Shown here: in pieces, positions 1 to 64,000 of the stretch
How the letters are laid out: the number at the start of each line of letters is the position of its first letter
Numbering within the stretch: the first letter of the stretch is position 1
Assembly (NCBI GenBank): GCA_028767165.1
Contig: JARACJ010000006.1
Span: forward strand, 259,580 to 323,579
Source: Proteobacteria bacterium DTSAM18
Lineage (GTDB): Bacteria > Myxococcota_A > UBA796 > GCA-2862545
Reading direction: 5' to 3'
Length of the DNA stretch: 64,000 bases
Translations under genes and position numbers: made by a program
Notes under the pieces: model-generated
The model's input: only the letters and a program-made list of their open reading frames with translations
Told to the model about the DNA's origin: nothing
The model's database searches: none

Positions 1-3000
1 GATGGCGATCCCATCACCTGGGCCCATGCCTGGTACGTCGGCGGCAACCTGGTGAGCACCGAGGCCACCCTGGATGCCAGCCTCACCGCCCGGGGCGACG
101 CCTACTACCTGCAGCTCACCCCCTCCGACGACACCCTCACGGGCAACACGGTCACCAGCCTCACCGGCACCGTCGTGAACTCCGCCCCGGTCATCGAGAG
201 CGTGCAGCTCGCTCCGTCCGCGCCCACCACCACCAGCCCGCTGGTGGCCTCCGTGGTCGCCTCCGACGCCGACGGCGACGCCCTGTCCTACACGTACGCC
301 TGGTACGTCGGCGGTCAGCTCGTCTCCGGGGTCACCGGCGACACCCTGCCCGCCAGCCACCACGAGGCGGGCGATCAGGTGTGGGTCGAGGCCACGGCCA
401 GCGACGGCATCGACACCACCGATCCGGTCCTGAGCCTGGTGGTCACCATCGAGAACACGCCTCCGAGCGTGGCGGCGGCCACCATCTCGCCGACCGTGGC
501 CTACGAGAGCACGGTGCTCAGCTGCACGGGCACGGGCTGGTACGACGTCGACGGCGATGCCGAGGGCTACCAGTACGTCTGGCGGGTGAACGGCCAGCAG
601 GTGGGCACCGGCGATCAACTCACCGGCGCCGACTTCGACAAGGACGACGTCGTCACCTGCGTCCTCACCCCCGACGACGGCGAGGATCCCGGCACGCCGG
701 TCACCTCCGCCGGCGTCACCATCCTCAACTCGGCCCCCACGCTGGCCACCATGGGCCTGTCCAACGCCGACCCCACCACCGCCACGAACCTCACGGTGGT
801 CACCACCGGCGAGAACGACCCGGACGGCGACACCTACACCCGCACGGTGCAGTGGTACGTGAACGGCACGCTGGTGCACACCGGCGACGTACTGGCCTCG
901 TCCCACATCGAGCGGGGCGACGTCGTGTACGCGGTGCTCACCCTCGACGACGGCGACGACGCCGACGCCTGGACCAGCCCGTCCACCACGGTGGTCAACG
1001 CCCTGCCCGTGGTCACGACCGCGGTGATCTCCCCGAGCCAGCCCCGGGTCACCGACACCTTCTCCGTGGCCGTCACGAGCAGCGACGCCGACGGCGATCC
1101 GGTCACGTACAGCTACCAGTGGCTGGAGGGCGGTCTTCCCCTCGCCGGCCAGACCTCCTCCACCCTGAGCGGCAGCGTCGTGTCCAAGGGCGACGTGGTC
1201 AGCGTGCGCATCACCCCGAACGACGGCCTCGACGACGGCGTGGCCTACGACTCGGCCGAGGTCACCGTGCTCAACAGCACCCCCACCCTCGACGACGCCC
1301 TGCTCGGCCCCGATCCTGCCTACACCGACACCCCCATCACCTGCACGGCCACCAACCCGCAGGACGCCGACGGCGACTTCGTGCAGGTGCAGTACGACTG
1401 GACCGTCGACGGCCTGTCCGCGCCGGCCTCCACCGCCACCCTGGCCACGAACCTGTTCCACAAGGGCGACGCGGTGGTCTGCACGGCCACGCCCTACGAC
1501 AGTGAGGTCCTGGGCACGCCGGTGGTCTCCAGCGCGCTCACCGTGTCGAACGCGCCCCCGGTGCTGGGCGGCATCAGCCTCAACGCCACCACGCCCACCG
1601 AGAACAGCGTGCTGATCGTCACCGAGCAGGACGTCTCCGACGCCGACGGCGACATCGTCACCTTCGAGTACGCCTGGTCCATCGGAGGCGTCGTCGTCTC
1701 CACCGCGCCGAGCATCGACGGCGACACCTTCGACCGGGGCGACAGCATCACCCTCACCGTCACCCCCACCGACGGCGAGGACGACGGCACCCCGGTGAGC
1801 GGAGGCCCCTGGCAGGTGGTCAACGCCGCGCCCACGCTCACGAGCGCCCCCGCGTTCAACAAGAGCAACCCCCGGGCCTCCGACGACGTCATCGTCGCGG
1901 CGGCCTTCGACGATGCCGATGGCGACCCGGTCACCCTCGACTTCGCCTTCTCCCTCAACGGCACCGTGGTGCAGACCGGCCCCAGCAACACGCTCGCCGC
2001 CAGCTACGTCGTGGGCGACACCATCCAGGTCACGGTCACCGCCACCGACGGCCTGGGCGGCATCGCCTCCGCCACGTCGTCGACCATCACCGTCCGCAAC
2101 ACGGTGCCCACGGCACCGGTGGCCTCCATCCGGCCCCTCGCCATCAGCCACCAGGACACCCTCACCTGCGAGGTCGTCACCCCCAGCGTCGACGACGACG
2201 GCGAGAGCCTGCTGTACACCTACGCGTTCAAGAAGAACGGCGTGGCCTACAGCACCGCCACCACCGACGAGCTCAGCGCCACCCTCGTGCTGCCCAGCCT
2301 GAGCCACGACGCCACCTTCTCCTGCGTGGTGTCCGCCGCGGACGCCACCGCCAGCGGCGCCAACTCCGCCGTGGTGTCCACCAGCGTGGTGGCGGGCGTG
2401 ATGGACTCCTGCGACGACTTCCACTCCGAGGGCTACGGCGACGACGGCGTCTACCAGCTGCAGCCCTCCGGCGGCGACTCCTACCTGGCCTGGTGCGACC
2501 AGAACACCCAGGGTGGCGGCTGGACCCGGGTCATCCGCACCGAGGGCTCCGACGAGGACTACGGCCAGGAGTCGAGCTCCATCATCAGCAGCTACGCCGA
2601 CGTCGAGGACGACGTGGGCGTGTACGACGCCTTCGAGCGCCTCGCCGACTTCGACTACATCATGCTGATGCAGGTCGAGGGCGATCAGGCCGGCGACTAC
2701 CGCCATTACGCCCTGTCATCCGCCGGCGGCCATACCCTGCTCGAGATGATGGAGGAGTGCCGCGACGAGACCACCTCGTACTCCGACGACACCACCTTCG
2801 ACGGCGTGCGCACCCTGGGTCACACCTCCGACTACAGCGGCCTGGCCCTGTCCGGCGGCAGCCTGGTGGTCTACCACACGGGTCTCGCCACCACCCGCAC
2901 GCCCACCTACGTGTTCGTGTGCGGCATCAACGAGTCGTCCAACAACGACGTGTCCTACCTCGCGTTCACCAGCTCCCAGGGCGACTCCAACACCTGGTCC

Positions 3001-3183
3001 AACGCCTGGCGGGGCACCGGCCAGATCGACACCATCTGGAGCTTCGCCAACAACGACTACAGCTTCTACAGCTACCTGCACATCGGCGGCGGCACGATGG
3101 AGGCGCTCGCGGGCTGGAAGGGCGTGGGCCACACCACCGCGGAGCTGTGGCACGAGGGAACCTACGAGATCTACGTGAAGTAG
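1..3183 (+). CDS. Large secreted repeat protein, 5'-partial because the frame is open at nt 1. About ten tandem ~90-aa cadherin-like/He_PIG-type Ig repeats (recurring 'DADGD..SYTYAW(Y)V.G' motif) followed by a C-terminal fibrinogen-related domain (FReD).
   Basis: The reading frame continues from nt 1 with the same repeat motif (DGDPITWAHAWYVGGNLVS). The C-terminus carries a clear FReD signature: 'SCDDF..GDDGVYQLQPSGGDSYLAWCDQNTQGGGWTRVIRTEG'. This compares with the canonical 'VYCDM.TDGGGWTVIQRR'. Strong codon periodicity. Confidence 0.7.
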   Translation, partial: DGDPITWAHAWYVGGNLVSTEATLDASLTARGDAYYLQLTPSDDTLTGNTVTSLTGTVVNSAPVIESVQLAPSAPTTTSPLVASVVASDADGDALSYTYAWYVGGQLVSGVTGDTLPASHHEAGDQVWVEATASDGIDTTDPVLSLVVTIENTPPSVAAATISPTVAYESTVLSCTGTGWYDVDGDAEGYQYVWRVNGQQVGTGDQLTGADFDKDDVVTCVLTPDDGEDPGTPVTSAGVTILNSAPTLATMGLSNADPTTATNLTVVTTGENDPDGDTYTRTVQWYVNGTLVHTGDVLASSHIERGDVVYAVLTLDDGDDADAWTSPSTTVVNALPVVTTAVISPSQPRVTDTFSVAVTSSDADGDPVTYSYQWLEGGLPLAGQTSSTLSGSVVSKGDVVSVRITPNDGLDDGVAYDSAEVTVLNSTPTLDDALLGPDPAYTDTPITCTATNPQDADGDFVQVQYDWTVDGLSAPASTATLATNLFHKGDAVVCTATPYDSEVLGTPVVSSALTVSNAPPVLGGISLNATTPTENSVLIVTEQDVSDADGDIVTFEYAWSIGGVVVSTAPSIDGDTFDRGDSITLTVTPTDGEDDGTPVSGGPWQVVNAAPTLTSAPAFNKSNPRASDDVIVAAAFDDADGDPVTLDFAFSLNGTVVQTGPSNTLAASYVVGDTIQVTVTATDGLGGIASATSSTITVRNTVPTAPVASIRPLAISHQDTLTCEVVTPSVDDDGESLLYTYAFKKNGVAYSTATTDELSATLVLPSLSHDATFSCVVSAADATASGANSAVVSTSVVAGVMDSCDDFHSEGYGDDGVYQLQPSGGDSYLAWCDQNTQGGGWTRVIRTEGSDEDYGQESSSIISSYADVEDDVGVYDAFERLADFDYIMLMQVEGDQAGDYRHYALSSAGGHTLLEMMEECRDETTSYSDDTTFDGVRTLGHTSDYSGLALSGGSLVVYHTGLATTRTPTYVFVCGINESSNNDVSYLAFTSSQGDSNTWSNAWRGTGQIDTIWSFANNDYSFYSYLHIGGGTMEALAGWKGVGHTTAELWHEGTYEIYVK

Positions 3184-3186
3184 GGG

Positions 3187-4218
3187 CTATTCCCGCAGGG
3201 CCAGCTGGCCGCAGGCACCGTGGGCCTCCCGCCCCTGGGGCCAGCGCACCGTGGCGAACACGCCCCGCTGCTTCAGGCCCTCCTGCAGGGCCCACACCTC
3301 CTCCCGCGTGGGGGAGCGGAAGCTCACGCCCGGGAAGGGATTGAAGGGGATGAGGTTCACCACCCCGGCGATGCCGTCCATGAAGGCGGCCAGGCCGTCC
3401 ATCTCGGCCTCGGTGTCGTTCAGGCCCGGCAGGACGACGTACTCGATCATCAGCTTGCGGTTGGCGGGCCGGGGGTGGTCGAGGAGGACCTGCCGCAGCT
3501 CGGCGAGGGTGGCGCCCTGGGCGGCGGGGATGATCTGCTTGCGGGTGGCGTCGGTGCCGGCGTGGACCGACAGCGCGAGCTGCACCCGGCCCCCGAAGTC
3601 CTCGGCGAAGCGCCGCATCTTCTTCTTCAGGCCCACGGTCGACACGGTGATGTTGCGGGAGCCCATGCACAGGCCGTGATCGTCCATCAGCACGCGCAGG
3701 GCCTTGGCCGTCTCGTCGTAGTGGTGCAGCGGCTCGCCCATGCCCATGAACACGAGGCGGGTGATGGACAGCCCCTTGGACTCGGCGAAACGCCGGGCGG
3801 CGTGGACCTGGGCCACGATCTCACCGGCCTTCATGCCCCGGCTGAGCTTGAGGGTGCCGGTGGCGCAGAAGGCACAGCCCATCGCGCAGCCCACCTGGCT
3901 CGACACGCACAGGGTGCGTCGGCCCTCGTGCATCGGCACGAGCACGGCCTCGACCCGGCTGCCGTCGTGCAGGCCGATCATCAGCTTCTCGGTGCCGTCG
4001 GCGGAGGGCACCGCCTTGAGCACCTCGGCGGTGGCCATCCAGCTGTTCGCGCCGATCACGTCGGCGTGACCGCCGAGGTTCGGGATGCGGGAGAGCGGCG
4101 TATCGAGACGGTGGAGACCCCGGTAGACCTTCGACGCGTGCCTGGACCCGACGCCGATTGCGTCGAGGTGCGCGCGCATGTTCTCGTAGGGCAGACCGAG
4201 CAGATCAGGTGGATGCAT
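3187..4218 (-). CDS. rlmN: 23S rRNA/tRNA adenine-C2 methyltransferase RlmN (radical SAM)
   Basis: Radical-SAM 'CAMGCAFC' motif and RlmN/Cfr-family signatures (VSSQVGC, GMGEPL, second conserved Cys). Housekeeping context. Confidence 0.8.
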   Translation of the reverse strand: MHPPDLLGLPYENMRAHLDAIGVGSRHASKVYRGLHRLDTPLSRIPNLGGHADVIGANSWMATAEVLKAVPSADGTEKLMIGLHDGSRVEAVLVPMHEGRRTLCVSSQVGCAMGCAFCATGTLKLSRGMKAGEIVAQVHAARRFAESKGLSITRLVFMGMGEPLHHYDETAKALRVLMDDHGLCMGSRNITVSTVGLKKKMRRFAEDFGGRVQLALSVHAGTDATRKQIIPAAQGATLAELRQVLLDHPRPANRKLMIEYVVLPGLNDTEAEMDGLAAFMDGIAGVVNLIPFNPFPGVSFRSPTREEVWALQEGLKQRGVFATVRWPQGREAHGACGQLALRE

Positions 4219-4334
4219 CGCAAGCCTCGATGGCCCTGGCCATCAGTGCGGAGCCGCCGGAACATTGGCGGACTCCAGACATTCCGGCGCTCCATAACCG
4301 GATAGGCCGTGCGCCACTTTCCCAGGAGATTTTC

Positions 4335-5342
4335 ATGACCGGACGCACCCCCCGCGCACCCCTGGCCATCGTCACCTGCGAAGCCTCCCGTGCTCTCGCG
4401 GAACGCGTCGCCGACTCCCTCGGCGTGCCGATCGTCCCCAGCAAGGAGACCTGGTTCGCCTGTGGCGAGGGCAAGATCGAGATCGAGGGCAACGTCCGCG
4501 GCTCCGACCTGTACATCTTCCAGGCCCCCATCGCCCCCGGCGACGCGCGGTCCACCTACGACCGGTTCATGATGACCCTGCACGCCGTCGAGGCCGCCCG
4601 CCTCGCCGACGCCTCCTACGTCACGGCCGTGCTGCCCTACTACCCGGGCGCCCGCCAGGACAAGCGCAAGGGCCGTACCCGCGAGGGCATCTCCGCCGGC
4701 CTGTTCGCCCGGTTCCTCGAGGCCGCCGGCGCCCACCGCGTCGTGTCCGTCGAGATCCACAACGAGGCCATCAGCGGCATGTTCAACCCGAGCCGCTGCC
4801 GCATGGAGAACATCTTCCTGCACAAGATGTACTCCCACTGGATCGCCGATCAGGGCCTCGCCGGCGACATCGTCGCCGCCCCCGACGTCGGTGGCCTGGA
4901 GCGCGCCCGCTACTACGCCGAGGACCTCAACCTCGGTCTCGCGGTCATCTCCAAGGAGCGCGACTACCGCACCCCCAACCGCGTCCTCACCTCCACCCTC
5001 ATCGGTGACGTGAAGGACATGGACGTGTTGCTGGTCGACGACATCATCGACACCGCCGGCTCCGTCGTGGCGGCCGTCACCGAGCTGCGCGACAACGGCG
5101 CCCGCAACGTCACCGTGGCCTGCGCCCACCCCGTGTTCTCCGGCCCCGCCTGGGACCGCCTGACCGGCCTGGCCGAGAAGGCGGAGCAGGAGGGCTGGCG
5201 CTTCCGCGTGGTCGGCACGACCTCCATCGAGCACACCGACGCGCCCGACTGGTACCTGGCCTGCGACATCGCCGAGCTCCTCGGTCGCGTCATCCGCAGC
5301 ATCAACAGCCGCGGCTCGGTCACGTACGCCCAGGAGCACTGA
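4335..5342 (+). CDS. prs: Ribose-phosphate pyrophosphokinase (PRPP synthetase)
   Basis: PRTase/PRPP-binding motif 'DVLLVDDIIDTAGS', 'PYYPGARQDKR', 'HPVFSGPA'. Start moved to the internal ATG at 4335 (MTGRTP...), which is in frame with the ORF-track call. Confidence 0.8.
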   Translation: MTGRTPRAPLAIVTCEASRALAERVADSLGVPIVPSKETWFACGEGKIEIEGNVRGSDLYIFQAPIAPGDARSTYDRFMMTLHAVEAARLADASYVTAVLPYYPGARQDKRKGRTREGISAGLFARFLEAAGAHRVVSVEIHNEAISGMFNPSRCRMENIFLHKMYSHWIADQGLAGDIVAAPDVGGLERARYYAEDLNLGLAVISKERDYRTPNRVLTSTLIGDVKDMDVLLVDDIIDTAGSVVAAVTELRDNGARNVTVACAHPVFSGPAWDRLTGLAEKAEQEGWRFRVVGTTSIEHTDAPDWYLACDIAELLGRVIRSINSRGSVTYAQEH

Positions 5343-5424
5343 GAGAAGGGCAGGCGGGTTGCGACGCTGTGACCCGCCCCATTCTTCGTCTCTGCACTCG
5401 GGCCGACGCCCAGGAGCACCGAGC

Positions 5425-6873
5425 TCAGCGGGCGAGCCAGGTTCCGGTGACCTCGACGACGATGCCGGCCATCAGGCCGGCGAAGCCGCTGTTGCCGGAC
5501 AGGTCGGCCATGAAGCCCGTGGAGGGGCGGGCGTACACGCCCCACTCCGTGCGATCGCCGAAGGGCTGCAGGTCCACGCCCATGCGCAGGTGGCCCCACA
5601 GCCCCATGATCGGCTCCACGCCGAGCGCGGTGGTGACGCCGCCGAACGCGAGCTCTCCTCCCGGCGCGAACGCCAGGGAGACCTTGCCGTTCTTCACGCG
5701 GCGGCGGTGTTGGTACACGGCCACGCCGGCCGTCCAGGTGGTGCCGGGCCCTCCGGCGCCGGTGCCGTGGAACCAGTTGAGCACCACGTCGAGTGAGCGG
5801 CCCTCCTTCGACGCGGAGTAGAAGCGCAGCTCGAGGGGGAGCAGGTCGTAGCTACCGACGCTACCGCCCGGCTGTGCCCAGGCCCCGCCGCTGATGCCCG
5901 TTCCGATGCCGAACCGGGGGCGGGCGGTCTTCATCGTGGTCGTGGAGCCTGCCGTCAGGGCCTCCGACAGCGGCGTGGGCGCCTGTGTCGGCGGAGACAC
6001 CAGGGAGGCTTCCTTCGGGGACGGCTCGACCGTGTCTGGCGCCCCCTCGACCTCCTCCGGCCCAGCATCGCTGGCGGCACTCCCTGCCGGAGCGAGCGAC
6101 ACCGCGCGCTCCTCCTCCACGAGAGGATGGCCGGCAGGCGCCGAGTCGCCCGGCTCCCTGCCGAGGACGGCCCCCACCTCGCCCGCGGGAATCGCCAGAG
6201 GCCGTGCCGCCGCGTCCGTGGGGGGCTCGGCGACCTCCTCCGGCGGCACGACCGGCACCGCGAGGTCGACCGGCCGTGCGGCCTCGACCGGCTCCGCGGG
6301 CTCGACCGCCGCGGCAGGCTCGACCTGGACGACCTCGACCCCATCGCTCGCGTGGGACCCCACCGGGGAGGCTGCCGCGACGACCTCCGGCTCCTCGTCT
6401 GCCACCGGGGTCTCCATCGGCAGCTCTTCGGCCCGGGCGCTCCACGCCGGCGCGCCGGGCGTCGCCTCGTCGCCCACAGCCTCGGTCTCGTCCTCGCTGG
6501 GGCTCGAGGTGACCGCAGCGGGGACCTCCTCCGCAGCAGCCGCCGGCTCGCGGGAACCCTGCGCCGGCACCACGTCGACCCAGACCCGCTCCTGCAGCAG
6601 CGCGTCGTCGGGTGTGGTGTCGTCCACGGGGGCGCTCGCTGCCCCCTCCTGCCCGACGGGCAGGACCCCCTCGTCGCCGATGACCTCCACCACCTGATCC
6701 AGGCCCAGGCGCCGCCTGGTGCCGTCCGGGAGCTGGATGAGGAAGGAGGTGTCGAGCTCGGCGAGGATCTCCGCCTCGATCACCGAGCCATCCGCCAGGA
6801 CGAAGATGTGGGGCTCGGCCCCCTGGGCCACGCCGGCATACGCCAGACACAACAGGATCGACAGCACGCCCAT
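5425..6873 (-). CDS. Secreted hypothetical protein. Signal peptide, then a long Pro/Ala/Glu-rich low-complexity linker, then a ~190-aa Gly/aromatic-rich C-terminal domain that may be a beta-barrel.
   Basis: N-terminal 'MGVLSILLCLAYAGVAQG' signal peptide. RBS-like GAGGGGA upstream. The many antisense ORFs over this gene are high-GC artefacts. Confidence 0.5.
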   Translation of the reverse strand: MGVLSILLCLAYAGVAQGAEPHIFVLADGSVIEAEILAELDTSFLIQLPDGTRRRLGLDQVVEVIGDEGVLPVGQEGAASAPVDDTTPDDALLQERVWVDVVPAQGSREPAAAAEEVPAAVTSSPSEDETEAVGDEATPGAPAWSARAEELPMETPVADEEPEVVAAASPVGSHASDGVEVVQVEPAAAVEPAEPVEAARPVDLAVPVVPPEEVAEPPTDAAARPLAIPAGEVGAVLGREPGDSAPAGHPLVEEERAVSLAPAGSAASDAGPEEVEGAPDTVEPSPKEASLVSPPTQAPTPLSEALTAGSTTTMKTARPRFGIGTGISGGAWAQPGGSVGSYDLLPLELRFYSASKEGRSLDVVLNWFHGTGAGGPGTTWTAGVAVYQHRRRVKNGKVSLAFAPGGELAFGGVTTALGVEPIMGLWGHLRMGVDLQPFGDRTEWGVYARPSTGFMADLSGNSGFAGLMAGIVVEVTGTWLAR

Positions 6874-7046
6874 GCGGCGCTCCCCTCGGCAGTCGGTGGA
6901 ATCGAACGGGAACGCGGCGTCACGACGCCTCGTCCCAGGGGATGAACACCGCGCCTCGCCCGAACGAACACCGTGTCATCCCGTACGTGTCCTCCATCGC
7001 CCGGACGTGGGCCCGCATGAAGGCCATTGCCTGTCCGGGCCTTCGG

Positions 7047-9107
7047 CTACTGCCCGATCGCGACCCACTCGATGTGCCAGTCGTAGGTCGCGGCCGTGGT
7101 CGTGGTCATCCAGGACCCCCCGCTGATGTAGATGGTGAACTGGCTGGAGGTGGGGCTGTACACGTTCTGCCCGCCCGTCGTCGTCCAGTGGCTCGAGGTG
7201 CCGTGCAGGCTGCTGATGATCACCGGCGTGCTGGTGAAGCCACAGCCCGACATCGAGATCGTCTTCACCAGGCCGCCGGAGCCGTAGCTCGTCCACACGT
7301 CGTTCGACTCCCCGGTGCAGATGCGCAGGGCACTGCCCGCGGTGTTCTGGGCGGCGCCCAGGAGCTGACCGGTCACCTCCATGTCGCCGTCGACCTCGAG
7401 CCCGGACAGGCTGGTCGACGCGACCTCGTCCGCCGCGAGATCACGCACGATGGTCTCGTCGAGCGCGAAGGAGGTGCCCGAGAGGACCAGGCCGTTGCCC
7501 GCGGAGTAGAGCGTGTCGTCATCGCCATCGGACAGGCCGGCAGGGACGTCGGTGAGGTCGTCGAAGGACGTGGGGTTGGCAGCCAGGTAGTCGCCGATGG
7601 CGTCGTCGACCGAGCCGGTGAGCCCGATGCCGTCGAGATGGGTGGCGATGGAGTCGTCGACGGACCCGCTGATGCCGGTGGTGGACTGGATGCGGGCATC
7701 AACGGCGGACCAGTCCGCGGACAGCTCGGTGCCGGACAGGCTCAGGCCGCTGCCGGCGGTGTAGGTGGTGTCGTCGTCGCCGTCGGCCAGATCCGCCGGA
7801 ACCCCCGTGAGCTCCGACCAGGCCGGCGTGTAGTCCAGCGCGAACGTGGTGTCCGTCAGGCTCAGGCCGCTGCCGGCGGTGTAGGTGGTGTCGTCGTCGC
7901 CGTCGGCCAGATCCGCCGGAACCCCCGTGAGCTCCGACCAGGCCGGCGTGTAGTCCAGCGCGAACGTGGTGTCCGTCAGGCTCAGGCCGCTGCCGGCGGT
8001 GTAGGTGGTGTCGTCGTCGCCGTCGGCCAGGTCGGCGGGGATGTCGGACAGATCACTCCAGCCGACGGGCGTGGACAACAGGTAGGCGGCGATGGCGTCG
8101 TCGACGGAGCCGGTGATGCCGATGCCGTCGAGGTACGCCTGGATGGCGTCGTCGACGGAGCCGGTGATGCCCACGGTGTCGAGATAGGACTGCACCGTGT
8201 CGTCGAAGGTGCCGCTGATGCCGGCGGTCTCCAGGACCCAGGTGTCGAGCAGGTCCCGGTCGATGGAGAAGCCCCCCGCGTCCAGGAGCAGGCCCCCGTC
8301 GGCGGCCGCCTCGTAGGTGGTGTCGTCGTCGCCGTCGGCGAGGCCTTCGGGGACGTCGGTGAGCTCGTCGAAGGAGACCCCGTAGGTGGCCAGGTAGTCG
8401 ACCATCGCGACGTCCAGGCTTCCGGGGGCGTCGACCACGTCCTGGGCGAGGGCGTTGATGTGGGCGTCGTCAGTGGAGAAGGTGGTGCCGGACAGCACGA
8501 GACCGGTGCCCGCGGCATACAGCGTGTCGTCGTCGCCGTCGCCCAGGTCGGCGGGCACGTTGAGCAGCTGCGACCAGTCGACGTCGTCGCCCGTGGCCAT
8601 GTAGACGGCATCCAGGGCCGTCCGCAGCTCGGCGACATCGTCGTAGCAGACGCCCATGGCCAGCGACTCGATGGCATCGTCGGCCGGGATCTGCCCCAGG
8701 ATGTCCTCCAGGGAGGCCCCCTGCAGCGTGTCGGCCTCGAAGGCCCGATCCGCGCTGCCGGCCCACACCGACGGGCCGAGCCGCACGGGGTTCATGGGCT
8801 CGTCGCCCTCGATCTGCAGCTGCAGCCAGACCTCTGCCTCCTCGGAGAGCACCGAGAGATCGAGGGGCTCCACGTCGCCGAGGTGGACGGAGAAGCTGCC
8901 CGCCTGGACGTCGACGGTCTGCGCCTCGGCGAACAGCTCGTCGAGACCGTCCGGATCGCGCGTGAGGCGGAAGGTGATGGCGACGTCACCATCGAGGGGC
9001 GTGCCCTCGGCGTCGGACAGGACGCCCTGGACGGGCAGGAACGCGGGCGCGGCCAGGGCCGGGGCGCAGAGCCCGAGTGCCGCGAGAAGCAAGGACATAC
9101 GGTGCAT
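7047..9107 (-). CDS. Secreted surface repeat protein. Tandem ~40-aa 'GVPADLADGDDDTTYTAGSGLSL' repeats with a ~150-aa C-terminal domain.
   Basis: Signal peptide 'MHRMSLLLAALGLCAPALAAPAF'. Start set at 9107 (GAGGAGG RBS 6 nt upstream) rather than the ORF-track 9293. Internal perfect 120-bp tandem DNA repeats. Confidence 0.6.
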   Translation of the reverse strand: MHRMSLLLAALGLCAPALAAPAFLPVQGVLSDAEGTPLDGDVAITFRLTRDPDGLDELFAEAQTVDVQAGSFSVHLGDVEPLDLSVLSEEAEVWLQLQIEGDEPMNPVRLGPSVWAGSADRAFEADTLQGASLEDILGQIPADDAIESLAMGVCYDDVAELRTALDAVYMATGDDVDWSQLLNVPADLGDGDDDTLYAAGTGLVLSGTTFSTDDAHINALAQDVVDAPGSLDVAMVDYLATYGVSFDELTDVPEGLADGDDDTTYEAAADGGLLLDAGGFSIDRDLLDTWVLETAGISGTFDDTVQSYLDTVGITGSVDDAIQAYLDGIGITGSVDDAIAAYLLSTPVGWSDLSDIPADLADGDDDTTYTAGSGLSLTDTTFALDYTPAWSELTGVPADLADGDDDTTYTAGSGLSLTDTTFALDYTPAWSELTGVPADLADGDDDTTYTAGSGLSLSGTELSADWSAVDARIQSTTGISGSVDDSIATHLDGIGLTGSVDDAIGDYLAANPTSFDDLTDVPAGLSDGDDDTLYSAGNGLVLSGTSFALDETIVRDLAADEVASTSLSGLEVDGDMEVTGQLLGAAQNTAGSALRICTGESNDVWTSYGSGGLVKTISMSGCGFTSTPVIISSLHGTSSHWTTTGGQNVYSPTSSQFTIYISGGSWMTTTTAATYDWHIEWVAIGQ
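7741..8030. repeat. Tandem repeat: two perfect 120-bp units (7741-7860 and 7861-7980) plus a diverging partial third unit. Located inside the surface-protein gene.
   Basis: Sequence 7741-7860 is identical base-for-base to 7861-7980. The next ~50 nt repeat again before diverging. Confidence 0.9.
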
Positions 9108-9290
9108 GTGGGACCTCCTCTGGGGAGGAGACACTACACCAGGCGGCCCTGCGATGGGAGCCAGCCCCCGACCGCACGGAGCCAGCATTGCACAGGGAGA
9201 CCCACTGCTCTCGCGGCCCCGTGCCCGCACGGCCTCACCCGGCCGACCCAAACACCCCCACCGCCAGCGAGGCCGCTGCCGTGCGTACAG

Positions 9291-9486
9291 CACGAGGAGC
9301 GCAGCGACGAAGGACTGTGCGTGCGTCAGCGGCCGCAGCGGCCCCTCAGCACATCACCCGCCCCACCACAGCCCAAGAATTGCGAAAGCAATCCCAGAGG
9401 ATTGCTTCAGACACATGCACGAGGGGATCGGGGCGTCAGCGAGGCCGGGGCGAGGAGCAAGGGAGAGGCCGACCTGGTGGTCGGCC
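9291..9486. repeat. Dispersed intergenic repeat element, copy 1 (same orientation as copy 3). Ends in a GGCCGACC-TGGT-GGTCGGCC hairpin.
   Basis: Shares 'CACGAGGAGCGCAGCGACGAAGGA', 'GCGAAAGCAATCCCAGAGGATTGCTTCAG' and 'GGGGCGAGGAGCAAGGG' blocks with 45245-45452 (inverted) and 52976-53175. Confidence 0.6.
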
Positions 9487-9537
9487 CGACCGAAGCGACG
9501 ACAGCACCGGGCGCGCTGACGCCCCGAGACCCGCCCC

Positions 9538-10563
9538 TCAGAAATCAGCGTCGAAGGCGACATCGCCTTCGATACCGACCTGGTAGGCCGACACACGACG
9601 CTCGAAGAAGTTGGTGAGCTCCTGCACGTCCTGCAGCTCCATGAAGCTGAAGGGGTTGTCGGAGCCGAACACGGGCTCGAGGCCCAGGGTCTTCAGGCGC
9701 TGGTCGGCGATGTACTCGAGGTAGGAGCGCATGTCGGACAGGGACATGCCGTTCACGCCGCCGGAGAGGACGTCCTCGGCGAAGGCGTACTCGCACTCCA
9801 CGGCCTCGCGGATCATCTGCGTGACCCGCTCGTCCATGGAGTCGTCCCACAGCTCGGGCTCCTCGGCGCGGACGGTGTCGACCACGGAGAAGGCGAACTT
9901 CATGTGCATGGACTCGTCGCGGAAGACCCAGTTGGTGCCGGAGGCGAGGCCGTCCAGCAGGCCGCGGGAGCGCAGGAAGTAGACGTAGGCGAAGGCGCCG
10001 AAGAAGAACAGACCCTCGATGCAGGCAGCGAAGCAGATCATGTTCAGCAGGAAGCGACGACGATCCTCCACCGTCTCGAGCTGATCGAGCTCGTCGATGG
10101 AGTCCATCCACTTCATGCAGAACTCGGCCTTCTTCTGGATGGAGGGGATGTTGTGGATCGCGGCAAAGGCCTGCTGACGCTCCTTGGGATCAGGAATGTA
10201 GGTGTCGAGCAGGGTCAGGTAGAACTGCACGTGCAGCGCTTCCTCGAACAGCTGGCGGGACAGGTACAGCCGGGCCTCGGGGGCGTTCACGTGCTTGTAC
10301 AGGTTGAGCACCAGGTTGTTCGCCACGATGGAGTCGCCGGTGGCGAAGAAGGCCACCAGGCGGTTGATCAGGTGGCGCTCGGCGGGACCGAAGCGGGAGT
10401 TCAGGTCCATCACGTCGCGGCTGAAGTCCACCTCTTCGACGGTCCAGGTGTTCTTGATGCCATCCCGGTACATGTCGTAGAACGCGGGGTACTTCATGGG
10501 ACGCAGCGTCAGGTTCAGTCCGGGATCGAGCAGCATCGGAGCCTCCGGCATCGCCGGCTCCAA
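9538..10563 (-). CDS. nrdB: Ribonucleotide reductase class Ia small (beta/R2) subunit
   Basis: Di-iron ferritin-like R2 sequence (EEALHVQFY, tyrosyl-radical region). Located immediately downstream of nrdA. Confidence 0.9.
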   Translation of the reverse strand: MEPAMPEAPMLLDPGLNLTLRPMKYPAFYDMYRDGIKNTWTVEEVDFSRDVMDLNSRFGPAERHLINRLVAFFATGDSIVANNLVLNLYKHVNAPEARLYLSRQLFEEALHVQFYLTLLDTYIPDPKERQQAFAAIHNIPSIQKKAEFCMKWMDSIDELDQLETVEDRRRFLLNMICFAACIEGLFFFGAFAYVYFLRSRGLLDGLASGTNWVFRDESMHMKFAFSVVDTVRAEEPELWDDSMDERVTQMIREAVECEYAFAEDVLSGGVNGMSLSDMRSYLEYIADQRLKTLGLEPVFGSDNPFSFMELQDVQELTNFFERRVSAYQVGIEGDVAFDADF

Positions 10564-10866
10564 ACCGCCGGCGTCAGTCTTCGTTCAGAAAGGATGTCAT
10601 ACAGAGCGGGACCAGAGGGCCCCGCGAGAGTTCTGCGTGCCGATTCTCCAGGGAGTGGGGCCAGAAGAGCCCCTCAGAACATCCCCCAGGAGCGGGGAAG
10701 GGAGAATGCGGACCGAGTCCGCGCAGGCAGGCTCGCCTCAGGGCGGGTAGGCCGAAGGCCGGTCGAGAGGAGGGATGGTAGCAGAGCTACCTGACCGACG
10801 AACGGGCCCGCCCTGTGGCGAGACCGCCAAGCGGGCGAAGGGAGCAGGCTCCCTTCACCGCTCCCC

Positions 10867-13200
10867 CTACTGGCAGGCCTCGCAGACCTCGGGGTTCTCG
10901 AGGGAGCAGACCACGGCCTCTTCGGCGGTGAAGGTCTTCTTGGCCTTGGAACCGCTGCCGCTGGACATCGCGATGCGAGTCGCAGGGCGGGAGCGCAGGT
11001 AGTAGGTGGTCTTCAGGCCGCGCTTCCAGGCGTACATGTACATCGAGGACAGACGTCCGATGTTCGGGGACTCCTGGAAGAGGTTCAGCGACTGGCTCTG
11101 ATCGATGTAGGCGCCGCGGTCGGCGGCCAGGTCGATCAGGGACTTCATGGAGAGCTCCCAGGCCGTGCGGTACAGCTTGCGGAGATCCTCGGGGAGCTCC
11201 ATCAGGCCCTGCACGGAGCCGTTGGCCTCCTTGATGGCCATGCGGATGTCGTCGTTCCACAGACCCAGGCGGCGCAGGTCGGCCACGAGGTAGCGGTTGA
11301 CCTGCAGGAACTCACCGGAGAGGGTCTCGCGCTTGAACAGGTTGGAGACCTGGGGCTCGATGCACTCGAACACGCCGAGGATGGAGGCGATCGTGGCCGT
11401 GGGGGCGATGGCCACCAGCAGCGAGTTGCGCATGCCGTGCTCGACGACGCTCTTGCGCAGGCCGTTCCAGTCCAGATCCGTGGTGGGGTGCACGTTCCAC
11501 AGGTCGGGCTGCAGGAAGCCCTGGGCGGCGCGGGTCTCGTTGAAGTTCGGGTGACGGCCGAGCTCCTGGGCGAGCTCCATGGAGGTCTTCACCGCGTGGA
11601 AGTACACCGTCTCGGAGATCTTCAGGGAGATGGCGCGGGCCTCCTCGCTGTCGAAGTTCAGGCCCATCTTGAAGAAGACGTCCTGCAGACCCATCATGCC
11701 GAGGCCCACGGGGCGCCACTTCATGTTGGAGTGCTTCGCCTCGGGGATGGAGTACAGGTTCCGGTCGATGACGCGGTCGAGCTGGCGGACGGCCACGCGC
11801 ACGGTGTGGGCGAGCTTGTCGAAGTCGAAGCCGTCGTCGCCGCAGTGCTTGGACAGGTTGATGGACGCCAGGTTGCAGACGGCGGTCTCGTCGGAGTTGG
11901 TGACCTCGATGATCTCGGTGCACAGGTTGGACAGGTGCACGACCCGACCGGGCAGGGCGGTCTGGTTGCAGGTGCGGTTGGACGCATCCTTGAAGCACAT
12001 CCAGCCGTTGCCGGTCTGGGCGAGGGTCCGCATCATGCGGGCGTACAGGTCGCGGGCCTTGACCGTCTTCTCGACGATGCCGGCGCGCTCGTAGGCCAGG
12101 TAGCGGCGCTCGAAGTCCTCACCGTAGCTGTCGACCAGATCGGGGCACTTCGCCGGGTCCATCAGGGACCAGGTGCCACCGGACTCGACGCGCTTCATGA
12201 AGAGGTCGGGAATCCAGTTGGACAGGTTCAGGTTGTAGGTACGACGGGCCTCGTCGCCGGTGTTGTCGCGCAGCTCGAGGAAGGCCTCGATGTCGGCGTG
12301 CCAGGGCTCGAGGTACACACAGGCGGCGCCCTTGCGGCGACCACCCTGGTTGACCGCGGACACGGAGGCGTCGAGGGTCTTCAGGAAGGGAACGACGCCG
12401 CGGGAGTGACCGTTGGTGCCCTTGATGTGGGACCCCTCGGAGCGCACGCGGGTGTAGGCCAGACCGATGCCACCCGCGAACTTGGAGAGCAGCGCGATGT
12501 CGGTGTAGCGCTTGTAGATGTCGATCAGCTCGTCCTTGGGGGAGTCCAGGAGGAAGCAGGAGGACAGCTGCTCACGCTGGGTGGCCGCGTTGAACAAGGT
12601 GGGGGAGCTGGGCAGGAAGTCGTGGTTCGAGAAGCACTCGTACAGCTCGATGGCATCCTGGACGTTGTCGGACACGCCGATGGCCACGCGAAGGAAGAAG
12701 TACTGGGGGGTCTCCAGGGCTTCGCGGGTGGTCGGGTGGCGCAGCACGTAGCGGTCGCGGACGGTCTTCAGGCCGAAGTACTCGAACGACTTGTCGCGCT
12801 CGGGCTTGATGGCGGCGTTGAAGATGTCGGCGTTCTCCTGGACCATCTTCAGGACGCGATCGTTGATCAGCTGGACGTCGTAGGAGGACTGGATGGCCTC
12901 GGAGAACGTGGCGCCGGCGGAGCGGGCGACCTCCTCCTGGATGACCTCGGCCAGCGCGCGGGCGGCCAGCTTGGAGTACTCGGGCTCCTCGAAGGTGCGA
13001 CCGGCGGCATCATGGATGACGAGGTCGCGCAGGGCGACGTGGTCGTGGGGATCCTTGGCGGCGCGGACGACGCGCTCGGCGACGGCCGGGAGGGACAGGT
13101 GGCCCAGGTCGGAACCCAGGGTCTGCAGGTAGGCCAGGAGGGATGCGACGGCGTCCTCGCGAGAGGGTGCGTCGATCTGGGTGGTGTTGGTGGTTTCCAT
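10867..13200 (-). CDS. nrdA: Ribonucleotide reductase class Ia large (alpha/R1) subunit
   Basis: Catalytic 'CNLASINL' region and a C-terminal Cys pair (CSLENPEVCEACQ). Start at the METTNTTQ ATG at 13200 with a GGAGGAGAG RBS. Confidence 0.9.
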   Translation of the reverse strand: METTNTTQIDAPSREDAVASLLAYLQTLGSDLGHLSLPAVAERVVRAAKDPHDHVALRDLVIHDAAGRTFEEPEYSKLAARALAEVIQEEVARSAGATFSEAIQSSYDVQLINDRVLKMVQENADIFNAAIKPERDKSFEYFGLKTVRDRYVLRHPTTREALETPQYFFLRVAIGVSDNVQDAIELYECFSNHDFLPSSPTLFNAATQREQLSSCFLLDSPKDELIDIYKRYTDIALLSKFAGGIGLAYTRVRSEGSHIKGTNGHSRGVVPFLKTLDASVSAVNQGGRRKGAACVYLEPWHADIEAFLELRDNTGDEARRTYNLNLSNWIPDLFMKRVESGGTWSLMDPAKCPDLVDSYGEDFERRYLAYERAGIVEKTVKARDLYARMMRTLAQTGNGWMCFKDASNRTCNQTALPGRVVHLSNLCTEIIEVTNSDETAVCNLASINLSKHCGDDGFDFDKLAHTVRVAVRQLDRVIDRNLYSIPEAKHSNMKWRPVGLGMMGLQDVFFKMGLNFDSEEARAISLKISETVYFHAVKTSMELAQELGRHPNFNETRAAQGFLQPDLWNVHPTTDLDWNGLRKSVVEHGMRNSLLVAIAPTATIASILGVFECIEPQVSNLFKRETLSGEFLQVNRYLVADLRRLGLWNDDIRMAIKEANGSVQGLMELPEDLRKLYRTAWELSMKSLIDLAADRGAYIDQSQSLNLFQESPNIGRLSSMYMYAWKRGLKTTYYLRSRPATRIAMSSGSGSKAKKTFTAEEAVVCSLENPEVCEACQ

Positions 13201-13486
13201 CTGGTCGAGCACTGTCCTCTCCTCCCCTGGATGGTTGTCCGGTCCGTCCGGAGTCCTTGTCACACTGAATGGTCTGCAATCTGGAGCAGCGAGCCCCCGC
13301 ACCCGTCACCGTGGAGACGAACCCCACCCGCCACGCGACCGTTGTGGATGGTGCGTGTGGGTGACGGTCGAGGTGTGTCGACCGCCGTGTGTCCGACCCT
13401 TCCGCCGACCTGACGCCCCCCTTCGGAGACGGGAGCGCCGACGTGTACTGTGACTCCCGATGGTGCGCGTGGCCGCGCCTCTGGGA

Positions 13487-13535
13487 CCACTAGATATAGT
13501 GGCCCACACGTTCGTTCAACCACTAGATCTAGTGT
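13487..13535. promoter_or_regulatory. Two tandem NrdR-box palindromes (CCACTAGATATAGTGG and CCACTAGATCTAGTGT) in the nrdA leader.
   Basis: 16-bp palindromes matching the NrdR-box consensus (aCACtAtATaTaGTGt). Centre-to-centre spacing is ~33 bp. They lie ~290-330 nt upstream of nrdA. Confidence 0.65.
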
Positions 13536-13871
13536 TGGAGCAAAAGCGGCGCACCAGGCGCAGCCACGGCCTCCGGCCCCTCCGGGAAGGCAGGTTTCGC
13601 TGGCGATCAAAGTGGCGCATCCGTCGTTCATCCCCATCCCCGAGCCCCGCAGGGCGGATTTCCACCAGGATGGCACGTCCGACACGAAATCGGGTCCCTC
13701 CGGTCATTCCACGACCGCGTAGAAACCCGCACTTGCATGGCATGGGTGCGGCAGATCACACCGAGGACCCTGCATCTGTCACCAAGCGGCACACCGAAGG
13801 TACCGGTACCGAACAGGTTCGACCGTGCTCGACTCCCCCCCGCCCGGCCCGCAGCGCGGCGCGCCTGCAAC

Positions 13872-15536
13872 TCAGCGAAGCAGGCCGCGCCGCACCGCCG
13901 ACAGGAACGCCACCGCCGACAGCCCGTACATCACGAGCGACCCCACGGGCAGCTTGCGGAACCAGGTGAGGGGCTCGGTGAGCATCCAGGTGCCGAGCGC
14001 CAGCAGGGCGACCGTCAGGAGCGTGAAGAGCGCCCGGTTGACCCGGCGATCGGTGAGCGCCTCCTGCTCCGGCGAGGTGACCCGCTTGATCTCCATGCGG
14101 ACCCGTTGCGCGTCCAGGTCGTCCAGGAACTGGCCGAACGACACCGGCAGCCTGCGCAGCATGCTCCCCAGGGTGAGCCCGAGGTACATCAGCTCGCCCT
14201 GCATCTTCCCGAGATCGACCCGCTCGGCCAGCAGCCGACGGATGTAGGGCTCGGCCGCCGCAATGGGGTCGACCTCCGGCAGCAGGGTCTTGGCCAGGCC
14301 CTCGGTGGTGACCAGGGCCTTGAAGAACATCGTGTAGGCCTGGGGGATGCGGGCGCCGTGCTTGGCGGCCTCCCTGGCCAGGTCGACCACGAAGGGGCCC
14401 ATCTGGATGTCGGACAGGGTGCGACCGGACCAGTGTCGCTCCATCAGCTCCATCACGTCCCGCTCGACCTGGGCGTAGTCCACCCGCCGCGTCTTCACGG
14501 CGATGTCGAAGAACAGGCGGGTGAGGCTGCGGTAGTCGCCGCGCTGCAGGGCGAAGATGATGAGGATGATGTCGTTGCGCATCTCGGTGGTGAGGCGCCC
14601 CATCATCCCGAAGTCGAGCAGGCCCACGCGGCCGTCGTCGAGCACCATCACGTTGCCCGGGTGCAGATCCCCGTGGAAGAAGCCGTGAAGGAACAGCATG
14701 TCGTAGGCCACCTTGAGGTAGCGCTCCCCCACCAGGGCCATGTCGTGGCCGGCGGCGCGGGCCTCCCGGATGCGCGTGCCGTGCAGCCGCTCCATGCACA
14801 GCACCGTGCCGCAGGACAGCCCGGCGACCACCGAGGGCACCCGCACGTCGGGGTTGTCGGCGAGGTTCGCCGCCACCCGCTCCATGTTGGCGGCCTCCTC
14901 GTGGAAGTCGAGCTCGGCCAGCATGGAGGTCTCGAACTCGGCGAGGACCCCCGGCAGGTCGAGGGAGTCGAGCTCGGGCAGCTCGGCGAGCATGCGGGCC
15001 ACGAGGAACTGCAGGATGTTCAGGTCGGAGCGGATGACCCGCCCGATGCCGGGCCGCTGGATCTTGAAGACCACGTCCGAGCCGTCCTGCAGCCGCGCCG
15101 CGTGCACCTGCGCGATGGACGCCGTGGCGAGGGGCTGGGGGTCGAAGTGCTCCACGCCCTGTCGCCAGTCGGGTCCCAGGGCATCGGCCAGCGCCTGTTC
15201 CACGACCCGCAGCGGCACCGAGGTGACCTGATCCTGCAGGCGCTGCAGCGCCCGCACGTAGTCCGGCGGCATGATGTCCGGACGGGTGGAGAGCACCTGC
15301 CCGAGCTTGACGAACGTGGGCCCGAGCTCGGAGAGCGCCATCACGAGGCGCTCCGGCGTGCTGATCAGGGGCTCCGCCTCGCTGCGCTTGGGCAGACCGG
15401 GGATCTGCACACCGGCCACGAGGAGACCGTAGCCGTGCCGCACGAGGATCTGCGCCACCTCCCGCAGCCGGCCGAGGTCGCGCACCCTGCGCGGCACCCC
15501 ACCCACCGTCTGCACGATGGGACGAACGATTCCCAT
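13872..15536 (-). CDS. ubiB: UbiB/ABC1-family atypical protein kinase (AarF/ADCK-like)
   Basis: ABC1 motifs 'FVKLGQVLSTRPDIMPPDYVRALQRLQD', 'HGDLHPGNVMV', 'DFG' and C-terminal TM helices. Start at the MGIVRP ATG with a GGGAGG RBS. Confidence 0.75.
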   Translation of the reverse strand: MGIVRPIVQTVGGVPRRVRDLGRLREVAQILVRHGYGLLVAGVQIPGLPKRSEAEPLISTPERLVMALSELGPTFVKLGQVLSTRPDIMPPDYVRALQRLQDQVTSVPLRVVEQALADALGPDWRQGVEHFDPQPLATASIAQVHAARLQDGSDVVFKIQRPGIGRVIRSDLNILQFLVARMLAELPELDSLDLPGVLAEFETSMLAELDFHEEAANMERVAANLADNPDVRVPSVVAGLSCGTVLCMERLHGTRIREARAAGHDMALVGERYLKVAYDMLFLHGFFHGDLHPGNVMVLDDGRVGLLDFGMMGRLTTEMRNDIILIIFALQRGDYRSLTRLFFDIAVKTRRVDYAQVERDVMELMERHWSGRTLSDIQMGPFVVDLAREAAKHGARIPQAYTMFFKALVTTEGLAKTLLPEVDPIAAAEPYIRRLLAERVDLGKMQGELMYLGLTLGSMLRRLPVSFGQFLDDLDAQRVRMEIKRVTSPEQEALTDRRVNRALFTLLTVALLALGTWMLTEPLTWFRKLPVGSLVMYGLSAVAFLSAVRRGLLR

Positions 15537-15618
15537 GGACGCCTCCCTGTGCCCAACGTGGTACCAAGACGGAAGCGGAAGATCACCCCCAAGCGCCGCG
15601 CGAACGGAAAGAACGCAG

Positions 15619-16749
15619 ATGTCCTCCAACGAACCGCCCCAGATCCCCGAGGAATCCCTCCCGGAGATGCCGCTGTCGAAGGAGCAGGGCTACCTGCTCA
15701 CCGCGAGCGCGCTGCTGGTCGCAACGGTCGCAGGTGGCGCGGCCCTCGCCTACACCAAGCCCGTGGCCGTTCCCTTCGTGCTCTCGCTGCTGATCTCGTA
15801 CCTGGTGGGCCCCATGGTCGACTGGATGCAGCGCCGGTTCCGCTTCCCCAAGGCCCTCGCCCTGCTCGTCGCCTTCCTCGTCGCGGCGCTGTTCATCACG
15901 CTCATCGTGATGCTGATCACCAGCAGCGCCCGGGGCCTGTCCACCCGGGCCGACTTCTACTCCATGCGCATCGAGGCGATGATCGCCGGCCTCACCGACT
16001 TCCTCGCGAGCATGCCGTCGGGGATGGTCCCCGACTCCTGGCTCCAGGGTGAGTTCTCCGTGCAGGAGATCGTCGAGCTGTGGGATGTCGGCTCGGTCGT
16101 CGGAGCCCTGCAGACCGCCGCCGGCAGCGTGCTCCAGGCCGCCTCCAAGCTCGTGGCCAACGCCCTGCTGGTGCTGTTGTTCTCCGCCTTCCTGCTGGCC
16201 CGCCGCCGTCCGGACGAGAAGCGCTCCGAGTTCTTCGCCGACATCAACCGCCGCATCGGCGCCTACCTGTCCACCAAGTTCCTCACCAGCGCCTCCACCG
16301 GCCTGCTCACGGGCGTGCTCCTGGCCATCATCGGGGTGGATCTGGCCTTCGTCTTCGGGCTGCTGGCCTTCCTGCTCAACTTCATCCCGTCCATCGGCTC
16401 CATCATCGCCGTGTTCCTGCCGCTGCCCATCGTCCTGCTGCAGTTCGACAACCTCGGCATGGTGCTCCTGGCCCTGCTCCTTCCCGGCAGCATCCAGTTC
16501 CTGATCGGCAACGTGCTCGAGCCCAAGATCATGGGCGACAACCTCGACCTGCACCCCGTCACCGTGCTGATGGGCCTGCTGTTCTGGGGCATGATCTGGG
16601 GCCCCGTCGGGGCGCTGCTGTCCACGCCGCTCATCGCGGTCATCAAGATCGTGCTGGTGCACATCGAGTTCACGCGGCCCATCGGGGAGCTGCTCGCCGG
16701 GCGGTTGCCGCAGGCGGAAGACGACAGCGCACCCTTGTCGCCATCGTGA
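15619..16749 (+). CDS. AI-2E family transporter (PerM/UPF0118 membrane protein)
   Basis: Multi-pass membrane protein with the AI-2E family architecture. Start at the MSSNEPPQ ATG at 15619. Confidence 0.7.
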   Translation: MSSNEPPQIPEESLPEMPLSKEQGYLLTASALLVATVAGGAALAYTKPVAVPFVLSLLISYLVGPMVDWMQRRFRFPKALALLVAFLVAALFITLIVMLITSSARGLSTRADFYSMRIEAMIAGLTDFLASMPSGMVPDSWLQGEFSVQEIVELWDVGSVVGALQTAAGSVLQAASKLVANALLVLLFSAFLLARRRPDEKRSEFFADINRRIGAYLSTKFLTSASTGLLTGVLLAIIGVDLAFVFGLLAFLLNFIPSIGSIIAVFLPLPIVLLQFDNLGMVLLALLLPGSIQFLIGNVLEPKIMGDNLDLHPVTVLMGLLFWGMIWGPVGALLSTPLIAVIKIVLVHIEFTRPIGELLAGRLPQAEDDSAPLSPS

Positions 16750-16837
16750 TCGATCCCCGGATCGACCTCGCACCCGCCCCAAGACGACGAGAGCCCCGAC
16801 CAACCGGCCGGGGCTCCTTCGGTTCACACCACCGGGA

Positions 16838-17125
16838 TCAGCCGGCGATGGCGTCCATGAACGACGCCATCTTGATGTCGAGGTCGGTGAGCCCGCCCGC
16901 ATCGTGGGTGCTCATGGTGACCTGCACCTTGTTGTAGACGTTGAACCACTCGGGGTGGTGGTTCATCTTGTCTGCAAGCAGCGCCACGCGGGTCATGAAG
17001 CCGAAGGCCTCGTTGAAGTCGCCGAACACGAACTCCCGATGGATGGCGTCGCGGCCCTCCACCTCGGTCCATGCGGGCACCTGTGCGAGGGCCTTGGCCC
17101 GCGCGTCACCGGTCAGTGCGTTCAT
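16838..17125 (-). CDS. phhB: Pterin-4a-carbinolamine dehydratase (PCD/DCoH)
   Basis: 'EF.F.DF..AF.FM..VAL.A.K..HHPEW.NVYN.V...L.THD..GLT..D' PCD signature. The ATG overlaps the upstream gene's stop by 4 nt. Confidence 0.8.
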
Positions 17126-17709
17126 CCCTGCTCCTCGGCCCGCGCCACGATGAGGGCGTTGGCGGCCATGGGCTTCACCGCGTGGCAGAAGGCCACGAAG
17201 TTCTTCACCTGGGACTCTACCAGCTCCTTCAGCAGGGGCGTGGTGCAGTCGGCGTTCTCGTCGAGCTCCTTGTAGATGTTCGGCAGGAACAGGCGCTCGG
17301 GGAACATGAAGGCGTTGCGGTAGCCGAACACGCCCTGCAGGTGCTCCACGGAGCGCAGACCGCCCCAGGGGCCGGCGGCGATGCCGACGAAGGCCACGGG
17401 GCGCTTGTCGAACGCATCGGGGTAGGGCCACATGTCGATGAACAGCTTGAGCACGCCGGGGTAGCTGCCGTTGTACTCGGGCACGATGATCAGCAGGCCG
17501 TCGGCCTCGACGACCGGGTCGACGAACTTGTGGAAGCCCTCGGGGCGATCCTTGTAGGCGCCGGGGCTGAGCAGCTCGAAGGGAAGCTCGGCGAGGTCGA
17601 CGATGGTGACGTCGCAGCCCTGCTCGGTGTAGCGCTCTGCCATGCGCTTGCCGACGCGCAGGGACTGGGAGCCGGCACGGTTGGTGCCGATGATGATCGT
17701 GAGCTTCAT
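17122..17709 (-). CDS. NAD(P)H-dependent FMN reductase-like flavoprotein (flavodoxin fold)
   Basis: [16 protein letters not shown]... flavodoxin-like fold of the NADPH-dependent FMN reductase family. A 4-nt ATGA overlap with phhB suggests an operon. Confidence 0.65.
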
Positions 17710-17731
17710 GGGGTTCTCCAGGGGAGGGCCT

Positions 17732-19579
17732 TCAGGAGGCGTCGTGACGGATGATGTCCAACAGGTCGTGCCCATAGCGCGCCACGCGGGCCGGTCCCAT
17801 GCCCTTGATGGACTCGAGCGCGTGCAGATCGGTCGGACACGCGGCCGCGATGGCCTTCAAGGTGGCGTTGGGAAACACCTGGTAGGGCTTCCAGCCACGC
17901 TGTCGGGCCTGCCGGCTGCGGTAGTCCGCCAGGGCCTTCTCGAGCCCCGTGTACCCGGACCGCCGGGTGGAAGGCTGTGATCCAGGCTCCCGCTTGGGAC
18001 GTACCCTCTTGTCGGCGATCCAGACCGTAGGGTACTTCACGCCCTTGCGCACCAGCCGGCCCTCCTCGAGCAGCTGGTCGATGCCCTTGAACACCGCGGT
18101 CTCGGGCACCCCCTTGAGGGCCCCGAAGGAGGGGTTCTTCGACAGGCCCTTCCTCTTGGCGACCTTGGACTGGCTGCCCCGGACGCCCAGGGCCACCATC
18201 TTCCGGCCCAGCGGCTTCTTCAGGGCGTCGACGAAGGCCAGCACGTGGTCGAGCTGGCCCTGATCGAGCGTCACGGCGTCGTCGGCGGCCTTCTTCGCGG
18301 CGGTCGAGGCCCTTCGAGCCCGTCCCTCCTGCCGCTCGGACTGCACCACCTCCGCCACCGCGTCCGGCACCCGGCAGACGTCGCACCGGCCACACACCGC
18401 CCCCGGAGCCCCCGTGAACCAGGTGCTGATGGCCTGCTGCCGGCAGTCGGTGCCGAAGGCGTAGTCCTGGATGGACTGCAGTCCCTGCAGGGCCCCCTTG
18501 GTGGGACTGCGGCCCATGAGCCGCTTCTGGGTCATCATGTCGGCCGGGCCATACAGCAGCAGGCAGTCCGCATCGCCGCCGTCGCGGCCCGCGCGCCCGG
18601 CCTCCTGGTAGTAGGCCTCCAGCGAGCCGGGGGTCTGCATGTGGACCACCGCCCGCACGTCGGGCATGTCGATGCCCATGCCGAAGGCACAGGTGGCCAC
18701 CATCACGTGCCGCCGCCCCTCGGAGAACCGCTTGAGCGCCGCCTCCCGGGCGCTGTCGGTGCGGCCGGCGTGGTAGTACTCGGCGGTGGTGCCGGCCTCC
18801 CGCAGGGCCTTGGCCACCGCCTGCACCCGCTTGCGGGTGGCGCAGTAGACGATGACGCGCCCGTTGCCCGGCTTGTGCAGTCCCCGCGACCGCAGCACCT
18901 CCACGAGCCGCTCCACACGGGCGTTGTCGCCGCGGATGTGCTCCACCGCGAAGCGCAGGTTGGCCCGGTGGGTGCTGCCCAGGATGACCTCGGGATCGTC
19001 GAGCTTCAGGCTCCGGGCGATGTCCGCCTGGACCTGCCGGGTCGCCGTGGCGGTCAGCGCCATCACGGGCACCCGCCACTCCTCCTTGAGCGCCGACAGC
19101 TGACGGTAGGCGGGCCGGAAGTCGTGGCCCCACTGGGAGACGCAGTGGGCCTCGTCGACGGCCACGGCGGCGATCCCCGCCCGCTCGATCGCCCGTCGGG
19201 CCCCCGCGTGGGACAGGCGCTCGGGACTCACGTAGATGAGCGAGGCGTCGGCCATGGCGGCACGGGCCCGGCGCTGTTCCTCCGCGCTCATGCCCGAGTG
19301 GAGCGCGACGGCCCACACGCCGGCGTCGCACAGGGCCGCCACCTGGTCCTGCATCAGGGCGATGAGCGGGCTGACCACCACCGTGGCCCCCTCCCCTCTC
19401 CGTGCCCGCACGATGGCCGGCACCTGGTAGCACAGGGACTTTCCACCGCCGGTGGGCAGCACGATGCTGACGTCGCGGCCGTGCAGGAAGGCCCCGACCG
19501 CCTCCGCCTGCCCCGGCCGGAAGGTCTCGTGGCCGAAGACCTCCTCGAGCACCTGTGTCGCCATGTCCATCATCCGCAT
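17732..19579 (-). CDS. recQ: ATP-dependent DNA helicase RecQ
   Basis: 'FRPGQ', '[12 protein letters not shown]', DEAH box '[16 protein letters not shown]', RQC zinc cysteines and a C-terminal HRDC domain. Start set at 19579 (AGGTGGG RBS), so the long ORF-track N-terminal extension is discarded. Confidence 0.85.
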
Positions 19580-19636
19580 CCCACCTGCTGACCGCCGTGC
19601 GCCACAGGTGTACAGTGCCAGCCACCAGGAGTCGAC

Positions 19637-20317
19637 ATGAGCCGTCGCAACCTCACCATCCTCTCGCTGGTCCTCAGCGGCCTCGTCCTCGCCGCCGGCG
19701 TCCGGATACGCCAGCTCCACGGGGAGCTGCAGCGTACCCGTGCCGCGCTGCAGGCCACCGAGGAGCGCCTCGACGCCGCCCAGCGCCAGCAGCTGCTGCA
19801 GGCCACTCGCCAGCTCCCCGCCGCGGGCTCCGGTCAGGCCGCCGGCACCACGCCATCCCGCCGGTCCACCGCCCGTGGTGCCTCCGGCACGCGGGCCGGC
19901 CCCCCCGACCAGGCACCGGACGGCGGCTCCACCAGTCCCCGCGCGACCCGCAGGGCAGCCGTCCGGGAGCGCCTGCAGCAGGCCAGCGCCCAGCTCCCCG
20001 AGGACTTCTTCCTCGACAAGCTCTTCGACGTGGTGGACGAGCTCGCCGACGAGGAGGGTTGGAGCGACACCACCTACGAGGAGGTCGCCGTCACCTTCGA
20101 GACCACCGCCGATAACCTCAGGTCCATCGCGCTGGACGTGCAGGCCGGTCAACTGTCCCGCTCCCAGGCCCGAGAAGAGCTGCTGACCGAGCGTGACGCG
20201 CTCATCGACGACCTCGATCTCCTCATCGCCCCCGAGGGTACCGAACGCCTGCGCGACATGGTCCGGCAGCAGCTCGCCGAGAAGATCTCCACCCGACGGC
20301 AACGCACCCAACCCTGA
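19637..20317 (+). CDS. Hypothetical membrane-anchored coiled-coil protein. Divergent from recQ.
   Basis: N-terminal TM helix '[17 protein letters not shown]' followed by Gln/Arg-rich coiled-coil and acidic segments. No recognisable domain. Confidence 0.4.
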
Positions 20318-20325
20318 GGTTTCCC

Positions 20326-20901
20326 ATGATCACCGCCCTGCTCCTGGCCACCACGGCCCTCGCCGCTCCCGACGGCTACAAGCCCACCAAGGACTTCGAC
20401 GACTGCCAGCTGTACGCCGGCCCCAAGATGTCCGACGGCGTGCAACCGGTGATGGCCGAGTGCTCCTGGCCCGAGTTCACCGTGGAGCAGGCCGAGAAGC
20501 AGCTCGTCCAGGGCGAGCTGCACGACGACATCTTCCGCAGCGTCACCCGCTCCGACAAGCTCCCGTCCGGCAACTACCGCCAGACCCACCAGGCCTCGGG
20601 CATCTCCGATCGCGAGCTCATCGTCTCCATCACCCGCTCCGACCTTCCGGGCGGCGGCTTCAAGCTGCTCATCAAGGACCAGGACGAGCCCTTCGACCTC
20701 ACCGAGGGCAACGTGAAGACCGCCCGCGACATCACCTGGTGGGAGATCCGCCCCCGCGAAGGCGGCGGCATCGATGTCACCTACTACATGGAGTACGACC
20801 CCGGTGGCCGGGTGCCCGACTTCATCGTCCGGTCGTTCCAGACCGGTGGCGTCCGCGACGTGGTCAACGACCTGAGAGCCTGGCTCAAGCGACACAAGTA
20901 G
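20326..20901 (+). CDS. Secreted START/SRPBCC-like (Bet v1 fold) lipid-binding-domain protein (tentative)
   Basis: Signal peptide '[15 protein letters not shown]'. Size (~190 aa) and pattern fit the START/SRPBCC superfamily. Identified by resemblance only. Confidence 0.4.
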
Positions 20902-20977
20902 GCGTACCGAAAACGTCGAGGAAATCTCGACATCGAAGCACGACCGCGGTACCACGGGGCCCCACGAGGAGGTCCCC

Positions 20978-22873
20978 ATGTACCGCTCCATCCTGATCAT
21001 TGCGGCACTCGCCGGCGCCTGCACCCCGCCCGACGACGTCAGCACCCTGCGTCCGTCCCTCACCATGATCCGCACCGAGGAGGTCGTGGTCGAGGACCCA
21101 CCGGTGGTGCCCCTCGATCGCTTCGTGCCCGGCTTCGTCACCGCCCCGGAGGAGGTCGTGTACGAGGGAGAGGACGCCCCCGTGGTGGCACCTCCGCCCG
21201 GCCAGCTCACCGATCTCGGCGCCATGTCCGACATGGACGATCCGGCCCCCCTCGACGAGCACGTCCCCGGCAGCACCTACGAGTGGGGCACCCAGGCGGG
21301 CAACCTGTGGGACCTGAGGTCCGACGAGGGCCAGCTGGAGTACGACGACGTCGAGCAGGGCGCCATCGGCGACTGCTACATGGTCTCCGCCCTGTCGGCC
21401 GTCCTGTGGGCCGACAACGACTTCCTCGTGCGCGACGGTCTCATCCGCGAGATCACCCACGCCGACGGCACCGTGTCCCACTACGCCGTGCGCCTGTACG
21501 ATGCCTGGGGCGACCCCCAGGACGTGCTCGTCGACGCCCAGATGATGCGCAAGTACGGCCGGCCGCTGTACGCCCGCTCCATGGACTCGGACAAGGGCGC
21601 CGAGGAGTGGGGCATCAGCCTCGTCGAGAAGGCCTACGCCAAGTGGCACGGCTCCTACCAGGACATCGGCGACGGCGGCTGGGCCGGCGACGTGATGCAG
21701 GCGCTCACCGGCTCCACCGCCGTCTACAAGTCCATCCGCAACTTCTACTCCGACAGCTCCATGCTCAAGGCCATGCGCGATGCCGTGGCCGACGACCGAC
21801 CGGTCGTGGCGGGCACCTGGGGCAAGGACGACGGCGTGGACTACACCGGCACCGGCGTGTACGCCTGGCACGCCTACACCGTGCTCGACGCCGATCCCGA
21901 CGAAGGCACCGTCACCCTGCGCAACCCCTGGGGCAGCTCCGAACCGCCGGGCAACGGCGAGGACGACGGCATCTTCACCCTCGACGTCGAGACCTTCAAG
22001 AAGCTGTACCAGGGCATCACCCTCGGCGGCGGCTTCTCCAGCGACTTCACCGCACCGAGCGAGGTCGACGACCTCGAGGTGGTCTCCCAGGCCGATGGCA
22101 CCGTCACCCTGCGCTTCACCGCCACCGGCGACGACCGCACCAAGGGCATGGCCGCGGCCTACGACATCCGCTGGTCCACCTCCGAGCTCACCGCCGCCAC
22201 CTTCTACGACGGCGCGAAGGTCGATCCCGCCCCCTCCCCCCAGTCCCCCGGCACCGTCGAGGAGGTGTCCTTCTCCACCGAGGCCGCCCCGGGCACCACC
22301 CTGTGGGCCGCCGTCCGCGTGGAGGACGAGGCCGGCAACATCAGCCCCGTCTCCAACATCCTGCAGCTCACCCTCGACGGCGGTGCCACCGAGATCACCG
22401 CCTACCCGCCCCAGGTCTTCGACTTCGAGGCCGGCCGCGACCTGTGGGCCACCGAGGGCCTGTTCCACTTCTCCACCGGCTTCCCCGCCGGCGGCGACTG
22501 GCATGCGTGGATGGGCGACGAGAGCGAGCTGTCCCACGACGCCAGCGGCACCAGCATGCTGATCTCGCCCCCCATCGACCTGCGCGAGGCATCGTCCGCC
22601 ACCCTGGTGTTCGACCACTACGTCGACCTCGACGTGTGGGACGCGGCCCCCGAGGTGCAGGTCCGCCGCTGGACCGGTAGCGACTGGTCGGCCGACGGCA
22701 TCGACCAGGTGCTGTCCAGCAGCGAGATGAGCGACTACACCTCCGAGGAGATCGTTCTCGACGCCCTCGCCGGCGAGATCATCGAGATCCGCTTCGTGTT
22801 CGAGCACGAGAGCGGCCGCGGCGAGGGCCACTTCGGCTGGCTCATCGACGAGGTGGGCGTCCTCGCGGACTGA
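20978..22873 (+). CDS. Calpain-like cysteine protease (peptidase C2 core) lipoprotein with C-terminal beta-sandwich domains
   Basis: Lipobox 'LAGAC'. Calpain catalytic triad motifs 'QGAIGDCYMVSALSAV' (Cys), 'WHAYTVLD' (His) and 'LRNPWGSSE' (Asn). C-terminal FN3-like and unknown domains. Confidence 0.75.
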   Translation: MYRSILIIAALAGACTPPDDVSTLRPSLTMIRTEEVVVEDPPVVPLDRFVPGFVTAPEEVVYEGEDAPVVAPPPGQLTDLGAMSDMDDPAPLDEHVPGSTYEWGTQAGNLWDLRSDEGQLEYDDVEQGAIGDCYMVSALSAVLWADNDFLVRDGLIREITHADGTVSHYAVRLYDAWGDPQDVLVDAQMMRKYGRPLYARSMDSDKGAEEWGISLVEKAYAKWHGSYQDIGDGGWAGDVMQALTGSTAVYKSIRNFYSDSSMLKAMRDAVADDRPVVAGTWGKDDGVDYTGTGVYAWHAYTVLDADPDEGTVTLRNPWGSSEPPGNGEDDGIFTLDVETFKKLYQGITLGGGFSSDFTAPSEVDDLEVVSQADGTVTLRFTATGDDRTKGMAAAYDIRWSTSELTAATFYDGAKVDPAPSPQSPGTVEEVSFSTEAAPGTTLWAAVRVEDEAGNISPVSNILQLTLDGGATEITAYPPQVFDFEAGRDLWATEGLFHFSTGFPAGGDWHAWMGDESELSHDASGTSMLISPPIDLREASSATLVFDHYVDLDVWDAAPEVQVRRWTGSDWSADGIDQVLSSSEMSDYTSEEIVLDALAGEIIEIRFVFEHESGRGEGHFGWLIDEVGVLAD

Positions 22874-22935
22874 GGTCTCCCCACCACTCGAACCCACATC
22901 CCGCATGGCCGACGAGACGGGCCTCAGGAGTCCCC

Positions 22936-23364
22936 ATGAAGCCCGTCCTCGCCGCCCTCGCCCTGTCGCTGCTCGCCCCCCTCGCCCACGCGGGCGAGGT
23001 CCGGGTGGTGGTGAAGAACGTCGAATCGAACAGCGGCTACGTGATGATCGCCCTGTTCAACGACGCCGACAAGTTCCCCACGGACGCCTCCGGCGCGCCC
23101 CACAAGGCCAAGGTCGACGCCCGCAGCCCGACCACCACCCACACCTTCCCGGACGTGGCCCCGGGCACCTGGGCCCTGTCGGTGTTCCACGACGTCGACG
23201 GTGACGGCGAGCTGGACGTGCGCTCGGTGATCCCCATCCCCAAGGAGCCCATGGGGGCGTCCAACAACGCCAAGGGCCGCATGGGCCCCCCGAAGTTCGA
23301 GGACGCCGCCTTCAAGGTGGGAAGCGGCGCGACGGAGCAGGTGGTGGTGCTCAGCGAGCTGTAG
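22936..23364 (+). CDS. DUF2141-family secreted protein
   Basis: Signal peptide plus the 'VKNV.S..G.VMIALFND...FP' pattern typical of DUF2141. Confidence 0.6.
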   Translation: MKPVLAALALSLLAPLAHAGEVRVVVKNVESNSGYVMIALFNDADKFPTDASGAPHKAKVDARSPTTTHTFPDVAPGTWALSVFHDVDGDGELDVRSVIPIPKEPMGASNNAKGRMGPPKFEDAAFKVGSGATEQVVVLSEL

Positions 23365-24705
23365 TCAGTCCTGCAGCACGGTCAGCTCGAAGCTGTTGTC
23401 GTCTTCCCACAGCTCGTCCACATCCCCACAGGTGTCGACCAGCACCCAGGTGTTCCAGGAGCCGAACTCGCTCGGCCCATCGTCGATCTCGACCTCCCAG
23501 ACGTACTCGTCGCCGGCGTCCAGGCTCGCCACCCACACCCACTCGTCCGAGTCCGCATCCGTGAAGCAGTCGACGGGTTCGGTGGCCCGGTCGAACCAGA
23601 TGTCGATCCAGAAGCCCGGCGCCTCCACGTCGCCCCAGTTGCTCACCGTGACCTCGTACACGGTGGTCTCGCCGTCCGAGGTGACGTCGACCCAGTCGAT
23701 GAACAGATCGGGCATCAGGCCCGAGACCTCGAAGGTGTCGTCGTACTCGTTGTTGGCGTCGTCGGATTCCTCGATGACCTCGAGGGCATCCAGCTTGAGC
23801 GCGAACGGGTGCTCGCCCTCCTGCAGGTCCTCCACGACGAACAACGCGAAGTCGACATCCCCGGGCGCAAGGGCCAGCAGGGCAGCGTAGTCGTCGCCCA
23901 CGGTGCCGAGCGGCCAGCTGGGATCGAGGTACAGGTCGACCCAGGAGGCATCCGCCGGGCACAGGGCGTCGCCGGCGTTGCGCACCTCGACCCAGATCCA
24001 CGCCTCGCTGCCGTACACGTCGACCTCGACCAGATCGAACACCAGGTCGCACAGGCCCACCTCGGCATCCTCGGGCAGCACCGTGACGGTGGAGATGGCC
24101 GTCATGCCGCCGCAGCTCGCCTGCACGGTGGCCTCGCCTTCGCCCTCGGCCATCACCTGGCCCGTCTCATCGACGGTGAGCACGGAGCTGTCGCTGGTGG
24201 AGAACGTGCAGCCGCTGACGCCGCCACTGCTGCCGTCGCTGTAGGTGCCGGACGGGGTGAGCTGGGTGGACACGCCGACGGGGACCTCGAAGGCGCTGGG
24301 GAGCAGGGAGAGTTCCGAGAGCCGGGCGCTGGCGTCGAGGACGTTCACCGAGACCTTGGCGGAGAAGCCTGATGGCTCGGTGGCCACGACGTCTGCGGTG
24401 CCGACCTGCAGCGCCTTCACCATGCCATCGGCCCCCACCGAGGCCACGCGCTCATCGGTACTCACCCAGGTGATGCCCTCGGAGAGCACCTCGGAGGTGT
24501 CGGAGTCGTAGTAGGCCTTCACGATGAGGCCCACCTCGTCGCCCGCCGCAAGCGTGGGATCGTTCGGGCGGATGGCGATGCCGAGCAGGTTTCCGTGTTC
24601 GACCTCCTGGCCGTTCGGATCGCCGGGTACCGGGTTGTCGACCCCGGGGCCGCCATCGATCTGGCAGCCCACGAGCAGACACATGGCAAGCGTTCGGTAC
24701 GTCAT
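23365..24705 (-). CDS. Lipoprotein with two Big_2 (bacterial Ig-like) domains and a C-terminal CARDB-like domain
   Basis: Lipobox 'LLVGC'. Big_2 signatures such as 'KAYYDSDTSEVLSEGITWVSTDERVASVGADGMVKALQVGTADVVAT'. Start at 24705 (AAGGGGA RBS). Confidence 0.6.
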   Translation of the reverse strand: MTYRTLAMCLLVGCQIDGGPGVDNPVPGDPNGQEVEHGNLLGIAIRPNDPTLAAGDEVGLIVKAYYDSDTSEVLSEGITWVSTDERVASVGADGMVKALQVGTADVVATEPSGFSAKVSVNVLDASARLSELSLLPSAFEVPVGVSTQLTPSGTYSDGSSGGVSGCTFSTSDSSVLTVDETGQVMAEGEGEATVQASCGGMTAISTVTVLPEDAEVGLCDLVFDLVEVDVYGSEAWIWVEVRNAGDALCPADASWVDLYLDPSWPLGTVGDDYAALLALAPGDVDFALFVVEDLQEGEHPFALKLDALEVIEESDDANNEYDDTFEVSGLMPDLFIDWVDVTSDGETTVYEVTVSNWGDVEAPGFWIDIWFDRATEPVDCFTDADSDEWVWVASLDAGDEYVWEVEIDDGPSEFGSWNTWVLVDTCGDVDELWEDDNSFELTVLQD

Positions 24706-24866
24706 TTGTTCCCCTTCGCGCGAGACTTGCACACTACACCAGGAGGAACGTCACGAGAACACACCCGCCGAGAACACCGCTTCCGGTGGATTGTTGAACA
24801 GGGTGGACAAAACCACTTGTGGTACCCCGCTTCTTGCCTTACACGGGCGCCGCAGACGAGGTCCCC

Positions 24867-25628
24867 ATGCGCGCATTCTCCACACTCCTTCTTCCACTCC
24901 TGCTCACGGCCTGCGACTTCAATGGCCAGGTCGAGCCCGACGAGGACGACGTCGAGGATCCGATCGTCGAAGACACCGGTCCCGACGACACCGATCCCGT
25001 GATCGTCCCCCAGGACACCGGCCTCGTCGCCGGCACTGGGGATGCCTCGGGTGCCTCCCTCGGGGGCACGGGCGGCGGCACCGGCGGCTGGCTCGGAGGG
25101 CTGTTCGGCACCGGTGGGTCCGGTGGCCTCGGCGGCGGCACGGGCCTGTTCGGCGGCGGGTCCGGTGGCTTCGGCGGCGGCTCCGGCGGCTTCGGCGGCG
25201 GCTCCGGCGGCTTCGGCGGCGGCTCCGGCGGCTTCGGTGGCGGCTCCGGCGGCTTCGGTGGCGGCTCCGGCGGCTTCGGTGGCGGCTCTGGCGGCTTCGG
25301 CGGCGGCTCCGGCATCATCGGTGGCACCGGCGGCTTCCCCCTTCCCACCGGTCTTGGTGGCACCGGCGGCTTCACGCTCCCCACGGGTCTCGGCGGCTCC
25401 GGTGGCTTCGGCGGCGGCTCCGGTGGGTTCGGCGGCGGTTCCGGTGGCTTCGGAGGCGGCTCCGGTGGCTTCGGCGTCGCCACGGGCGGCACTGGCTGGG
25501 GCGGCGTCACGCCCACCGGCGACACCGCGTTCCCCTTCCCTGGCGGCACCGACTCCGGTCAGGGAGACTCCGACACCGATCCCGAGACGGGCTCGAGCGA
25601 CACCAGCACGTGGGTGCCTACGCCCTAG
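24867..25628 (+). CDS. Glycine-rich repeat lipoprotein with about 20 tandem 'GGGSGGF' heptads
   Basis: Lipobox 'LLLTAC', acidic Asp/Glu N-region, then a long (GGGSGGF)n tract. The underlying DNA is a 21-bp tandem repeat at ~25130-25300. Confidence 0.55.
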   Translation: MRAFSTLLLPLLLTACDFNGQVEPDEDDVEDPIVEDTGPDDTDPVIVPQDTGLVAGTGDASGASLGGTGGGTGGWLGGLFGTGGSGGLGGGTGLFGGGSGGFGGGSGGFGGGSGGFGGGSGGFGGGSGGFGGGSGGFGGGSGGFGGGSGIIGGTGGFPLPTGLGGTGGFTLPTGLGGSGGFGGGSGGFGGGSGGFGGGSGGFGVATGGTGWGGVTPTGDTAFPFPGGTDSGQGDSDTDPETGSSDTSTWVPTP

Positions 25629-26233
25629 GCCTCCACCCTCACCAGCGTGAACCAGTTCATCATCGGGGTCTCCTCCTTGTAGGCCTCGCCGATGAGCACG
25701 TGATCGCTGAGCTTGCGGAGGAAGTCCCGGGTGTGGTGGTACACGAAGCGCTGCAGGCCCTGGTGGTTCTGCTTCACCTCCGGCCAGCCCTCCACCGGCC
25801 TCGCCTCGGGCACCTCGAAGTAGTCCACCACCACCTGGCCCCGGTCGAGCCACCGGGGACGGTCGTGGGTGTTCTTCACCAGGAAGTAGCCGGGCCCCAC
25901 GAGCGGCCGGGTGATGCCTTCGTTGTAGCCGCTGATCTGATCGCCCACCCGGGCGAACCGCTTCTGGAAGCTGCGGAACACCGGCAGCGTGTTGGTGCCC
26001 TCGAACACGACCTCGCAGCGGTCGGGCACGTCGGGTGGCACGAGATCCTGCAGGGAGACGGTCGAGTCCTCGGCCAGGCCGAACAACCGACGCTGATCGG
26101 CCTTGCTCGTGCCGGCCATCGCCGCCACGCGCTCTTCGTGGGAGGCATCATCGAGCCAGTCCGACACCATCTCGAGGGTCAGGTCCGGTCTGGCCAGCAG
26201 CTCGGTGAATCCGGTTCGCGTCTTCCGTGCCAT
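25625..26233 (-). CDS. Hypothetical cytoplasmic protein of 202 aa. Forms an operon with the downstream HAD hydrolase.
   Basis: Strong AGGAGGT RBS before the ATG at 26233. The 434-aa ORF-track call 25625..26929 is an artefactual fusion. No recognised domain. Confidence 0.5.
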   Translation of the reverse strand: MARKTRTGFTELLARPDLTLEMVSDWLDDASHEERVAAMAGTSKADQRRLFGLAEDSTVSLQDLVPPDVPDRCEVVFEGTNTLPVFRSFQKRFARVGDQISGYNEGITRPLVGPGYFLVKNTHDRPRWLDRGQVVVDYFEVPEARPVEGWPEVKQNHQGLQRFVYHHTRDFLRKLSDHVLIGEAYKEETPMMNWFTLVRVEA

Positions 26234-26241
26234 GTGACCTC

Positions 26242-26892
26242 CTACAGCAGCGACGACAGCTCCCGCACCGAGGCCAGGACCACCGAGGCACCCGCCTCGC
26301 GCAGCGCGGCCTCGTCGGTCCGCCCCGTAGTGACCCCAACGGCCCGCGCGCCCGCGTCTACAGCCATCTGCATGTCCCACCGGGAATCCCCCACATACCA
26401 GACGTCCCCGGCGCCCACCTGCAGCGAGGCGCACATCTGCAGCATGCCGCCGGTGTCCGGCTTGGGCGCGGGGAGCTCCTCGGCGCACAGGATGGGGCCG
26501 AGGCGATCCGTCCACCCCAGGTGGGCACACAGGGGGTCCATGGTCTTGCGCTCCCGCTGGGTGATCACACCCGTCGCGATGCCCACGGCGCGCAGCGACT
26601 CCGCGAGCTCGGCGGCATCGACGAGCGGGACCACGTTCTTCAGGCCCTCGGTGAGGAAGTGCTGACGGTAGGCCTGCGCGATGGCCTCGTGGTCGACGCT
26701 CTTGTGGGTGGGCGGCACGGCACGCTTGACGATGGTGAGCAGCGGCAGGCCGACCCAGCGGGCGAGGTCGTCGGGCTCCACCCTGGGAAGTCCCGCGTCC
26801 ACGAGGGCCTGCTGGAAGCTGTGGACCACGGCAGGCAGGGAGTCCACGAGCGTGCCGTCGGCGTCGAACAGGATGGCTGCGGGTCGGGTCAT
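26242..26892 (-). CDS. HAD-superfamily hydrolase (phosphoglycolate phosphatase-like)
   Basis: HAD motif I 'ILFDADGTLVDS', motif III K and motif IV 'YVGDSRWDMQMAVDAGA'. Confidence 0.7.
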   Translation of the reverse strand: MTRPAAILFDADGTLVDSLPAVVHSFQQALVDAGLPRVEPDDLARWVGLPLLTIVKRAVPPTHKSVDHEAIAQAYRQHFLTEGLKNVVPLVDAAELAESLRAVGIATGVITQRERKTMDPLCAHLGWTDRLGPILCAEELPAPKPDTGGMLQMCASLQVGAGDVWYVGDSRWDMQMAVDAGARAVGVTTGRTDEAALREAGASVVLASVRELSSLL

Positions 26893-26958
26893 GAGGTCGT
26901 CCTTCGGCGGGGGGCTGGCATCGGGCCACCGGGGTACAGTGGCCGCAACGGAGGTCTC

Positions 26959-27423
26959 ATGAAGCTCGTACCCCTTCTCCTTCTGCTCGGCTGCCAGGGC
27001 GGCACGCCTTCCCCCACCGAGCAGGCACCCGGTGCCGCCGCGGAGCTCGGCTGGCTGGTGGGCCACTGGCAGGTGACCGACGGCGGTACCGTCACCGAGG
27101 AGCGGTGGGTACCCGATGCCAAGGGCGACCTCCTCGGACAGGGCCGGGTCCTGATCGGTCGAGTGCCCGGTTTCTCGGAGACGCTGGCCATTCAACAGAC
27201 CCGTGACGGACTGGTCTACGTGGCCTGGCCAGGAGGTCAGGATCCATCGCAATTCTCGGTCTCCGAGAGCAGTCAAGGCGGTATTACATTTTCTCGACAG
27301 GTCGAGAATTTTCCATCGGAGATCACCTATACTCGTGAAGGCGACAAATTGTCGGTCAGCGCGACAGGCCTGAAGGAGGGCCAGCCACACTCCGAGCGGT
27401 GGGAACTCACCCTGGTTCCCTGA
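26959..27423 (+). CDS. Small hypothetical lipoprotein
   Basis: Lipobox 'LLLGC' and a GGAGG RBS. The 3' half has strikingly low GC. Confidence 0.5.
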   Translation: MKLVPLLLLLGCQGGTPSPTEQAPGAAAELGWLVGHWQVTDGGTVTEERWVPDAKGDLLGQGRVLIGRVPGFSETLAIQQTRDGLVYVAWPGGQDPSQFSVSESSQGGITFSRQVENFPSEITYTREGDKLSVSATGLKEGQPHSERWELTLVP

Positions 27424-27499
27424 GGTACCGAACGGAAACTTGTCCTCCAGTTCGTCTTCATGCTGCCGATGATCCCCCGGGTCGCTACGGGAGGGAATC

Positions 27500-27946
27500 A
27501 TGGGATGGATGGGGATGTGGATGGCGCGAAACGTCGTCAACGCCACGGGAAGACACAACAGCGGGCCGCCGTCGGTCACCGAGCTCAGCGAGGGCGACCA
27601 ACGGCAGCTGCAGGATCTGATCGACACACAGCTCGCCGCGCTGCGAGCCCACGATGCGGAGTCCGCCTGGGAGGGCGGCACCCGCGCGTTCAAGACACAC
27701 ACGGGCAGCCCCAAGCGCTACTACGATCTCCTCAGCGCAGGCTACCGGCCCGTCCTCGAGGCCGAGCGCGTCCAGCAGGGGCCCTACCTGCTCACCGCCC
27801 ATGGGCTGGCCCAGGAGCTCACCCTGTGCAGCGAGGCCCACGGCCGCCGGGCCGCCCTGTTCCTCGTCCGGCGCTCGCTCGACGGCGCCTGGCGACACAA
27901 CGGCTTCCTGATGCTCGATCACGCGGTCGATCACGCCGAGGCCTGA
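27500..27946 (+). CDS. Hypothetical protein. Start uncertain.
   Basis: ORF with fair codon periodicity and no recognisable domain. Confidence 0.3.
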   Translation: MGWMGMWMARNVVNATGRHNSGPPSVTELSEGDQRQLQDLIDTQLAALRAHDAESAWEGGTRAFKTHTGSPKRYYDLLSAGYRPVLEAERVQQGPYLLTAHGLAQELTLCSEAHGRRAALFLVRRSLDGAWRHNGFLMLDHAVDHAEA

Positions 27947-28064
27947 TTCACGCAGGCCCTCTCACGCGGTACCCTGGGACGCCCCCGACCGGTCGGGGGT
28001 ACCCGGCCCCTTCCCGTCGCCGACGAGCCGACGGAACCTGAGGCCACACCACCTGGGAGAGCGG

Positions 28065-29135
28065 ATGACCGAGCGGAGCGCGCTGTACTGGAAGGGACTC
28101 ACCTTCACCTGCCTGGCCTACCTCACGGCCTGGGCGGCAGCCTCCACCGCAGGCTGGCTCCTGCCCATCGAGAGCCCCTTCTGGCTCGCCCTGGCGGCCG
28201 ACCTCGTCGCCACGGTGGTGGTGTTCGGGTTCTCGGTCGCGGTGCGCAACAGCTCCATGTACGACGCCTACTGGAGCGTCGTCCCCCCCGTGATCGCCGT
28301 CTACTGGGCCCTGAGCCTGGCCGGCGACACCCACCCCGTCCGCGCCGTCATGGTCTGCGGCGTCATCCTGGTGTGGGCGGTACGGCTCACCTGGAACTGG
28401 GCGAGCGGGTGGCCGGGGCTGCACCACGAAGACTGGCGCTACACCCGCCTCAAGCAGCAGACGGGCGCCCTGTACCCGCTGGTCAACTTCGCGGGCATCC
28501 ACCTGTTCCCCACCCTCATCGTGTTCCTGTGCCTGTGGCCCGCGTGGGAGGCCCTCGATGCGCGCAGCTCCCTGGGCCTGCTCGACTTCGTCGCCCTCGG
28601 CACCGGCCTGTTCGCGGTGTGGCTCGAGGGCACGGCCGATCGTCAGGCCCGCGCCTGGCGCGCCACCAACCCGCCGGCCGGGGCCGTCAACGACATGGGC
28701 CTGTGGCGCCTGTCCCGGCATCCCAACTACCTCGGTGAGATCCTGTTCTGGACCAGCCTGTGGCTCTTCGCCCTCGCCGCCTCCCCCCAGAACCTGTTCA
28801 CCGTCGTCGGCCCCCTGGCCATGGCCGCCATGTTCCGCTTCATCACCATCCCGATGATGGAGCAGCGGCAGCTCGCCCGACGACCGGCCTACGTGGACTA
28901 CATGCGCCGCACCTCCATGCTGCTGCTGTGGCCCTCCCGGGGGCGCCGCCCCTCCACCGACGACGACGAGCCCTCTCCCGGGCCCGCACAAGCCCCCGCT
29001 GGCGACGTCACGCCTCCGGCCACGCCCGCCGAGGCAGGCCCGAACTTCCCCGCCGAGCTGCGCGACGACCTGCCGGAGGCGCTGGTCCAGGACGTCGACG
29101 AGGCGCTCGACGCGTCCGACGACGACGACCGCTGA
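28065..29135 (+). CDS. DUF1295 / steroid-5-alpha-reductase (ICMT-like) family membrane protein with an acidic, Pro-rich C-terminal tail
   Basis: 'SMYDAYWS', 'GLWRLSRHPNYLGEILFW' signatures and multiple TM helices. Confidence 0.65.
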   Translation: MTERSALYWKGLTFTCLAYLTAWAAASTAGWLLPIESPFWLALAADLVATVVVFGFSVAVRNSSMYDAYWSVVPPVIAVYWALSLAGDTHPVRAVMVCGVILVWAVRLTWNWASGWPGLHHEDWRYTRLKQQTGALYPLVNFAGIHLFPTLIVFLCLWPAWEALDARSSLGLLDFVALGTGLFAVWLEGTADRQARAWRATNPPAGAVNDMGLWRLSRHPNYLGEILFWTSLWLFALAASPQNLFTVVGPLAMAAMFRFITIPMMEQRQLARRPAYVDYMRRTSMLLLWPSRGRRPSTDDDEPSPGPAQAPAGDVTPPATPAEAGPNFPAELRDDLPEALVQDVDEALDASDDDDR

Positions 29136-30674
29136 TCAGCGTCGCCGCCTCCACAGCAGCAGCGGCAGCAGGACCCACCCCCACGTCGGGGTGGGCGTCC
29201 CGGTGCACCCCACGTCGGCGTCCGGCAGCGGCAGCCTGGCCTTGCCCGCACCCCAACGAGGGTCGTCGTAGCGTCCCTGCTGATCGCTGAAGGCCCACGC
29301 CTTGAGCTTCTGGGTGGCCTCGAAGGCCGTGAGCTCGGGCTCCCGGGACATCACCAGCGCCACGGCCCCCGCGACGGCCGGCGTGGCCGCCGAGGTGCCG
29401 AAGAACCCGTTGAGCCCCTCCTGGGCCACCGTGACGCCATCAGGACCGGCGATGTCGGGCTTCGCGGCGCCGCCGCGCACGGGACCCTGGCTGGAGAAGC
29501 GCTCGATGTCGTTGCCGAGGTATCCCTCCGAGAACACCGCCCCCACCACGAAGGCCCAGGGATGCGGGGAGGGATCGGCCATCGACGTGTAGGGCTCGCC
29601 ATCGACCACCGTGCCCGACAGCACCTGCACGTCGACCTCGAGCCAGGACTCCGCCACCCGCTCACTGCCGATCTGCAGCCAGTACCCGCCCTCCTCCGGC
29701 ACCGAGGCCGTGAGCCGCTCGATCGGCGAGCAGGGGGTCTCGTCGCGGTGCTGCAGGGCATCCGAGCGGCCCCAGATGCGGCCGTCGTCATCGACGACCC
29801 GTGCCCACAGATCGGAGCGGCCGCAGTCGAACCACTCGTCCCAGTTCACGTAGATCTGCTTGGCCCCGGCGCTCCGGAAGGAGATCGGCAGCCCCCGGGG
29901 ATCGTCGAAGTCGAGCGTGCCGTCGCCATCGACGTCGAGCCAGGGGCCCGTCCAGTGCTGCCTGGCGTAGTTGCCCGACGACGTGACCAGGACCACACCG
30001 GCCGCCTGGAGCCGATCCACCACCCGCGCGAAGGGCCCCGAGCCGTCGTAGAAGGAGGAGTTGAAGAAGGACATCGACATGCTGATGAGGTCGATGTCGT
30101 TCTCGATCGCCCAGTCGGCGGCCGCCTGGAACGTGGTGAGCCCGTTGACGCGCACCGCGTGCAGCTCGGCATCGGGCGCCACCTCGGCAATGATCTGTGC
30201 GCAGCCCACCCCGTGATCCCCCTGCTCGAACGCGAAGCGGGGCGAGCCCGGGTCCATCTGCACCTCGCAGGAGGGATGGGCGAAGCAGTCGTGGGTCGCG
30301 TCGAGGTGCAGGTCGGGCCAATCGGCAAAGCCCGTCCACTGCAGGTCGAACACGGCCACCTTGACCCCCTGCCCGCGGTAGCCGGCGTCGTGCCACGCCT
30401 GGGCCCCGAGCGCCGCGATGCCATCCACCATGGGCCAGCCGTCGATGTGGGCGATGGGCTCCAGCGGCAGCCGTTCGTCGGCGCCGGCCGGCAGCAGCGC
30501 ACCCTCCGAGGAGCGCGCGAGGGCCCCCGGTGCGGCTGGATCGGTGGAGTGGAGGAAGCCGGGATGCTCGAGGAACGGGCGGTCCGAGCCATCCTCGGGC
30601 CATCCGGCCAGCGCCGCACCCGCCAGCATCCACAGCATCAATCCGCCCCCCGCACCCGACCGAATCGCTGCCAA
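29136..30674 (-). CDS. Secreted subtilisin-like serine protease (peptidase S8) with a C-terminal MYXO-CTERM-like sorting tail
   Basis: Signal peptide. Catalytic motifs 'VKVAVFD' (Asp), 'HGVGCAQI' (His) and 'GTSAATPAVAG' (Ser). C-terminus is 'GCTGTPTPTWGWVLLPLLLWRRRR'. Confidence 0.8.
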   Translation of the reverse strand: MAAIRSGAGGGLMLWMLAGAALAGWPEDGSDRPFLEHPGFLHSTDPAAPGALARSSEGALLPAGADERLPLEPIAHIDGWPMVDGIAALGAQAWHDAGYRGQGVKVAVFDLQWTGFADWPDLHLDATHDCFAHPSCEVQMDPGSPRFAFEQGDHGVGCAQIIAEVAPDAELHAVRVNGLTTFQAAADWAIENDIDLISMSMSFFNSSFYDGSGPFARVVDRLQAAGVVLVTSSGNYARQHWTGPWLDVDGDGTLDFDDPRGLPISFRSAGAKQIYVNWDEWFDCGRSDLWARVVDDDGRIWGRSDALQHRDETPCSPIERLTASVPEEGGYWLQIGSERVAESWLEVDVQVLSGTVVDGEPYTSMADPSPHPWAFVVGAVFSEGYLGNDIERFSSQGPVRGGAAKPDIAGPDGVTVAQEGLNGFFGTSAATPAVAGAVALVMSREPELTAFEATQKLKAWAFSDQQGRYDDPRWGAGKARLPLPDADVGCTGTPTPTWGWVLLPLLLWRRRR

Positions 30675-31162
30675 TCTACCACGAGGCCCTTGCGACCCGG
30701 CACAAGCCAGTTGGCGAACCGCCCCGTGGCCCGCTGATCGGCGGCCCAGGTGTGGGTCAGGGCGTGGCGTTCGTCGCCTTCGGTGACGTCGAGGGTGACG
30801 ACCAGCTGCGCCTGCGGCGGAACCAGCAGCGGATCATGGGCGATGACGAGGGTGGCCACGCCCACGAAGACCCCGTCCGGCGCGAAGTCGATCCGGGCGG
30901 GCAGGGTGCGGCCGTCGACCGTCCAGTGGGCGTCGAGCCCCTGCAGCGTTCCCGCCCGACCGAGTCCGAGGGTCAGCTGGACCGCCGCCCAGGACCCGGA
31001 CCAGTCCCGCCAGGTGGCGACCACAGGCGAGACCCGCAGCCCCAGCCGCCCGAGACGCCAGCGCCATCCCTCCAGACCGACCGCGGCGACCAACGCCGCC
31101 GCGCCCACCGGCAGCGCCAGCGCGGCATCCGCCGCCAGCGCGCCCACGGGGGCCAGCGCCAT
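30638..31162 (-). CDS. Hypothetical membrane protein
   Basis: Hydrophobic N-terminus; overlaps the 3' end of the S8 protease gene. Weak call. Confidence 0.3.
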   Translation of the reverse strand: MALAPVGALAADAALALPVGAAALVAAVGLEGWRWRLGRLGLRVSPVVATWRDWSGSWAAVQLTLGLGRAGTLQGLDAHWTVDGRTLPARIDFAPDGVFVGVATLVIAHDPLLVPPQAQLVVTLDVTEGDERHALTHTWAADQRATGRFANWLVPGRKGLVVDWQRFGRVRGAD

Positions 31163-31334
31163 CAACCACAGCCCCGGCCTGGACCGGACCAACCAGGATC
31201 TGGGATCCACACGACCTCCCTTGTCCTTGTGTACTGATCCGGACGGGTCCTGCCCGCCACCCCTTTCCCTCCACACGCAGGTGCCTAGAGTGGTACGGTT
31301 CACCGTGGATCACACCACCATTCCGGGGGAAATC

Positions 31335-32666
31335 ATGGGTTTCTGGGACCGCGTCAAGGGACAGATGGGCGCGCAATTTCTCGACGTCATCCAGTGGCTC
31401 GACGACAGCAACGACACCATCGTGTACCGCTTTCCGATCCACGACCAGGCCATCACCGACCAGTCCAAGCTGGTCGTCCGTGAGGGCCAGGCCGCCGTGT
31501 TCATCGCCGAGGGCCAGCTGAGCGATGTCTTCGCCCCCGGCACCTACACGCTCGATACGCCCAACTCGCCCATCCGGTCGTTCTTCGACTCCATCAAGTA
31601 CAACATGCAGCTGCCCTTCAAGGGCGATGTGTACTTCGTCTCCACCCGCCAGTTCACGAACAACGGCTGGGGCACGCCCAACCCGATCATGATGCGCGAC
31701 CCCGAGTTCGGCCCCGTCCGCATCCGGGCGTTCGGTACCTACTCCTTCCGGGTCACCGATCCCGCCCGCTTCATGCGCGAGATCGTCGGCACCGACGGCC
31801 ACTTCACCACCGACGAGATCAACGGGCAGCTCAAGAAGCGCCTCGTCTCCTCCTTCGCCACGGCCATGGGCCAGTCGAAGATCCCGATCCTCGATCTCGT
31901 GGGCTCCTACGATGCCCTCGGCGAGAAGGTCCGCGACGTCCTCAGCCCGAAGTTCGAGGCCGAGTACGGTGTCAGCCTCACCGACATCACCATCGGCAAC
32001 ATCTCCCTGCCCACCGAGGTCGAGAAGGCCCTCGACGAGCGCAGCAAGATGAGCGTGCTCGGCAACCTCGACCAGTACACCAAGCTGAAGACCGCCGACG
32101 CCCTCGAGGCCGCCGCCTCCAACCCGGGCATGGCGGGCGCGGGCGTGGGCATGGGCGTGGGTGCCGGCATGGGCCACGCCATGGCCCAGTCGACGGCAGG
32201 CGCCCAGGCCTCCGGCAGCACGCCGCCTCCGGCTCCCGCCGCGGGCACCTGGCACTACAACGGCCCGTCCGGTCAGGCCCAGCTGAGCACCGCCCAGGTC
32301 ATCGAGAAGATCCAGGCCAACCCCACGGCAAGCCACCACCTGTGGAAGGCCGGCTGGCCGAGCTGGAAGCCCCACACCGAGGTGCCCGAGATCGCCTCCG
32401 CCATGCCGCCCGCACCTCCCAGTGCGCCCCCGCCGGCCCCTGGTGAGACCACCTGGCACTACCACGGCCCCTCCGGCAGCAAGGAGCTCACCACCACCGA
32501 GGTGGTCGCCGAGGTCAAGGCGGCCCCCGATGGCGAGCACCACGTCTGGAAGGAGGGCTTCGACGGCTGGAAGAACGCCGCCGACGAGCCCGAGATCGCT
32601 GCCAGGCTGAAGGCGGGCCCCCCGGCCCCGCCCAAGAAGAAGGGCCCTCCGCCGCCGCCGAAGTAG
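31335..32666 (+). CDS. SPFH/band-7-like domain protein with two C-terminal DUF4339 (GYF-like) repeats and a proline-rich tail
   Basis: N-terminal SPFH-type region ('MGFWDRVKGQ..'). Two 'TWHY.GPSG...L......V.....HH.WK.G...WK' modules separated and followed by PAPP/PPPPK stretches. GGGGGA RBS. Confidence 0.6.
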   Translation: MGFWDRVKGQMGAQFLDVIQWLDDSNDTIVYRFPIHDQAITDQSKLVVREGQAAVFIAEGQLSDVFAPGTYTLDTPNSPIRSFFDSIKYNMQLPFKGDVYFVSTRQFTNNGWGTPNPIMMRDPEFGPVRIRAFGTYSFRVTDPARFMREIVGTDGHFTTDEINGQLKKRLVSSFATAMGQSKIPILDLVGSYDALGEKVRDVLSPKFEAEYGVSLTDITIGNISLPTEVEKALDERSKMSVLGNLDQYTKLKTADALEAAASNPGMAGAGVGMGVGAGMGHAMAQSTAGAQASGSTPPPAPAAGTWHYNGPSGQAQLSTAQVIEKIQANPTASHHLWKAGWPSWKPHTEVPEIASAMPPAPPSAPPPAPGETTWHYHGPSGSKELTTTEVVAEVKAAPDGEHHVWKEGFDGWKNAADEPEIAARLKAGPPAPPKKKGPPPPPK

Positions 32667-32667
32667 C

Positions 32668-33549
32668 GTGACCCCTTCCACGAGAAAGCACCTCACACGG
32701 TGGCTGGGCCTCGGCCTGGCCGCCGTGTTGTTGTTCCTGGCGGTGCGTCGGCTCCAGTGGCCCACGCCCGAGCAGCTCGGCCTCGTCGCCGCGCCCCGGC
32801 TGCTCCTCCCGGCCCTGGCCCTGTTCAGCCTCGGCTTCTGGGGGCGCGTGTGGCGGCTGCGCTGGCTCGCCGGGTCGGGGGCATCCCTGCCCACCGTCTG
32901 GAAGGCCCACGGCCTCGCCTTCCTCTCCCAGCTCGCCCTGCCGTTCAAGGCGGGCCTGGTGCTGCGGCCAGCGGTCATCCACCGCTACCTGGGCATCGGC
33001 CTGCGCCGCAGCATCGGCGTCGTGTTCGCCGAGCGGCTGGGAGATGTCTGGTTCCTGGCCGCCCTGAGCATCCCCTTCGCGTCCACGCTGCTCGGCGCGT
33101 CGCCCCAGGTGGCCGCCGCCGCCCTGGTCGGCGCCGTCCTCGCCGGACTCCTGGTCATCCCCCTCATCCGCAGCTGGCAGCCCCAGCTCATCGCCCCTAC
33201 CTTTCGGCTGGTCACCATTCCCGGCATGGGCCACTCGCTGCTGGCCATCGTCGGGCCGCTGGCGGGCGGTATCTGGCTGGCCACCGAGACGGGCCTCGGC
33301 CTCGCCGAGCTGGGCTGGTGGGCCCTGGCCGTGCACTGGGCCGCAGCGATCGTGCCCACCCCGGCGGGCATCGGCGCCTACGAGGCGGTCAGTGCCGAGT
33401 TCCTGCTGCGCCATGGCGTCGATCCGGGCCTGGCCGCGGCGGTCACCGTGCTCTCCCACGCCCTCGGCGTGGGCACCCAGATCGCATGGAGCGGCGCCGC
33501 CCACGTGAGGCGACGCCGCTCCGATGTGCCCGAAGGCTCCACCGACTGA
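32668..33549 (+). CDS. Lysylphosphatidylglycerol-synthase-TM-region-like (UPF0104) polytopic membrane protein with a GTG start
   Basis: Six to eight TM helices and a family-like pattern. GTG start 1 nt after the preceding stop. Confidence 0.5.
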   Translation: MTPSTRKHLTRWLGLGLAAVLLFLAVRRLQWPTPEQLGLVAAPRLLLPALALFSLGFWGRVWRLRWLAGSGASLPTVWKAHGLAFLSQLALPFKAGLVLRPAVIHRYLGIGLRRSIGVVFAERLGDVWFLAALSIPFASTLLGASPQVAAAALVGAVLAGLLVIPLIRSWQPQLIAPTFRLVTIPGMGHSLLAIVGPLAGGIWLATETGLGLAELGWWALAVHWAAAIVPTPAGIGAYEAVSAEFLLRHGVDPGLAAAVTVLSHALGVGTQIAWSGAAHVRRRRSDVPEGSTD

Positions 33550-33553
33550 CGGA

Positions 33554-35317
<1,764 letters not shown>

Positions 35318-35487
35318 GCTCTGCCTCCATAGTGGGCCGGACCTAACGCCTGCGGCGCCCCATCTCCAGCCCCGGACACGACAAAAGCGGCCCGGAACGG
35401 AGCCGCTTGGAATGAGGGATGCGCTGCAGGCGGACGCTGCACATCCCGGGTGCCCACCGGGCCCATGAAGAGCCCTCGTGGGGTGCC

Positions 35488-35751
35488 TCAGCCTTCGGAG
35501 CCGTCGCCGATGGCCTCGACGGGGCAGTTCTCGAGGGCCTCGTAGCACTGGGCCAGCTCGTCCTCGTTGGAGGGCTGCTTGTAGCAGACGTCGTGATCTT
35601 CATCGTCGGACATCTGGAAGTTGTTGGGCGCCGCGTCGGAGCAGACGGAACAGAGGATGCACTCCTTGTCCACGTAGAAGCTGTACTTCTTGCCGTTGAT
35701 GACGGTGTCGCCACCGACGTTGTCTTCCCAGGCCTCGTTCGGATCAGCCAT
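35488..35751 (-). CDS. fdx: Small ferredoxin ([3Fe-4S]/[4Fe-4S], CxxCxxxC...CP type)
   Basis: 'CILCSVCSDAAP...CP' cluster-binding motif. 87 aa. Confidence 0.7.
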   Translation of the reverse strand: MADPNEAWEDNVGGDTVINGKKYSFYVDKECILCSVCSDAAPNNFQMSDDEDHDVCYKQPSNEDELAQCYEALENCPVEAIGDGSEG

Positions 35752-35847
35752 TCGTCGCTCCTAGGGTGCTTGTCAGGAGGGCCCACCTACCCTGTTTCGG
35801 TCGCGGGATCCAGATGGGGGACCGTGAAGTCCACTACCCCCGCCGAA

Positions 35848-35865
35848 TGACGCCCCACGGCGTCA
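35848..35865. promoter_or_regulatory. Perfect 7-4-7 inverted repeat TGACGCC-CCAC-GGCGTCA, ~40 nt upstream of sufE in the fdx/sufE divergent region
   Basis: Seen directly in the sequence. Candidate operator. Confidence 0.3.
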
Positions 35866-35904
35866 CTCCCCCGACCCGGTTATCCCCTGGGCGCAGGAGG
35901 CAAG

Positions 35905-36303
35905 ATGGACCTGAAGGAGATCGAGGAGAACTTCGAGTTCCTCGAAGACAGCGAAGAGCGGTTCGAGTACCTCATCGAGCTCGGCAAGGGCCTCGACGAC
36001 TTCCCGGACGACCAGCGCACCGACGACAACCGTGTGTACGGCTGCCAGTCGAAGGTCTGGCTCATCAGCGAGCAGGCGGGCGACCGCATGACCTTCCAGG
36101 CCGACTCCGATGCGTTCATCGTGCGGGGCCTGCTGCGCATCCTGCTCGCGCTGTACAACGACAGGACCCCGCAGCAGGTGGGCGAGGCCGACGCCGAGGG
36201 TCTGTTCGAACGCCTCGGGCTCGAGGCACAGCTCACCCAGGGCCGCCGCAACGGCCTGCACTCCATGATCAAGCGCATCCGACAGATCGCCGCCGAGGCC
36301 TGA
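35905..36303 (+). CDS. sufE: Cysteine desulfuration protein SufE (Fe-S assembly sulfur acceptor)
   Basis: Conserved 'R.YGCQS.VWL' active-site Cys region. Confidence 0.8.
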   Translation: MDLKEIEENFEFLEDSEERFEYLIELGKGLDDFPDDQRTDDNRVYGCQSKVWLISEQAGDRMTFQADSDAFIVRGLLRILLALYNDRTPQQVGEADAEGLFERLGLEAQLTQGRRNGLHSMIKRIRQIAAEA

Positions 36304-36319
36304 GCCCCGGCGCGACCCC

Positions 36320-37336
36320 TCAGCGGTGTTCGTCGCGTTCGTGCTTGCGCTCGCGGTTGAACAGATCGTGCATGGCCGCCTGTGGCGACTTGCCCTTGTG
36401 GACGATCTCGTAGATCTGCTCGCACAGCGGCAGCTCCACGCCCAGGCGGGCGCCCAGATCGTGCACGGAGTGGGCGGTGACCACGCCTTCCGCCACCTCG
36501 CCGAGCTCCTCGAGGATGTCGTCGAGGCTGCGGCCCTGGCCGAGCGCCAGGCCGACCCGTCGGTTGCGGGAGAGGTTGCCGGTGCAGGTGAGCACGAGGT
36601 CGCCCATGCCCGCCAGACCCATCAGCGTGAGGGGATCGGCCCCCATGGCGACGCCGATACGGCTGATCTCGGCCAGACCGCGGGTGATGAGCGCGGCGCG
36701 GGCGTTGGCCCCCATGCCGAGGCCATCGCTGATGCCGCAGCCGATGGCCATGACGTTCTTGACCGACCCACCGAGGGCGGCACCCACCACATCGTGGATG
36801 TGGTAGACCCGCAGCCGCTCGCCGTGGAAGGCATCGGCCGCCAGGGTGATGGCCGCGTCGTCCACACCCGCCACCGTGGCGCTCGACGGCAGGCCCTGGG
36901 CCAGCTCGAGCGCGAAGGTGGGCCCGGTGAACAGGGTGATCCGCCGGTGGAAGGCCTCGGGGACCTCCTGGGCGATCACCTCCGGCATCAGGGCGAGGGT
37001 CTCCTCCTCGATGCCCTTGGTGGCGCAGCAGATGTGCGCCCCTTCCTTGAGGAACGGTGCCGCCTGCTTCATGACGGACCGCAGGGCGTGGGAAGGTACC
37101 ACCGTGACGAGCAGGTCCGCACGGGCCACCGATGCCGCAATGTCGGGATCGGCACGCAGGCCCTCGGGGAACGGCACGGAGGAAATGTACCGGGGATTGC
37201 GCCGCTCTTCGTTGATCGCGGCACAGTGCTCGGGGTTGTGGTCCCACAGGACCACGTCATGGCCATTGCGGCACAGTTGGATGGCGAGGGCGGTTCCCCA
37301 CGAACCGGCGCCGAGGACGGTCACGTCCAATCCCAT
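36320..37336 (-). CDS. gpsA: NAD(P)H-dependent glycerol-3-phosphate dehydrogenase
   Basis: 'VLGAGSWGTALA' Rossmann motif and GpsA family conservation throughout. GAGGTGA RBS. Confidence 0.85.
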   Translation of the reverse strand: MGLDVTVLGAGSWGTALAIQLCRNGHDVVLWDHNPEHCAAINEERRNPRYISSVPFPEGLRADPDIAASVARADLLVTVVPSHALRSVMKQAAPFLKEGAHICCATKGIEEETLALMPEVIAQEVPEAFHRRITLFTGPTFALELAQGLPSSATVAGVDDAAITLAADAFHGERLRVYHIHDVVGAALGGSVKNVMAIGCGISDGLGMGANARAALITRGLAEISRIGVAMGADPLTLMGLAGMGDLVLTCTGNLSRNRRVGLALGQGRSLDDILEELGEVAEGVVTAHSVHDLGARLGVELPLCEQIYEIVHKGKSPQAAMHDLFNRERKHERDEHR

Positions 37337-37452
37337 GATCACCTCATCACATCGTACTGGCCGCAGCATACCCCGGTACGGTTTTCTCGGAGCGTGATCT
37401 TGCGGGTCGGGCGTGCATCTCGTACGAGGGGCGCGACCTACCCGGAGCCATC

Positions 37453-38412
37453 TTGCGCATCGGACTCGCCATTCAACGGGCGTCTTCCATGGACACCACA
37501 TGGTCCACGCCCTACATCGCGGCCGCCCTCCTCCGGGCCGGTCATCATCTGTGGGTGTTCGAGCGCGGCTCGGAAGAGGTCCAGGTCAGTGGTCGCATCA
37601 CTGCACGTGCGTTCCACTTCCCCCCCGGCCCCATCACCGCCGCAGAGCTCCTCACGGCCCTGCACAGCCGGACCGCCACCCGCGTGCTCGTCCGCCTGCA
37701 GGAGCTCGACGTGCTGCTGCTGCGCCGGGCCCCCATCGACTGGGCGCTCCTGGGCATGGCCACGCGCCTGGAGCAGGACGGCGTGCAGGTCGTCAACCGA
37801 CCGATCGGACTGCTGGCCGTCACCGACAAGCGGTGGCTGGCGTCGCTGCCGGACGTGCCGAAGCCGGCCACGCTCGTCACCCGATCGTCCGGTCAGGCCC
37901 AGCTGTTCTACGAGAGCGCGTCCGGGGAGGTCATCATGAAGCCCGCCCGGGGAAGCGGAGGCCGTGGGGTCCACCTGCTGCAGCCGGGCCGTCCGGAACG
38001 GTTCATCCAGGCCTTTCTCGCCCTGACCCGAAACCAGCAGGCGGTCACCCTGCAGTACTACGTCCCGGAGGCGGAACAGGGAGAATCCCGCGTACTGTGG
38101 ATGGACGGACGCGTACTGGGCGGATACCTGCGGCACCGCTCGGCGGGTGAGTTCAGGCACAACCTGAAGCAAGGCGGTACGCCTGGCCCTCTCGAGCTGT
38201 CGAGCCAGCAGATGCACGCCATCGACAGGCTCACCCCGCATCTTCGTGCTGCGGGGATCACGTTTGCGGGACTTGACCTGCTGGGACCCTATGTTCTAGA
38301 AGCCAACGTCCTCAACCCGGGGGGGGTCTACCACACCGACCGGATTCACGAAGTTGATACGGCTCAATCGGTGGTTCGACACCTCGAGGCAATGACATCC
38401 ACCTCACCCTGA
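37453..38412 (+). CDS. ATP-grasp enzyme, glutathione-synthetase/RimK-like
   Basis: 'KPARGSGGRGV' and 'YVLEANVLNPGG' ATP-grasp signatures. Confidence 0.55.
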   Translation: MRIGLAIQRASSMDTTWSTPYIAAALLRAGHHLWVFERGSEEVQVSGRITARAFHFPPGPITAAELLTALHSRTATRVLVRLQELDVLLLRRAPIDWALLGMATRLEQDGVQVVNRPIGLLAVTDKRWLASLPDVPKPATLVTRSSGQAQLFYESASGEVIMKPARGSGGRGVHLLQPGRPERFIQAFLALTRNQQAVTLQYYVPEAEQGESRVLWMDGRVLGGYLRHRSAGEFRHNLKQGGTPGPLELSSQQMHAIDRLTPHLRAAGITFAGLDLLGPYVLEANVLNPGGVYHTDRIHEVDTAQSVVRHLEAMTSTSP

Positions 38413-38428
38413 ATGGGAGCCAGATCTC

Positions 38429-38830
38429 ATGGGTGCACCACGTCCCTACACCAAGAAACAAGTCATGGACATGATCGCGAGGGGTAGCTCCCTGGCCGAC
38501 GCCGATCTGCGTGGCACCGATCTGTCCGGCGTGTGCTTCGACGGCGCCGACCTGCAGCGCGCGAAGCTCGCCGACTGCAACCTGGCCAAGGCCACGTTCC
38601 GTGGCACCGATCTCACCAGCGCCTCGCTGTGGCACGCCGACTGCAAGGATGCCTGCTTCGACGAGGCCATCCTCGTCCACACCGATCTCGACCTCACCAA
38701 CCTCGATGGCGCCACCTTCCGGGGTGCCCGCATCCGCAAGTCCATCTTCCCCATCACGCGCGTCACCCAGGATCAGATCCTCCGCTCCGTGCGCACCGGC
38801 CGGAAGATCGAGATGCAGTCGTTCCGGTGA
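38429..38830 (+). CDS. Pentapeptide-repeat protein
   Basis: Tandem A(D/N)LxX pentapeptides (ADLRGTDLSGVCFDGADLQRAKLADCNLAKATFRGTDL...). Confidence 0.75.
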   Translation: MGAPRPYTKKQVMDMIARGSSLADADLRGTDLSGVCFDGADLQRAKLADCNLAKATFRGTDLTSASLWHADCKDACFDEAILVHTDLDLTNLDGATFRGARIRKSIFPITRVTQDQILRSVRTGRKIEMQSFR

Positions 38831-38838
38831 GCGAGGCC

Positions 38839-39597
38839 ATGGGCCCGGCCGCGGTCGATGCCCACTGCCACCTCCACGACCCGGCGTTCGCCGATGCCCT
38901 CCCTGCCCTGCTGCAGGAGGCCCGGCGAGCCCGGGTCGCGTGGGTCTTGAGCGCCACGGACCCTTCGAGCTGGCAGGCCACCGCCGAGCTCGCCCGCCGG
39001 GAGGGCATGCCCTACACCCTCGGTCTGCACCCCTGGTGGCTGCGTGAGCTCTCCGACGACGACGTGGACCATCACCTGAAGGCGCTGGGCGACTGGAGCG
39101 ACCTGCACGGCATCGGGGAGAGCGGGGTCGACTTCCTGCGCGACACGGATCCGCACGACCGCCAGCGGAGCCTCGACCTCACGATGGTCCACCTCGACAT
39201 CGCCGAGGCCCGCGGCCTGCCCCTGGTGCTGCACTGCGTCCGTGGCTGGCACGGTCTGCATCCCCTGCTGAAGGCCCGCCCCCCCGAGGTCCCGGTGATG
39301 CTCCACGGCTTCATCGGCAGCGCCGACCAGGCCCGTCAGGCCATCGACCTCGGCTGCGTGCTGTCGGTGGGCCCCACCGCGCTGCGCTCCCCGAAGACCC
39401 TCGACGCCCTGCGGGCCGTGGGGTCCGCACACGTGCTGCTCGAGTCCGACGGCCCCACGCGCCGGGGCGAGGGCCCGACCATCGTGCTCTCGATCGCCGA
39501 GGCACTCGGCAGACTGTGGGGCGTCGACACGCACGAGGTGCTCGAACGCACCCGCACCACGGCTGCCCGCCTGTTTCCTGCGCTTTCGAGCCGCTGA
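38839..39597 (+). CDS. TatD-family metal-dependent hydrolase/DNase
   Basis: 'DAHCHL', 'GE.GLD', 'HCV' and 'ESDGP' TatD motifs. Alternative GTG start at 38827 overlaps the preceding stop. Confidence 0.75.
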   Translation: MGPAAVDAHCHLHDPAFADALPALLQEARRARVAWVLSATDPSSWQATAELARREGMPYTLGLHPWWLRELSDDDVDHHLKALGDWSDLHGIGESGVDFLRDTDPHDRQRSLDLTMVHLDIAEARGLPLVLHCVRGWHGLHPLLKARPPEVPVMLHGFIGSADQARQAIDLGCVLSVGPTALRSPKTLDALRAVGSAHVLLESDGPTRRGEGPTIVLSIAEALGRLWGVDTHEVLERTRTTAARLFPALSSR

Positions 39598-39662
39598 CGG
39601 GGCCCTTTGCCCTTCGCTGCAGGTGCGGTACAAACGGACGGTAGCCCGGGGGTCCTTCCATC

Positions 39663-40838
39663 GTGTTCCAGACGCGTCGACATGGCCGGACGGCGGCATG
39701 GGGTCTGCTCGGAGCGCTCGCCGCAGCCTGCCAGACCGGCTGGCACCCGGACGACCAGGCCGGCCTCACCCACATGCGGCGCGTGCTGCAGCCCGATGCC
39801 GACGGCCAGATCTCCTTCACGGTGCCGGTCGCGTCCTCCCACGACGCCCTCCTGCTCACGTTGCGCACGGCCGACGGCGACACCGCCTTCTTCCACCGGC
39901 TGCGGCGCCCCTCCGGTGGGGCGGTCCTCGACGCGCAGGCGTGGTGGGATGTCCCCCTGAGGCGGCAGGACTCGGTGTTCCCCACCGTCGACCCCACCCT
40001 GGTCTGGCCCGCCGCCCCCGGTGACGAACCGCTGACGCCCGGAGACTGGACGGTCGAGGCCCGTGTCGAGGGCGTCCATGGCCCCGTCATCGCCGAGGCG
40101 ACCCTTCGCCCTCGAGCGCCCGAAACCGAGCGAGCGCTCCGGGTCGTGGTGTGGCTGGACCAGGACCTGGTGCCCACCGACCCGGCCTGGGTCCACACGG
40201 ATCAGGCGGTCGCGTTCTGGCGCGACGAGCTGTTCGGACCCTTCGGCGTGAACCTGCAGGTCGAGGTACGCCAGCACCCCCTTCCGGCCCTCCTCCCCGA
40301 TCCCGCGGACGACGGCGCCGAGCTGTACGACACGCTGTCGTGGAAGGTGCCCCTCGACACCCTCAACGTCGTGATCGGGGACGCGATCGACGGGCAGGCG
40401 CCAGAACGGGTGCGCGGACGATCCGGCGGGCTGCCAGGTCCCCTGGCACCGTCCCGCCGGCGGGCCGTCGTGGTCGCCCTCGACGAGCTGTCGGGCGCAG
40501 ACGACACGCTCGACGCGGGCGACGTACCGGCCCTCGCCCAGACCCTCGCCCACGAGGTGGGCCACTTCCTCGGACTGTTCCACCCCGCCGAACCCCCCTG
40601 TGCCGACCTCGAAGGCCAGGTCTGCGACGAGGACGTCGACCCCGTGACCGCGTGGGACGCCCTGCCGGACACCGAGGACTGCACCACCTGGGTGGACTGC
40701 ATGGCGGCGCTGGGCGACAATCTCATGTTCCCCCACACCCTGTGCGAGACCCCCGGGGAGGTCTCCACCTGCCGCGAGCAGCACGGACTCACCGAAGATC
40801 AGCTCACCGTCCTGATGCGCCACGCGGCCTACCACTGA
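39663..40838 (+). CDS. Secreted metzincin-type zinc metalloprotease lipoprotein
   Basis: Lipobox 'LAAAC' and zinc motif 'HEVGHFLGLFH' (HExxHxxGxxH). Cys-rich C-terminus. Confidence 0.6.
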   Translation: MFQTRRHGRTAAWGLLGALAAACQTGWHPDDQAGLTHMRRVLQPDADGQISFTVPVASSHDALLLTLRTADGDTAFFHRLRRPSGGAVLDAQAWWDVPLRRQDSVFPTVDPTLVWPAAPGDEPLTPGDWTVEARVEGVHGPVIAEATLRPRAPETERALRVVVWLDQDLVPTDPAWVHTDQAVAFWRDELFGPFGVNLQVEVRQHPLPALLPDPADDGAELYDTLSWKVPLDTLNVVIGDAIDGQAPERVRGRSGGLPGPLAPSRRRAVVVALDELSGADDTLDAGDVPALAQTLAHEVGHFLGLFHPAEPPCADLEGQVCDEDVDPVTAWDALPDTEDCTTWVDCMAALGDNLMFPHTLCETPGEVSTCREQHGLTEDQLTVLMRHAAYH

Positions 40839-40845
40839 GGCGGCC

Positions 40846-42612
40846 TTGCACCCGATCGATCTGACCGTCCTCGTCACATGGCTCGTGCTCAGCGTGGGAG
40901 CAGGCATCTGGGCCGGTCGCCGCAGCAGCCACACCGCCGAGGGCTTCTTCGCCGCCGATCGCAGCCTGCCCTGGTGGGTCGTGGGCACCTCCATGGTGGC
41001 CACCACCTTCGCCGCGGACACGCCCCTCGTGGTCAGCGGCCTCGTGGTCAGCCGGGGCATCGTGGGCAACTGGACCTGGTGGTGGCTCGGTGCCGCCGGC
41101 CTCGCATCGGTGTTCCTGTTCGCCCACCTGTGGCGACGCGCGCAGGTGCTCACCGATGCCGAGCTCACCGAGCTGCGCTACTCCGGCCCCCCCGCCGCCT
41201 TCCTGCGTGGGCTCAAGGCGGTGTGGTTCGGCGGACTGATGAACATCCTCACCATCGCGTGGGTCATGGGCGCCATGTCCAAGGTGCTCGCCGTGGTGCT
41301 CGACCTGCCCCCCACCCTGCTCGGCCTGCCCAGCGCCCAGGCCGTCGTGCTCGGGTTGTTCCTGCTCACGGTGGTGTACACCACCGCCTCCGGCCTGTTC
41401 GGCGTGGTCGCCACCGACGTCATCCAGTTCGTCGTGGCCATGCTGGGCTCCATCACCCTCGCGGCCCTCGCCTGGGTACGGGTGGGAGGTGCCGAAGGGC
41501 TGAGCGAGGCCCTCACCACCGCCGGCTTCACCCCATCCAACCACCTCACCCTGTGGCCCACCTTCGAGGGCGGCTGGTCGTCCGACGGCGCCCTCGTGGG
41601 CACGGTGCTGCTCATCACCTGGTGGGGCAGCAAGCAGATCGACGGCGGCGGCTACCTCGCCCAGCGCCTGTTCGCCGCGAAGGACGAACGCCACGCCACC
41701 CTGTCGTACCTGTGGTTCACGGTGGCCAACCTGTGCCTGCGCCCCTGGCCGTGGATCATGGTGGGCCTCGTGGGCATGGCCCTGCTCGGCCCCCTCGACG
41801 ATCCCGAGCGCTACTACCCGGCGATGATGCAGGAGCTGCTGCCGCCAGGACTCTTCGGCCTGCTGCTCGCCTCGTTCCTCGCGGCCTTCATGTCCACCAT
41901 CGACACCCAGCTCAACTGGGGCAGCTCCGTGCTCACCCGCGACCTGGTGGTCCGGTTCTGGCGCCCGCGAGCCACCACCGGCGACCAGGTCACCATCGGC
42001 CGGCTCGTGATCCTCACGCTGGCGGCGGTGGGTGCCGCGGCCTCGATGTACATCGACTCCCTGCGCGGTGCCTGGGAGCTGGCGTTCTCGGTCACGGCCG
42101 GACTCGGCACGGTCTACATCGCGCGCTGGTACTGGTGGCGCACCAACGCCTACAGCGAGCTCACCGCGATGATCGTGGCGGCCGTGGGCACGTTCACGCT
42201 GCCCGTGATCATCGGCTCGACGGGATGGTTCCCGCCCGAGTGGGCGCGGTTCCCGTTCAACGCGGCCATCATCACGCTGGTGGGGCTGCCCATCTGGATC
42301 GGCGTCACCCTCGCCACCCGGCCCACCGAGCGTTCCGTGCTGGACCACTTCCAGGCGCTCGTGCACCCGGGCGGACCGGGCTGGCGGCGGTTGTATCCCG
42401 ACGCCCCGTCCCTGAAGGGCGTCGGCCTGCGCATCCTCGTCGGATCCATCGCCGTGTACGGCGTGTTGATGGGCACGGGGATGGTCATCCTCGGGCCGGT
42501 GTGGCCCGGCCTGGCGGTGCTCGCCGCCGCCACCCTGCTCGGGCTGTGGATCCTCCCCAGGCTACCGATGCCCCGTGAGCAGCAAGCGCCTCCCGAGGTC
42601 CGGAGCGCGTAG
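40846..42612 (+). CDS. Sodium:solute symporter family (SSS) transporter
   Basis: 13+ TM helices and SSS-family conservation ('GFFAADRSLPWWVVGTSMVATTFAADTP'). Confidence 0.8.
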   Translation: MHPIDLTVLVTWLVLSVGAGIWAGRRSSHTAEGFFAADRSLPWWVVGTSMVATTFAADTPLVVSGLVVSRGIVGNWTWWWLGAAGLASVFLFAHLWRRAQVLTDAELTELRYSGPPAAFLRGLKAVWFGGLMNILTIAWVMGAMSKVLAVVLDLPPTLLGLPSAQAVVLGLFLLTVVYTTASGLFGVVATDVIQFVVAMLGSITLAALAWVRVGGAEGLSEALTTAGFTPSNHLTLWPTFEGGWSSDGALVGTVLLITWWGSKQIDGGGYLAQRLFAAKDERHATLSYLWFTVANLCLRPWPWIMVGLVGMALLGPLDDPERYYPAMMQELLPPGLFGLLLASFLAAFMSTIDTQLNWGSSVLTRDLVVRFWRPRATTGDQVTIGRLVILTLAAVGAAASMYIDSLRGAWELAFSVTAGLGTVYIARWYWWRTNAYSELTAMIVAAVGTFTLPVIIGSTGWFPPEWARFPFNAAIITLVGLPIWIGVTLATRPTERSVLDHFQALVHPGGPGWRRLYPDAPSLKGVGLRILVGSIAVYGVLMGTGMVILGPVWPGLAVLAAATLLGLWILPRLPMPREQQAPPEVRSA

Positions 42613-42681
42613 GGGGAGCCGGGGCACGCCGATCACACCCGGTGGCCCCGATCCGACAGGAACGACGAAGAGGAGGCGCGG

Positions 42682-43296
42682 ATGTGGTGGTGGCTGGTGA
42701 TGGCAGTGGCGGGTGGCGCCGAGGAGTACAGCGCGACGATCGCGGAGATCGACGCGCCCACCGCACAAGCCATGCGCGGCGTCAGCCTGCCGGAGGGGTG
42801 CCCCACCGCCCTCGAGGACCTCGTCGTGTTGAAGGTCGCCCACCACGACTTCGAGGGAGGGCGACAGATGGGCACGCTCATCGTGGCCCGGAGCGAGGCC
42901 GAGGGCCTGCGGGAGGTGTTCCGGCAGCTGTACGAGGCCGGCTACCCCATCGAGCGGATGCGGCCCGCACACACCTACGACGGCTCCGACGCGGCGATGA
43001 TGGCCGACAACAACACCTCCGCGTTCAACTGCCGCAAGACCACATCCGGCTCCAGGTGGTCCGAACACAGCTACGGCACGGCCCTCGACCTCAACCCCGC
43101 CTACAATCCCTACGTGCGCGGTGAGACCGTCCTACCAGCGCGTGCCCGGCCCTGGGCCGATCGTACGGCCGAGCACCCGGCGCTGATCCACGCAGGCGAC
43201 CCCGTGGTGACCGCCTTCGCAGGAGTGGGCTGGCGGTGGGGCGGCCTGTGGCGCAGTATCAAGGACTTCCAGCACTTCTCGCGATCCGGGCGCTGA
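42682..43296 (+). CDS. Peptidase M15-family (VanY/D-Ala-D-Ala carboxypeptidase-like) protein
   Basis: 'SEHSYGTALDLN' zinc-ligand motif of the M15/Hedgehog-DD-peptidase fold. Confidence 0.55.
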   Translation: MWWWLVMAVAGGAEEYSATIAEIDAPTAQAMRGVSLPEGCPTALEDLVVLKVAHHDFEGGRQMGTLIVARSEAEGLREVFRQLYEAGYPIERMRPAHTYDGSDAAMMADNNTSAFNCRKTTSGSRWSEHSYGTALDLNPAYNPYVRGETVLPARARPWADRTAEHPALIHAGDPVVTAFAGVGWRWGGLWRSIKDFQHFSRSGR

Positions 43297-43333
43297 AGAC
43301 CTGGGTGGTGCCCCGGCCGTTTTGACGTGATCG

Positions 43334-45202
43334 TTGTCGCGGTGTCCTCTACAATCGAGGGGACCGGCCACCGCGCCCGCCCCAGACGTCCGCATGCACT
43401 TTCCCACCTTCCTGGCCTGGCTGGATCCGAAGCGACTCACCACCTTGTGGGCCGACGTGGGCATCGATCCGGACATGGCGGAGCCGCTGGCGCGAAGGGT
43501 TCGCCTGAACAACAGGCTGTGCGTGGCGGATGCCCTCACCGGTGTCGTCGTGCTCCCCCTGGCATACGCGAACGGCGTCACGGGGTTTCCCCTCGGGCTT
43601 GCGCTGCTCGCCTACTGCGCCCTGCTCATCGGCCCGCTCCTGTCCGCGAGCGGGCTGCACACCCTCGCTCGCATCGTCCCAGGCGTCTTCGCGTCCGGCA
43701 CCGTCGCCCTCTTCGTGTTCATGCTGGGCCGCGAGGCCCACATCGAGCTGCTGCTCCTGAACACCCTGGCCGCTCGCTACCTCGTGTTCGGCCCGAAGGA
43801 GCCCGGCCGGCTCGCCGCCCTCGCCGTGCCAGCCCTCACCTTCATGGGGCTGCTGGTCTTCCAGGCCTTCCCCGACCTCTACGACAACATCGGCGCGATC
43901 CACAGGGTGAACGGCACACCCGAGGTCGATCGCCTTCGGATCTCGTACTTCTGGTACCTGATCATCGCCTTCGACGTGGCCTGGCAGCTGTACAACCGGG
44001 GCAGCTTCCTCGCCTCGGAAGCCGATCACTCCGTCGACTCCATCCGCACCGCACGCGACGAGGCCGTGGCGGCGACCCAGGCCAAGTCCCGGTTCCTCGC
44101 CACGATGTCCCACGAGCTGCGCACCCCGGCCGCCGGGGTCATCGGACTGCTCGATCTGGTCGACCGGTCGGGCCTCGACGAAGAACAGCAGCAGAACCTC
44201 GACGATGCCGGCCTGTGCGCCGAGTACCTGCTGGGGCTCGTCGAAGACCTCCTCGACGTCTCCCGCATGGAGGCCCAGAGCCTGCAGCTGCTGCCCACGC
44301 CCACCAACGTCCACGACGTGGCACGTCAGGCCATCCACCTGGTCGAGTCGAGCGCCGCCCACAAGGGCCTGCTCACCCAGCTCGATGTGCGGGTCTCCCA
44401 CCCCTGGCGCATCGTCGACGCCCGACGGCTCCGCCAGATCCTGCTCAACCTGCTCACGAACGCGGTGAAGTTCTCCCACCGGGGCACCATCTGCCTCACC
44501 GTGGACGACACCCCGGGCGGCCTGGTGTTCAAGATCGTCGACGAGGGGATCGGGATCTCCCACGACGACCTGCAGCGCATCTTCGACTTCTTCGTGCAGG
44601 CCGACTCCGAGCTGTCCCGCTCCTACGGTGGCCTGGGGCTCGGTCTGACCATCGCCCGCTCCCTCACCGCCGCGATGGGAGGCCGCCTCGAGGTCACGAG
44701 CGAGGTGGATCTCGGCTCGTGCTTCTCGGTCTACCTGCCCCTGCAGGTGGTCGAAGCCCCTGCCCCGCCGCCGCCGCCGGATACCCCCTCGAACGACCAA
44801 CGGCAGCTCCACGTGATGCTGGTGGACGACAACCCGGTCAACCTCAAGGTCATGGGCGCCTACCTGCAGCAGCTGGGCCACCAGGTGATCACGGCCACCG
44901 ATGGCGTCGATGCCGTCGACGCGGCCCGCAACCACGACTTCGACGTCATCCTGATGGACCTCCTGCTGCCCCGGATGGACGGCATGGAAGCCACCCGCAC
45001 CATCCGTGGCTGGAAGGGCCCCAAGGGCCGCGTGCCGATCATCGCCATCACGGCATCCGTGCACTCCTCGGAGTTCGGTGCCGCCCATCGGGCCGGGATG
45101 AACCAGCTGCTCACCAAGCCGGTGCGCAAGGAAGACATCGACAAGGCCATCAAGGGCGTGCTGCAGAGTGGTGTGCCGGAACCCTCGCTGGCGCGGGCGT
45201 AG
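43334..45202 (+). CDS. Hybrid sensor histidine kinase with a membrane sensor region, HisKA, HATPase_c and a C-terminal receiver domain
   Basis: H-box 'RFLATMSHELRTP', N/G boxes and REC 'HVMLVDDNPVNL...DVILMDLLLPRMDG'. An alternative start at 43394 (MHFPTF) is possible. Confidence 0.8.
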   Translation: MSRCPLQSRGPATAPAPDVRMHFPTFLAWLDPKRLTTLWADVGIDPDMAEPLARRVRLNNRLCVADALTGVVVLPLAYANGVTGFPLGLALLAYCALLIGPLLSASGLHTLARIVPGVFASGTVALFVFMLGREAHIELLLLNTLAARYLVFGPKEPGRLAALAVPALTFMGLLVFQAFPDLYDNIGAIHRVNGTPEVDRLRISYFWYLIIAFDVAWQLYNRGSFLASEADHSVDSIRTARDEAVAATQAKSRFLATMSHELRTPAAGVIGLLDLVDRSGLDEEQQQNLDDAGLCAEYLLGLVEDLLDVSRMEAQSLQLLPTPTNVHDVARQAIHLVESSAAHKGLLTQLDVRVSHPWRIVDARRLRQILLNLLTNAVKFSHRGTICLTVDDTPGGLVFKIVDEGIGISHDDLQRIFDFFVQADSELSRSYGGLGLGLTIARSLTAAMGGRLEVTSEVDLGSCFSVYLPLQVVEAPAPPPPPDTPSNDQRQLHVMLVDDNPVNLKVMGAYLQQLGHQVITATDGVDAVDAARNHDFDVILMDLLLPRMDGMEATRTIRGWKGPKGRVPIIAITASVHSSEFGAAHRAGMNQLLTKPVRKEDIDKAIKGVLQSGVPEPSLARA

Positions 45203-45244
45203 GCGGCCCGTTGCGACCCGGCACGGTCGGGTCTCCGTCGCTTC

Positions 45245-45452
45245 AGGGGTCGTGTACAGGAGTCCACTTCCCCCCTTGCTCCTCGCCCCGCCCGCACCGG
45301 GACGCAACTGGCCTCCGGTGTGCGGCTGAAGGGATTCCCTGGGATGGCTTTCGCGGCCTTGCGGCCTGGGAGGGCTGAGGCGGGGCGGTTGTCGGGGCGG
45401 GGCGCTCGGGACCGGTCGTGGACCCCGATCCTTCGTCGCTTCGCTCCTCGTC
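45245..45452. repeat. Dispersed intergenic repeat element, copy 2 (inverted relative to copies 1 and 3)
   Basis: Reverse complement aligns at ~85% identity to 52976-53175. Confidence 0.7.
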
Positions 45453-45592
45453 TCGCCGGCCACGATCGGTCCCTCGGGTCGACGACGTGAGTCGTGCCCT
45501 CCTCCACACACCCTTTGCCCGGCCCCATTGGCCCGCCGGCCGCTCGTCGCTTAAAGGCCCCCCGTTTGACCCGCACTCGAGGAGTCCTCACC

Positions 45593-46639
45593 ATGGAACT
45601 GACCATCCGCCGCCCTGATGACTGGCACCTTCACCTCCGTGACGACGCCACTCTCGCCAGCGTGCTGCCCTACACCTCCAAGGTGTTCGGTCGGGCCATC
45701 GTGATGCCCAACCTCAAGCCCCCGGTGCGCAACCTGGCCGACGCCGCCGCCTACCGGGAGCGCATCCTCGCCGCGCTGCCCGAGGGCCACGCCTTCGAGC
45801 CGCTGATGACGCTGTACCTCACCGACGTCACCACCCCCGACGACATCCGCGAGGCGGCCGCTTCCGGCTTCGTCGTGGCCTGCAAGCTGTACCCCGCCGG
45901 CGCCACCACCAACTCCGACGCCGGTGTCACCGACATCGCCGGCCTCGACGACGTGCTGGCCACCATGGCCGAAGTGGGCATGCTCCTGCTCGTCCACGGC
46001 GAGGTCACCCACGGCGAGGTCGACATCTTCGACCGCGAGGCACGGTTCATCGAGCAGGTGCTCACCCCCATCGTGGCCCGTCACCCCACGCTCAAGGTGG
46101 TGCTCGAGCACATCACCACCGCCGAGGCCGTCGCCTTCGTGCGCCAGGCGCCCCCGACCGTGGCCGCCACGATCACGGCCCACCACCTGCTGCTGAACCG
46201 CAACGCCATCTTCGAGGGCGGCATCAACCCTCACCACTACTGCCTGCCGATCCTCAAGCGCGAACGGCACCGCAAGGCCCTGGTCGATGCCGCCACCTCC
46301 GGCTCGGCCCGCTTCTTCCTCGGCACCGATTCGGCCCCCCACGCCGTCGAGGCCAAGGAGTCCGCCTGCGGCTGCGCCGGCATGTTCACCGCGCCCAACG
46401 CGCTGGAGCTGTATGCCGAGGTCTTCGAGGCCGAGGGCGCCCTCGACAAGCTCGAAGGCTTCGCGTCGGAATTCGGTCCCGCCTTCTACGGCCTTCCGGC
46501 CAACGAGGGCACCGTCACCCTGGTGAAGGGCGAGCAGGCCATCCCTGCCAGCCTTCCCATGGGCGACAGCGTGGTGGTTCCCTTCCGCGCCGGTGGCACC
46601 ACGTCCTGGACCGTCGCCAGCGTCGACGCCACTCGCTGA
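45593..46639 (+). CDS. pyrC: Dihydroorotase (type II, E. coli-like)
   Basis: 'DDWHLHLRD' metal ligands and family-wide conservation. GAGGAG RBS. Confidence 0.85.
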
Positions 46640-46722
46640 GAACATCGTTCCTTCCCCGGATCCTTTGAGATCCGGGGCGCCTGTTGTACCTTCTCTCGCC
46701 CGAGTCCGAGAGGAGGCACGAC

Positions 46723-47565
46723 ATGCACCGCACCATCCTGGCCGCCACCCTGCTGCTGGGGGCCTGCACCATCGAGGAGGCCCCCGAGGCCCTCGGTGAG
46801 CCCACCATCAAGCTGTTCACCCACTTCGACGACGACGAAGCGCTGGTGGGCGAGTACCTGTACAACCTCGAGGACTTCATCCTCACCCTCGACCTCGAGG
46901 GCGAGCTGAACGATCGCACCTTCTCCCCCGCGGTCATGACCCCGGACGACGTGGGCAGCGTGCCCTTCCCCGAGGGCGAGGATCCCGAGAAGCAGGCCGC
47001 CGTGGCCGTAGCCGGGATCAGCCAGCACCCCGTCCAGGCCCACATCGAGCTCGCCACCGAGCCCAACCAGGTGTGCATCGAGTCGGGCTCCACGGTGTAC
47101 TACGAGCGCACCTTCACCTCGGACGTCGACTGCTTCGTCGAGGGCACCTGCGACCTGCTCACCAGCACCAACGAGGTCCGCAAGGAGACCATCTCCAAGG
47201 TCTGGTACGACCTGTCCAAGGACTTCCGGCGGATCACCCTGTCCGATGGTCGTGAGGCCCTGCTCGCCCGCTCCTGGCAGGAGGGCGTCTACTTCGCCGA
47301 CAACGGCAAGGACACCATGAACCAGACCTTCACGGTCGAGGTGTGGCTGCCCAGCACCGAGGACGAGAACGTCACGCTCCGCTACTACGCCATGTGGCTC
47401 GCCGCCGACATGCTCGTGAGCGACCCCAACATCATCGGCGGACTCGTGAAGTCCGGTATCGACGAAGGATATGCATTCAGCGAGGCATTCCTGAGCGGAG
47501 AAGAGGGAGACTGCAAGAACGATCGAGACCGCGCGTACGATCGTCCTGACCCTGCCGAGGAGTGA
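46723..47565 (+). CDS. Hypothetical lipoprotein. First gene of a four-gene cluster.
   Basis: Lipobox 'LLLGAC' and a GAGAGGAGG RBS. Confidence 0.5.
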   Translation: MHRTILAATLLLGACTIEEAPEALGEPTIKLFTHFDDDEALVGEYLYNLEDFILTLDLEGELNDRTFSPAVMTPDDVGSVPFPEGEDPEKQAAVAVAGISQHPVQAHIELATEPNQVCIESGSTVYYERTFTSDVDCFVEGTCDLLTSTNEVRKETISKVWYDLSKDFRRITLSDGREALLARSWQEGVYFADNGKDTMNQTFTVEVWLPSTEDENVTLRYYAMWLAADMLVSDPNIIGGLVKSGIDEGYAFSEAFLSGEEGDCKNDRDRAYDRPDPAEE

Positions 47566-47568
47566 TCC

Positions 47569-49491
47569 ATGGGTGCCAGGTCCCGTCTGCCCGTCTGGGC
47601 GTTGCTCATCCCCCTCGTCACCTTCGCCTGCAAGGACGATGACGACGACGACGGGACCACCCCCTCCGACACCGAGGAAACCGACACCGACGTCCCCGAG
47701 ATCACCTGCAACGAGCGCGACGAGCTCCGCAGGCCGTTCTTCGGCGAGACCCACGCCCACACGAGCCTCAGCCTGGATGCCAACCTGCAGGGCATCCGCG
47801 AGGACCCGACCAGCGCCTATGCCTACGCGCAGGGCGCCGACCTCGACCTGCCGCCCTACATCGACGGCGTCGCCCAGCGCACGATCAACATCGGTCGTCC
47901 CCTCGACTGGGTGGCCCTGAGCGACCACTCCGAGTTCCTCGGCAGCGTCCAGAGCTGCACCGACCCCACCTGGGAGCTGTACGACGCCCCGGAGTGCGTG
48001 GAGTACCGGGAGGATCCGGACGTCGCCTTCGTCCGGTTCAACATCCACACCGCGCTCGCCCAGGATCGCGTCCGCTACCCCTCGATGTGCGGCGACGACG
48101 GCGCCCTGTGTGCCGACGCCCAGGTCGTCGGCTGGCAGAAGATCCAGGAGGCCGCCGAGGCCGCCCAGGACCGCACCGAGGCCTGCAGCTTCACCACCTT
48201 CGTCGGCTACGAGTGGTCCGGCGGCCCCTCCACCCGCAACCTGCACCGCAACGTCATCTTCAAGAACGCCCACGTGCCCGACTGGCCCACCTCGTACTTC
48301 GACGAGCCCTACGAAGACGGCCTGTGGGACGCCCTGCAGCGCGACTGCCGCGACCAGCCCCCCTGCGACGTCCTCACGATCAGCCACAACAGCAACCTGT
48401 CCGACGGCATCATGTTCCCCGAGCTGGGATCCGAGGAGATGACCGCCGAGTACGCCGCCGCCCGCAACGACTTCGAGCCCCTCGTGGAGGTCTACCAGCA
48501 CAAGGGCGACAGCGAGTGCTGGGAGGGCGCCCCGGGCAACGACGAGATGTGCTCCTTCGAGAAGGTGCCGTTCAACACGCTGTCCGGCTTCAACCAGGGC
48601 TTCCCCGGCATCCCCCAGCCGAGCGACTTCATCACGCCGATGATGGGAGAGGGGCTCGCGATCCAGGCCGCCCTCGGCGCCAACCCCTACCAGTTCGGGC
48701 TCATCGGCTCCACCGACACCCACCTCGCCGCTCCGGGCGCCGTGGACGAGCGGGGCTACCCGGGCCACGCCGGTGCCGGCCCCGCCAGCCGCGACGAGAT
48801 CCGTCCCGGCTTCTCCGACCTCATCTACGCCAGCCCCGGCGGCCTCGCGGTGGTGTGGGCCGAGCAGAACACGCGGCAGTCCCTGTTCGCCGCCATGGAG
48901 CGCAAGGAGGTCTACGGCACCAGCGGTCCGCGGATGATCCTGCGGGTGTTCGGCGGGGAGGATCTGCCCGAGGACATGTGCGACGGCGGCGGATTCGCGG
49001 CCACCGGCTACGCCGAGGGCGTGCCCATGGGCGGTGAGATCACCCCCGCCGGTGGCACCTTCCGCCTCGCGATCGACGCCAGCGCGGATCCGGGTACCGA
49101 GAGCATGCCGGGCACGCCGCTGCAGCGCCTGCAGGTCATCAAGGCGGAGCTGCAGGCCGACGGCGAGGTCGCCTTCACCACCTTGAACGTCGCCGGCGAT
49201 CCCGACAACGGCGCGTCGGTCGACCTCGACACCTGCGAGACCACCGGCGAGGGCTTCGCCAACCTGTGCACCGTGTGGACCGACCCGGACTACGACGCCA
49301 CCCGCCCCGCCTGGTACTACGTACGCGCCGTCGAGAACCCGTCGTGCCGATGGAGCACCTGGCAGTGCGTCGACGCCGGCATCACCTGTCCCACCGAAGA
49401 CGAGGACTTCGCAGACTGCTGCACCGACGTGGTCCCCAAGACCATCCAGGAGCGCGCCTGGTCCTCCCCCATCTGGATCCAGCCCGACTGA
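47569..49491 (+). CDS. DUF3604-family lipoprotein with a PHP-like metal-dependent fold
   Basis: Lipobox 'VTFAC', poly-Asp linker and the DUF3604 hallmark 'FFGETHAHTSLSLDA'. Confidence 0.6.
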   Translation: MGARSRLPVWALLIPLVTFACKDDDDDDGTTPSDTEETDTDVPEITCNERDELRRPFFGETHAHTSLSLDANLQGIREDPTSAYAYAQGADLDLPPYIDGVAQRTINIGRPLDWVALSDHSEFLGSVQSCTDPTWELYDAPECVEYREDPDVAFVRFNIHTALAQDRVRYPSMCGDDGALCADAQVVGWQKIQEAAEAAQDRTEACSFTTFVGYEWSGGPSTRNLHRNVIFKNAHVPDWPTSYFDEPYEDGLWDALQRDCRDQPPCDVLTISHNSNLSDGIMFPELGSEEMTAEYAAARNDFEPLVEVYQHKGDSECWEGAPGNDEMCSFEKVPFNTLSGFNQGFPGIPQPSDFITPMMGEGLAIQAALGANPYQFGLIGSTDTHLAAPGAVDERGYPGHAGAGPASRDEIRPGFSDLIYASPGGLAVVWAEQNTRQSLFAAMERKEVYGTSGPRMILRVFGGEDLPEDMCDGGGFAATGYAEGVPMGGEITPAGGTFRLAIDASADPGTESMPGTPLQRLQVIKAELQADGEVAFTTLNVAGDPDNGASVDLDTCETTGEGFANLCTVWTDPDYDATRPAWYYVRAVENPSCRWSTWQCVDAGITCPTEDEDFADCCTDVVPKTIQERAWSSPIWIQPD

Positions 49492-50309
49492 TGAAGCACC
49501 CGTTCCTCTTCATGCTCCTCGCCGGCGCCACCCTGTTCGGGGTGCAGCAGCTTCGCACGCCCACCGACCAGGCAGCCCGGGTCGTCACCGTCGCGCCCGG
49601 CCAGGGTCCCGACGACGCCATCCTCCTGGCCGAGGCGTACCGCCTGGGCTGGCACGAGACCGACCCCATCGTCGTCGGCCACCTGGTGCAGACCATGGGC
49701 TTCGCCCGCCCGGACGTCACCGAGCCCGCGCGGCTGATGGAGCTCGCCCACCAGACCGGCCTGAGCCGCAGCGACCACATGGTCCACGCACGGCTTCGGC
49801 AGCGGATGGAGGACACCCTGAAGGCCGGGGTCCCCACCCCCACAGAGGAACAGCTCGTGGCCTGGCGCGCGTCCCACATGGAGGACTTCCGCCAGGACGA
49901 CGCCATCGCCTTCTCCCAGTGGCTCGTCCCCCACGGTACGCCTCGACCCCCGGCCCTGGACGATCCGGAGCGTGCGCCACAGCACCTCCCCCCCGGTCTT
50001 CGCGCCGAGGAGTCCGGCAGCGTGCGCCGCCTGACCTCCCTGTACGGCGAGGCCTTCGTGCAGTCCCTTCCCGAGACGCCCACCGACGCGTGGATCGGGC
50101 CCGTTCCCACCCTGCACGGCGACCACTGGCTGAAGGTCACGAGCTACACCCCCGGCACGGTACCTCCGCTGTCGCGCATCCGGGCCAAGGTCGCGTCCGC
50201 CTGGACACGCCACCAGGAGCAGCTGCTGTTCGAGACCCGCCTGCAGGCGCTGCGGCAGGAGTGGCGGATCGTCAGCGAAGAGACCCTCGTGCAGCGGGAG
50301 GCCCCATGA
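49491..50309 (+). CDS. Hypothetical secreted protein
   Basis: Signal peptide 'MKHPFLFMLLAGATLFG'. The start overlaps the preceding stop (TGATG). Confidence 0.45.
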   Translation: MKHPFLFMLLAGATLFGVQQLRTPTDQAARVVTVAPGQGPDDAILLAEAYRLGWHETDPIVVGHLVQTMGFARPDVTEPARLMELAHQTGLSRSDHMVHARLRQRMEDTLKAGVPTPTEEQLVAWRASHMEDFRQDDAIAFSQWLVPHGTPRPPALDDPERAPQHLPPGLRAEESGSVRRLTSLYGEAFVQSLPETPTDAWIGPVPTLHGDHWLKVTSYTPGTVPPLSRIRAKVASAWTRHQEQLLFETRLQALRQEWRIVSEETLVQREAP

Positions 50310-51250
50310 TGACCCTGTGGCTGATGCTGTCCGCCGCCCTCGCCCATCCGCTCGCCCCGAGCGCCCTGCGGATCGACTGGAACAGCGCCACCGAGGCGCA
50401 GGTGGTGTGGCACACCCCCGCCATCCAGCCGTCGGGCGCCGACGTGCTGCAGCCCCTGTGGTCCCTCGACGGGTGCACCCTGTCCGAGCCCGGGATCGAG
50501 GTCACCGACGAGGCGCTCATCACGGAGCACACCCTGTCCTGCCCGGAGAGCGCGGCGCCCTCCGCCACCTTCCGTGGCCTCGACGAGGAGCGCGCCGGCG
50601 TGCTGGTCACCCAGGTGGCCGGTGGGCAGCAGACGGCCACGCTGGTGCGCGACACCGCAGATGTCGTGTCCCTCCGCCCCAGCCAGGCCGGCAGCTCCCC
50701 CTTCACCCGCTTCCTGTCCATGGGCGCCCACCACCTGTGGATCGGTGCCGACCACATGCTGCTGCTGTTCGGCCTCATCGGCACCCTCGGTCTGCGACGC
50801 CGCCTCGTGTGGGCGCTCACCGGCTTCACCGTGGGCCACAGCCTCACCCTCGTGCTCACCACCCTGCGCATCCTGAGCCTGCCCGCCCTGTGGGCGGAGG
50901 CCGCCATCGCCGCCTCCCTGCTGTGGGTGGCGCTGCCCATGGCCCGTGGCGCCACGGAGCAGACCTCCGGCCGGAGCATCTGGTGGCTGCCGATGGGCGT
51001 CGGCGCGGTGCACGGCCTCGGCTTCGCGGGCGTGCTCGGCGACCTCCAGCTCGATCCGGCGGTGGTCCCCAGCTCCCTGCTCGGGTTCAACCTGGGCCTC
51101 GAGCTCGGTCAGCTCGCCGTCGTGGCGGGTGTCGCCCTGCTTGCCCTGCTCCCCGTGCCCTGGCAGCGACTCAAGGTGCCCACCGGCCTGGTCATCGGCA
51201 CGCTCGCCGTGGCGTGGACACTCGAGCGCGTCTGGGGCGCCCTCGGCTGA
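50306..51250 (+). CDS. HupE/UreJ_2-family membrane protein (putative metal transporter)
   Basis: 'HHLWIGADHMLLLFGL' signature. ATGA overlap with the upstream gene. Confidence 0.6.
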   Translation: MMTLWLMLSAALAHPLAPSALRIDWNSATEAQVVWHTPAIQPSGADVLQPLWSLDGCTLSEPGIEVTDEALITEHTLSCPESAAPSATFRGLDEERAGVLVTQVAGGQQTATLVRDTADVVSLRPSQAGSSPFTRFLSMGAHHLWIGADHMLLLFGLIGTLGLRRRLVWALTGFTVGHSLTLVLTTLRILSLPALWAEAAIAASLLWVALPMARGATEQTSGRSIWWLPMGVGAVHGLGFAGVLGDLQLDPAVVPSSLLGFNLGLELGQLAVVAGVALLALLPVPWQRLKVPTGLVIGTLAVAWTLERVWGALG

Positions 51251-51338
51251 GTCCCGTGCTGTCCCCAAGCGTCCTTTTCACGCCTCGTCCTTGGCGATCG
51301 GGCCCTGCCACGGGCTAGATGGGCACCCGAGGTGACCC

Positions 51339-51794
51339 ATGGACTGGTGGACCGGCCCCTTCTCCGCCCTGACGACCACTCAGCTGTACGACCTGCTGGC
51401 CCTGCGCCAGCTCGTGTTCGTGGTGGAGCAGACCTGCCCGTACCTGGACGCCGACGGCCTGGATCAGGAGGCCCTGCACCTGCTCGGCCGCCAGGACGGC
51501 CGCCTCGTGGCCTACGCCCGCATCCTCGGTCCCGATGCCACCCGCGACCAGCCCCGCATCGGCCGCGTCGTCACGCACCCCGATGTGCGGGGCCAGGGCG
51601 TCGGCCGTCCACTGATGCGCGAAGCCATGAAGATCGCCTGGCAGGTCCACGGCACCGAGCGCCCGATCCACATCAGCGCCCAGGCCCACCTCGAGGACTT
51701 CTACGGCAGCCTCGGCTTCGTCACCAGCGGGCCGGGCTACCTCGAGGACGACATCCCCCACCTGCCCATGGACTACGTGGGAGAGCCCGCATGA
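51339..51794 (+). CDS. GNAT N-acetyltransferase (ElaA-like)
   Basis: Acetyl-CoA-binding motif 'HPDVRGQGVGRPLM'. Confidence 0.7.
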   Translation: MDWWTGPFSALTTTQLYDLLALRQLVFVVEQTCPYLDADGLDQEALHLLGRQDGRLVAYARILGPDATRDQPRIGRVVTHPDVRGQGVGRPLMREAMKIAWQVHGTERPIHISAQAHLEDFYGSLGFVTSGPGYLEDDIPHLPMDYVGEPA

Positions 51795-52807
51795 GCCGCT
51801 CCATCCCCCACCGCTACGAAGACCCCCTCGACGCCATCTGGCTGCGCTGCGCCGCCGAGCTCGGCTGGAAGCTGGAGCGCAGCGAGACGGTCTTCGCCAG
51901 CTGGGACGGCACCGACACGCTGACCATCTGCACCGACGACCACTTCGATGCCGATGACTCCATGGCCCAGTACATCTTCCACGAGATCTGCCACAGCCTC
52001 GTCCAGGGCAGGGGCAGCCCGCGCAAGCTCGACTGGGGCCTCGCCATCGACGGCGACACGTCCGCCCGCGAGGAATACGGCTGCCACCGGCTGCAGGCCG
52101 CTCTCGCCGACATGTACGGCCTGCGGGGACTCCTCGCGCCCACCACCGACTGGCGCCCCTACTGGGACGACCTGCCCGAAGATCCCCTCGCCGACGTGAA
52201 GGACGATGCCGTGAAGCGCGCGCGGGCCGCCTGGTCCGACGCCATGCGGGGGCCGCTGTCCGGTCCACTGCACAAGGCGCTGAAGGCCACGGCCGCGATG
52301 GCGCAGATCGTCCGGCCGGTCGCCGACGACGGCAGCCTGTGGGCCCACACCAAGGCCCTGCACCCCACCGGCGTCGCCATGGGCCCCAAGCACACCAGCT
52401 GCGGCTCCTGCACCTGGCTGCAGCAGGGCCACTGCATGGTCCACGCCGAGGAGGGCGAGGATGGTCCCGCCGTTCCCGCCACCACGCCCGCCTGCCTGTT
52501 CTGGCAAGGCCGTCTGACCGACGACGACTGCCTGTCCTGCGGCGCCTGCTGCCGCGAGGGCTTCGGCGCCGTGGGCGTCTCCGACGACGACGACTTCATG
52601 GACCGCCACCCGGAGCTCGTCACCTTCGACGGCGGCTTCGCCTACATCGACCGCCCGAACGGCCTGTGCAAGGCCCTGTGCCCGTCGAACGGCGAGTGGC
52701 CGTGCAAGGTGTACGCCACCCGGCCCACATCCTGCCGGGAGTTCGCGTCGAGCAGCGAGTCGTGCCTGATCGCCCGGCGGAGGGTGGGCCTGGAGCGTCC
52801 CCGCTAG
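51791..52807 (+). CDS. Cys-rich hypothetical protein with a C-terminal YkgJ-like 'CxxCGACC' putative Zn/Fe-chelating domain
   Basis: 'CLSCGACCREGFG' and a further CxxC pair. Start overlaps the GNAT stop. Confidence 0.5.
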   Translation: MSRSIPHRYEDPLDAIWLRCAAELGWKLERSETVFASWDGTDTLTICTDDHFDADDSMAQYIFHEICHSLVQGRGSPRKLDWGLAIDGDTSAREEYGCHRLQAALADMYGLRGLLAPTTDWRPYWDDLPEDPLADVKDDAVKRARAAWSDAMRGPLSGPLHKALKATAAMAQIVRPVADDGSLWAHTKALHPTGVAMGPKHTSCGSCTWLQQGHCMVHAEEGEDGPAVPATTPACLFWQGRLTDDDCLSCGACCREGFGAVGVSDDDDFMDRHPELVTFDGGFAYIDRPNGLCKALCPSNGEWPCKVYATRPTSCREFASSSESCLIARRRVGLERPR

Positions 52808-52975
52808 CAAGCCTGACCTGCGCCCCCCTCCCCCTGCCGCCCCGTGCCCCGTGCGCATGCGCGTGCGCGACCGGCGCCTCGCCCCGGCCAGATGATGGCT
52901 GAACACCGCCCCCCGCGCGCCTGCGCCTGCGCCTGCGCGACCGCGACCCCGAGGGGTCGAAGGTGGCCGGCGACA

Positions 52976-53175
52976 CGAGGAGCGCAGCGACGAAGGATCG
53001 GTGGCCACATCCGGCCCCGAGCGCCCCGCCCCAAACGGCCCGCCTCCCACCATTCCGCCCCGACCAGCGAAGGCAATCCCAGGGAGTCCCTTCAGCCGCA
53101 CACCCGAGGCCCGTTGCGTCCCGGTGCGGTCGGGGCGAGGAGCTTGGGGGGAAGTGTACTTCTGTACACGACCCC
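52976..53175. repeat. Dispersed intergenic repeat element, copy 3
   Basis: Aligns to copy 1 (same strand) and copy 2 (reverse complement). Ends in a GTGTAC(TTC)TGTACAC hairpin. Confidence 0.7.
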
Positions 53176-53282
53176 CGACGCGACGAAGAACCGACCGTGC
53201 CGGGGCGCAACGGGCCGCCCCGTCCCAAGACGCAAAAAGGCCAGGCCCAAGGGCCTGACCTTCTTGCGTCATGGGACTCGAC

Positions 53283-54578
53283 TCAGGGCTCGATGGAGAG
53301 CTCCCAGGAGGTGTCGCGCATCGAGGTGTCGGTGGGACGGTCGCCGAAGTCGGGGATGTTCACCTGGAACTCGGCCACGTTGTTGCGGTAGTTGTTCTCC
53401 GCAATCTGCTGGCCGGGGTTGACCTCCATGCGCACGGTGTAGTCGCCGGGTGCGATGTCGGTGACGTCGAGCATGGAGCAGGTGGTGTCGCCCCAGTACC
53501 AGGCAGCCGCGTAGCCACGGGTGAGGCCCTGGTTCATGCCCGCGACGGGAACGTCGCCGTAGACGCTCTCGGGTGCCGTGGGCAGGTACTCGAGGCGGTC
53601 GAAGAGCAGCCAGTCGATGTCGCGGGTGAGGACCACGTTGCCGCTGCCGTCGATGAGCTCCACGCGGACGAAGTCGTTCACGAGGGAGAAGCCGGTGAGG
53701 CAGGCCTCCTCACTGAAGAGGGCCTCGACGTCCTGCTCGTTGTACTCGGCACCGAGGTAGGGCGTGGCGCTGGCGTTGCGGAGGTGCAGGGTACCGGCGC
53801 CGGTGTTGGCCACGCGGCCCAGGAAGCCGAGCAGGTGACGGTAGCCGGGCTGATCGACACAGCCAGCCACCACGGAGCAATCGCCAGGTGCGATGAACGC
53901 GGGGTGGGGAATCCAGGCGGACTCCTCAGCCCAGGGACCATCGATCCACAGGTCGGGCTCCTGGCAGATCTGGGCGATCACGTTGCCGTCGGCGTCTTCC
54001 TGCGTGGCGCAGGTGGAGCCGTAGGGGCAGCAGTAGTCGCCGCACTGCTGGTTGGAGGGGCACTGGTTGCGAGCCACGCACTCCTCGAGACGATCGGGAG
54101 CGGGGTGGTCGAAGCAGAGCTGGTTGCCGGGGCAGGCATCGCACATGCAGACGTCGCCGGTGCCGTCGCCGTCCTCATCTGCCTGATCGGGGTTGCGATC
54201 GAAGGGGCAGTTGTCGCACTCGTCGCCGAACTCGTCGCCATCGGCGTCGAGCTGTTGCGGGTTGTAGAACGACGGGCAGTTGTCGACGTCGTCCCAGCGG
54301 CCGTCGCCGTCGGAGTCGAGGCGGGGCTCGGCATCGCAGGCGTCGCCGATGCCATCGAGGTCGGAGTCGTCCTGGCCACCGTTGGGGATGTCGGGGCAGT
54401 TGTCGAGGGCGTCGGGCACGCCATCGCGGTCGGCGTCGCCGGCGTACAGCTCACCGAGGTTGATGTCGGGTGCCGAACCGCAGGCGGCGAGACCCAGAAC
54501 GGATGCAATGATCGCAAGTTGGAATGCGCGCACGTGTGACTCCGTGTGCCGAGATGGAAAGACGACGGAATCATACAT
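53283..54578 (-). CDS. Secreted lipoprotein with thrombospondin type-3 (calcium-binding) repeats, a Cys-rich segment and a C-terminal lysyl-oxidase-like domain
   Basis: TSP3 repeats '[64 protein letters not shown]'. C-terminal '[40 protein letters not shown]' resembles the lysyl-oxidase fold. A GTG start at 54533 ([20 protein letters not shown] lipobox) is likely. Confidence 0.6.
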
Positions 54579-54655
54579 GCAACCGAACGGGTCCGCACGG
54601 CAAGATGCACGTCAGCTTGCAAAGATCCCGATGATCCGGTTCTTCCGCCCCATCC

Positions 54656-56758
54656 TCAGTCGAGGTTCTCCAGCTCCTCGTCGAGCAGCGCCGCCAGTTC
54701 GTCGAGATCCAGGTCACCATCGGTCTCCGACGCGTCGCTCCAGGCACCATCCGGCAACAGGTCCGACAGATGGGAGGCGAGCAGATCCACCTGGGGGTAC
54801 TCGAAGAGGAGCGTGGCGGGAAGCTGCTGTCCCACGGCATCCGACAGGAACTCGGCGAGCTGGACCGCCTGCACGGAGTCGATGCCGATGTCGCGGAAGG
54901 TGGCGTCCGAGGCGAGGTGGGCGCGCCCGAGCCAGTGCTGCAGGTGCTCCTGGAGCCGTCCGAGGACCGCCTGGCGGCGGGGCAGGTCGGGCATGGAGGC
55001 CAGATCCGTCCAGTGCTCGGCGCGGGGCGCCTCGGCGGGCCGATCCACGTGCCGATCCAGCACCACGGGGAGCTGGCCTGCCTGCAGGGCCTCGCGGATC
55101 CTGCGGCGCATGATCTTCCCCGAGCTCGTCTTGAACAGGCTTCGCTGCTTCACGAGCACCACCCGATCCGGCAGCACGCCACGATCGGCGATCCGCTCGG
55201 TGACGCCGACGACCACGTCGTCGAGGTGCTCGGCGGCGCGGTCGTACACCTCGGCGACCACGGTGAGGGTCTCCCCCTGGGGACCCTCCTCGGCGAAGGC
55301 CGCCACACAGCTCGGCCGGATGAGCGTGGACCCCTGCTGGGCGCTCCACTCCAGATCCTGCGGGTAGAAGTTCTGCCCTCGCAGGATGACGATGTCCTTG
55401 AGCCGACCGGTGACGTACACGGTGCCGCCCCGGACGAAGCCCAGATCCCCCGTACGCAACCAGCTGCCGTTCTTCTCGCCCTCGATGGCGGCGGCGAAGC
55501 CCTCCTCGGTCTCCTCCGGACGCGCCCAGTATCCGCGGGCACAGGTGGGTCCCCCCACCCACAGCTCACCGACCTCGTCTTCGGCGCAGGCGATGCAGCT
55601 GTCGGGGTGCACGGCCCGCACCATCGTGGGCTTCACGGGCACGCCACAGCCGGCGATGGGCCGGGCATTGGCGTGGCCCTCGGGCAGCACGACCACCTTG
55701 TGCTGCTCCAGCGCCGCGCCGTCCACCCACAGGAAGTGGGCGATGGTGGGCGCCGGCTCCTTGGAGATCACCGCGGTGGCCTCCGACATGCCGTAGGCGT
55801 GGGTCATCGTGGTGGGCGACAGGCCGGCGACGGCGAACGCCTCGTAGAACGCCACCTCGGTGTCGCGGCGGATGGGCTCGGCCCCGTTGAGGGCCACCTT
55901 CCAGCACGACAGATCCAGTGCCGCCCGCTCCTCCGGCGTGCTCCGTGCCACGAGGTAGTCGAACGCGAAGTTCGGCGCGGGCGCGTGGGTGCCACGGTGC
56001 CGATCGATCGCCTCGAGCCAGCGCATCGGACGGCGCAGGAAGTCCATGGGGTCGAGCAGCACGCCTTCGAAGCCCTTCCACAGGGGCATGAACACGCCGT
56101 AGACGAGCCCGAGGTCGTGGAACGTGGGCAGCCAGCTGACCATGACGGCGTCCGGGCCGTGGGAGAAGCCGCGGTCGAAGGTGAGCAGGTTCACCATGAG
56201 GTTGTCGTGGCCCACCATCACGCCCTTGGGCGTGGAGGTGCTGCCGCTCGTGTACTGCAGGTAGGCGAGCTCCTCCGGCAGAGGGAGTCGACGATCCGGG
56301 TCGGCGGGGGGCAGCCGGCCGTCGGTGCACAGCCAGGGAAGATCGGCCAGATCCTCCGACATCGACACCACGGCCTGCATCTCCTCGAGGTTGGCCCCCA
56401 CGGTACAGGCCAGCTCGATGCCGCCGTCGGCCGCGATGGCCTCGAGCTTCGGCAGCTCGTGACGGGCGCGGTGGGCCACCGGCGGCTGCAGTGGCACGGC
56501 GAGCACGCCGGCCCACATGCACCCGAGAAGGGCGGCCACGTAGTCGAGGCCCTGGGGGTACAGCAGCAGCACGCGGCTACCGGGCTCGCAGCTCGCGGCG
56601 ATGCCGGAGGCCACCCGTCCGGCCTTGTCGTACAGCTCGGAGAACGTCCAGGACACCTCTCCCTCGTCGCCGGGCACCACGTAGGTGAACGCGGTGGCGT
56701 CGGGGCGAGTGGAGGCGTGGTGGGCGAGGGCGTGCAGCAGGGTGGCGTGGGGGGTCAA
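54656..56758 (-). CDS. Fatty acyl-AMP ligase (FAAL) fused to a C-terminal acyl-carrier (phosphopantetheine-binding) domain
   Basis: FAAL signature 'LQYTSGSTSTPKGVMVGHDNLMVNL'. C-terminal PP-binding 'FRDIGIDSVQAVQL'. Confidence 0.8.
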   Translation of the reverse strand: MTPHATLLHALAHHASTRPDATAFTYVVPGDEGEVSWTFSELYDKAGRVASGIAASCEPGSRVLLLYPQGLDYVAALLGCMWAGVLAVPLQPPVAHRARHELPKLEAIAADGGIELACTVGANLEEMQAVVSMSEDLADLPWLCTDGRLPPADPDRRLPLPEELAYLQYTSGSTSTPKGVMVGHDNLMVNLLTFDRGFSHGPDAVMVSWLPTFHDLGLVYGVFMPLWKGFEGVLLDPMDFLRRPMRWLEAIDRHRGTHAPAPNFAFDYLVARSTPEERAALDLSCWKVALNGAEPIRRDTEVAFYEAFAVAGLSPTTMTHAYGMSEATAVISKEPAPTIAHFLWVDGAALEQHKVVVLPEGHANARPIAGCGVPVKPTMVRAVHPDSCIACAEDEVGELWVGGPTCARGYWARPEETEEGFAAAIEGEKNGSWLRTGDLGFVRGGTVYVTGRLKDIVILRGQNFYPQDLEWSAQQGSTLIRPSCVAAFAEEGPQGETLTVVAEVYDRAAEHLDDVVVGVTERIADRGVLPDRVVLVKQRSLFKTSSGKIMRRRIREALQAGQLPVVLDRHVDRPAEAPRAEHWTDLASMPDLPRRQAVLGRLQEHLQHWLGRAHLASDATFRDIGIDSVQAVQLAEFLSDAVGQQLPATLLFEYPQVDLLASHLSDLLPDGAWSDASETDGDLDLDELAALLDEELENLD

Positions 56759-56767
56759 GCCGGCACC

Positions 56768-58183
56768 TCAGAACTGGAAGTAGATGAAGTCTTCGCTGAC
56801 GTCGCGGTGGAAGATGAACATGGCCACGACGGCCACGGACATGAAGGTGGTCTGGGCCGGGAGGAGCCAGCCGGATGCCTTCAGCCGCGGGATGACGTGA
56901 TCCTCTACCGCGTAGGACAGGTTGATGGGCAGGGTTCCTGCCACGGCCATGGAGAACACCACCGTGGCGGCCACGAGCTCTTCGGTGGTGGCCGACAGCC
57001 AGGGCTGGCTGAAGTGCTGGAACACCCGCTCCATCGAGACCTCCCGGAACATCACGCCGGTGGGCTGCAGCACCACGAAGGTGTGCAGGGGCCAGGCGAT
57101 GAGCGGGGCGGTCCAGTGCTCCCGGATCCGCAGCGGGATCGCGGGGGTCGCGAAGGTGTAGATCGCCATCCACAGGCCGTTGTACAGGCCCAGGCAGATG
57201 AAGTTCCACGACGCGCCGTGCCACAGGCCGATGAGGAGGAAGGTGACCATCAGGGAGAGGAAGATGCGCCCCGGACCGGCCTTTCCCGCCCGGAGCAAGG
57301 GCGTGTAGACGTAGTCGCCCACCCAGCTCGACAGCGACATGTGCCACTTCCGCCAGAACTCGGGGGTGGTGAGGCTGTTGTAGGGCCGGTCGAAGTTGCG
57401 CACGAGCTCGAAGCCCAGCATCCGGGCGGTGCCGCGGGCCATGTCGGTGTAGCCGCCGATGTCCGCGAGCATCTGGACGCCGAAGGCAATGCCCGCCGCC
57501 ATCACCATCACGAAGGCGGGATCCTTGGCCATGTAGACCTCGTCCACGTAGGGGGCGAGGCCGTCGGCGATCACCACCTTCTTGAACGCGCCCCACAGGG
57601 CCAGCGTGAGGCCGCTCATGATCTTCTGGGTGTCGAAGTGGCGGGGACGCTCCACCTGGGGAAGCAGGCTGGACGCCCGCTCGATGGGGCCGGCGACGAG
57701 CTGGGGGAAGAAGGAGACGTACACGAGGTAGTCGAGCAGGTTCTTCCGGGGCTCGATGCGGCCCTTGTAGACGTCGATCGTGTAGGACAGGGTCTGGAAG
57801 GTGTAGAAGCTGATGCCCACCGGCAGGATGAGGTTCAGGGTCCACAGGTTCAGGTCGAGCCCGAGGGCCGACAGCGCGGCACCGAGGTTCTCGGTGAAGA
57901 AGTTGAAGTACTTGAACAGCCCGAGCATGCCGAGGTTGCCCGCCAGCGACAGCCCCAGGAACCACTTCTTCTGCGCCGGGCGCTCCGCCATGGCCCGGCC
58001 CACGTTGTAGTCGAGGAACGCCGAGAAGTAGAGCAGGCCCAGGAACCAGGGGTGCACCCAGCCGTAGAACATGGCGCTGGCCACGAGCAGCAGCACGTTC
58101 TGCCAGGTGCGCTTGCCGACGCCCCAGTACAGGACGAACACGATGAGCATGAAGGCCAGGAAGCTCATCTGGACGAAGGTCAT
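56768..58183 (-). CDS. MBOAT-family membrane-bound O-acyltransferase (DltB/AlgI-like)
   Basis: 11 TM-type topology with conserved MBOAT His region and AlgI/DltB-like sequence throughout. Start overlaps the upstream gene's stop (ATGA). Confidence 0.85.
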   Translation of the reverse strand: MTFVQMSFLAFMLIVFVLYWGVGKRTWQNVLLLVASAMFYGWVHPWFLGLLYFSAFLDYNVGRAMAERPAQKKWFLGLSLAGNLGMLGLFKYFNFFTENLGAALSALGLDLNLWTLNLILPVGISFYTFQTLSYTIDVYKGRIEPRKNLLDYLVYVSFFPQLVAGPIERASSLLPQVERPRHFDTQKIMSGLTLALWGAFKKVVIADGLAPYVDEVYMAKDPAFVMVMAAGIAFGVQMLADIGGYTDMARGTARMLGFELVRNFDRPYNSLTTPEFWRKWHMSLSSWVGDYVYTPLLRAGKAGPGRIFLSLMVTFLLIGLWHGASWNFICLGLYNGLWMAIYTFATPAIPLRIREHWTAPLIAWPLHTFVVLQPTGVMFREVSMERVFQHFSQPWLSATTEELVAATVVFSMAVAGTLPINLSYAVEDHVIPRLKASGWLLPAQTTFMSVAVVAMFIFHRDVSEDFIYFQF

Positions 58184-61100
58184 GGGGTGTTCCTCTCGGA
58201 GTGGGCGGCAAGAAGCTGACGGCGGCCACCTTCATCCACGATGTCGATCTGGTCAAGGAGCAGGAAGGGCCCGTCGGCGGGCGAGTGCACCTGCACCGTC
58301 CAGGGGCCGGCCACACGACCGGTGAGCTGCAGCGTGGCCACGTGGGTCTCCCCCACCTTCTCGAAGTACACCGTCTGCCCCTCCACCTGCAGGCTGAACG
58401 GCCGGGTGGACTTGTTGGCCCCGAAGGACCTCGCGATCACGCGAACGGCCACCTGGTCGCCGGACCAGGGCTCGGCGGCCGTGAGCTCGGCGGTGGTGCC
58501 CGGGTAGACCCAGTACACATCGCGCTCCTCCGCTGGCAGCGGGAAGGACTCGTCCAGGGACAGGGACACGTCCTGGGGCCCGTCACCTCGGGGACGCACA
58601 CCCACCGCCTGGCCCACGTGCAGGTAGCAGGCCTCGCAGCCGGTGCGGAAGTCCTTGCGATCGGTGGTGACCGGCAGAGGCTGTCCTGCCTCGAGCACCT
58701 CCAGCGGCGACCAGGGTCCCAGACCGTTCTTCACCAGCACCGAGTTGCTCACCGGCCACAGCTGGAACCAGCGGAACTCCCAGTGGTGCTCGCCCACCCG
58801 ACGGGGCTCGGACTCCGGCGCCGGAAGCTGGGGTTGCCCACTGCGGACGGCGGACTGCAACGGCCAGGTACCGAGCACCGGTCCGTCCACGAACAGACCG
58901 GTGCCGGTCTGCTCCTGCAGGGCCAGCGAGGTGCCCGCCACCTGCTCGGGCTCGGGCTCGGTCTGGTGCAGGCTGATGCGATCGATCCGGTAGTAGGACC
59001 GCCGGCCGGGATGGCGCAGGATGATCCGCAGATCCTCCCGACCGGGGGCCAGGGGTGCCGGCAGGTCGGCAGCCCAGCTCAGCTGGCCGTAGGCGCCCAT
59101 CCGGAGCTGCTCCGACAGGATCCGGCGCGCCCCGGCGTACAGCTCGAAGGCCACGGGCTCATCCCCCTGCTTGGCGGGCGCCGACAGCTCCACGTCGACC
59201 CGGCGCACGCCGTCGACCATCTGCCGGCTGGCGGCGGGGTCGACCGTGAGCTCCACCTCGTCGCCCGGGTACAGCCACAACATGCCCCGCAGGGGGGTAT
59301 TGCCGGGACGGAAGATGCGGTCGCACAGGCGGGAGGGATCGAGCGCCAGGGAGTAGGTACGGCCGTTCTTCAGCGGTGCCGTCGTGTCGGAGGCCGTGAA
59401 GTACACCGACGCCCCCTGGTGGCAGACGTACCCGCCGCCGGTCTGCCGCACCGGGGTGCAGTTGGTGTGGGGGTTGGGCAGGGGCACGCCGTCTTCGAGC
59501 ACCTGCACCGGAGAACACTGGTGGGGCCGGGGGAAGCGGGGGTTGGGCAGGTCGGACAGCCCCTGCAGCTCGGTCAGCGTGAACGCGCCCAGCTTGTGGG
59601 GACCGCGGATGGGACGCGCATCGGGTCGCAGGGGCGGTGGGTCCGAGAAGAAGTGTGCCTGCAGGTGGGTGTCGTCCGGGTTGCCGCCCACGACCCGCAC
59701 CGTGCGGGGGGTGAACGCCTCCGAGGTGCCCACCAGCTCCAGGGTGTAGGGAGGCGCACCGAGGCTCAGGCCCTGGACGAAGACCGGGTCGTCGGAGCGG
59801 TTGTGCACCGACAGCGCCCACTGGCCGTCCTGGGGCACCACGAGGGACTGCCCTCCCCGCCACGCGAAGCCCTGGGGCGAGAGCTGCACCTGCTGACCAT
59901 CCTGCAGGGAGACCTCGATGGCGTCCGGATCGACGGCGGCCCGCAGGATCACGTCGGCACGAAAGGCGGATGCCCCGTGGGTCCAACCGCCCTCCGGCGC
60001 GGTGAAGGTGAGCGACCCGCCGGCGGGCAGCCAGCGGCCTGCCTTGTCCCGGGGCGCCGCAGGATCGAAGGTCCAGGAGAGCGACGGCGGCGCGGTGGGA
60101 CCGATGTAGACCAGCTCGTCGTCGCGCAGCGCGATGGCGGGCTCGCAGGGAGGCGAGTCCCCCAGGAAGACCCGCGGCAGAGGCTCTCCGCCGGCGGTCA
60201 CGGTCCAGGGCAGGGCCTCCCCGGGCGGTGCGGCCCGGGTGAGCGTGACGCTCGGGACGGGCTGTCCCTGCACGACCCAGCGGCAGGCACCGTCGGGACG
60301 CAGGTCGGCCGCCGTCCACGTACCGGACGCCCCGTCCGCCCGCAGCGACAGGGTGGGCCGATCCTCCTCGGCCGCCACGACCGACACCCCCGACCGGGTC
60401 ATGAGTCCCAGGCTGCGGATGCCCTGGCCGAGGGCCTCGGTGAAGAACCGCGCGCCCCGGGGGGACATGTGCCGCATGTCCTGGAACATGGAGGCGTCCA
60501 TGTGCAGGGAGCGCAGGTCGAGGTAGCTGAGCCGCGCCTCCCGCATCACCTCGATGGACTGTGCCTCCACCTCCGTCGGCACGCGATCGTTGTCGGTGTT
60601 GGAGGGTGGAAAGGGCGTGCGCACGAGCAGCAGGTTGGCCCCGCCCTGCTGGGCGAGGGCCCCGAGATCGAGCAGCAGGGAGTCATCTCGGACCGACAGG
60701 CCCCGCACGTCGATCTCCTCCACCGAGTCGAGGCCGAGGCCCGTTCCGTCGCCCCGGTGCAGCTCGTAGAGCATGTTCTCGTCGGCGAAGACCACGTCGT
60801 TGGCCTTGTCGGCCAGGTTGCCCGCCCCCTGGATGCCTCCGCGGGGGTGGAAGCCGAGCTGCACCACCTTGTCGCGCCAGCTCTTCACCCACGCATCCCG
60901 CACCGCGCCCGCCTGGGCCTTCAGGTACAGCCACCGGTAGGTCCAGGGGTTGTCGGTGTGCAGCACCTTCGCGGAGATCACCGGCTCGTCGTCACCGAGC
61001 TGGGCGATGAGCCGGTCGACGTTCTGATCCTTGAGGATCTCGGGCGTGACCATCGTGGTGAGCGCGCCGACCACCACGACCACCCGGGGCTCGTACCCTT

Positions 61101-61419
61101 CACCGAAGACCCGGTTCTTGAGGATCGCGTACCAGTGCGCAGCCGTGGCGTTGGGCACCGTGAGCATGACCACGTTGCGCTCGGGTACGCCGAGGGTGTC
61201 CGCGAGGACCTTCGGGTTGACGTTGGTGCGCACCAGCGACGAGCCCAGGACGATGACGTCCGGCTCTCCCTGCCGCAGCTTGCCCTGCATGTCGCGGATG
61301 TGGCTGTCGACGAGGCTGGCCTCGCGCACGACCCCGTAGCCGCCCCCCAGGATCAGGACGGGCAGCACCAGGGCGGCGATCTTCGCGGCAAGGGGCGCGG
61401 TGACCTTGCGGTCGGGCAT
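58180..61419 (-). CDS. Giant DltD-like protein of 1079 aa. N-terminal TM anchor plus a DltD/SGNH-like domain with a 'GSS(L)...NP' motif, then a ~700-aa uncharacterised C-terminal extension.
   Basis: 'VIVLGSSLVRTNVNP' matches the S. aureus DltD 'YGSSELGKDDPFNP' catalytic region. Translationally coupled to the MBOAT gene. Confidence 0.6.
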   Translation of the reverse strand: MPDRKVTAPLAAKIAALVLPVLILGGGYGVVREASLVDSHIRDMQGKLRQGEPDVIVLGSSLVRTNVNPKVLADTLGVPERNVVMLTVPNATAAHWYAILKNRVFGEGYEPRVVVVVGALTTMVTPEILKDQNVDRLIAQLGDDEPVISAKVLHTDNPWTYRWLYLKAQAGAVRDAWVKSWRDKVVQLGFHPRGGIQGAGNLADKANDVVFADENMLYELHRGDGTGLGLDSVEEIDVRGLSVRDDSLLLDLGALAQQGGANLLLVRTPFPPSNTDNDRVPTEVEAQSIEVMREARLSYLDLRSLHMDASMFQDMRHMSPRGARFFTEALGQGIRSLGLMTRSGVSVVAAEEDRPTLSLRADGASGTWTAADLRPDGACRWVVQGQPVPSVTLTRAAPPGEALPWTVTAGGEPLPRVFLGDSPPCEPAIALRDDELVYIGPTAPPSLSWTFDPAAPRDKAGRWLPAGGSLTFTAPEGGWTHGASAFRADVILRAAVDPDAIEVSLQDGQQVQLSPQGFAWRGGQSLVVPQDGQWALSVHNRSDDPVFVQGLSLGAPPYTLELVGTSEAFTPRTVRVVGGNPDDTHLQAHFFSDPPPLRPDARPIRGPHKLGAFTLTELQGLSDLPNPRFPRPHQCSPVQVLEDGVPLPNPHTNCTPVRQTGGGYVCHQGASVYFTASDTTAPLKNGRTYSLALDPSRLCDRIFRPGNTPLRGMLWLYPGDEVELTVDPAASRQMVDGVRRVDVELSAPAKQGDEPVAFELYAGARRILSEQLRMGAYGQLSWAADLPAPLAPGREDLRIILRHPGRRSYYRIDRISLHQTEPEPEQVAGTSLALQEQTGTGLFVDGPVLGTWPLQSAVRSGQPQLPAPESEPRRVGEHHWEFRWFQLWPVSNSVLVKNGLGPWSPLEVLEAGQPLPVTTDRKDFRTGCEACYLHVGQAVGVRPRGDGPQDVSLSLDESFPLPAEERDVYWVYPGTTAELTAAEPWSGDQVAVRVIARSFGANKSTRPFSLQVEGQTVYFEKVGETHVATLQLTGRVAGPWTVQVHSPADGPFLLLDQIDIVDEGGRRQLLAAHSERNTP

Positions 61420-61485
61420 TCACACTCCAGTCGGAGCCGAATGTACCCGGACCACCGGCCAGGAGAAACCCCCGAGGTGGTCAGC

Positions 61486-62268
61486 TCAACCGTCCACCAG
61501 CACGCCGGCCCCCTCGGAGCCCGTCGCGGCGCCCGGTGGCAGCGGTGGATCGAAGGCCAGGCGGTCCCTGCCCGCGCACTTCGCCTGGTACAGGGCCTGG
61601 TCGGCCCGCTGCACCAGGGACGCCAGGGACTCGCCCGGATGGCGAAGCGCCACGCCCGCCGACGTGCTCACCGACACGTGGCCTCCCCCGAGCTCCAGCG
61701 AGCCCTCGACCCGGGACCGTCGGGCGATCCGGACCGCGCGCTCCCAAGGGAGCCCCCGGAGCACCACCGCAAACTCGTCGCCGCCCCAGCGCGCCACCGG
61801 GTCACCGTCCCGAAGACCCGCACGCAGCCGGCCCGCCACCCACCGCAGCACGGTGTCGCCGCCCTGGTGTCCGTGGCGGTCGTTGATGTCCTTGAAGCGA
61901 TCCACGTCGAGCAGCATCAGGACGACGGGGCCATCACCGGTGGCCAGCAGCTCCTCGAGTGCGCCCTCGAGGGCACGTCGGTTCCACAGATCCGTGAGGA
62001 AGTCCCGCTGGGCCTGCCGGGCGAGCTGTGCGATGTGCTGGTCGGCATGACGCAGCCGGTAGCCGGCCTGCTCCATGAGCTGCTCCATCCGGTCGAGGCG
62101 CGCCTGCAGGCCGCTCACCGCGTGGATCAGCCCCAGCTCTCCACGGGCGAGGCGCTGCACCTCCTCCCGTGCACCTTGCAGGTCCGCCACCACCAGTTCG
62201 ACGAGCCTGCGTCCCTCCGCCAGTCCGGCGGGCAGGTTCTCGGCGTTGGATGGATCTCGAAACGGCAT
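61486..62268 (-). CDS. GGDEF-domain diguanylate cyclase with an N-terminal coiled-coil
   Basis: 'RWGGDEFAV' GGDEF active site and 'DVDRFKDINDRHGHQGGD'. Confidence 0.8.
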   Translation of the reverse strand: MPFRDPSNAENLPAGLAEGRRLVELVVADLQGAREEVQRLARGELGLIHAVSGLQARLDRMEQLMEQAGYRLRHADQHIAQLARQAQRDFLTDLWNRRALEGALEELLATGDGPVVLMLLDVDRFKDINDRHGHQGGDTVLRWVAGRLRAGLRDGDPVARWGGDEFAVVLRGLPWERAVRIARRSRVEGSLELGGGHVSVSTSAGVALRHPGESLASLVQRADQALYQAKCAGRDRLAFDPPLPPGAATGSEGAGVLVDG

Positions 62269-62359
62269 GGCAGGGTCCTGGCAGATCTGGCACCATGTTG
62301 CCGTTCGCCCCCAGGACCCCGCGCTTCAGCCTGCCTGCATGGGGAATCTCCCCACCCTG

Positions 62360-63169
62360 TCAGTCTTCCCCGCCGAGGCTCGCGGCGACCCTGGCCGCCT
62401 CCTGCACGGTGAGGGCCAGCGTCGAGCGGATGCGGCCCTCCTCCATCTTGAACAGACCCGCGATGGTGGAGCCTGCCGGCGTGGTGACCTTGTCGCGCAG
62501 GGCCGCAGGGTGCTCCTGGGTCTGCAGGACCAGCTCCGCCGCACCTTTGAGGGTCTGCGCCGCCTGCTCGATGGCCACGTCACGGGGCAGTCCCATCATC
62601 ACGCCGCCATCGGCGAGCGCCTCCAGCATGACCATGGCGAAGGCCGGCCCGCTTCCGGACAGACCCGTGACCACGTCCATGTACCGCTCCTCGAGCACCT
62701 GTACGCGACCGACACACCGGAAGATGTTCCTGGCCACCTCCAGATCCCGCTCGGTGACGCTCTTGCCCGGCGACAGGGTGGTCATGCCCTGACGCACCAG
62801 GGCCGGCGTGTTCGGCATCGAACGGATGACCCGGGCCCCGGGCATCCACTTGCGCAGCTGCTTCAGACGAACGCCCGCGCACATCGAGATGACCAGCTTG
62901 CCCTCGAGGGCCTCCACGAACCCGCGCTTGCGAACCAGCTTGGCCACGCTCTGGGGCTTCACACCGAGCAGGATCACGTCCGCCTCGCGGGCGGCGGCCG
63001 TGTTGTCCGTTCCGACCTCGATGTTCATCTGTTCGGTCAGTCTCTCGGCGGACGCCTTGGTGCGCACCGTCGCCCGGACGGTCCATCGCTCGCCTTCTCC
63101 ACTGGCGAACAATCCCCCGAGCACGGCGCGACCCAACGTTCCACATCCGATGATTGACAGATGATTCAT
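62360..63169 (-). CDS. proC: Pyrroline-5-carboxylate reductase
   Basis: 'LSIIGCGTLGRAVL' Rossmann motif and a P5CR C-terminal dimerisation domain. Confidence 0.85.
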   Translation of the reverse strand: MNHLSIIGCGTLGRAVLGGLFASGEGERWTVRATVRTKASAERLTEQMNIEVGTDNTAAAREADVILLGVKPQSVAKLVRKRGFVEALEGKLVISMCAGVRLKQLRKWMPGARVIRSMPNTPALVRQGMTTLSPGKSVTERDLEVARNIFRCVGRVQVLEERYMDVVTGLSGSGPAFAMVMLEALADGGVMMGLPRDVAIEQAAQTLKGAAELVLQTQEHPAALRDKVTTPAGSTIAGLFKMEEGRIRSTLALTVQEAARVAASLGGED

Positions 63170-63428
63170 CCAACCTCCTTTCGGGCAAACCTAAGGGAGG
63201 CCCCTCGCAGTCTTCAACCGACTTGGCATGCACTTGAAGGATGACAACTCGGTATCTGCCCCTGCTGTCGGCCAGCGGCGCACTTTGCGCTGGCTATCGA
63301 CCGACTTTCCGGTACCGGGATCGGCAGTCCCGTGATCCCCTACCGGACAAGGGCATGGCGCCCGATGGGGTTGTGTGCCGGTCCTGCTGGATCGACAATC
63401 CGTCAGACCCATCTGGAGGAGGTCTTCC

Positions 63429-63818
63429 ATGACCACCATGCGACTCGAGGTGCTGCCCGGCCAGTACACCATCCACCGTTTCCCCCGCACGGCCACCATC
63501 CCCGAAGGTGCCCTGAATGGGCCTCTCACCAACATCAGCCTCACAGCCGACGAGATGAGCATCGTCTGCGAGTCCGACAACCCGGTGGAGTCGGAAGGCG
63601 CGGACGAGGGCTGGGTGGCCCTCAAGGTCAAGGGTCCCCTCGACCTCGACTCCATCGGCGTCCTGGCCCGACTCGCGAGCACCCTCGCCGAAGCCGGCGT
63701 GGCCATCTTCGCCATGTCCACCTACGACACCGACTACCTGCTCGTACCCGGCGACAACCTCGGTATCGCCATGGTGGCCTTGCAGGCGGGTGGGTACGAG
63801 GTCGTCTCGGACGACTGA
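63429..63818 (+). CDS. ACT-domain protein (ACT_7-like)
   Basis: GGAGGAGG RBS. ~130-aa beta-alpha-beta-beta-alpha-beta-like pattern. Confidence 0.45.
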   Translation: MTTMRLEVLPGQYTIHRFPRTATIPEGALNGPLTNISLTADEMSIVCESDNPVESEGADEGWVALKVKGPLDLDSIGVLARLASTLAEAGVAIFAMSTYDTDYLLVPGDNLGIAMVALQAGGYEVVSDD

Positions 63819-63927
63819 GGGGAGGAGGGGCCGCACCCGCTGTTGACCCCTTCCTCATCCGGCCCGGTGTTAGTTGGGGCCTGCCGGCGGACGACCCGTC
63901 AGGCCGACTCCAAGCCCCGGACTGCCC

Positions 63928-64000
63928 ATGCACCCGTCCCGCATCCTCGTCATCGCCTGCCTGCTCACCTCCTCCACCGCCCTCGCCGGCGGCAAGAAGG
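63928..64000 (+). CDS. Secreted protein, 3'-truncated by the window end
   Basis: MHPSRILVIACLLTSSTALAGGKK signal peptide. Confidence 0.3.
   Translation, partial: MHPSRILVIACLLTSSTALAGGKK

What the first reader, a model, noticed from the sequence alone, without database searches (positions are those of the whole stretch)
54656..61419. dlt-like three-component O-acylation operon predicted to use a fatty acyl group instead of D-alanine
Three tightly packed minus-strand genes encode a DltD-like protein of 1079 aa, an MBOAT (DltB/AlgI-like) and a FAAL fused to an acyl-carrier domain. The first two overlap by ATGA and the last two are 9 nt apart. This is the DltA+DltC (activation plus carrier), DltB (MBOAT) and DltD logic of teichoic-acid D-alanylation, but the adenylating enzyme is a fatty acyl-AMP ligase. 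The prediction is that a fatty acyl-ACP is handed through the MBOAT to a periplasmic DltD-like transferase to lipidate an extracytoplasmic polymer or protein. Such a system is not a textbook pathway in Myxococcota-type Gram-negatives. The donor chemistry is inferred from the FAAL signature, and the acceptor is unknown.
Basis: partly seen in the sequence, partly recalled or inferred. Interest (0 to 1): 0.85.

Follow-up and report, generated by a model that had tools for sequence, protein, structure and literature searches.

The report
FAAL-ACP-fed MBOAT-SGNH envelope acylation operon
Three tightly packed genes in an uncultured myxobacterium look like a relay that activates a fatty acid in the cytoplasm and passes it through a membrane acyltransferase to a periplasmic, probably sugar-binding, transferase; this combination has not been described for bacterial envelope acylation.

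Summary
Three minus-strand genes (58180-61419, 56768-58183, 54656-56758) have an ATGA overlap and a 9-nt gap. They encode a 1079-aa membrane-anchored protein, an MBOAT and a FAAL fused to a carrier domain.

The adenylating enzyme is FAAL-type, not DltA-type. The MBOAT's best solved relative is DltB, but it ends in FIYFQF. That is the FxYxxF acyl-shuttle tail of PatA/AlgI-type MBOATs.

The large protein matches no Pfam or NCBIfam model. Its first 345 residues model as an SGNH fold, and the top Foldseek hits are all DltD. Ser61 and His317 are invariant. The rest is three homologous beta-sandwich modules that resemble carbohydrate-binding modules.

MBOAT sits directly upstream of the FAAL-ACP ortholog in 8 of 10 loci. 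The SGNH protein is nearby in nine.

Caveats: SGNH-MBOAT pairs also occur without FAAL-ACP, and one FAAL-ACP ortholog lies away from its MBOAT.

Best reading: a hybrid of Dlt (carrier-protein donor) and PatAB/AlgIJX (fused shuttle tail, glycan acceptor) that probably O-acylates a periplasmic glycan with a fatty acid. The hand-off, the acyl group and the acceptor are all inferred. I rate it a new variant of a known kind.

The parts
58180..61419 (-). Gene 1: 1079-aa membrane-anchored periplasmic acyltransferase candidate (TM anchor, SGNH/DltD-like domain, three CBM-like modules)
   Evidence: ORF with GC3 0.91. No Pfam or NCBIfam hit. 26 homologs at 30-38% identity.
61327..61392 (-). N-terminal transmembrane anchor (residues ~10-31, preceded by R4, K5, K13). 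N-in topology is inferred, which puts the rest in the periplasm.
   Evidence: The hydropathy scan finds a single TM segment at residues 5-32. The model shows a helix at 10-37.
60385..61287 (-). SGNH-fold, DltD-like catalytic domain (residues ~45-345). Candidate nucleophile Ser61 in G59-S-S61; Asp314-x-x-His317.
59740..60363 (-). Beta-sandwich module R1 (residues 353-560)
58951..59739 (-). Beta-sandwich module R2 (residues 561-823), the module kept in the shorter distant relatives
   Evidence: hhalign R1 vs R2 97%, R2 vs R3 96%. tblastn of short relatives matches query residues ~586-800.
58189..58896 (-). Beta-sandwich module R3 (residues 842-1077)
56768..58183 (-). Gene 2: MBOAT (471 aa), AlgI/DltB type, with conserved His281 and His322
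   Evidence: Pfam MBOAT 8.6e-27. NCBIfam LTA_dltB 136.6 bits, below the 375-bit cutoff. Best PDB relative DltB 6bug, 1e-20; query H281 and H322 pair with His residues of DltB in the WHMSLS and WHG motifs.
56771..56788 (-). C-terminal FIYFQF acyl-shuttle motif (FxYxxF), candidate acyl-Tyr468
   Evidence: Translation. DF[IVL]YFQF terminates all 12 related MBOATs examined. It is the only FxYxxF-stop in the 64-kb window. The role of the motif is described in PMC12148441.
55061..56758 (-). Gene 3, FAAL domain (residues 1-566)
   Evidence: AMP-binding 2.7e-64. FAAL models are the best NCBIfam hits. Gap-poor alignment over residues 7-566 to the olefin-synthase FAAL 7r7g, including the insertion region 333-369.
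54767..54958 (-). Gene 3, carrier (PP-binding) domain (residues 601-664), phosphopantetheine site Ser628 in GIDS
   Evidence: PP-binding 3.6e-10. Motif position.
54656..54766 (-). Gene 3, acidic C-terminal tail ending ...DELAALLDEELENLD, plus the stop codon
   Evidence: Translation. The motif (D/E)xLAALLxxELxDL is conserved at the C-terminus of most related FAAL-ACPs.

Best explanation
The three genes encode one trans-membrane acyl relay.

(1) In the cytoplasm the FAAL domain adenylates a carboxylic acid, most likely a medium- or long-chain fatty acid. It loads the acid as a thioester on the phosphopantetheine arm of its own fused carrier domain (Ser628).

(2) The acyl-carrier domain docks on the cytoplasmic funnel of the MBOAT, as DltC docks on DltB. 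The MBOAT (His322) moves the acyl group onto Tyr468 of its own C-terminal FIYFQF tail on the periplasmic side, as shown for PatA.

(3) The tail delivers the acyl group to Ser61 of the membrane-anchored SGNH/DltD-like domain of the 1079-aa protein.

(4) That domain transfers the acyl group to a hydroxyl of an extracytoplasmic acceptor. The acceptor is probably a glycan held by the three CBM-like beta-sandwich modules, as in AlgX.

Shown here: gene arrangement, domain identities, conserved catalytic residues and motifs, predicted folds, and synteny. Inferred: every transfer step, the chain length, and the acceptor.
For: Tight packing: ATGA overlap and a 9-nt gap.

FAAL identity: FAAL models and FAAL structures are the best hits, and the alignment runs through the FAAL insertion region. 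The fused carrier has GIDS, Ser628.

MBOAT: the closest solved relative is the carrier-protein-dependent DltB, and query H281 and H322 pair with His residues of DltB. The FIYFQF terminus is conserved in all 12 related MBOATs examined and matches the acyl-Tyr shuttle motif of MBOAT-SGNH pathways (PMC12148441).

Synteny: the MBOAT is immediately upstream of the FAAL-ACP ortholog in 8 of 10 loci with enough flank (window, L001, L003, L007, L009, L010, L059, L061). In L008 they are 5 kb apart. The SGNH protein is adjacent or one gene away in nine loci (the window and eight relatives). An SGNH-family gene overlaps the MBOAT start by 4 nt even in the distant locus L063, where the SGNH protein is 26% identical.

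No other acyl-ACP-consuming enzyme (KS, C domain, PlsC-type) is conserved next to the FAAL-ACP in these loci.
Against: SGNH-family plus MBOAT pairs exist without any FAAL or carrier gene nearby. These are L063 (MBOAT 57% identical), L020 and L022 (45%). The MBOAT therefore need not depend on a carrier protein, and the FAAL-linked MBOATs are only slightly more similar to one another (59-67%).

In L060 the FAAL-ACP ortholog has no MBOAT within 9 kb. In L012 the MBOAT has no FAAL-ACP in the 6 kb fetched downstream of it. In L059 no SGNH gene lies within 7.5 kb.

Related FAAL-ACPs (38-43% identical) work in other contexts, for example next to a ketosynthase.

All FAAL scores are below the curated equivalog cutoffs. 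FAAL-family enzymes with fused carriers can activate non-fatty acids; FadD22 is an example from my own knowledge.

No known bacterial MBOAT of this type has been shown to carry a long acyl chain. CBM-like jelly rolls are generic folds (Eph receptor domains score equally).

No polysaccharide-synthesis genes lie nearby.
Confidence: 0.5

Rival explanations
1. The 1079-aa SGNH protein and the MBOAT form an ordinary acyl-CoA-dependent (probably acetyl-CoA) glycan O-acetylation pair of the PatA/PatB or AlgI/AlgJ/AlgX kind. The FAAL-ACP is a neighbour that feeds a different pathway, such as a lipid or a secondary metabolite.
For: The pair occurs without FAAL-ACP in L063, L020 and L022, with MBOATs 45-57% identical and the same DF[IV]YFQF tail. 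PMC12148441 states that MBOAT/SGNH pathways with a fused shuttle motif use acyl-CoA and lack a carrier protein. In L060 the FAAL-ACP ortholog is separate from the MBOAT. The FAAL-ACP family is large and mostly not MBOAT-linked.
Against: The MBOAT to FAAL-ACP spacing is about 9-70 nt on the same strand in 8 of 10 ortholog loci, although the FAAL-ACP proteins have diverged to 52-57% identity. In the window the start is a TTG 9 nt after the MBOAT stop. A stand-alone FAAL-ACP needs a downstream acyl-transferring partner, and no other candidate is conserved beside it.
Confidence: 0.25
2. The relay works as proposed, but the activated acid is not an ordinary fatty acid. It could be an aryl, hydroxy, amino or short-chain acid, which would make this a Dlt-like decoration with a small acyl group.
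For: The scores are below the curated cutoffs of every specific FAAL equivalog. Some source annotations of homologs read 'aryl carrier-like protein'. FAAL-family ligases fused to carriers, such as FadD22 with p-hydroxybenzoate, are known (my own knowledge). The DltB tunnel passes a small acyl group (my own knowledge).
Against: Every one of the 14 best solved relatives is a fatty-acid-activating FAAL (olefin synthase, Legionella and E. coli FAALs, FadD23/28/32).
Confidence: 0.12
3. The relay acylates a lipid or a protein at the outer face of the inner membrane rather than a glycan. Examples would be lysolipid re-acylation (an Aas-like function) or protein lipidation.
For: The FAAL has weak similarity to Aas (PRK08633, 100 bits). 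In L059 a ceramidase-family gene overlaps the FAAL-ACP stop. An ABC1/UbiB-type kinase lies between the SGNH and MBOAT genes in six of the related loci. Eukaryotic MBOATs acylate lipids and secreted proteins (my own knowledge).
Against: The FxYxxF tail and an SGNH partner are so far the hallmarks of glycopolymer acylation. Three CBM-like modules occupy two thirds of the partner protein.
Confidence: 0.1

Closest known systems
Dlt pathway (DltA, DltC, DltB, DltX, DltD) for D-alanylation of teichoic acids in Firmicutes
   Same: Both use adenylating enzyme, then carrier protein, then MBOAT, then a membrane-anchored SGNH transferase. The MBOAT's best solved relative is DltB. The SGNH domain's best Foldseek hits are DltD.
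   Different: The ligase is a FAAL, not DltA. The carrier is fused to the ligase. There is no DltX microprotein; the FxYxxF shuttle motif is fused to the MBOAT. The MBOAT is below the DltB equivalog cutoff, and the SGNH protein has no PF04914 match. The SGNH protein carries ~730 extra residues of CBM-like modules. The host is a Gram-negative-type Myxococcota without teichoic acids.
PatA/PatB (peptidoglycan O-acetylation) and AlgI/AlgJ/AlgF/AlgX (alginate O-acetylation) MBOAT-SGNH systems
   Same: The MBOAT has a C-terminal FxYxxF acyl-Tyr shuttle tail and the conserved His. The partner is a periplasmic SGNH protein anchored by an N-terminal helix. As in AlgX, the SGNH domain is joined to carbohydrate-binding-type modules.
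   Different: Those systems use acetyl-CoA and have no carrier protein (PMC12148441). Here a FAAL-ACP gene is translationally packed behind the MBOAT. The SGNH domain belongs to a separate family that Pfam does not cover.
Stand-alone FAAL-ACP loading modules of lipopeptide, polyketide and olefin pathways (olefin synthase loading didomain, nocuolin A FAAL-ACP, FadD22)
   Same: FAAL plus fused carrier architecture of ~700 aa. The best structural relative is the olefin-synthase FAAL (PMC12820801).
   Different: Those hand the acyl group to KS or C domains in the cytoplasm. Here no PKS or NRPS partner is present, and the conserved neighbour is an MBOAT.
Eukaryotic protein- and lipid-acylating MBOATs (HHAT, PORCN, GOAT, LPLATs)
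   Same: An MBOAT would move a fatty acyl group to a substrate on the far side of the membrane (analogy only, my own knowledge).
   Different: Those use acyl-CoA, have no SGNH partner or Tyr shuttle tail, and are only distantly related.

Membership tests
Dlt D-alanylation system | DltA-type D-alanine--carrier-protein ligase | tested here: not met
   The best NCBIfam hits are FAAL models (PRK05850 367 bits, PRK09192 329, FadD32 324). The generic amino-acid adenylation domain scores only 146 bits, and no DltA model is among the best 25. The best PDB relatives are all FAALs.
Dlt D-alanylation system | Free-standing DltC carrier protein | tested here: not met
   The carrier (PP-binding, residues 601-664, Ser628) is fused to the ligase.
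Dlt D-alanylation system | DltB equivalog MBOAT (TIGR04091) | tested here: not met
   136.6 bits against a 375-bit cutoff. DltB is nevertheless the best solved relative at 1e-20.
Dlt D-alanylation system | DltD sequence family (PF04914) | tested here: not met
   No Pfam hit at E<=0.1 for the protein. A scan of 10 other family members gave only faint GDSL/SGNH hints (E 0.02-0.09) in three of them. A profile search against PDB sequences found nothing.
Dlt D-alanylation system | DltD-type fold and topology (N-terminal TM anchor, SGNH core with helical insert, Ser/His/Asp) | tested here: met
Dlt D-alanylation system | Separate DltX microprotein carrying FxYxxF | tested here: not met
   The only FxYxxF-stop in the 64-kb window is the MBOAT C-terminus.
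Bacterial MBOAT-SGNH acyltransferase pairs (PatAB/AlgIJX type) | MBOAT with conserved catalytic His | tested here: met
   Pfam MBOAT 8.6e-27. H281 and H322 are invariant in 9 relatives and pair with His residues of DltB.
Bacterial MBOAT-SGNH acyltransferase pairs (PatAB/AlgIJX type) | C-terminal FxYxxF acyl-shuttle hexapeptide on the MBOAT | tested here: met
   The protein ends FIYFQF*. DF[IVL]YFQF terminates all 12 related MBOATs examined. The motif is defined in PMC12148441.
Bacterial MBOAT-SGNH acyltransferase pairs (PatAB/AlgIJX type) | Adjacent, co-conserved extracytoplasmic SGNH partner | tested here: met
   The two genes overlap by 4 nt in the window and in L063. They are adjacent or one gene apart in the nine SGNH-bearing loci of the FAAL-linked clade (the window and eight relatives).
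Bacterial MBOAT-SGNH acyltransferase pairs (PatAB/AlgIJX type) | Acyl-CoA donor, no carrier protein | not testable with these tools
   Donor use needs biochemistry. The conserved FAAL-ACP neighbour argues for a carrier donor in this clade. Pairs without FAAL-ACP also exist.
Fatty acyl-AMP ligases (FAAL) | Closest to FAAL models and structures rather than acyl-CoA ligases | tested here: met
   Scores are below the curated cutoffs of the individual subfamily models, so it is a FAAL-type enzyme but not a named equivalog.
Fatty acyl-AMP ligases (FAAL) | FAAL-specific insertion in the N-terminal domain | tested here: met
   Residues ~333-369, between YGMSEAT and GCG, align with only a one-residue gap to the corresponding stretch of the olefin-synthase FAAL 7r7g. 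Acyl-CoA-ligase hits match only one side of this stretch, ending at residues 305-306 or starting at 370-372. The insertion is defined in PMC8460268 and PMC12820801.
Fatty acyl-AMP ligases (FAAL) | Transfers to holo-ACP, rejects CoA | not testable with these tools
   This needs an enzyme assay. A fused carrier with the GIDS motif is present.
Fatty acyl-AMP ligases (FAAL) | CDD cd05931 signature and predicted chain-length class | not tested
   CDD, FAALPred and AdenylPred are not available here.
AlgX-type SGNH plus carbohydrate-binding module transferases | Carbohydrate-binding module attached to the SGNH domain | tested here: inconclusive

The most novel reading that the evidence does not exclude
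This would be the first bacterial MBOAT-SGNH pathway that carries a long-chain fatty acyl group. A dedicated FAAL-ACP would supply the acyl group. It would pass across the inner membrane through an acyl-tyrosine tail and lipidate a periplasmic or surface glycan. That would be a bacterial counterpart of Hedgehog, Wnt and ghrelin acylation by eukaryotic MBOATs. It would also be a second carrier-protein-dependent MBOAT system besides Dlt.
Probability: 0.35. Interest if true: 0.8.

Novelty: new variant of a known kind. Interest (0 to 1): 0.62.

Why it matters
Bacterial envelope polymers are known to receive small acyl groups (acetyl, D-alanyl, succinyl) by MBOAT-SGNH or AT3-SGNH relays. In the paper consulted (PMC12148441), Dlt is the only MBOAT-SGNH pathway described as using a carrier protein.

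A FAAL-ACP-fed relay would show that the same machinery can be re-plumbed to a fatty-acid donor that bypasses CoA. It would predict a lipidated glycan, or another lipidated envelope molecule, in a poorly known clade of Myxococcota.

It would also give a natural hybrid (carrier donor plus fused Tyr-shuttle tail) for dissecting how MBOATs recognise donors.

Separately, the SGNH domain defines a sizeable family that Pfam does not cover: 1967 representatives at 50% identity. That family deserves a model.

Tried and rejected
- **Sequence models for the 1079-aa protein.** Pfam and NCBIfam gave nothing. A profile of its N-domain against PDB sequences gave only noise, with E>0.3. Fold prediction was needed.
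- **afdb50 fold library.** It was not available.
- **Metagenome scan with the FAAL-ACP.** It returned 31 loci, all <=40% identical, and none has an MBOAT or SGNH relative. This is useful as a negative control but added no orthologs.
- **Second-tier FAAL-ACPs (41-43% identical).** Their contexts are unrelated: a ketosynthase neighbour, or no evident partner gene.
- **Conserved neighbours.** The GGDEF gene upstream (61486-62268) is absent from all related loci. The thrombospondin-repeat/lysyl-oxidase-like gene downstream (53283-54578) recurs only in L060. Neither is treated as part of the system. proC is conserved upstream but is ordinary lineage synteny.
- **Promoter and terminator scan.** It was uninformative: 0 promoter-like sites, and terminator-like sites at chance level.
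- **Literature.** Seven full-text searches, five aimed at linking a FAAL or carrier protein to an MBOAT and two on Dlt/MBOAT in general, found no paper that links a FAAL to a bacterial MBOAT. Schultz et al. 2023 (PMC10664464) is not held.
- **Readings rejected.** A true dlt operon is rejected because the ligase is a FAAL and there is no DltC or DltX. A PKS/NRPS gene cluster is rejected because no such genes lie in the window and the context is housekeeping. A chance ORF arrangement is rejected on GC3 and the strong domain hits.


Full report
**1. The observation**

The window is ~70% GC, so long ORFs are common on every frame.

On the minus strand the order is:
- 58180-61419, 1079 aa
- 56768-58183, 471 aa
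- 54656-56758, 700 aa

The first junction reads ccATGAcc, a 4-nt stop/start overlap. The second is TGA-ggtgccggc-TTG, a 9-nt gap. The TTG is the first possible start. It is needed because the AMP-binding domain already begins at residue 12.

**2. The adenylating enzyme**

Pfam finds AMP-binding (2.7e-64) and PP-binding (3.6e-10, residues 601-664). In NCBIfam the best matches after a giant NRPS/PKS model are all fatty-acid--AMP ligases: PRK05850 at 367 bits, PRK09192 at 329, FadD32 at 324 and FadD21 at 319. The amino-acid adenylation domain reaches only 146 bits, and no DltA model is in the top 25. Every score is below the curated cutoff, so this is a FAAL-type enzyme rather than a named equivalog.

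The best solved relatives are:
- the olefin-synthase FAAL 7r7g (2e-110)
- Legionella FAAL 3kxw
- FadD23, FadD32 and FadD28
- E. coli FAAL 3pbk

The alignment to 7r7g runs from residue 7 to 566 with only small gaps. It includes the stretch 333-369 between YGMSEAT and GCG, which corresponds to the FAAL-specific insertion. Acyl-CoA ligase hits match only one side of that stretch. The insertion as a FAAL hallmark is described in PMC8460268 and PMC12820801.

The carrier has the GIDS motif, Ser628. The protein ends in an acidic tail...DELAALLDEELENLD.

**3. The MBOAT**

Pfam gives MBOAT at 8.6e-27. The only NCBIfam hit is the DltB equivalog, at 136.6 bits and well under its 375-bit cutoff. The only solved relatives are DltB structures at 1e-20. 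Query H281 and H322 pair with His residues of DltB in the WHMSLS and WHG motifs.

According to PMC12148441, FxYxxF is the acyl-shuttle hexapeptide. In Dlt it sits on the microprotein DltX. In PatA and the other MBOAT/SGNH pathways it is fused to the MBOAT C-terminus, and its Tyr carries the acyl group to the catalytic Ser of the SGNH partner.

DF[IVL]YFQF terminates all 12 related MBOATs I examined. It is the only FxYxxF-stop in the whole window.

**4. The 1079-aa protein**

No Pfam or NCBIfam model matches it. A word-indexed search of 5.8 billion proteins found only 26 relatives, 27-38% identical overall.

Their alignment shows an N-terminal hydrophobic anchor. It also shows an invariant G59-x-S61 and an invariant His317, which in the core clade sits in D314-M-R-H317.

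Foldseek against the PDB ranks DltD structures (6pfx, 6o93, 7dxm, 3bma) as its top seven hits. They align over the full length with E from 2.8e-5 to 1.9e-3 and TM about 0.4. 'DltD-like' is therefore right for topology and fold, but not for sequence-family membership.

An exhaustive profile search shows that this N-domain defines a family of 1967 representatives at 50% identity with E<=1e-3. Of these, 327 have E<=1e-30. Lengths run from about 220 aa (fragments) to 1138 aa. Pfam does not cover the family.

**5. Conservation of the arrangement**

All relatives come from uncultured Myxococcota MAGs, several of them mislabelled in GenBank.

For FAAL-ACP orthologs (52-57% identical) with enough flank, the arrangement is as follows:

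| Arrangement | Loci |
|---|---|
| MBOAT directly upstream, same strand | window, L001(=L006), L003, L007, L009, L010, L059, L061 (8 of 10) |
| MBOAT 5 kb away | L008 |
| MBOAT absent within 9 kb | L060 |

For L060, an MBOAT ortholog (P0296, 66% identical) is recorded on a contig of the same length, 114,012 bp.

The SGNH protein is directly upstream of the MBOAT in the window, L009 and L010. In L001, L003, L007, L008, L012 and L061 one gene separates them. That gene is annotated as ABC1/UbiB in L001, L003 and L061, and is an opposite-strand ORF of matching size and position in L007, L008 and L012. The SGNH protein is missing within 7.5 kb in L059.

The MBOATs are 59-66% identical and the FAAL-ACPs 53-56% identical. 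The SGNH proteins are only 35-38% identical (49% in the N-domain of L061), as expected for an extracytoplasmic partner.

As controls, FAAL-ACPs at 41-43% identity and 31 further FAAL loci at <=40% identity have no MBOAT or SGNH relative nearby. The MBOAT link is therefore specific to one clade.

**6. Evidence that cuts the other way**

The SGNH-family plus MBOAT pair is broader than the triad:
- In L063 an 809-aa family member (26% identical) overlaps the start of an MBOAT (57% identical) by 4 nt, and no FAAL or carrier gene follows.
- L020 has three tandem family members beside an MBOAT at 45% identity, with methyltransferases.
- L022 also lacks a FAAL-ACP.
- Paralogs of the large protein in L004 and L011 have no MBOAT beside them.

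The simplest history is an ancestral two-gene relay, probably acyl-CoA-fed, to which one clade added a FAAL-ACP. The small sequence distance between FAAL-linked MBOATs and the unlinked L063 MBOAT (59-67% versus 57%) means the donor switch is not visible in the MBOAT sequence. This keeps the 'unrelated neighbour' rival alive.

**7. Mechanism proposed**

1. The cytoplasmic FAAL adenylates a fatty acid and loads it on Ser628-phosphopantetheine.
2. The carrier docks on the MBOAT as DltC does on DltB.
3. His322 catalyses transfer to Tyr468 of the FIYFQF tail.
4. The tail swings to Ser61 of the anchored SGNH domain.
5. The SGNH domain esterifies a glycan held by modules R1-R3.

Steps 1-5 are inferred by homology with Dlt and PatAB (PMC12148441). 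Only the parts list and their conservation are shown here.

The closest solved FAALs all act on fatty acids. That is suggestive of a fatty-acid substrate, not proof. The acceptor is unknown. The window context is housekeeping, with ribonucleotide reductase, AspRS, RecQ, GpsA and proC, and has no polysaccharide cluster.

**8. Comparison and novelty**

The system is not a dlt operon. The DltA, DltC, DltX, DltB-equivalog and PF04914 tests all fail.

It meets the defining features of bacterial MBOAT-SGNH pairs: the conserved His, the FxYxxF tail and an adjacent SGNH partner. It differs in having a conserved FAAL-ACP gene, whereas those pathways are described as lacking a carrier protein.

Seven full-text searches found no paper that links a FAAL to a bacterial MBOAT. 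The library is incomplete, so this is absence of evidence only.

I rate it a new variant of a known kind, with interest 0.62. It would score higher if the fatty-acyl hand-off were demonstrated.

Noticed in passing
window 54656-54766 (-); homologs P0027-P0083: The stand-alone FAAL-ACP family ends in a conserved acidic amphipathic motif, roughly (D/E)(D/E)xLAALLxAELxDL, at the extreme C-terminus. It is present both in the MBOAT-linked tier and in the 41-46% identical tier that is not next to an MBOAT. It may be a docking peptide for a shared partner.
   Followed up: partly
L001 13412-14752, L003 4379-5719, L061 6075-7475, L059 5448-6788; window 13872-15689 (-): In L001, L003 and L061 an ABC1/UbiB-type atypical kinase gene sits on the opposite strand between the SGNH gene and the MBOAT. 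In L059 it lies upstream of the MBOAT, separated from it by a YbjN gene. L007, L008 and L012 have an opposite-strand ORF of matching size in the same position. In this window the ABC1 gene is 40 kb away.
   Followed up: no
window 53283-54578 (-); L060 11692-12789: A thrombospondin-type-3-repeat plus lysyl-oxidase-like protein lies 77 nt downstream of the FAAL-ACP. A 38% identical homolog also lies near the FAAL-ACP ortholog in L060, the one locus without an MBOAT.
   Followed up: partly
L059 11127-11876: A ceramidase-family (PF05875) membrane protein gene overlaps the stop of the FAAL-ACP ortholog by 4 nt. This hints at a lipid connection in that genome.
   Followed up: no
L020 9779-19231 and 6411-7976: Three tandem paralogs of the SGNH-family protein (about 870-1050 aa each) lie beside a divergently oriented MBOAT (45% identical) and three SAM-methyltransferase genes, with no FAAL or carrier gene.
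   Followed up: partly
L004 10001-18099; L011: Full-length paralogs of the 1079-aa protein occur without an MBOAT. In L004 the paralog is followed on the same strand by two unannotated genes and a class A penicillin-binding protein (Transgly + Transpeptidase). This is a weak hint toward peptidoglycan.
   Followed up: no
N-domain family: The SGNH-like N-domain defines a family of 1967 representatives at 50% identity that no Pfam model covers. Only faint GDSL/SGNH hints appear (E 0.02-0.09). One 361-aa member (L027) is not next to an MBOAT.
   Followed up: partly
loci L006, L008, L011, L012, L015, L017, L021: Several GenBank MAG records that carry this Myxococcota-type locus are labelled Alphaproteobacteria (isolate names HK-STAS-MYXO-xx), Enterobacteriaceae or Klebsiella pneumoniae. 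These are probably taxonomic mislabels.
   Followed up: no
window 61486-62268 (-): A GGDEF diguanylate cyclase gene lies 66 nt upstream of the large gene on the same strand. It is not conserved in any related locus.
   Followed up: partly
L022 5627-10009: A 1460-aa protein with 14 MopE-type putative metal-binding repeats (PF11617, 4.8e-131) lies near the SGNH-MBOAT pair.
   Followed up: no
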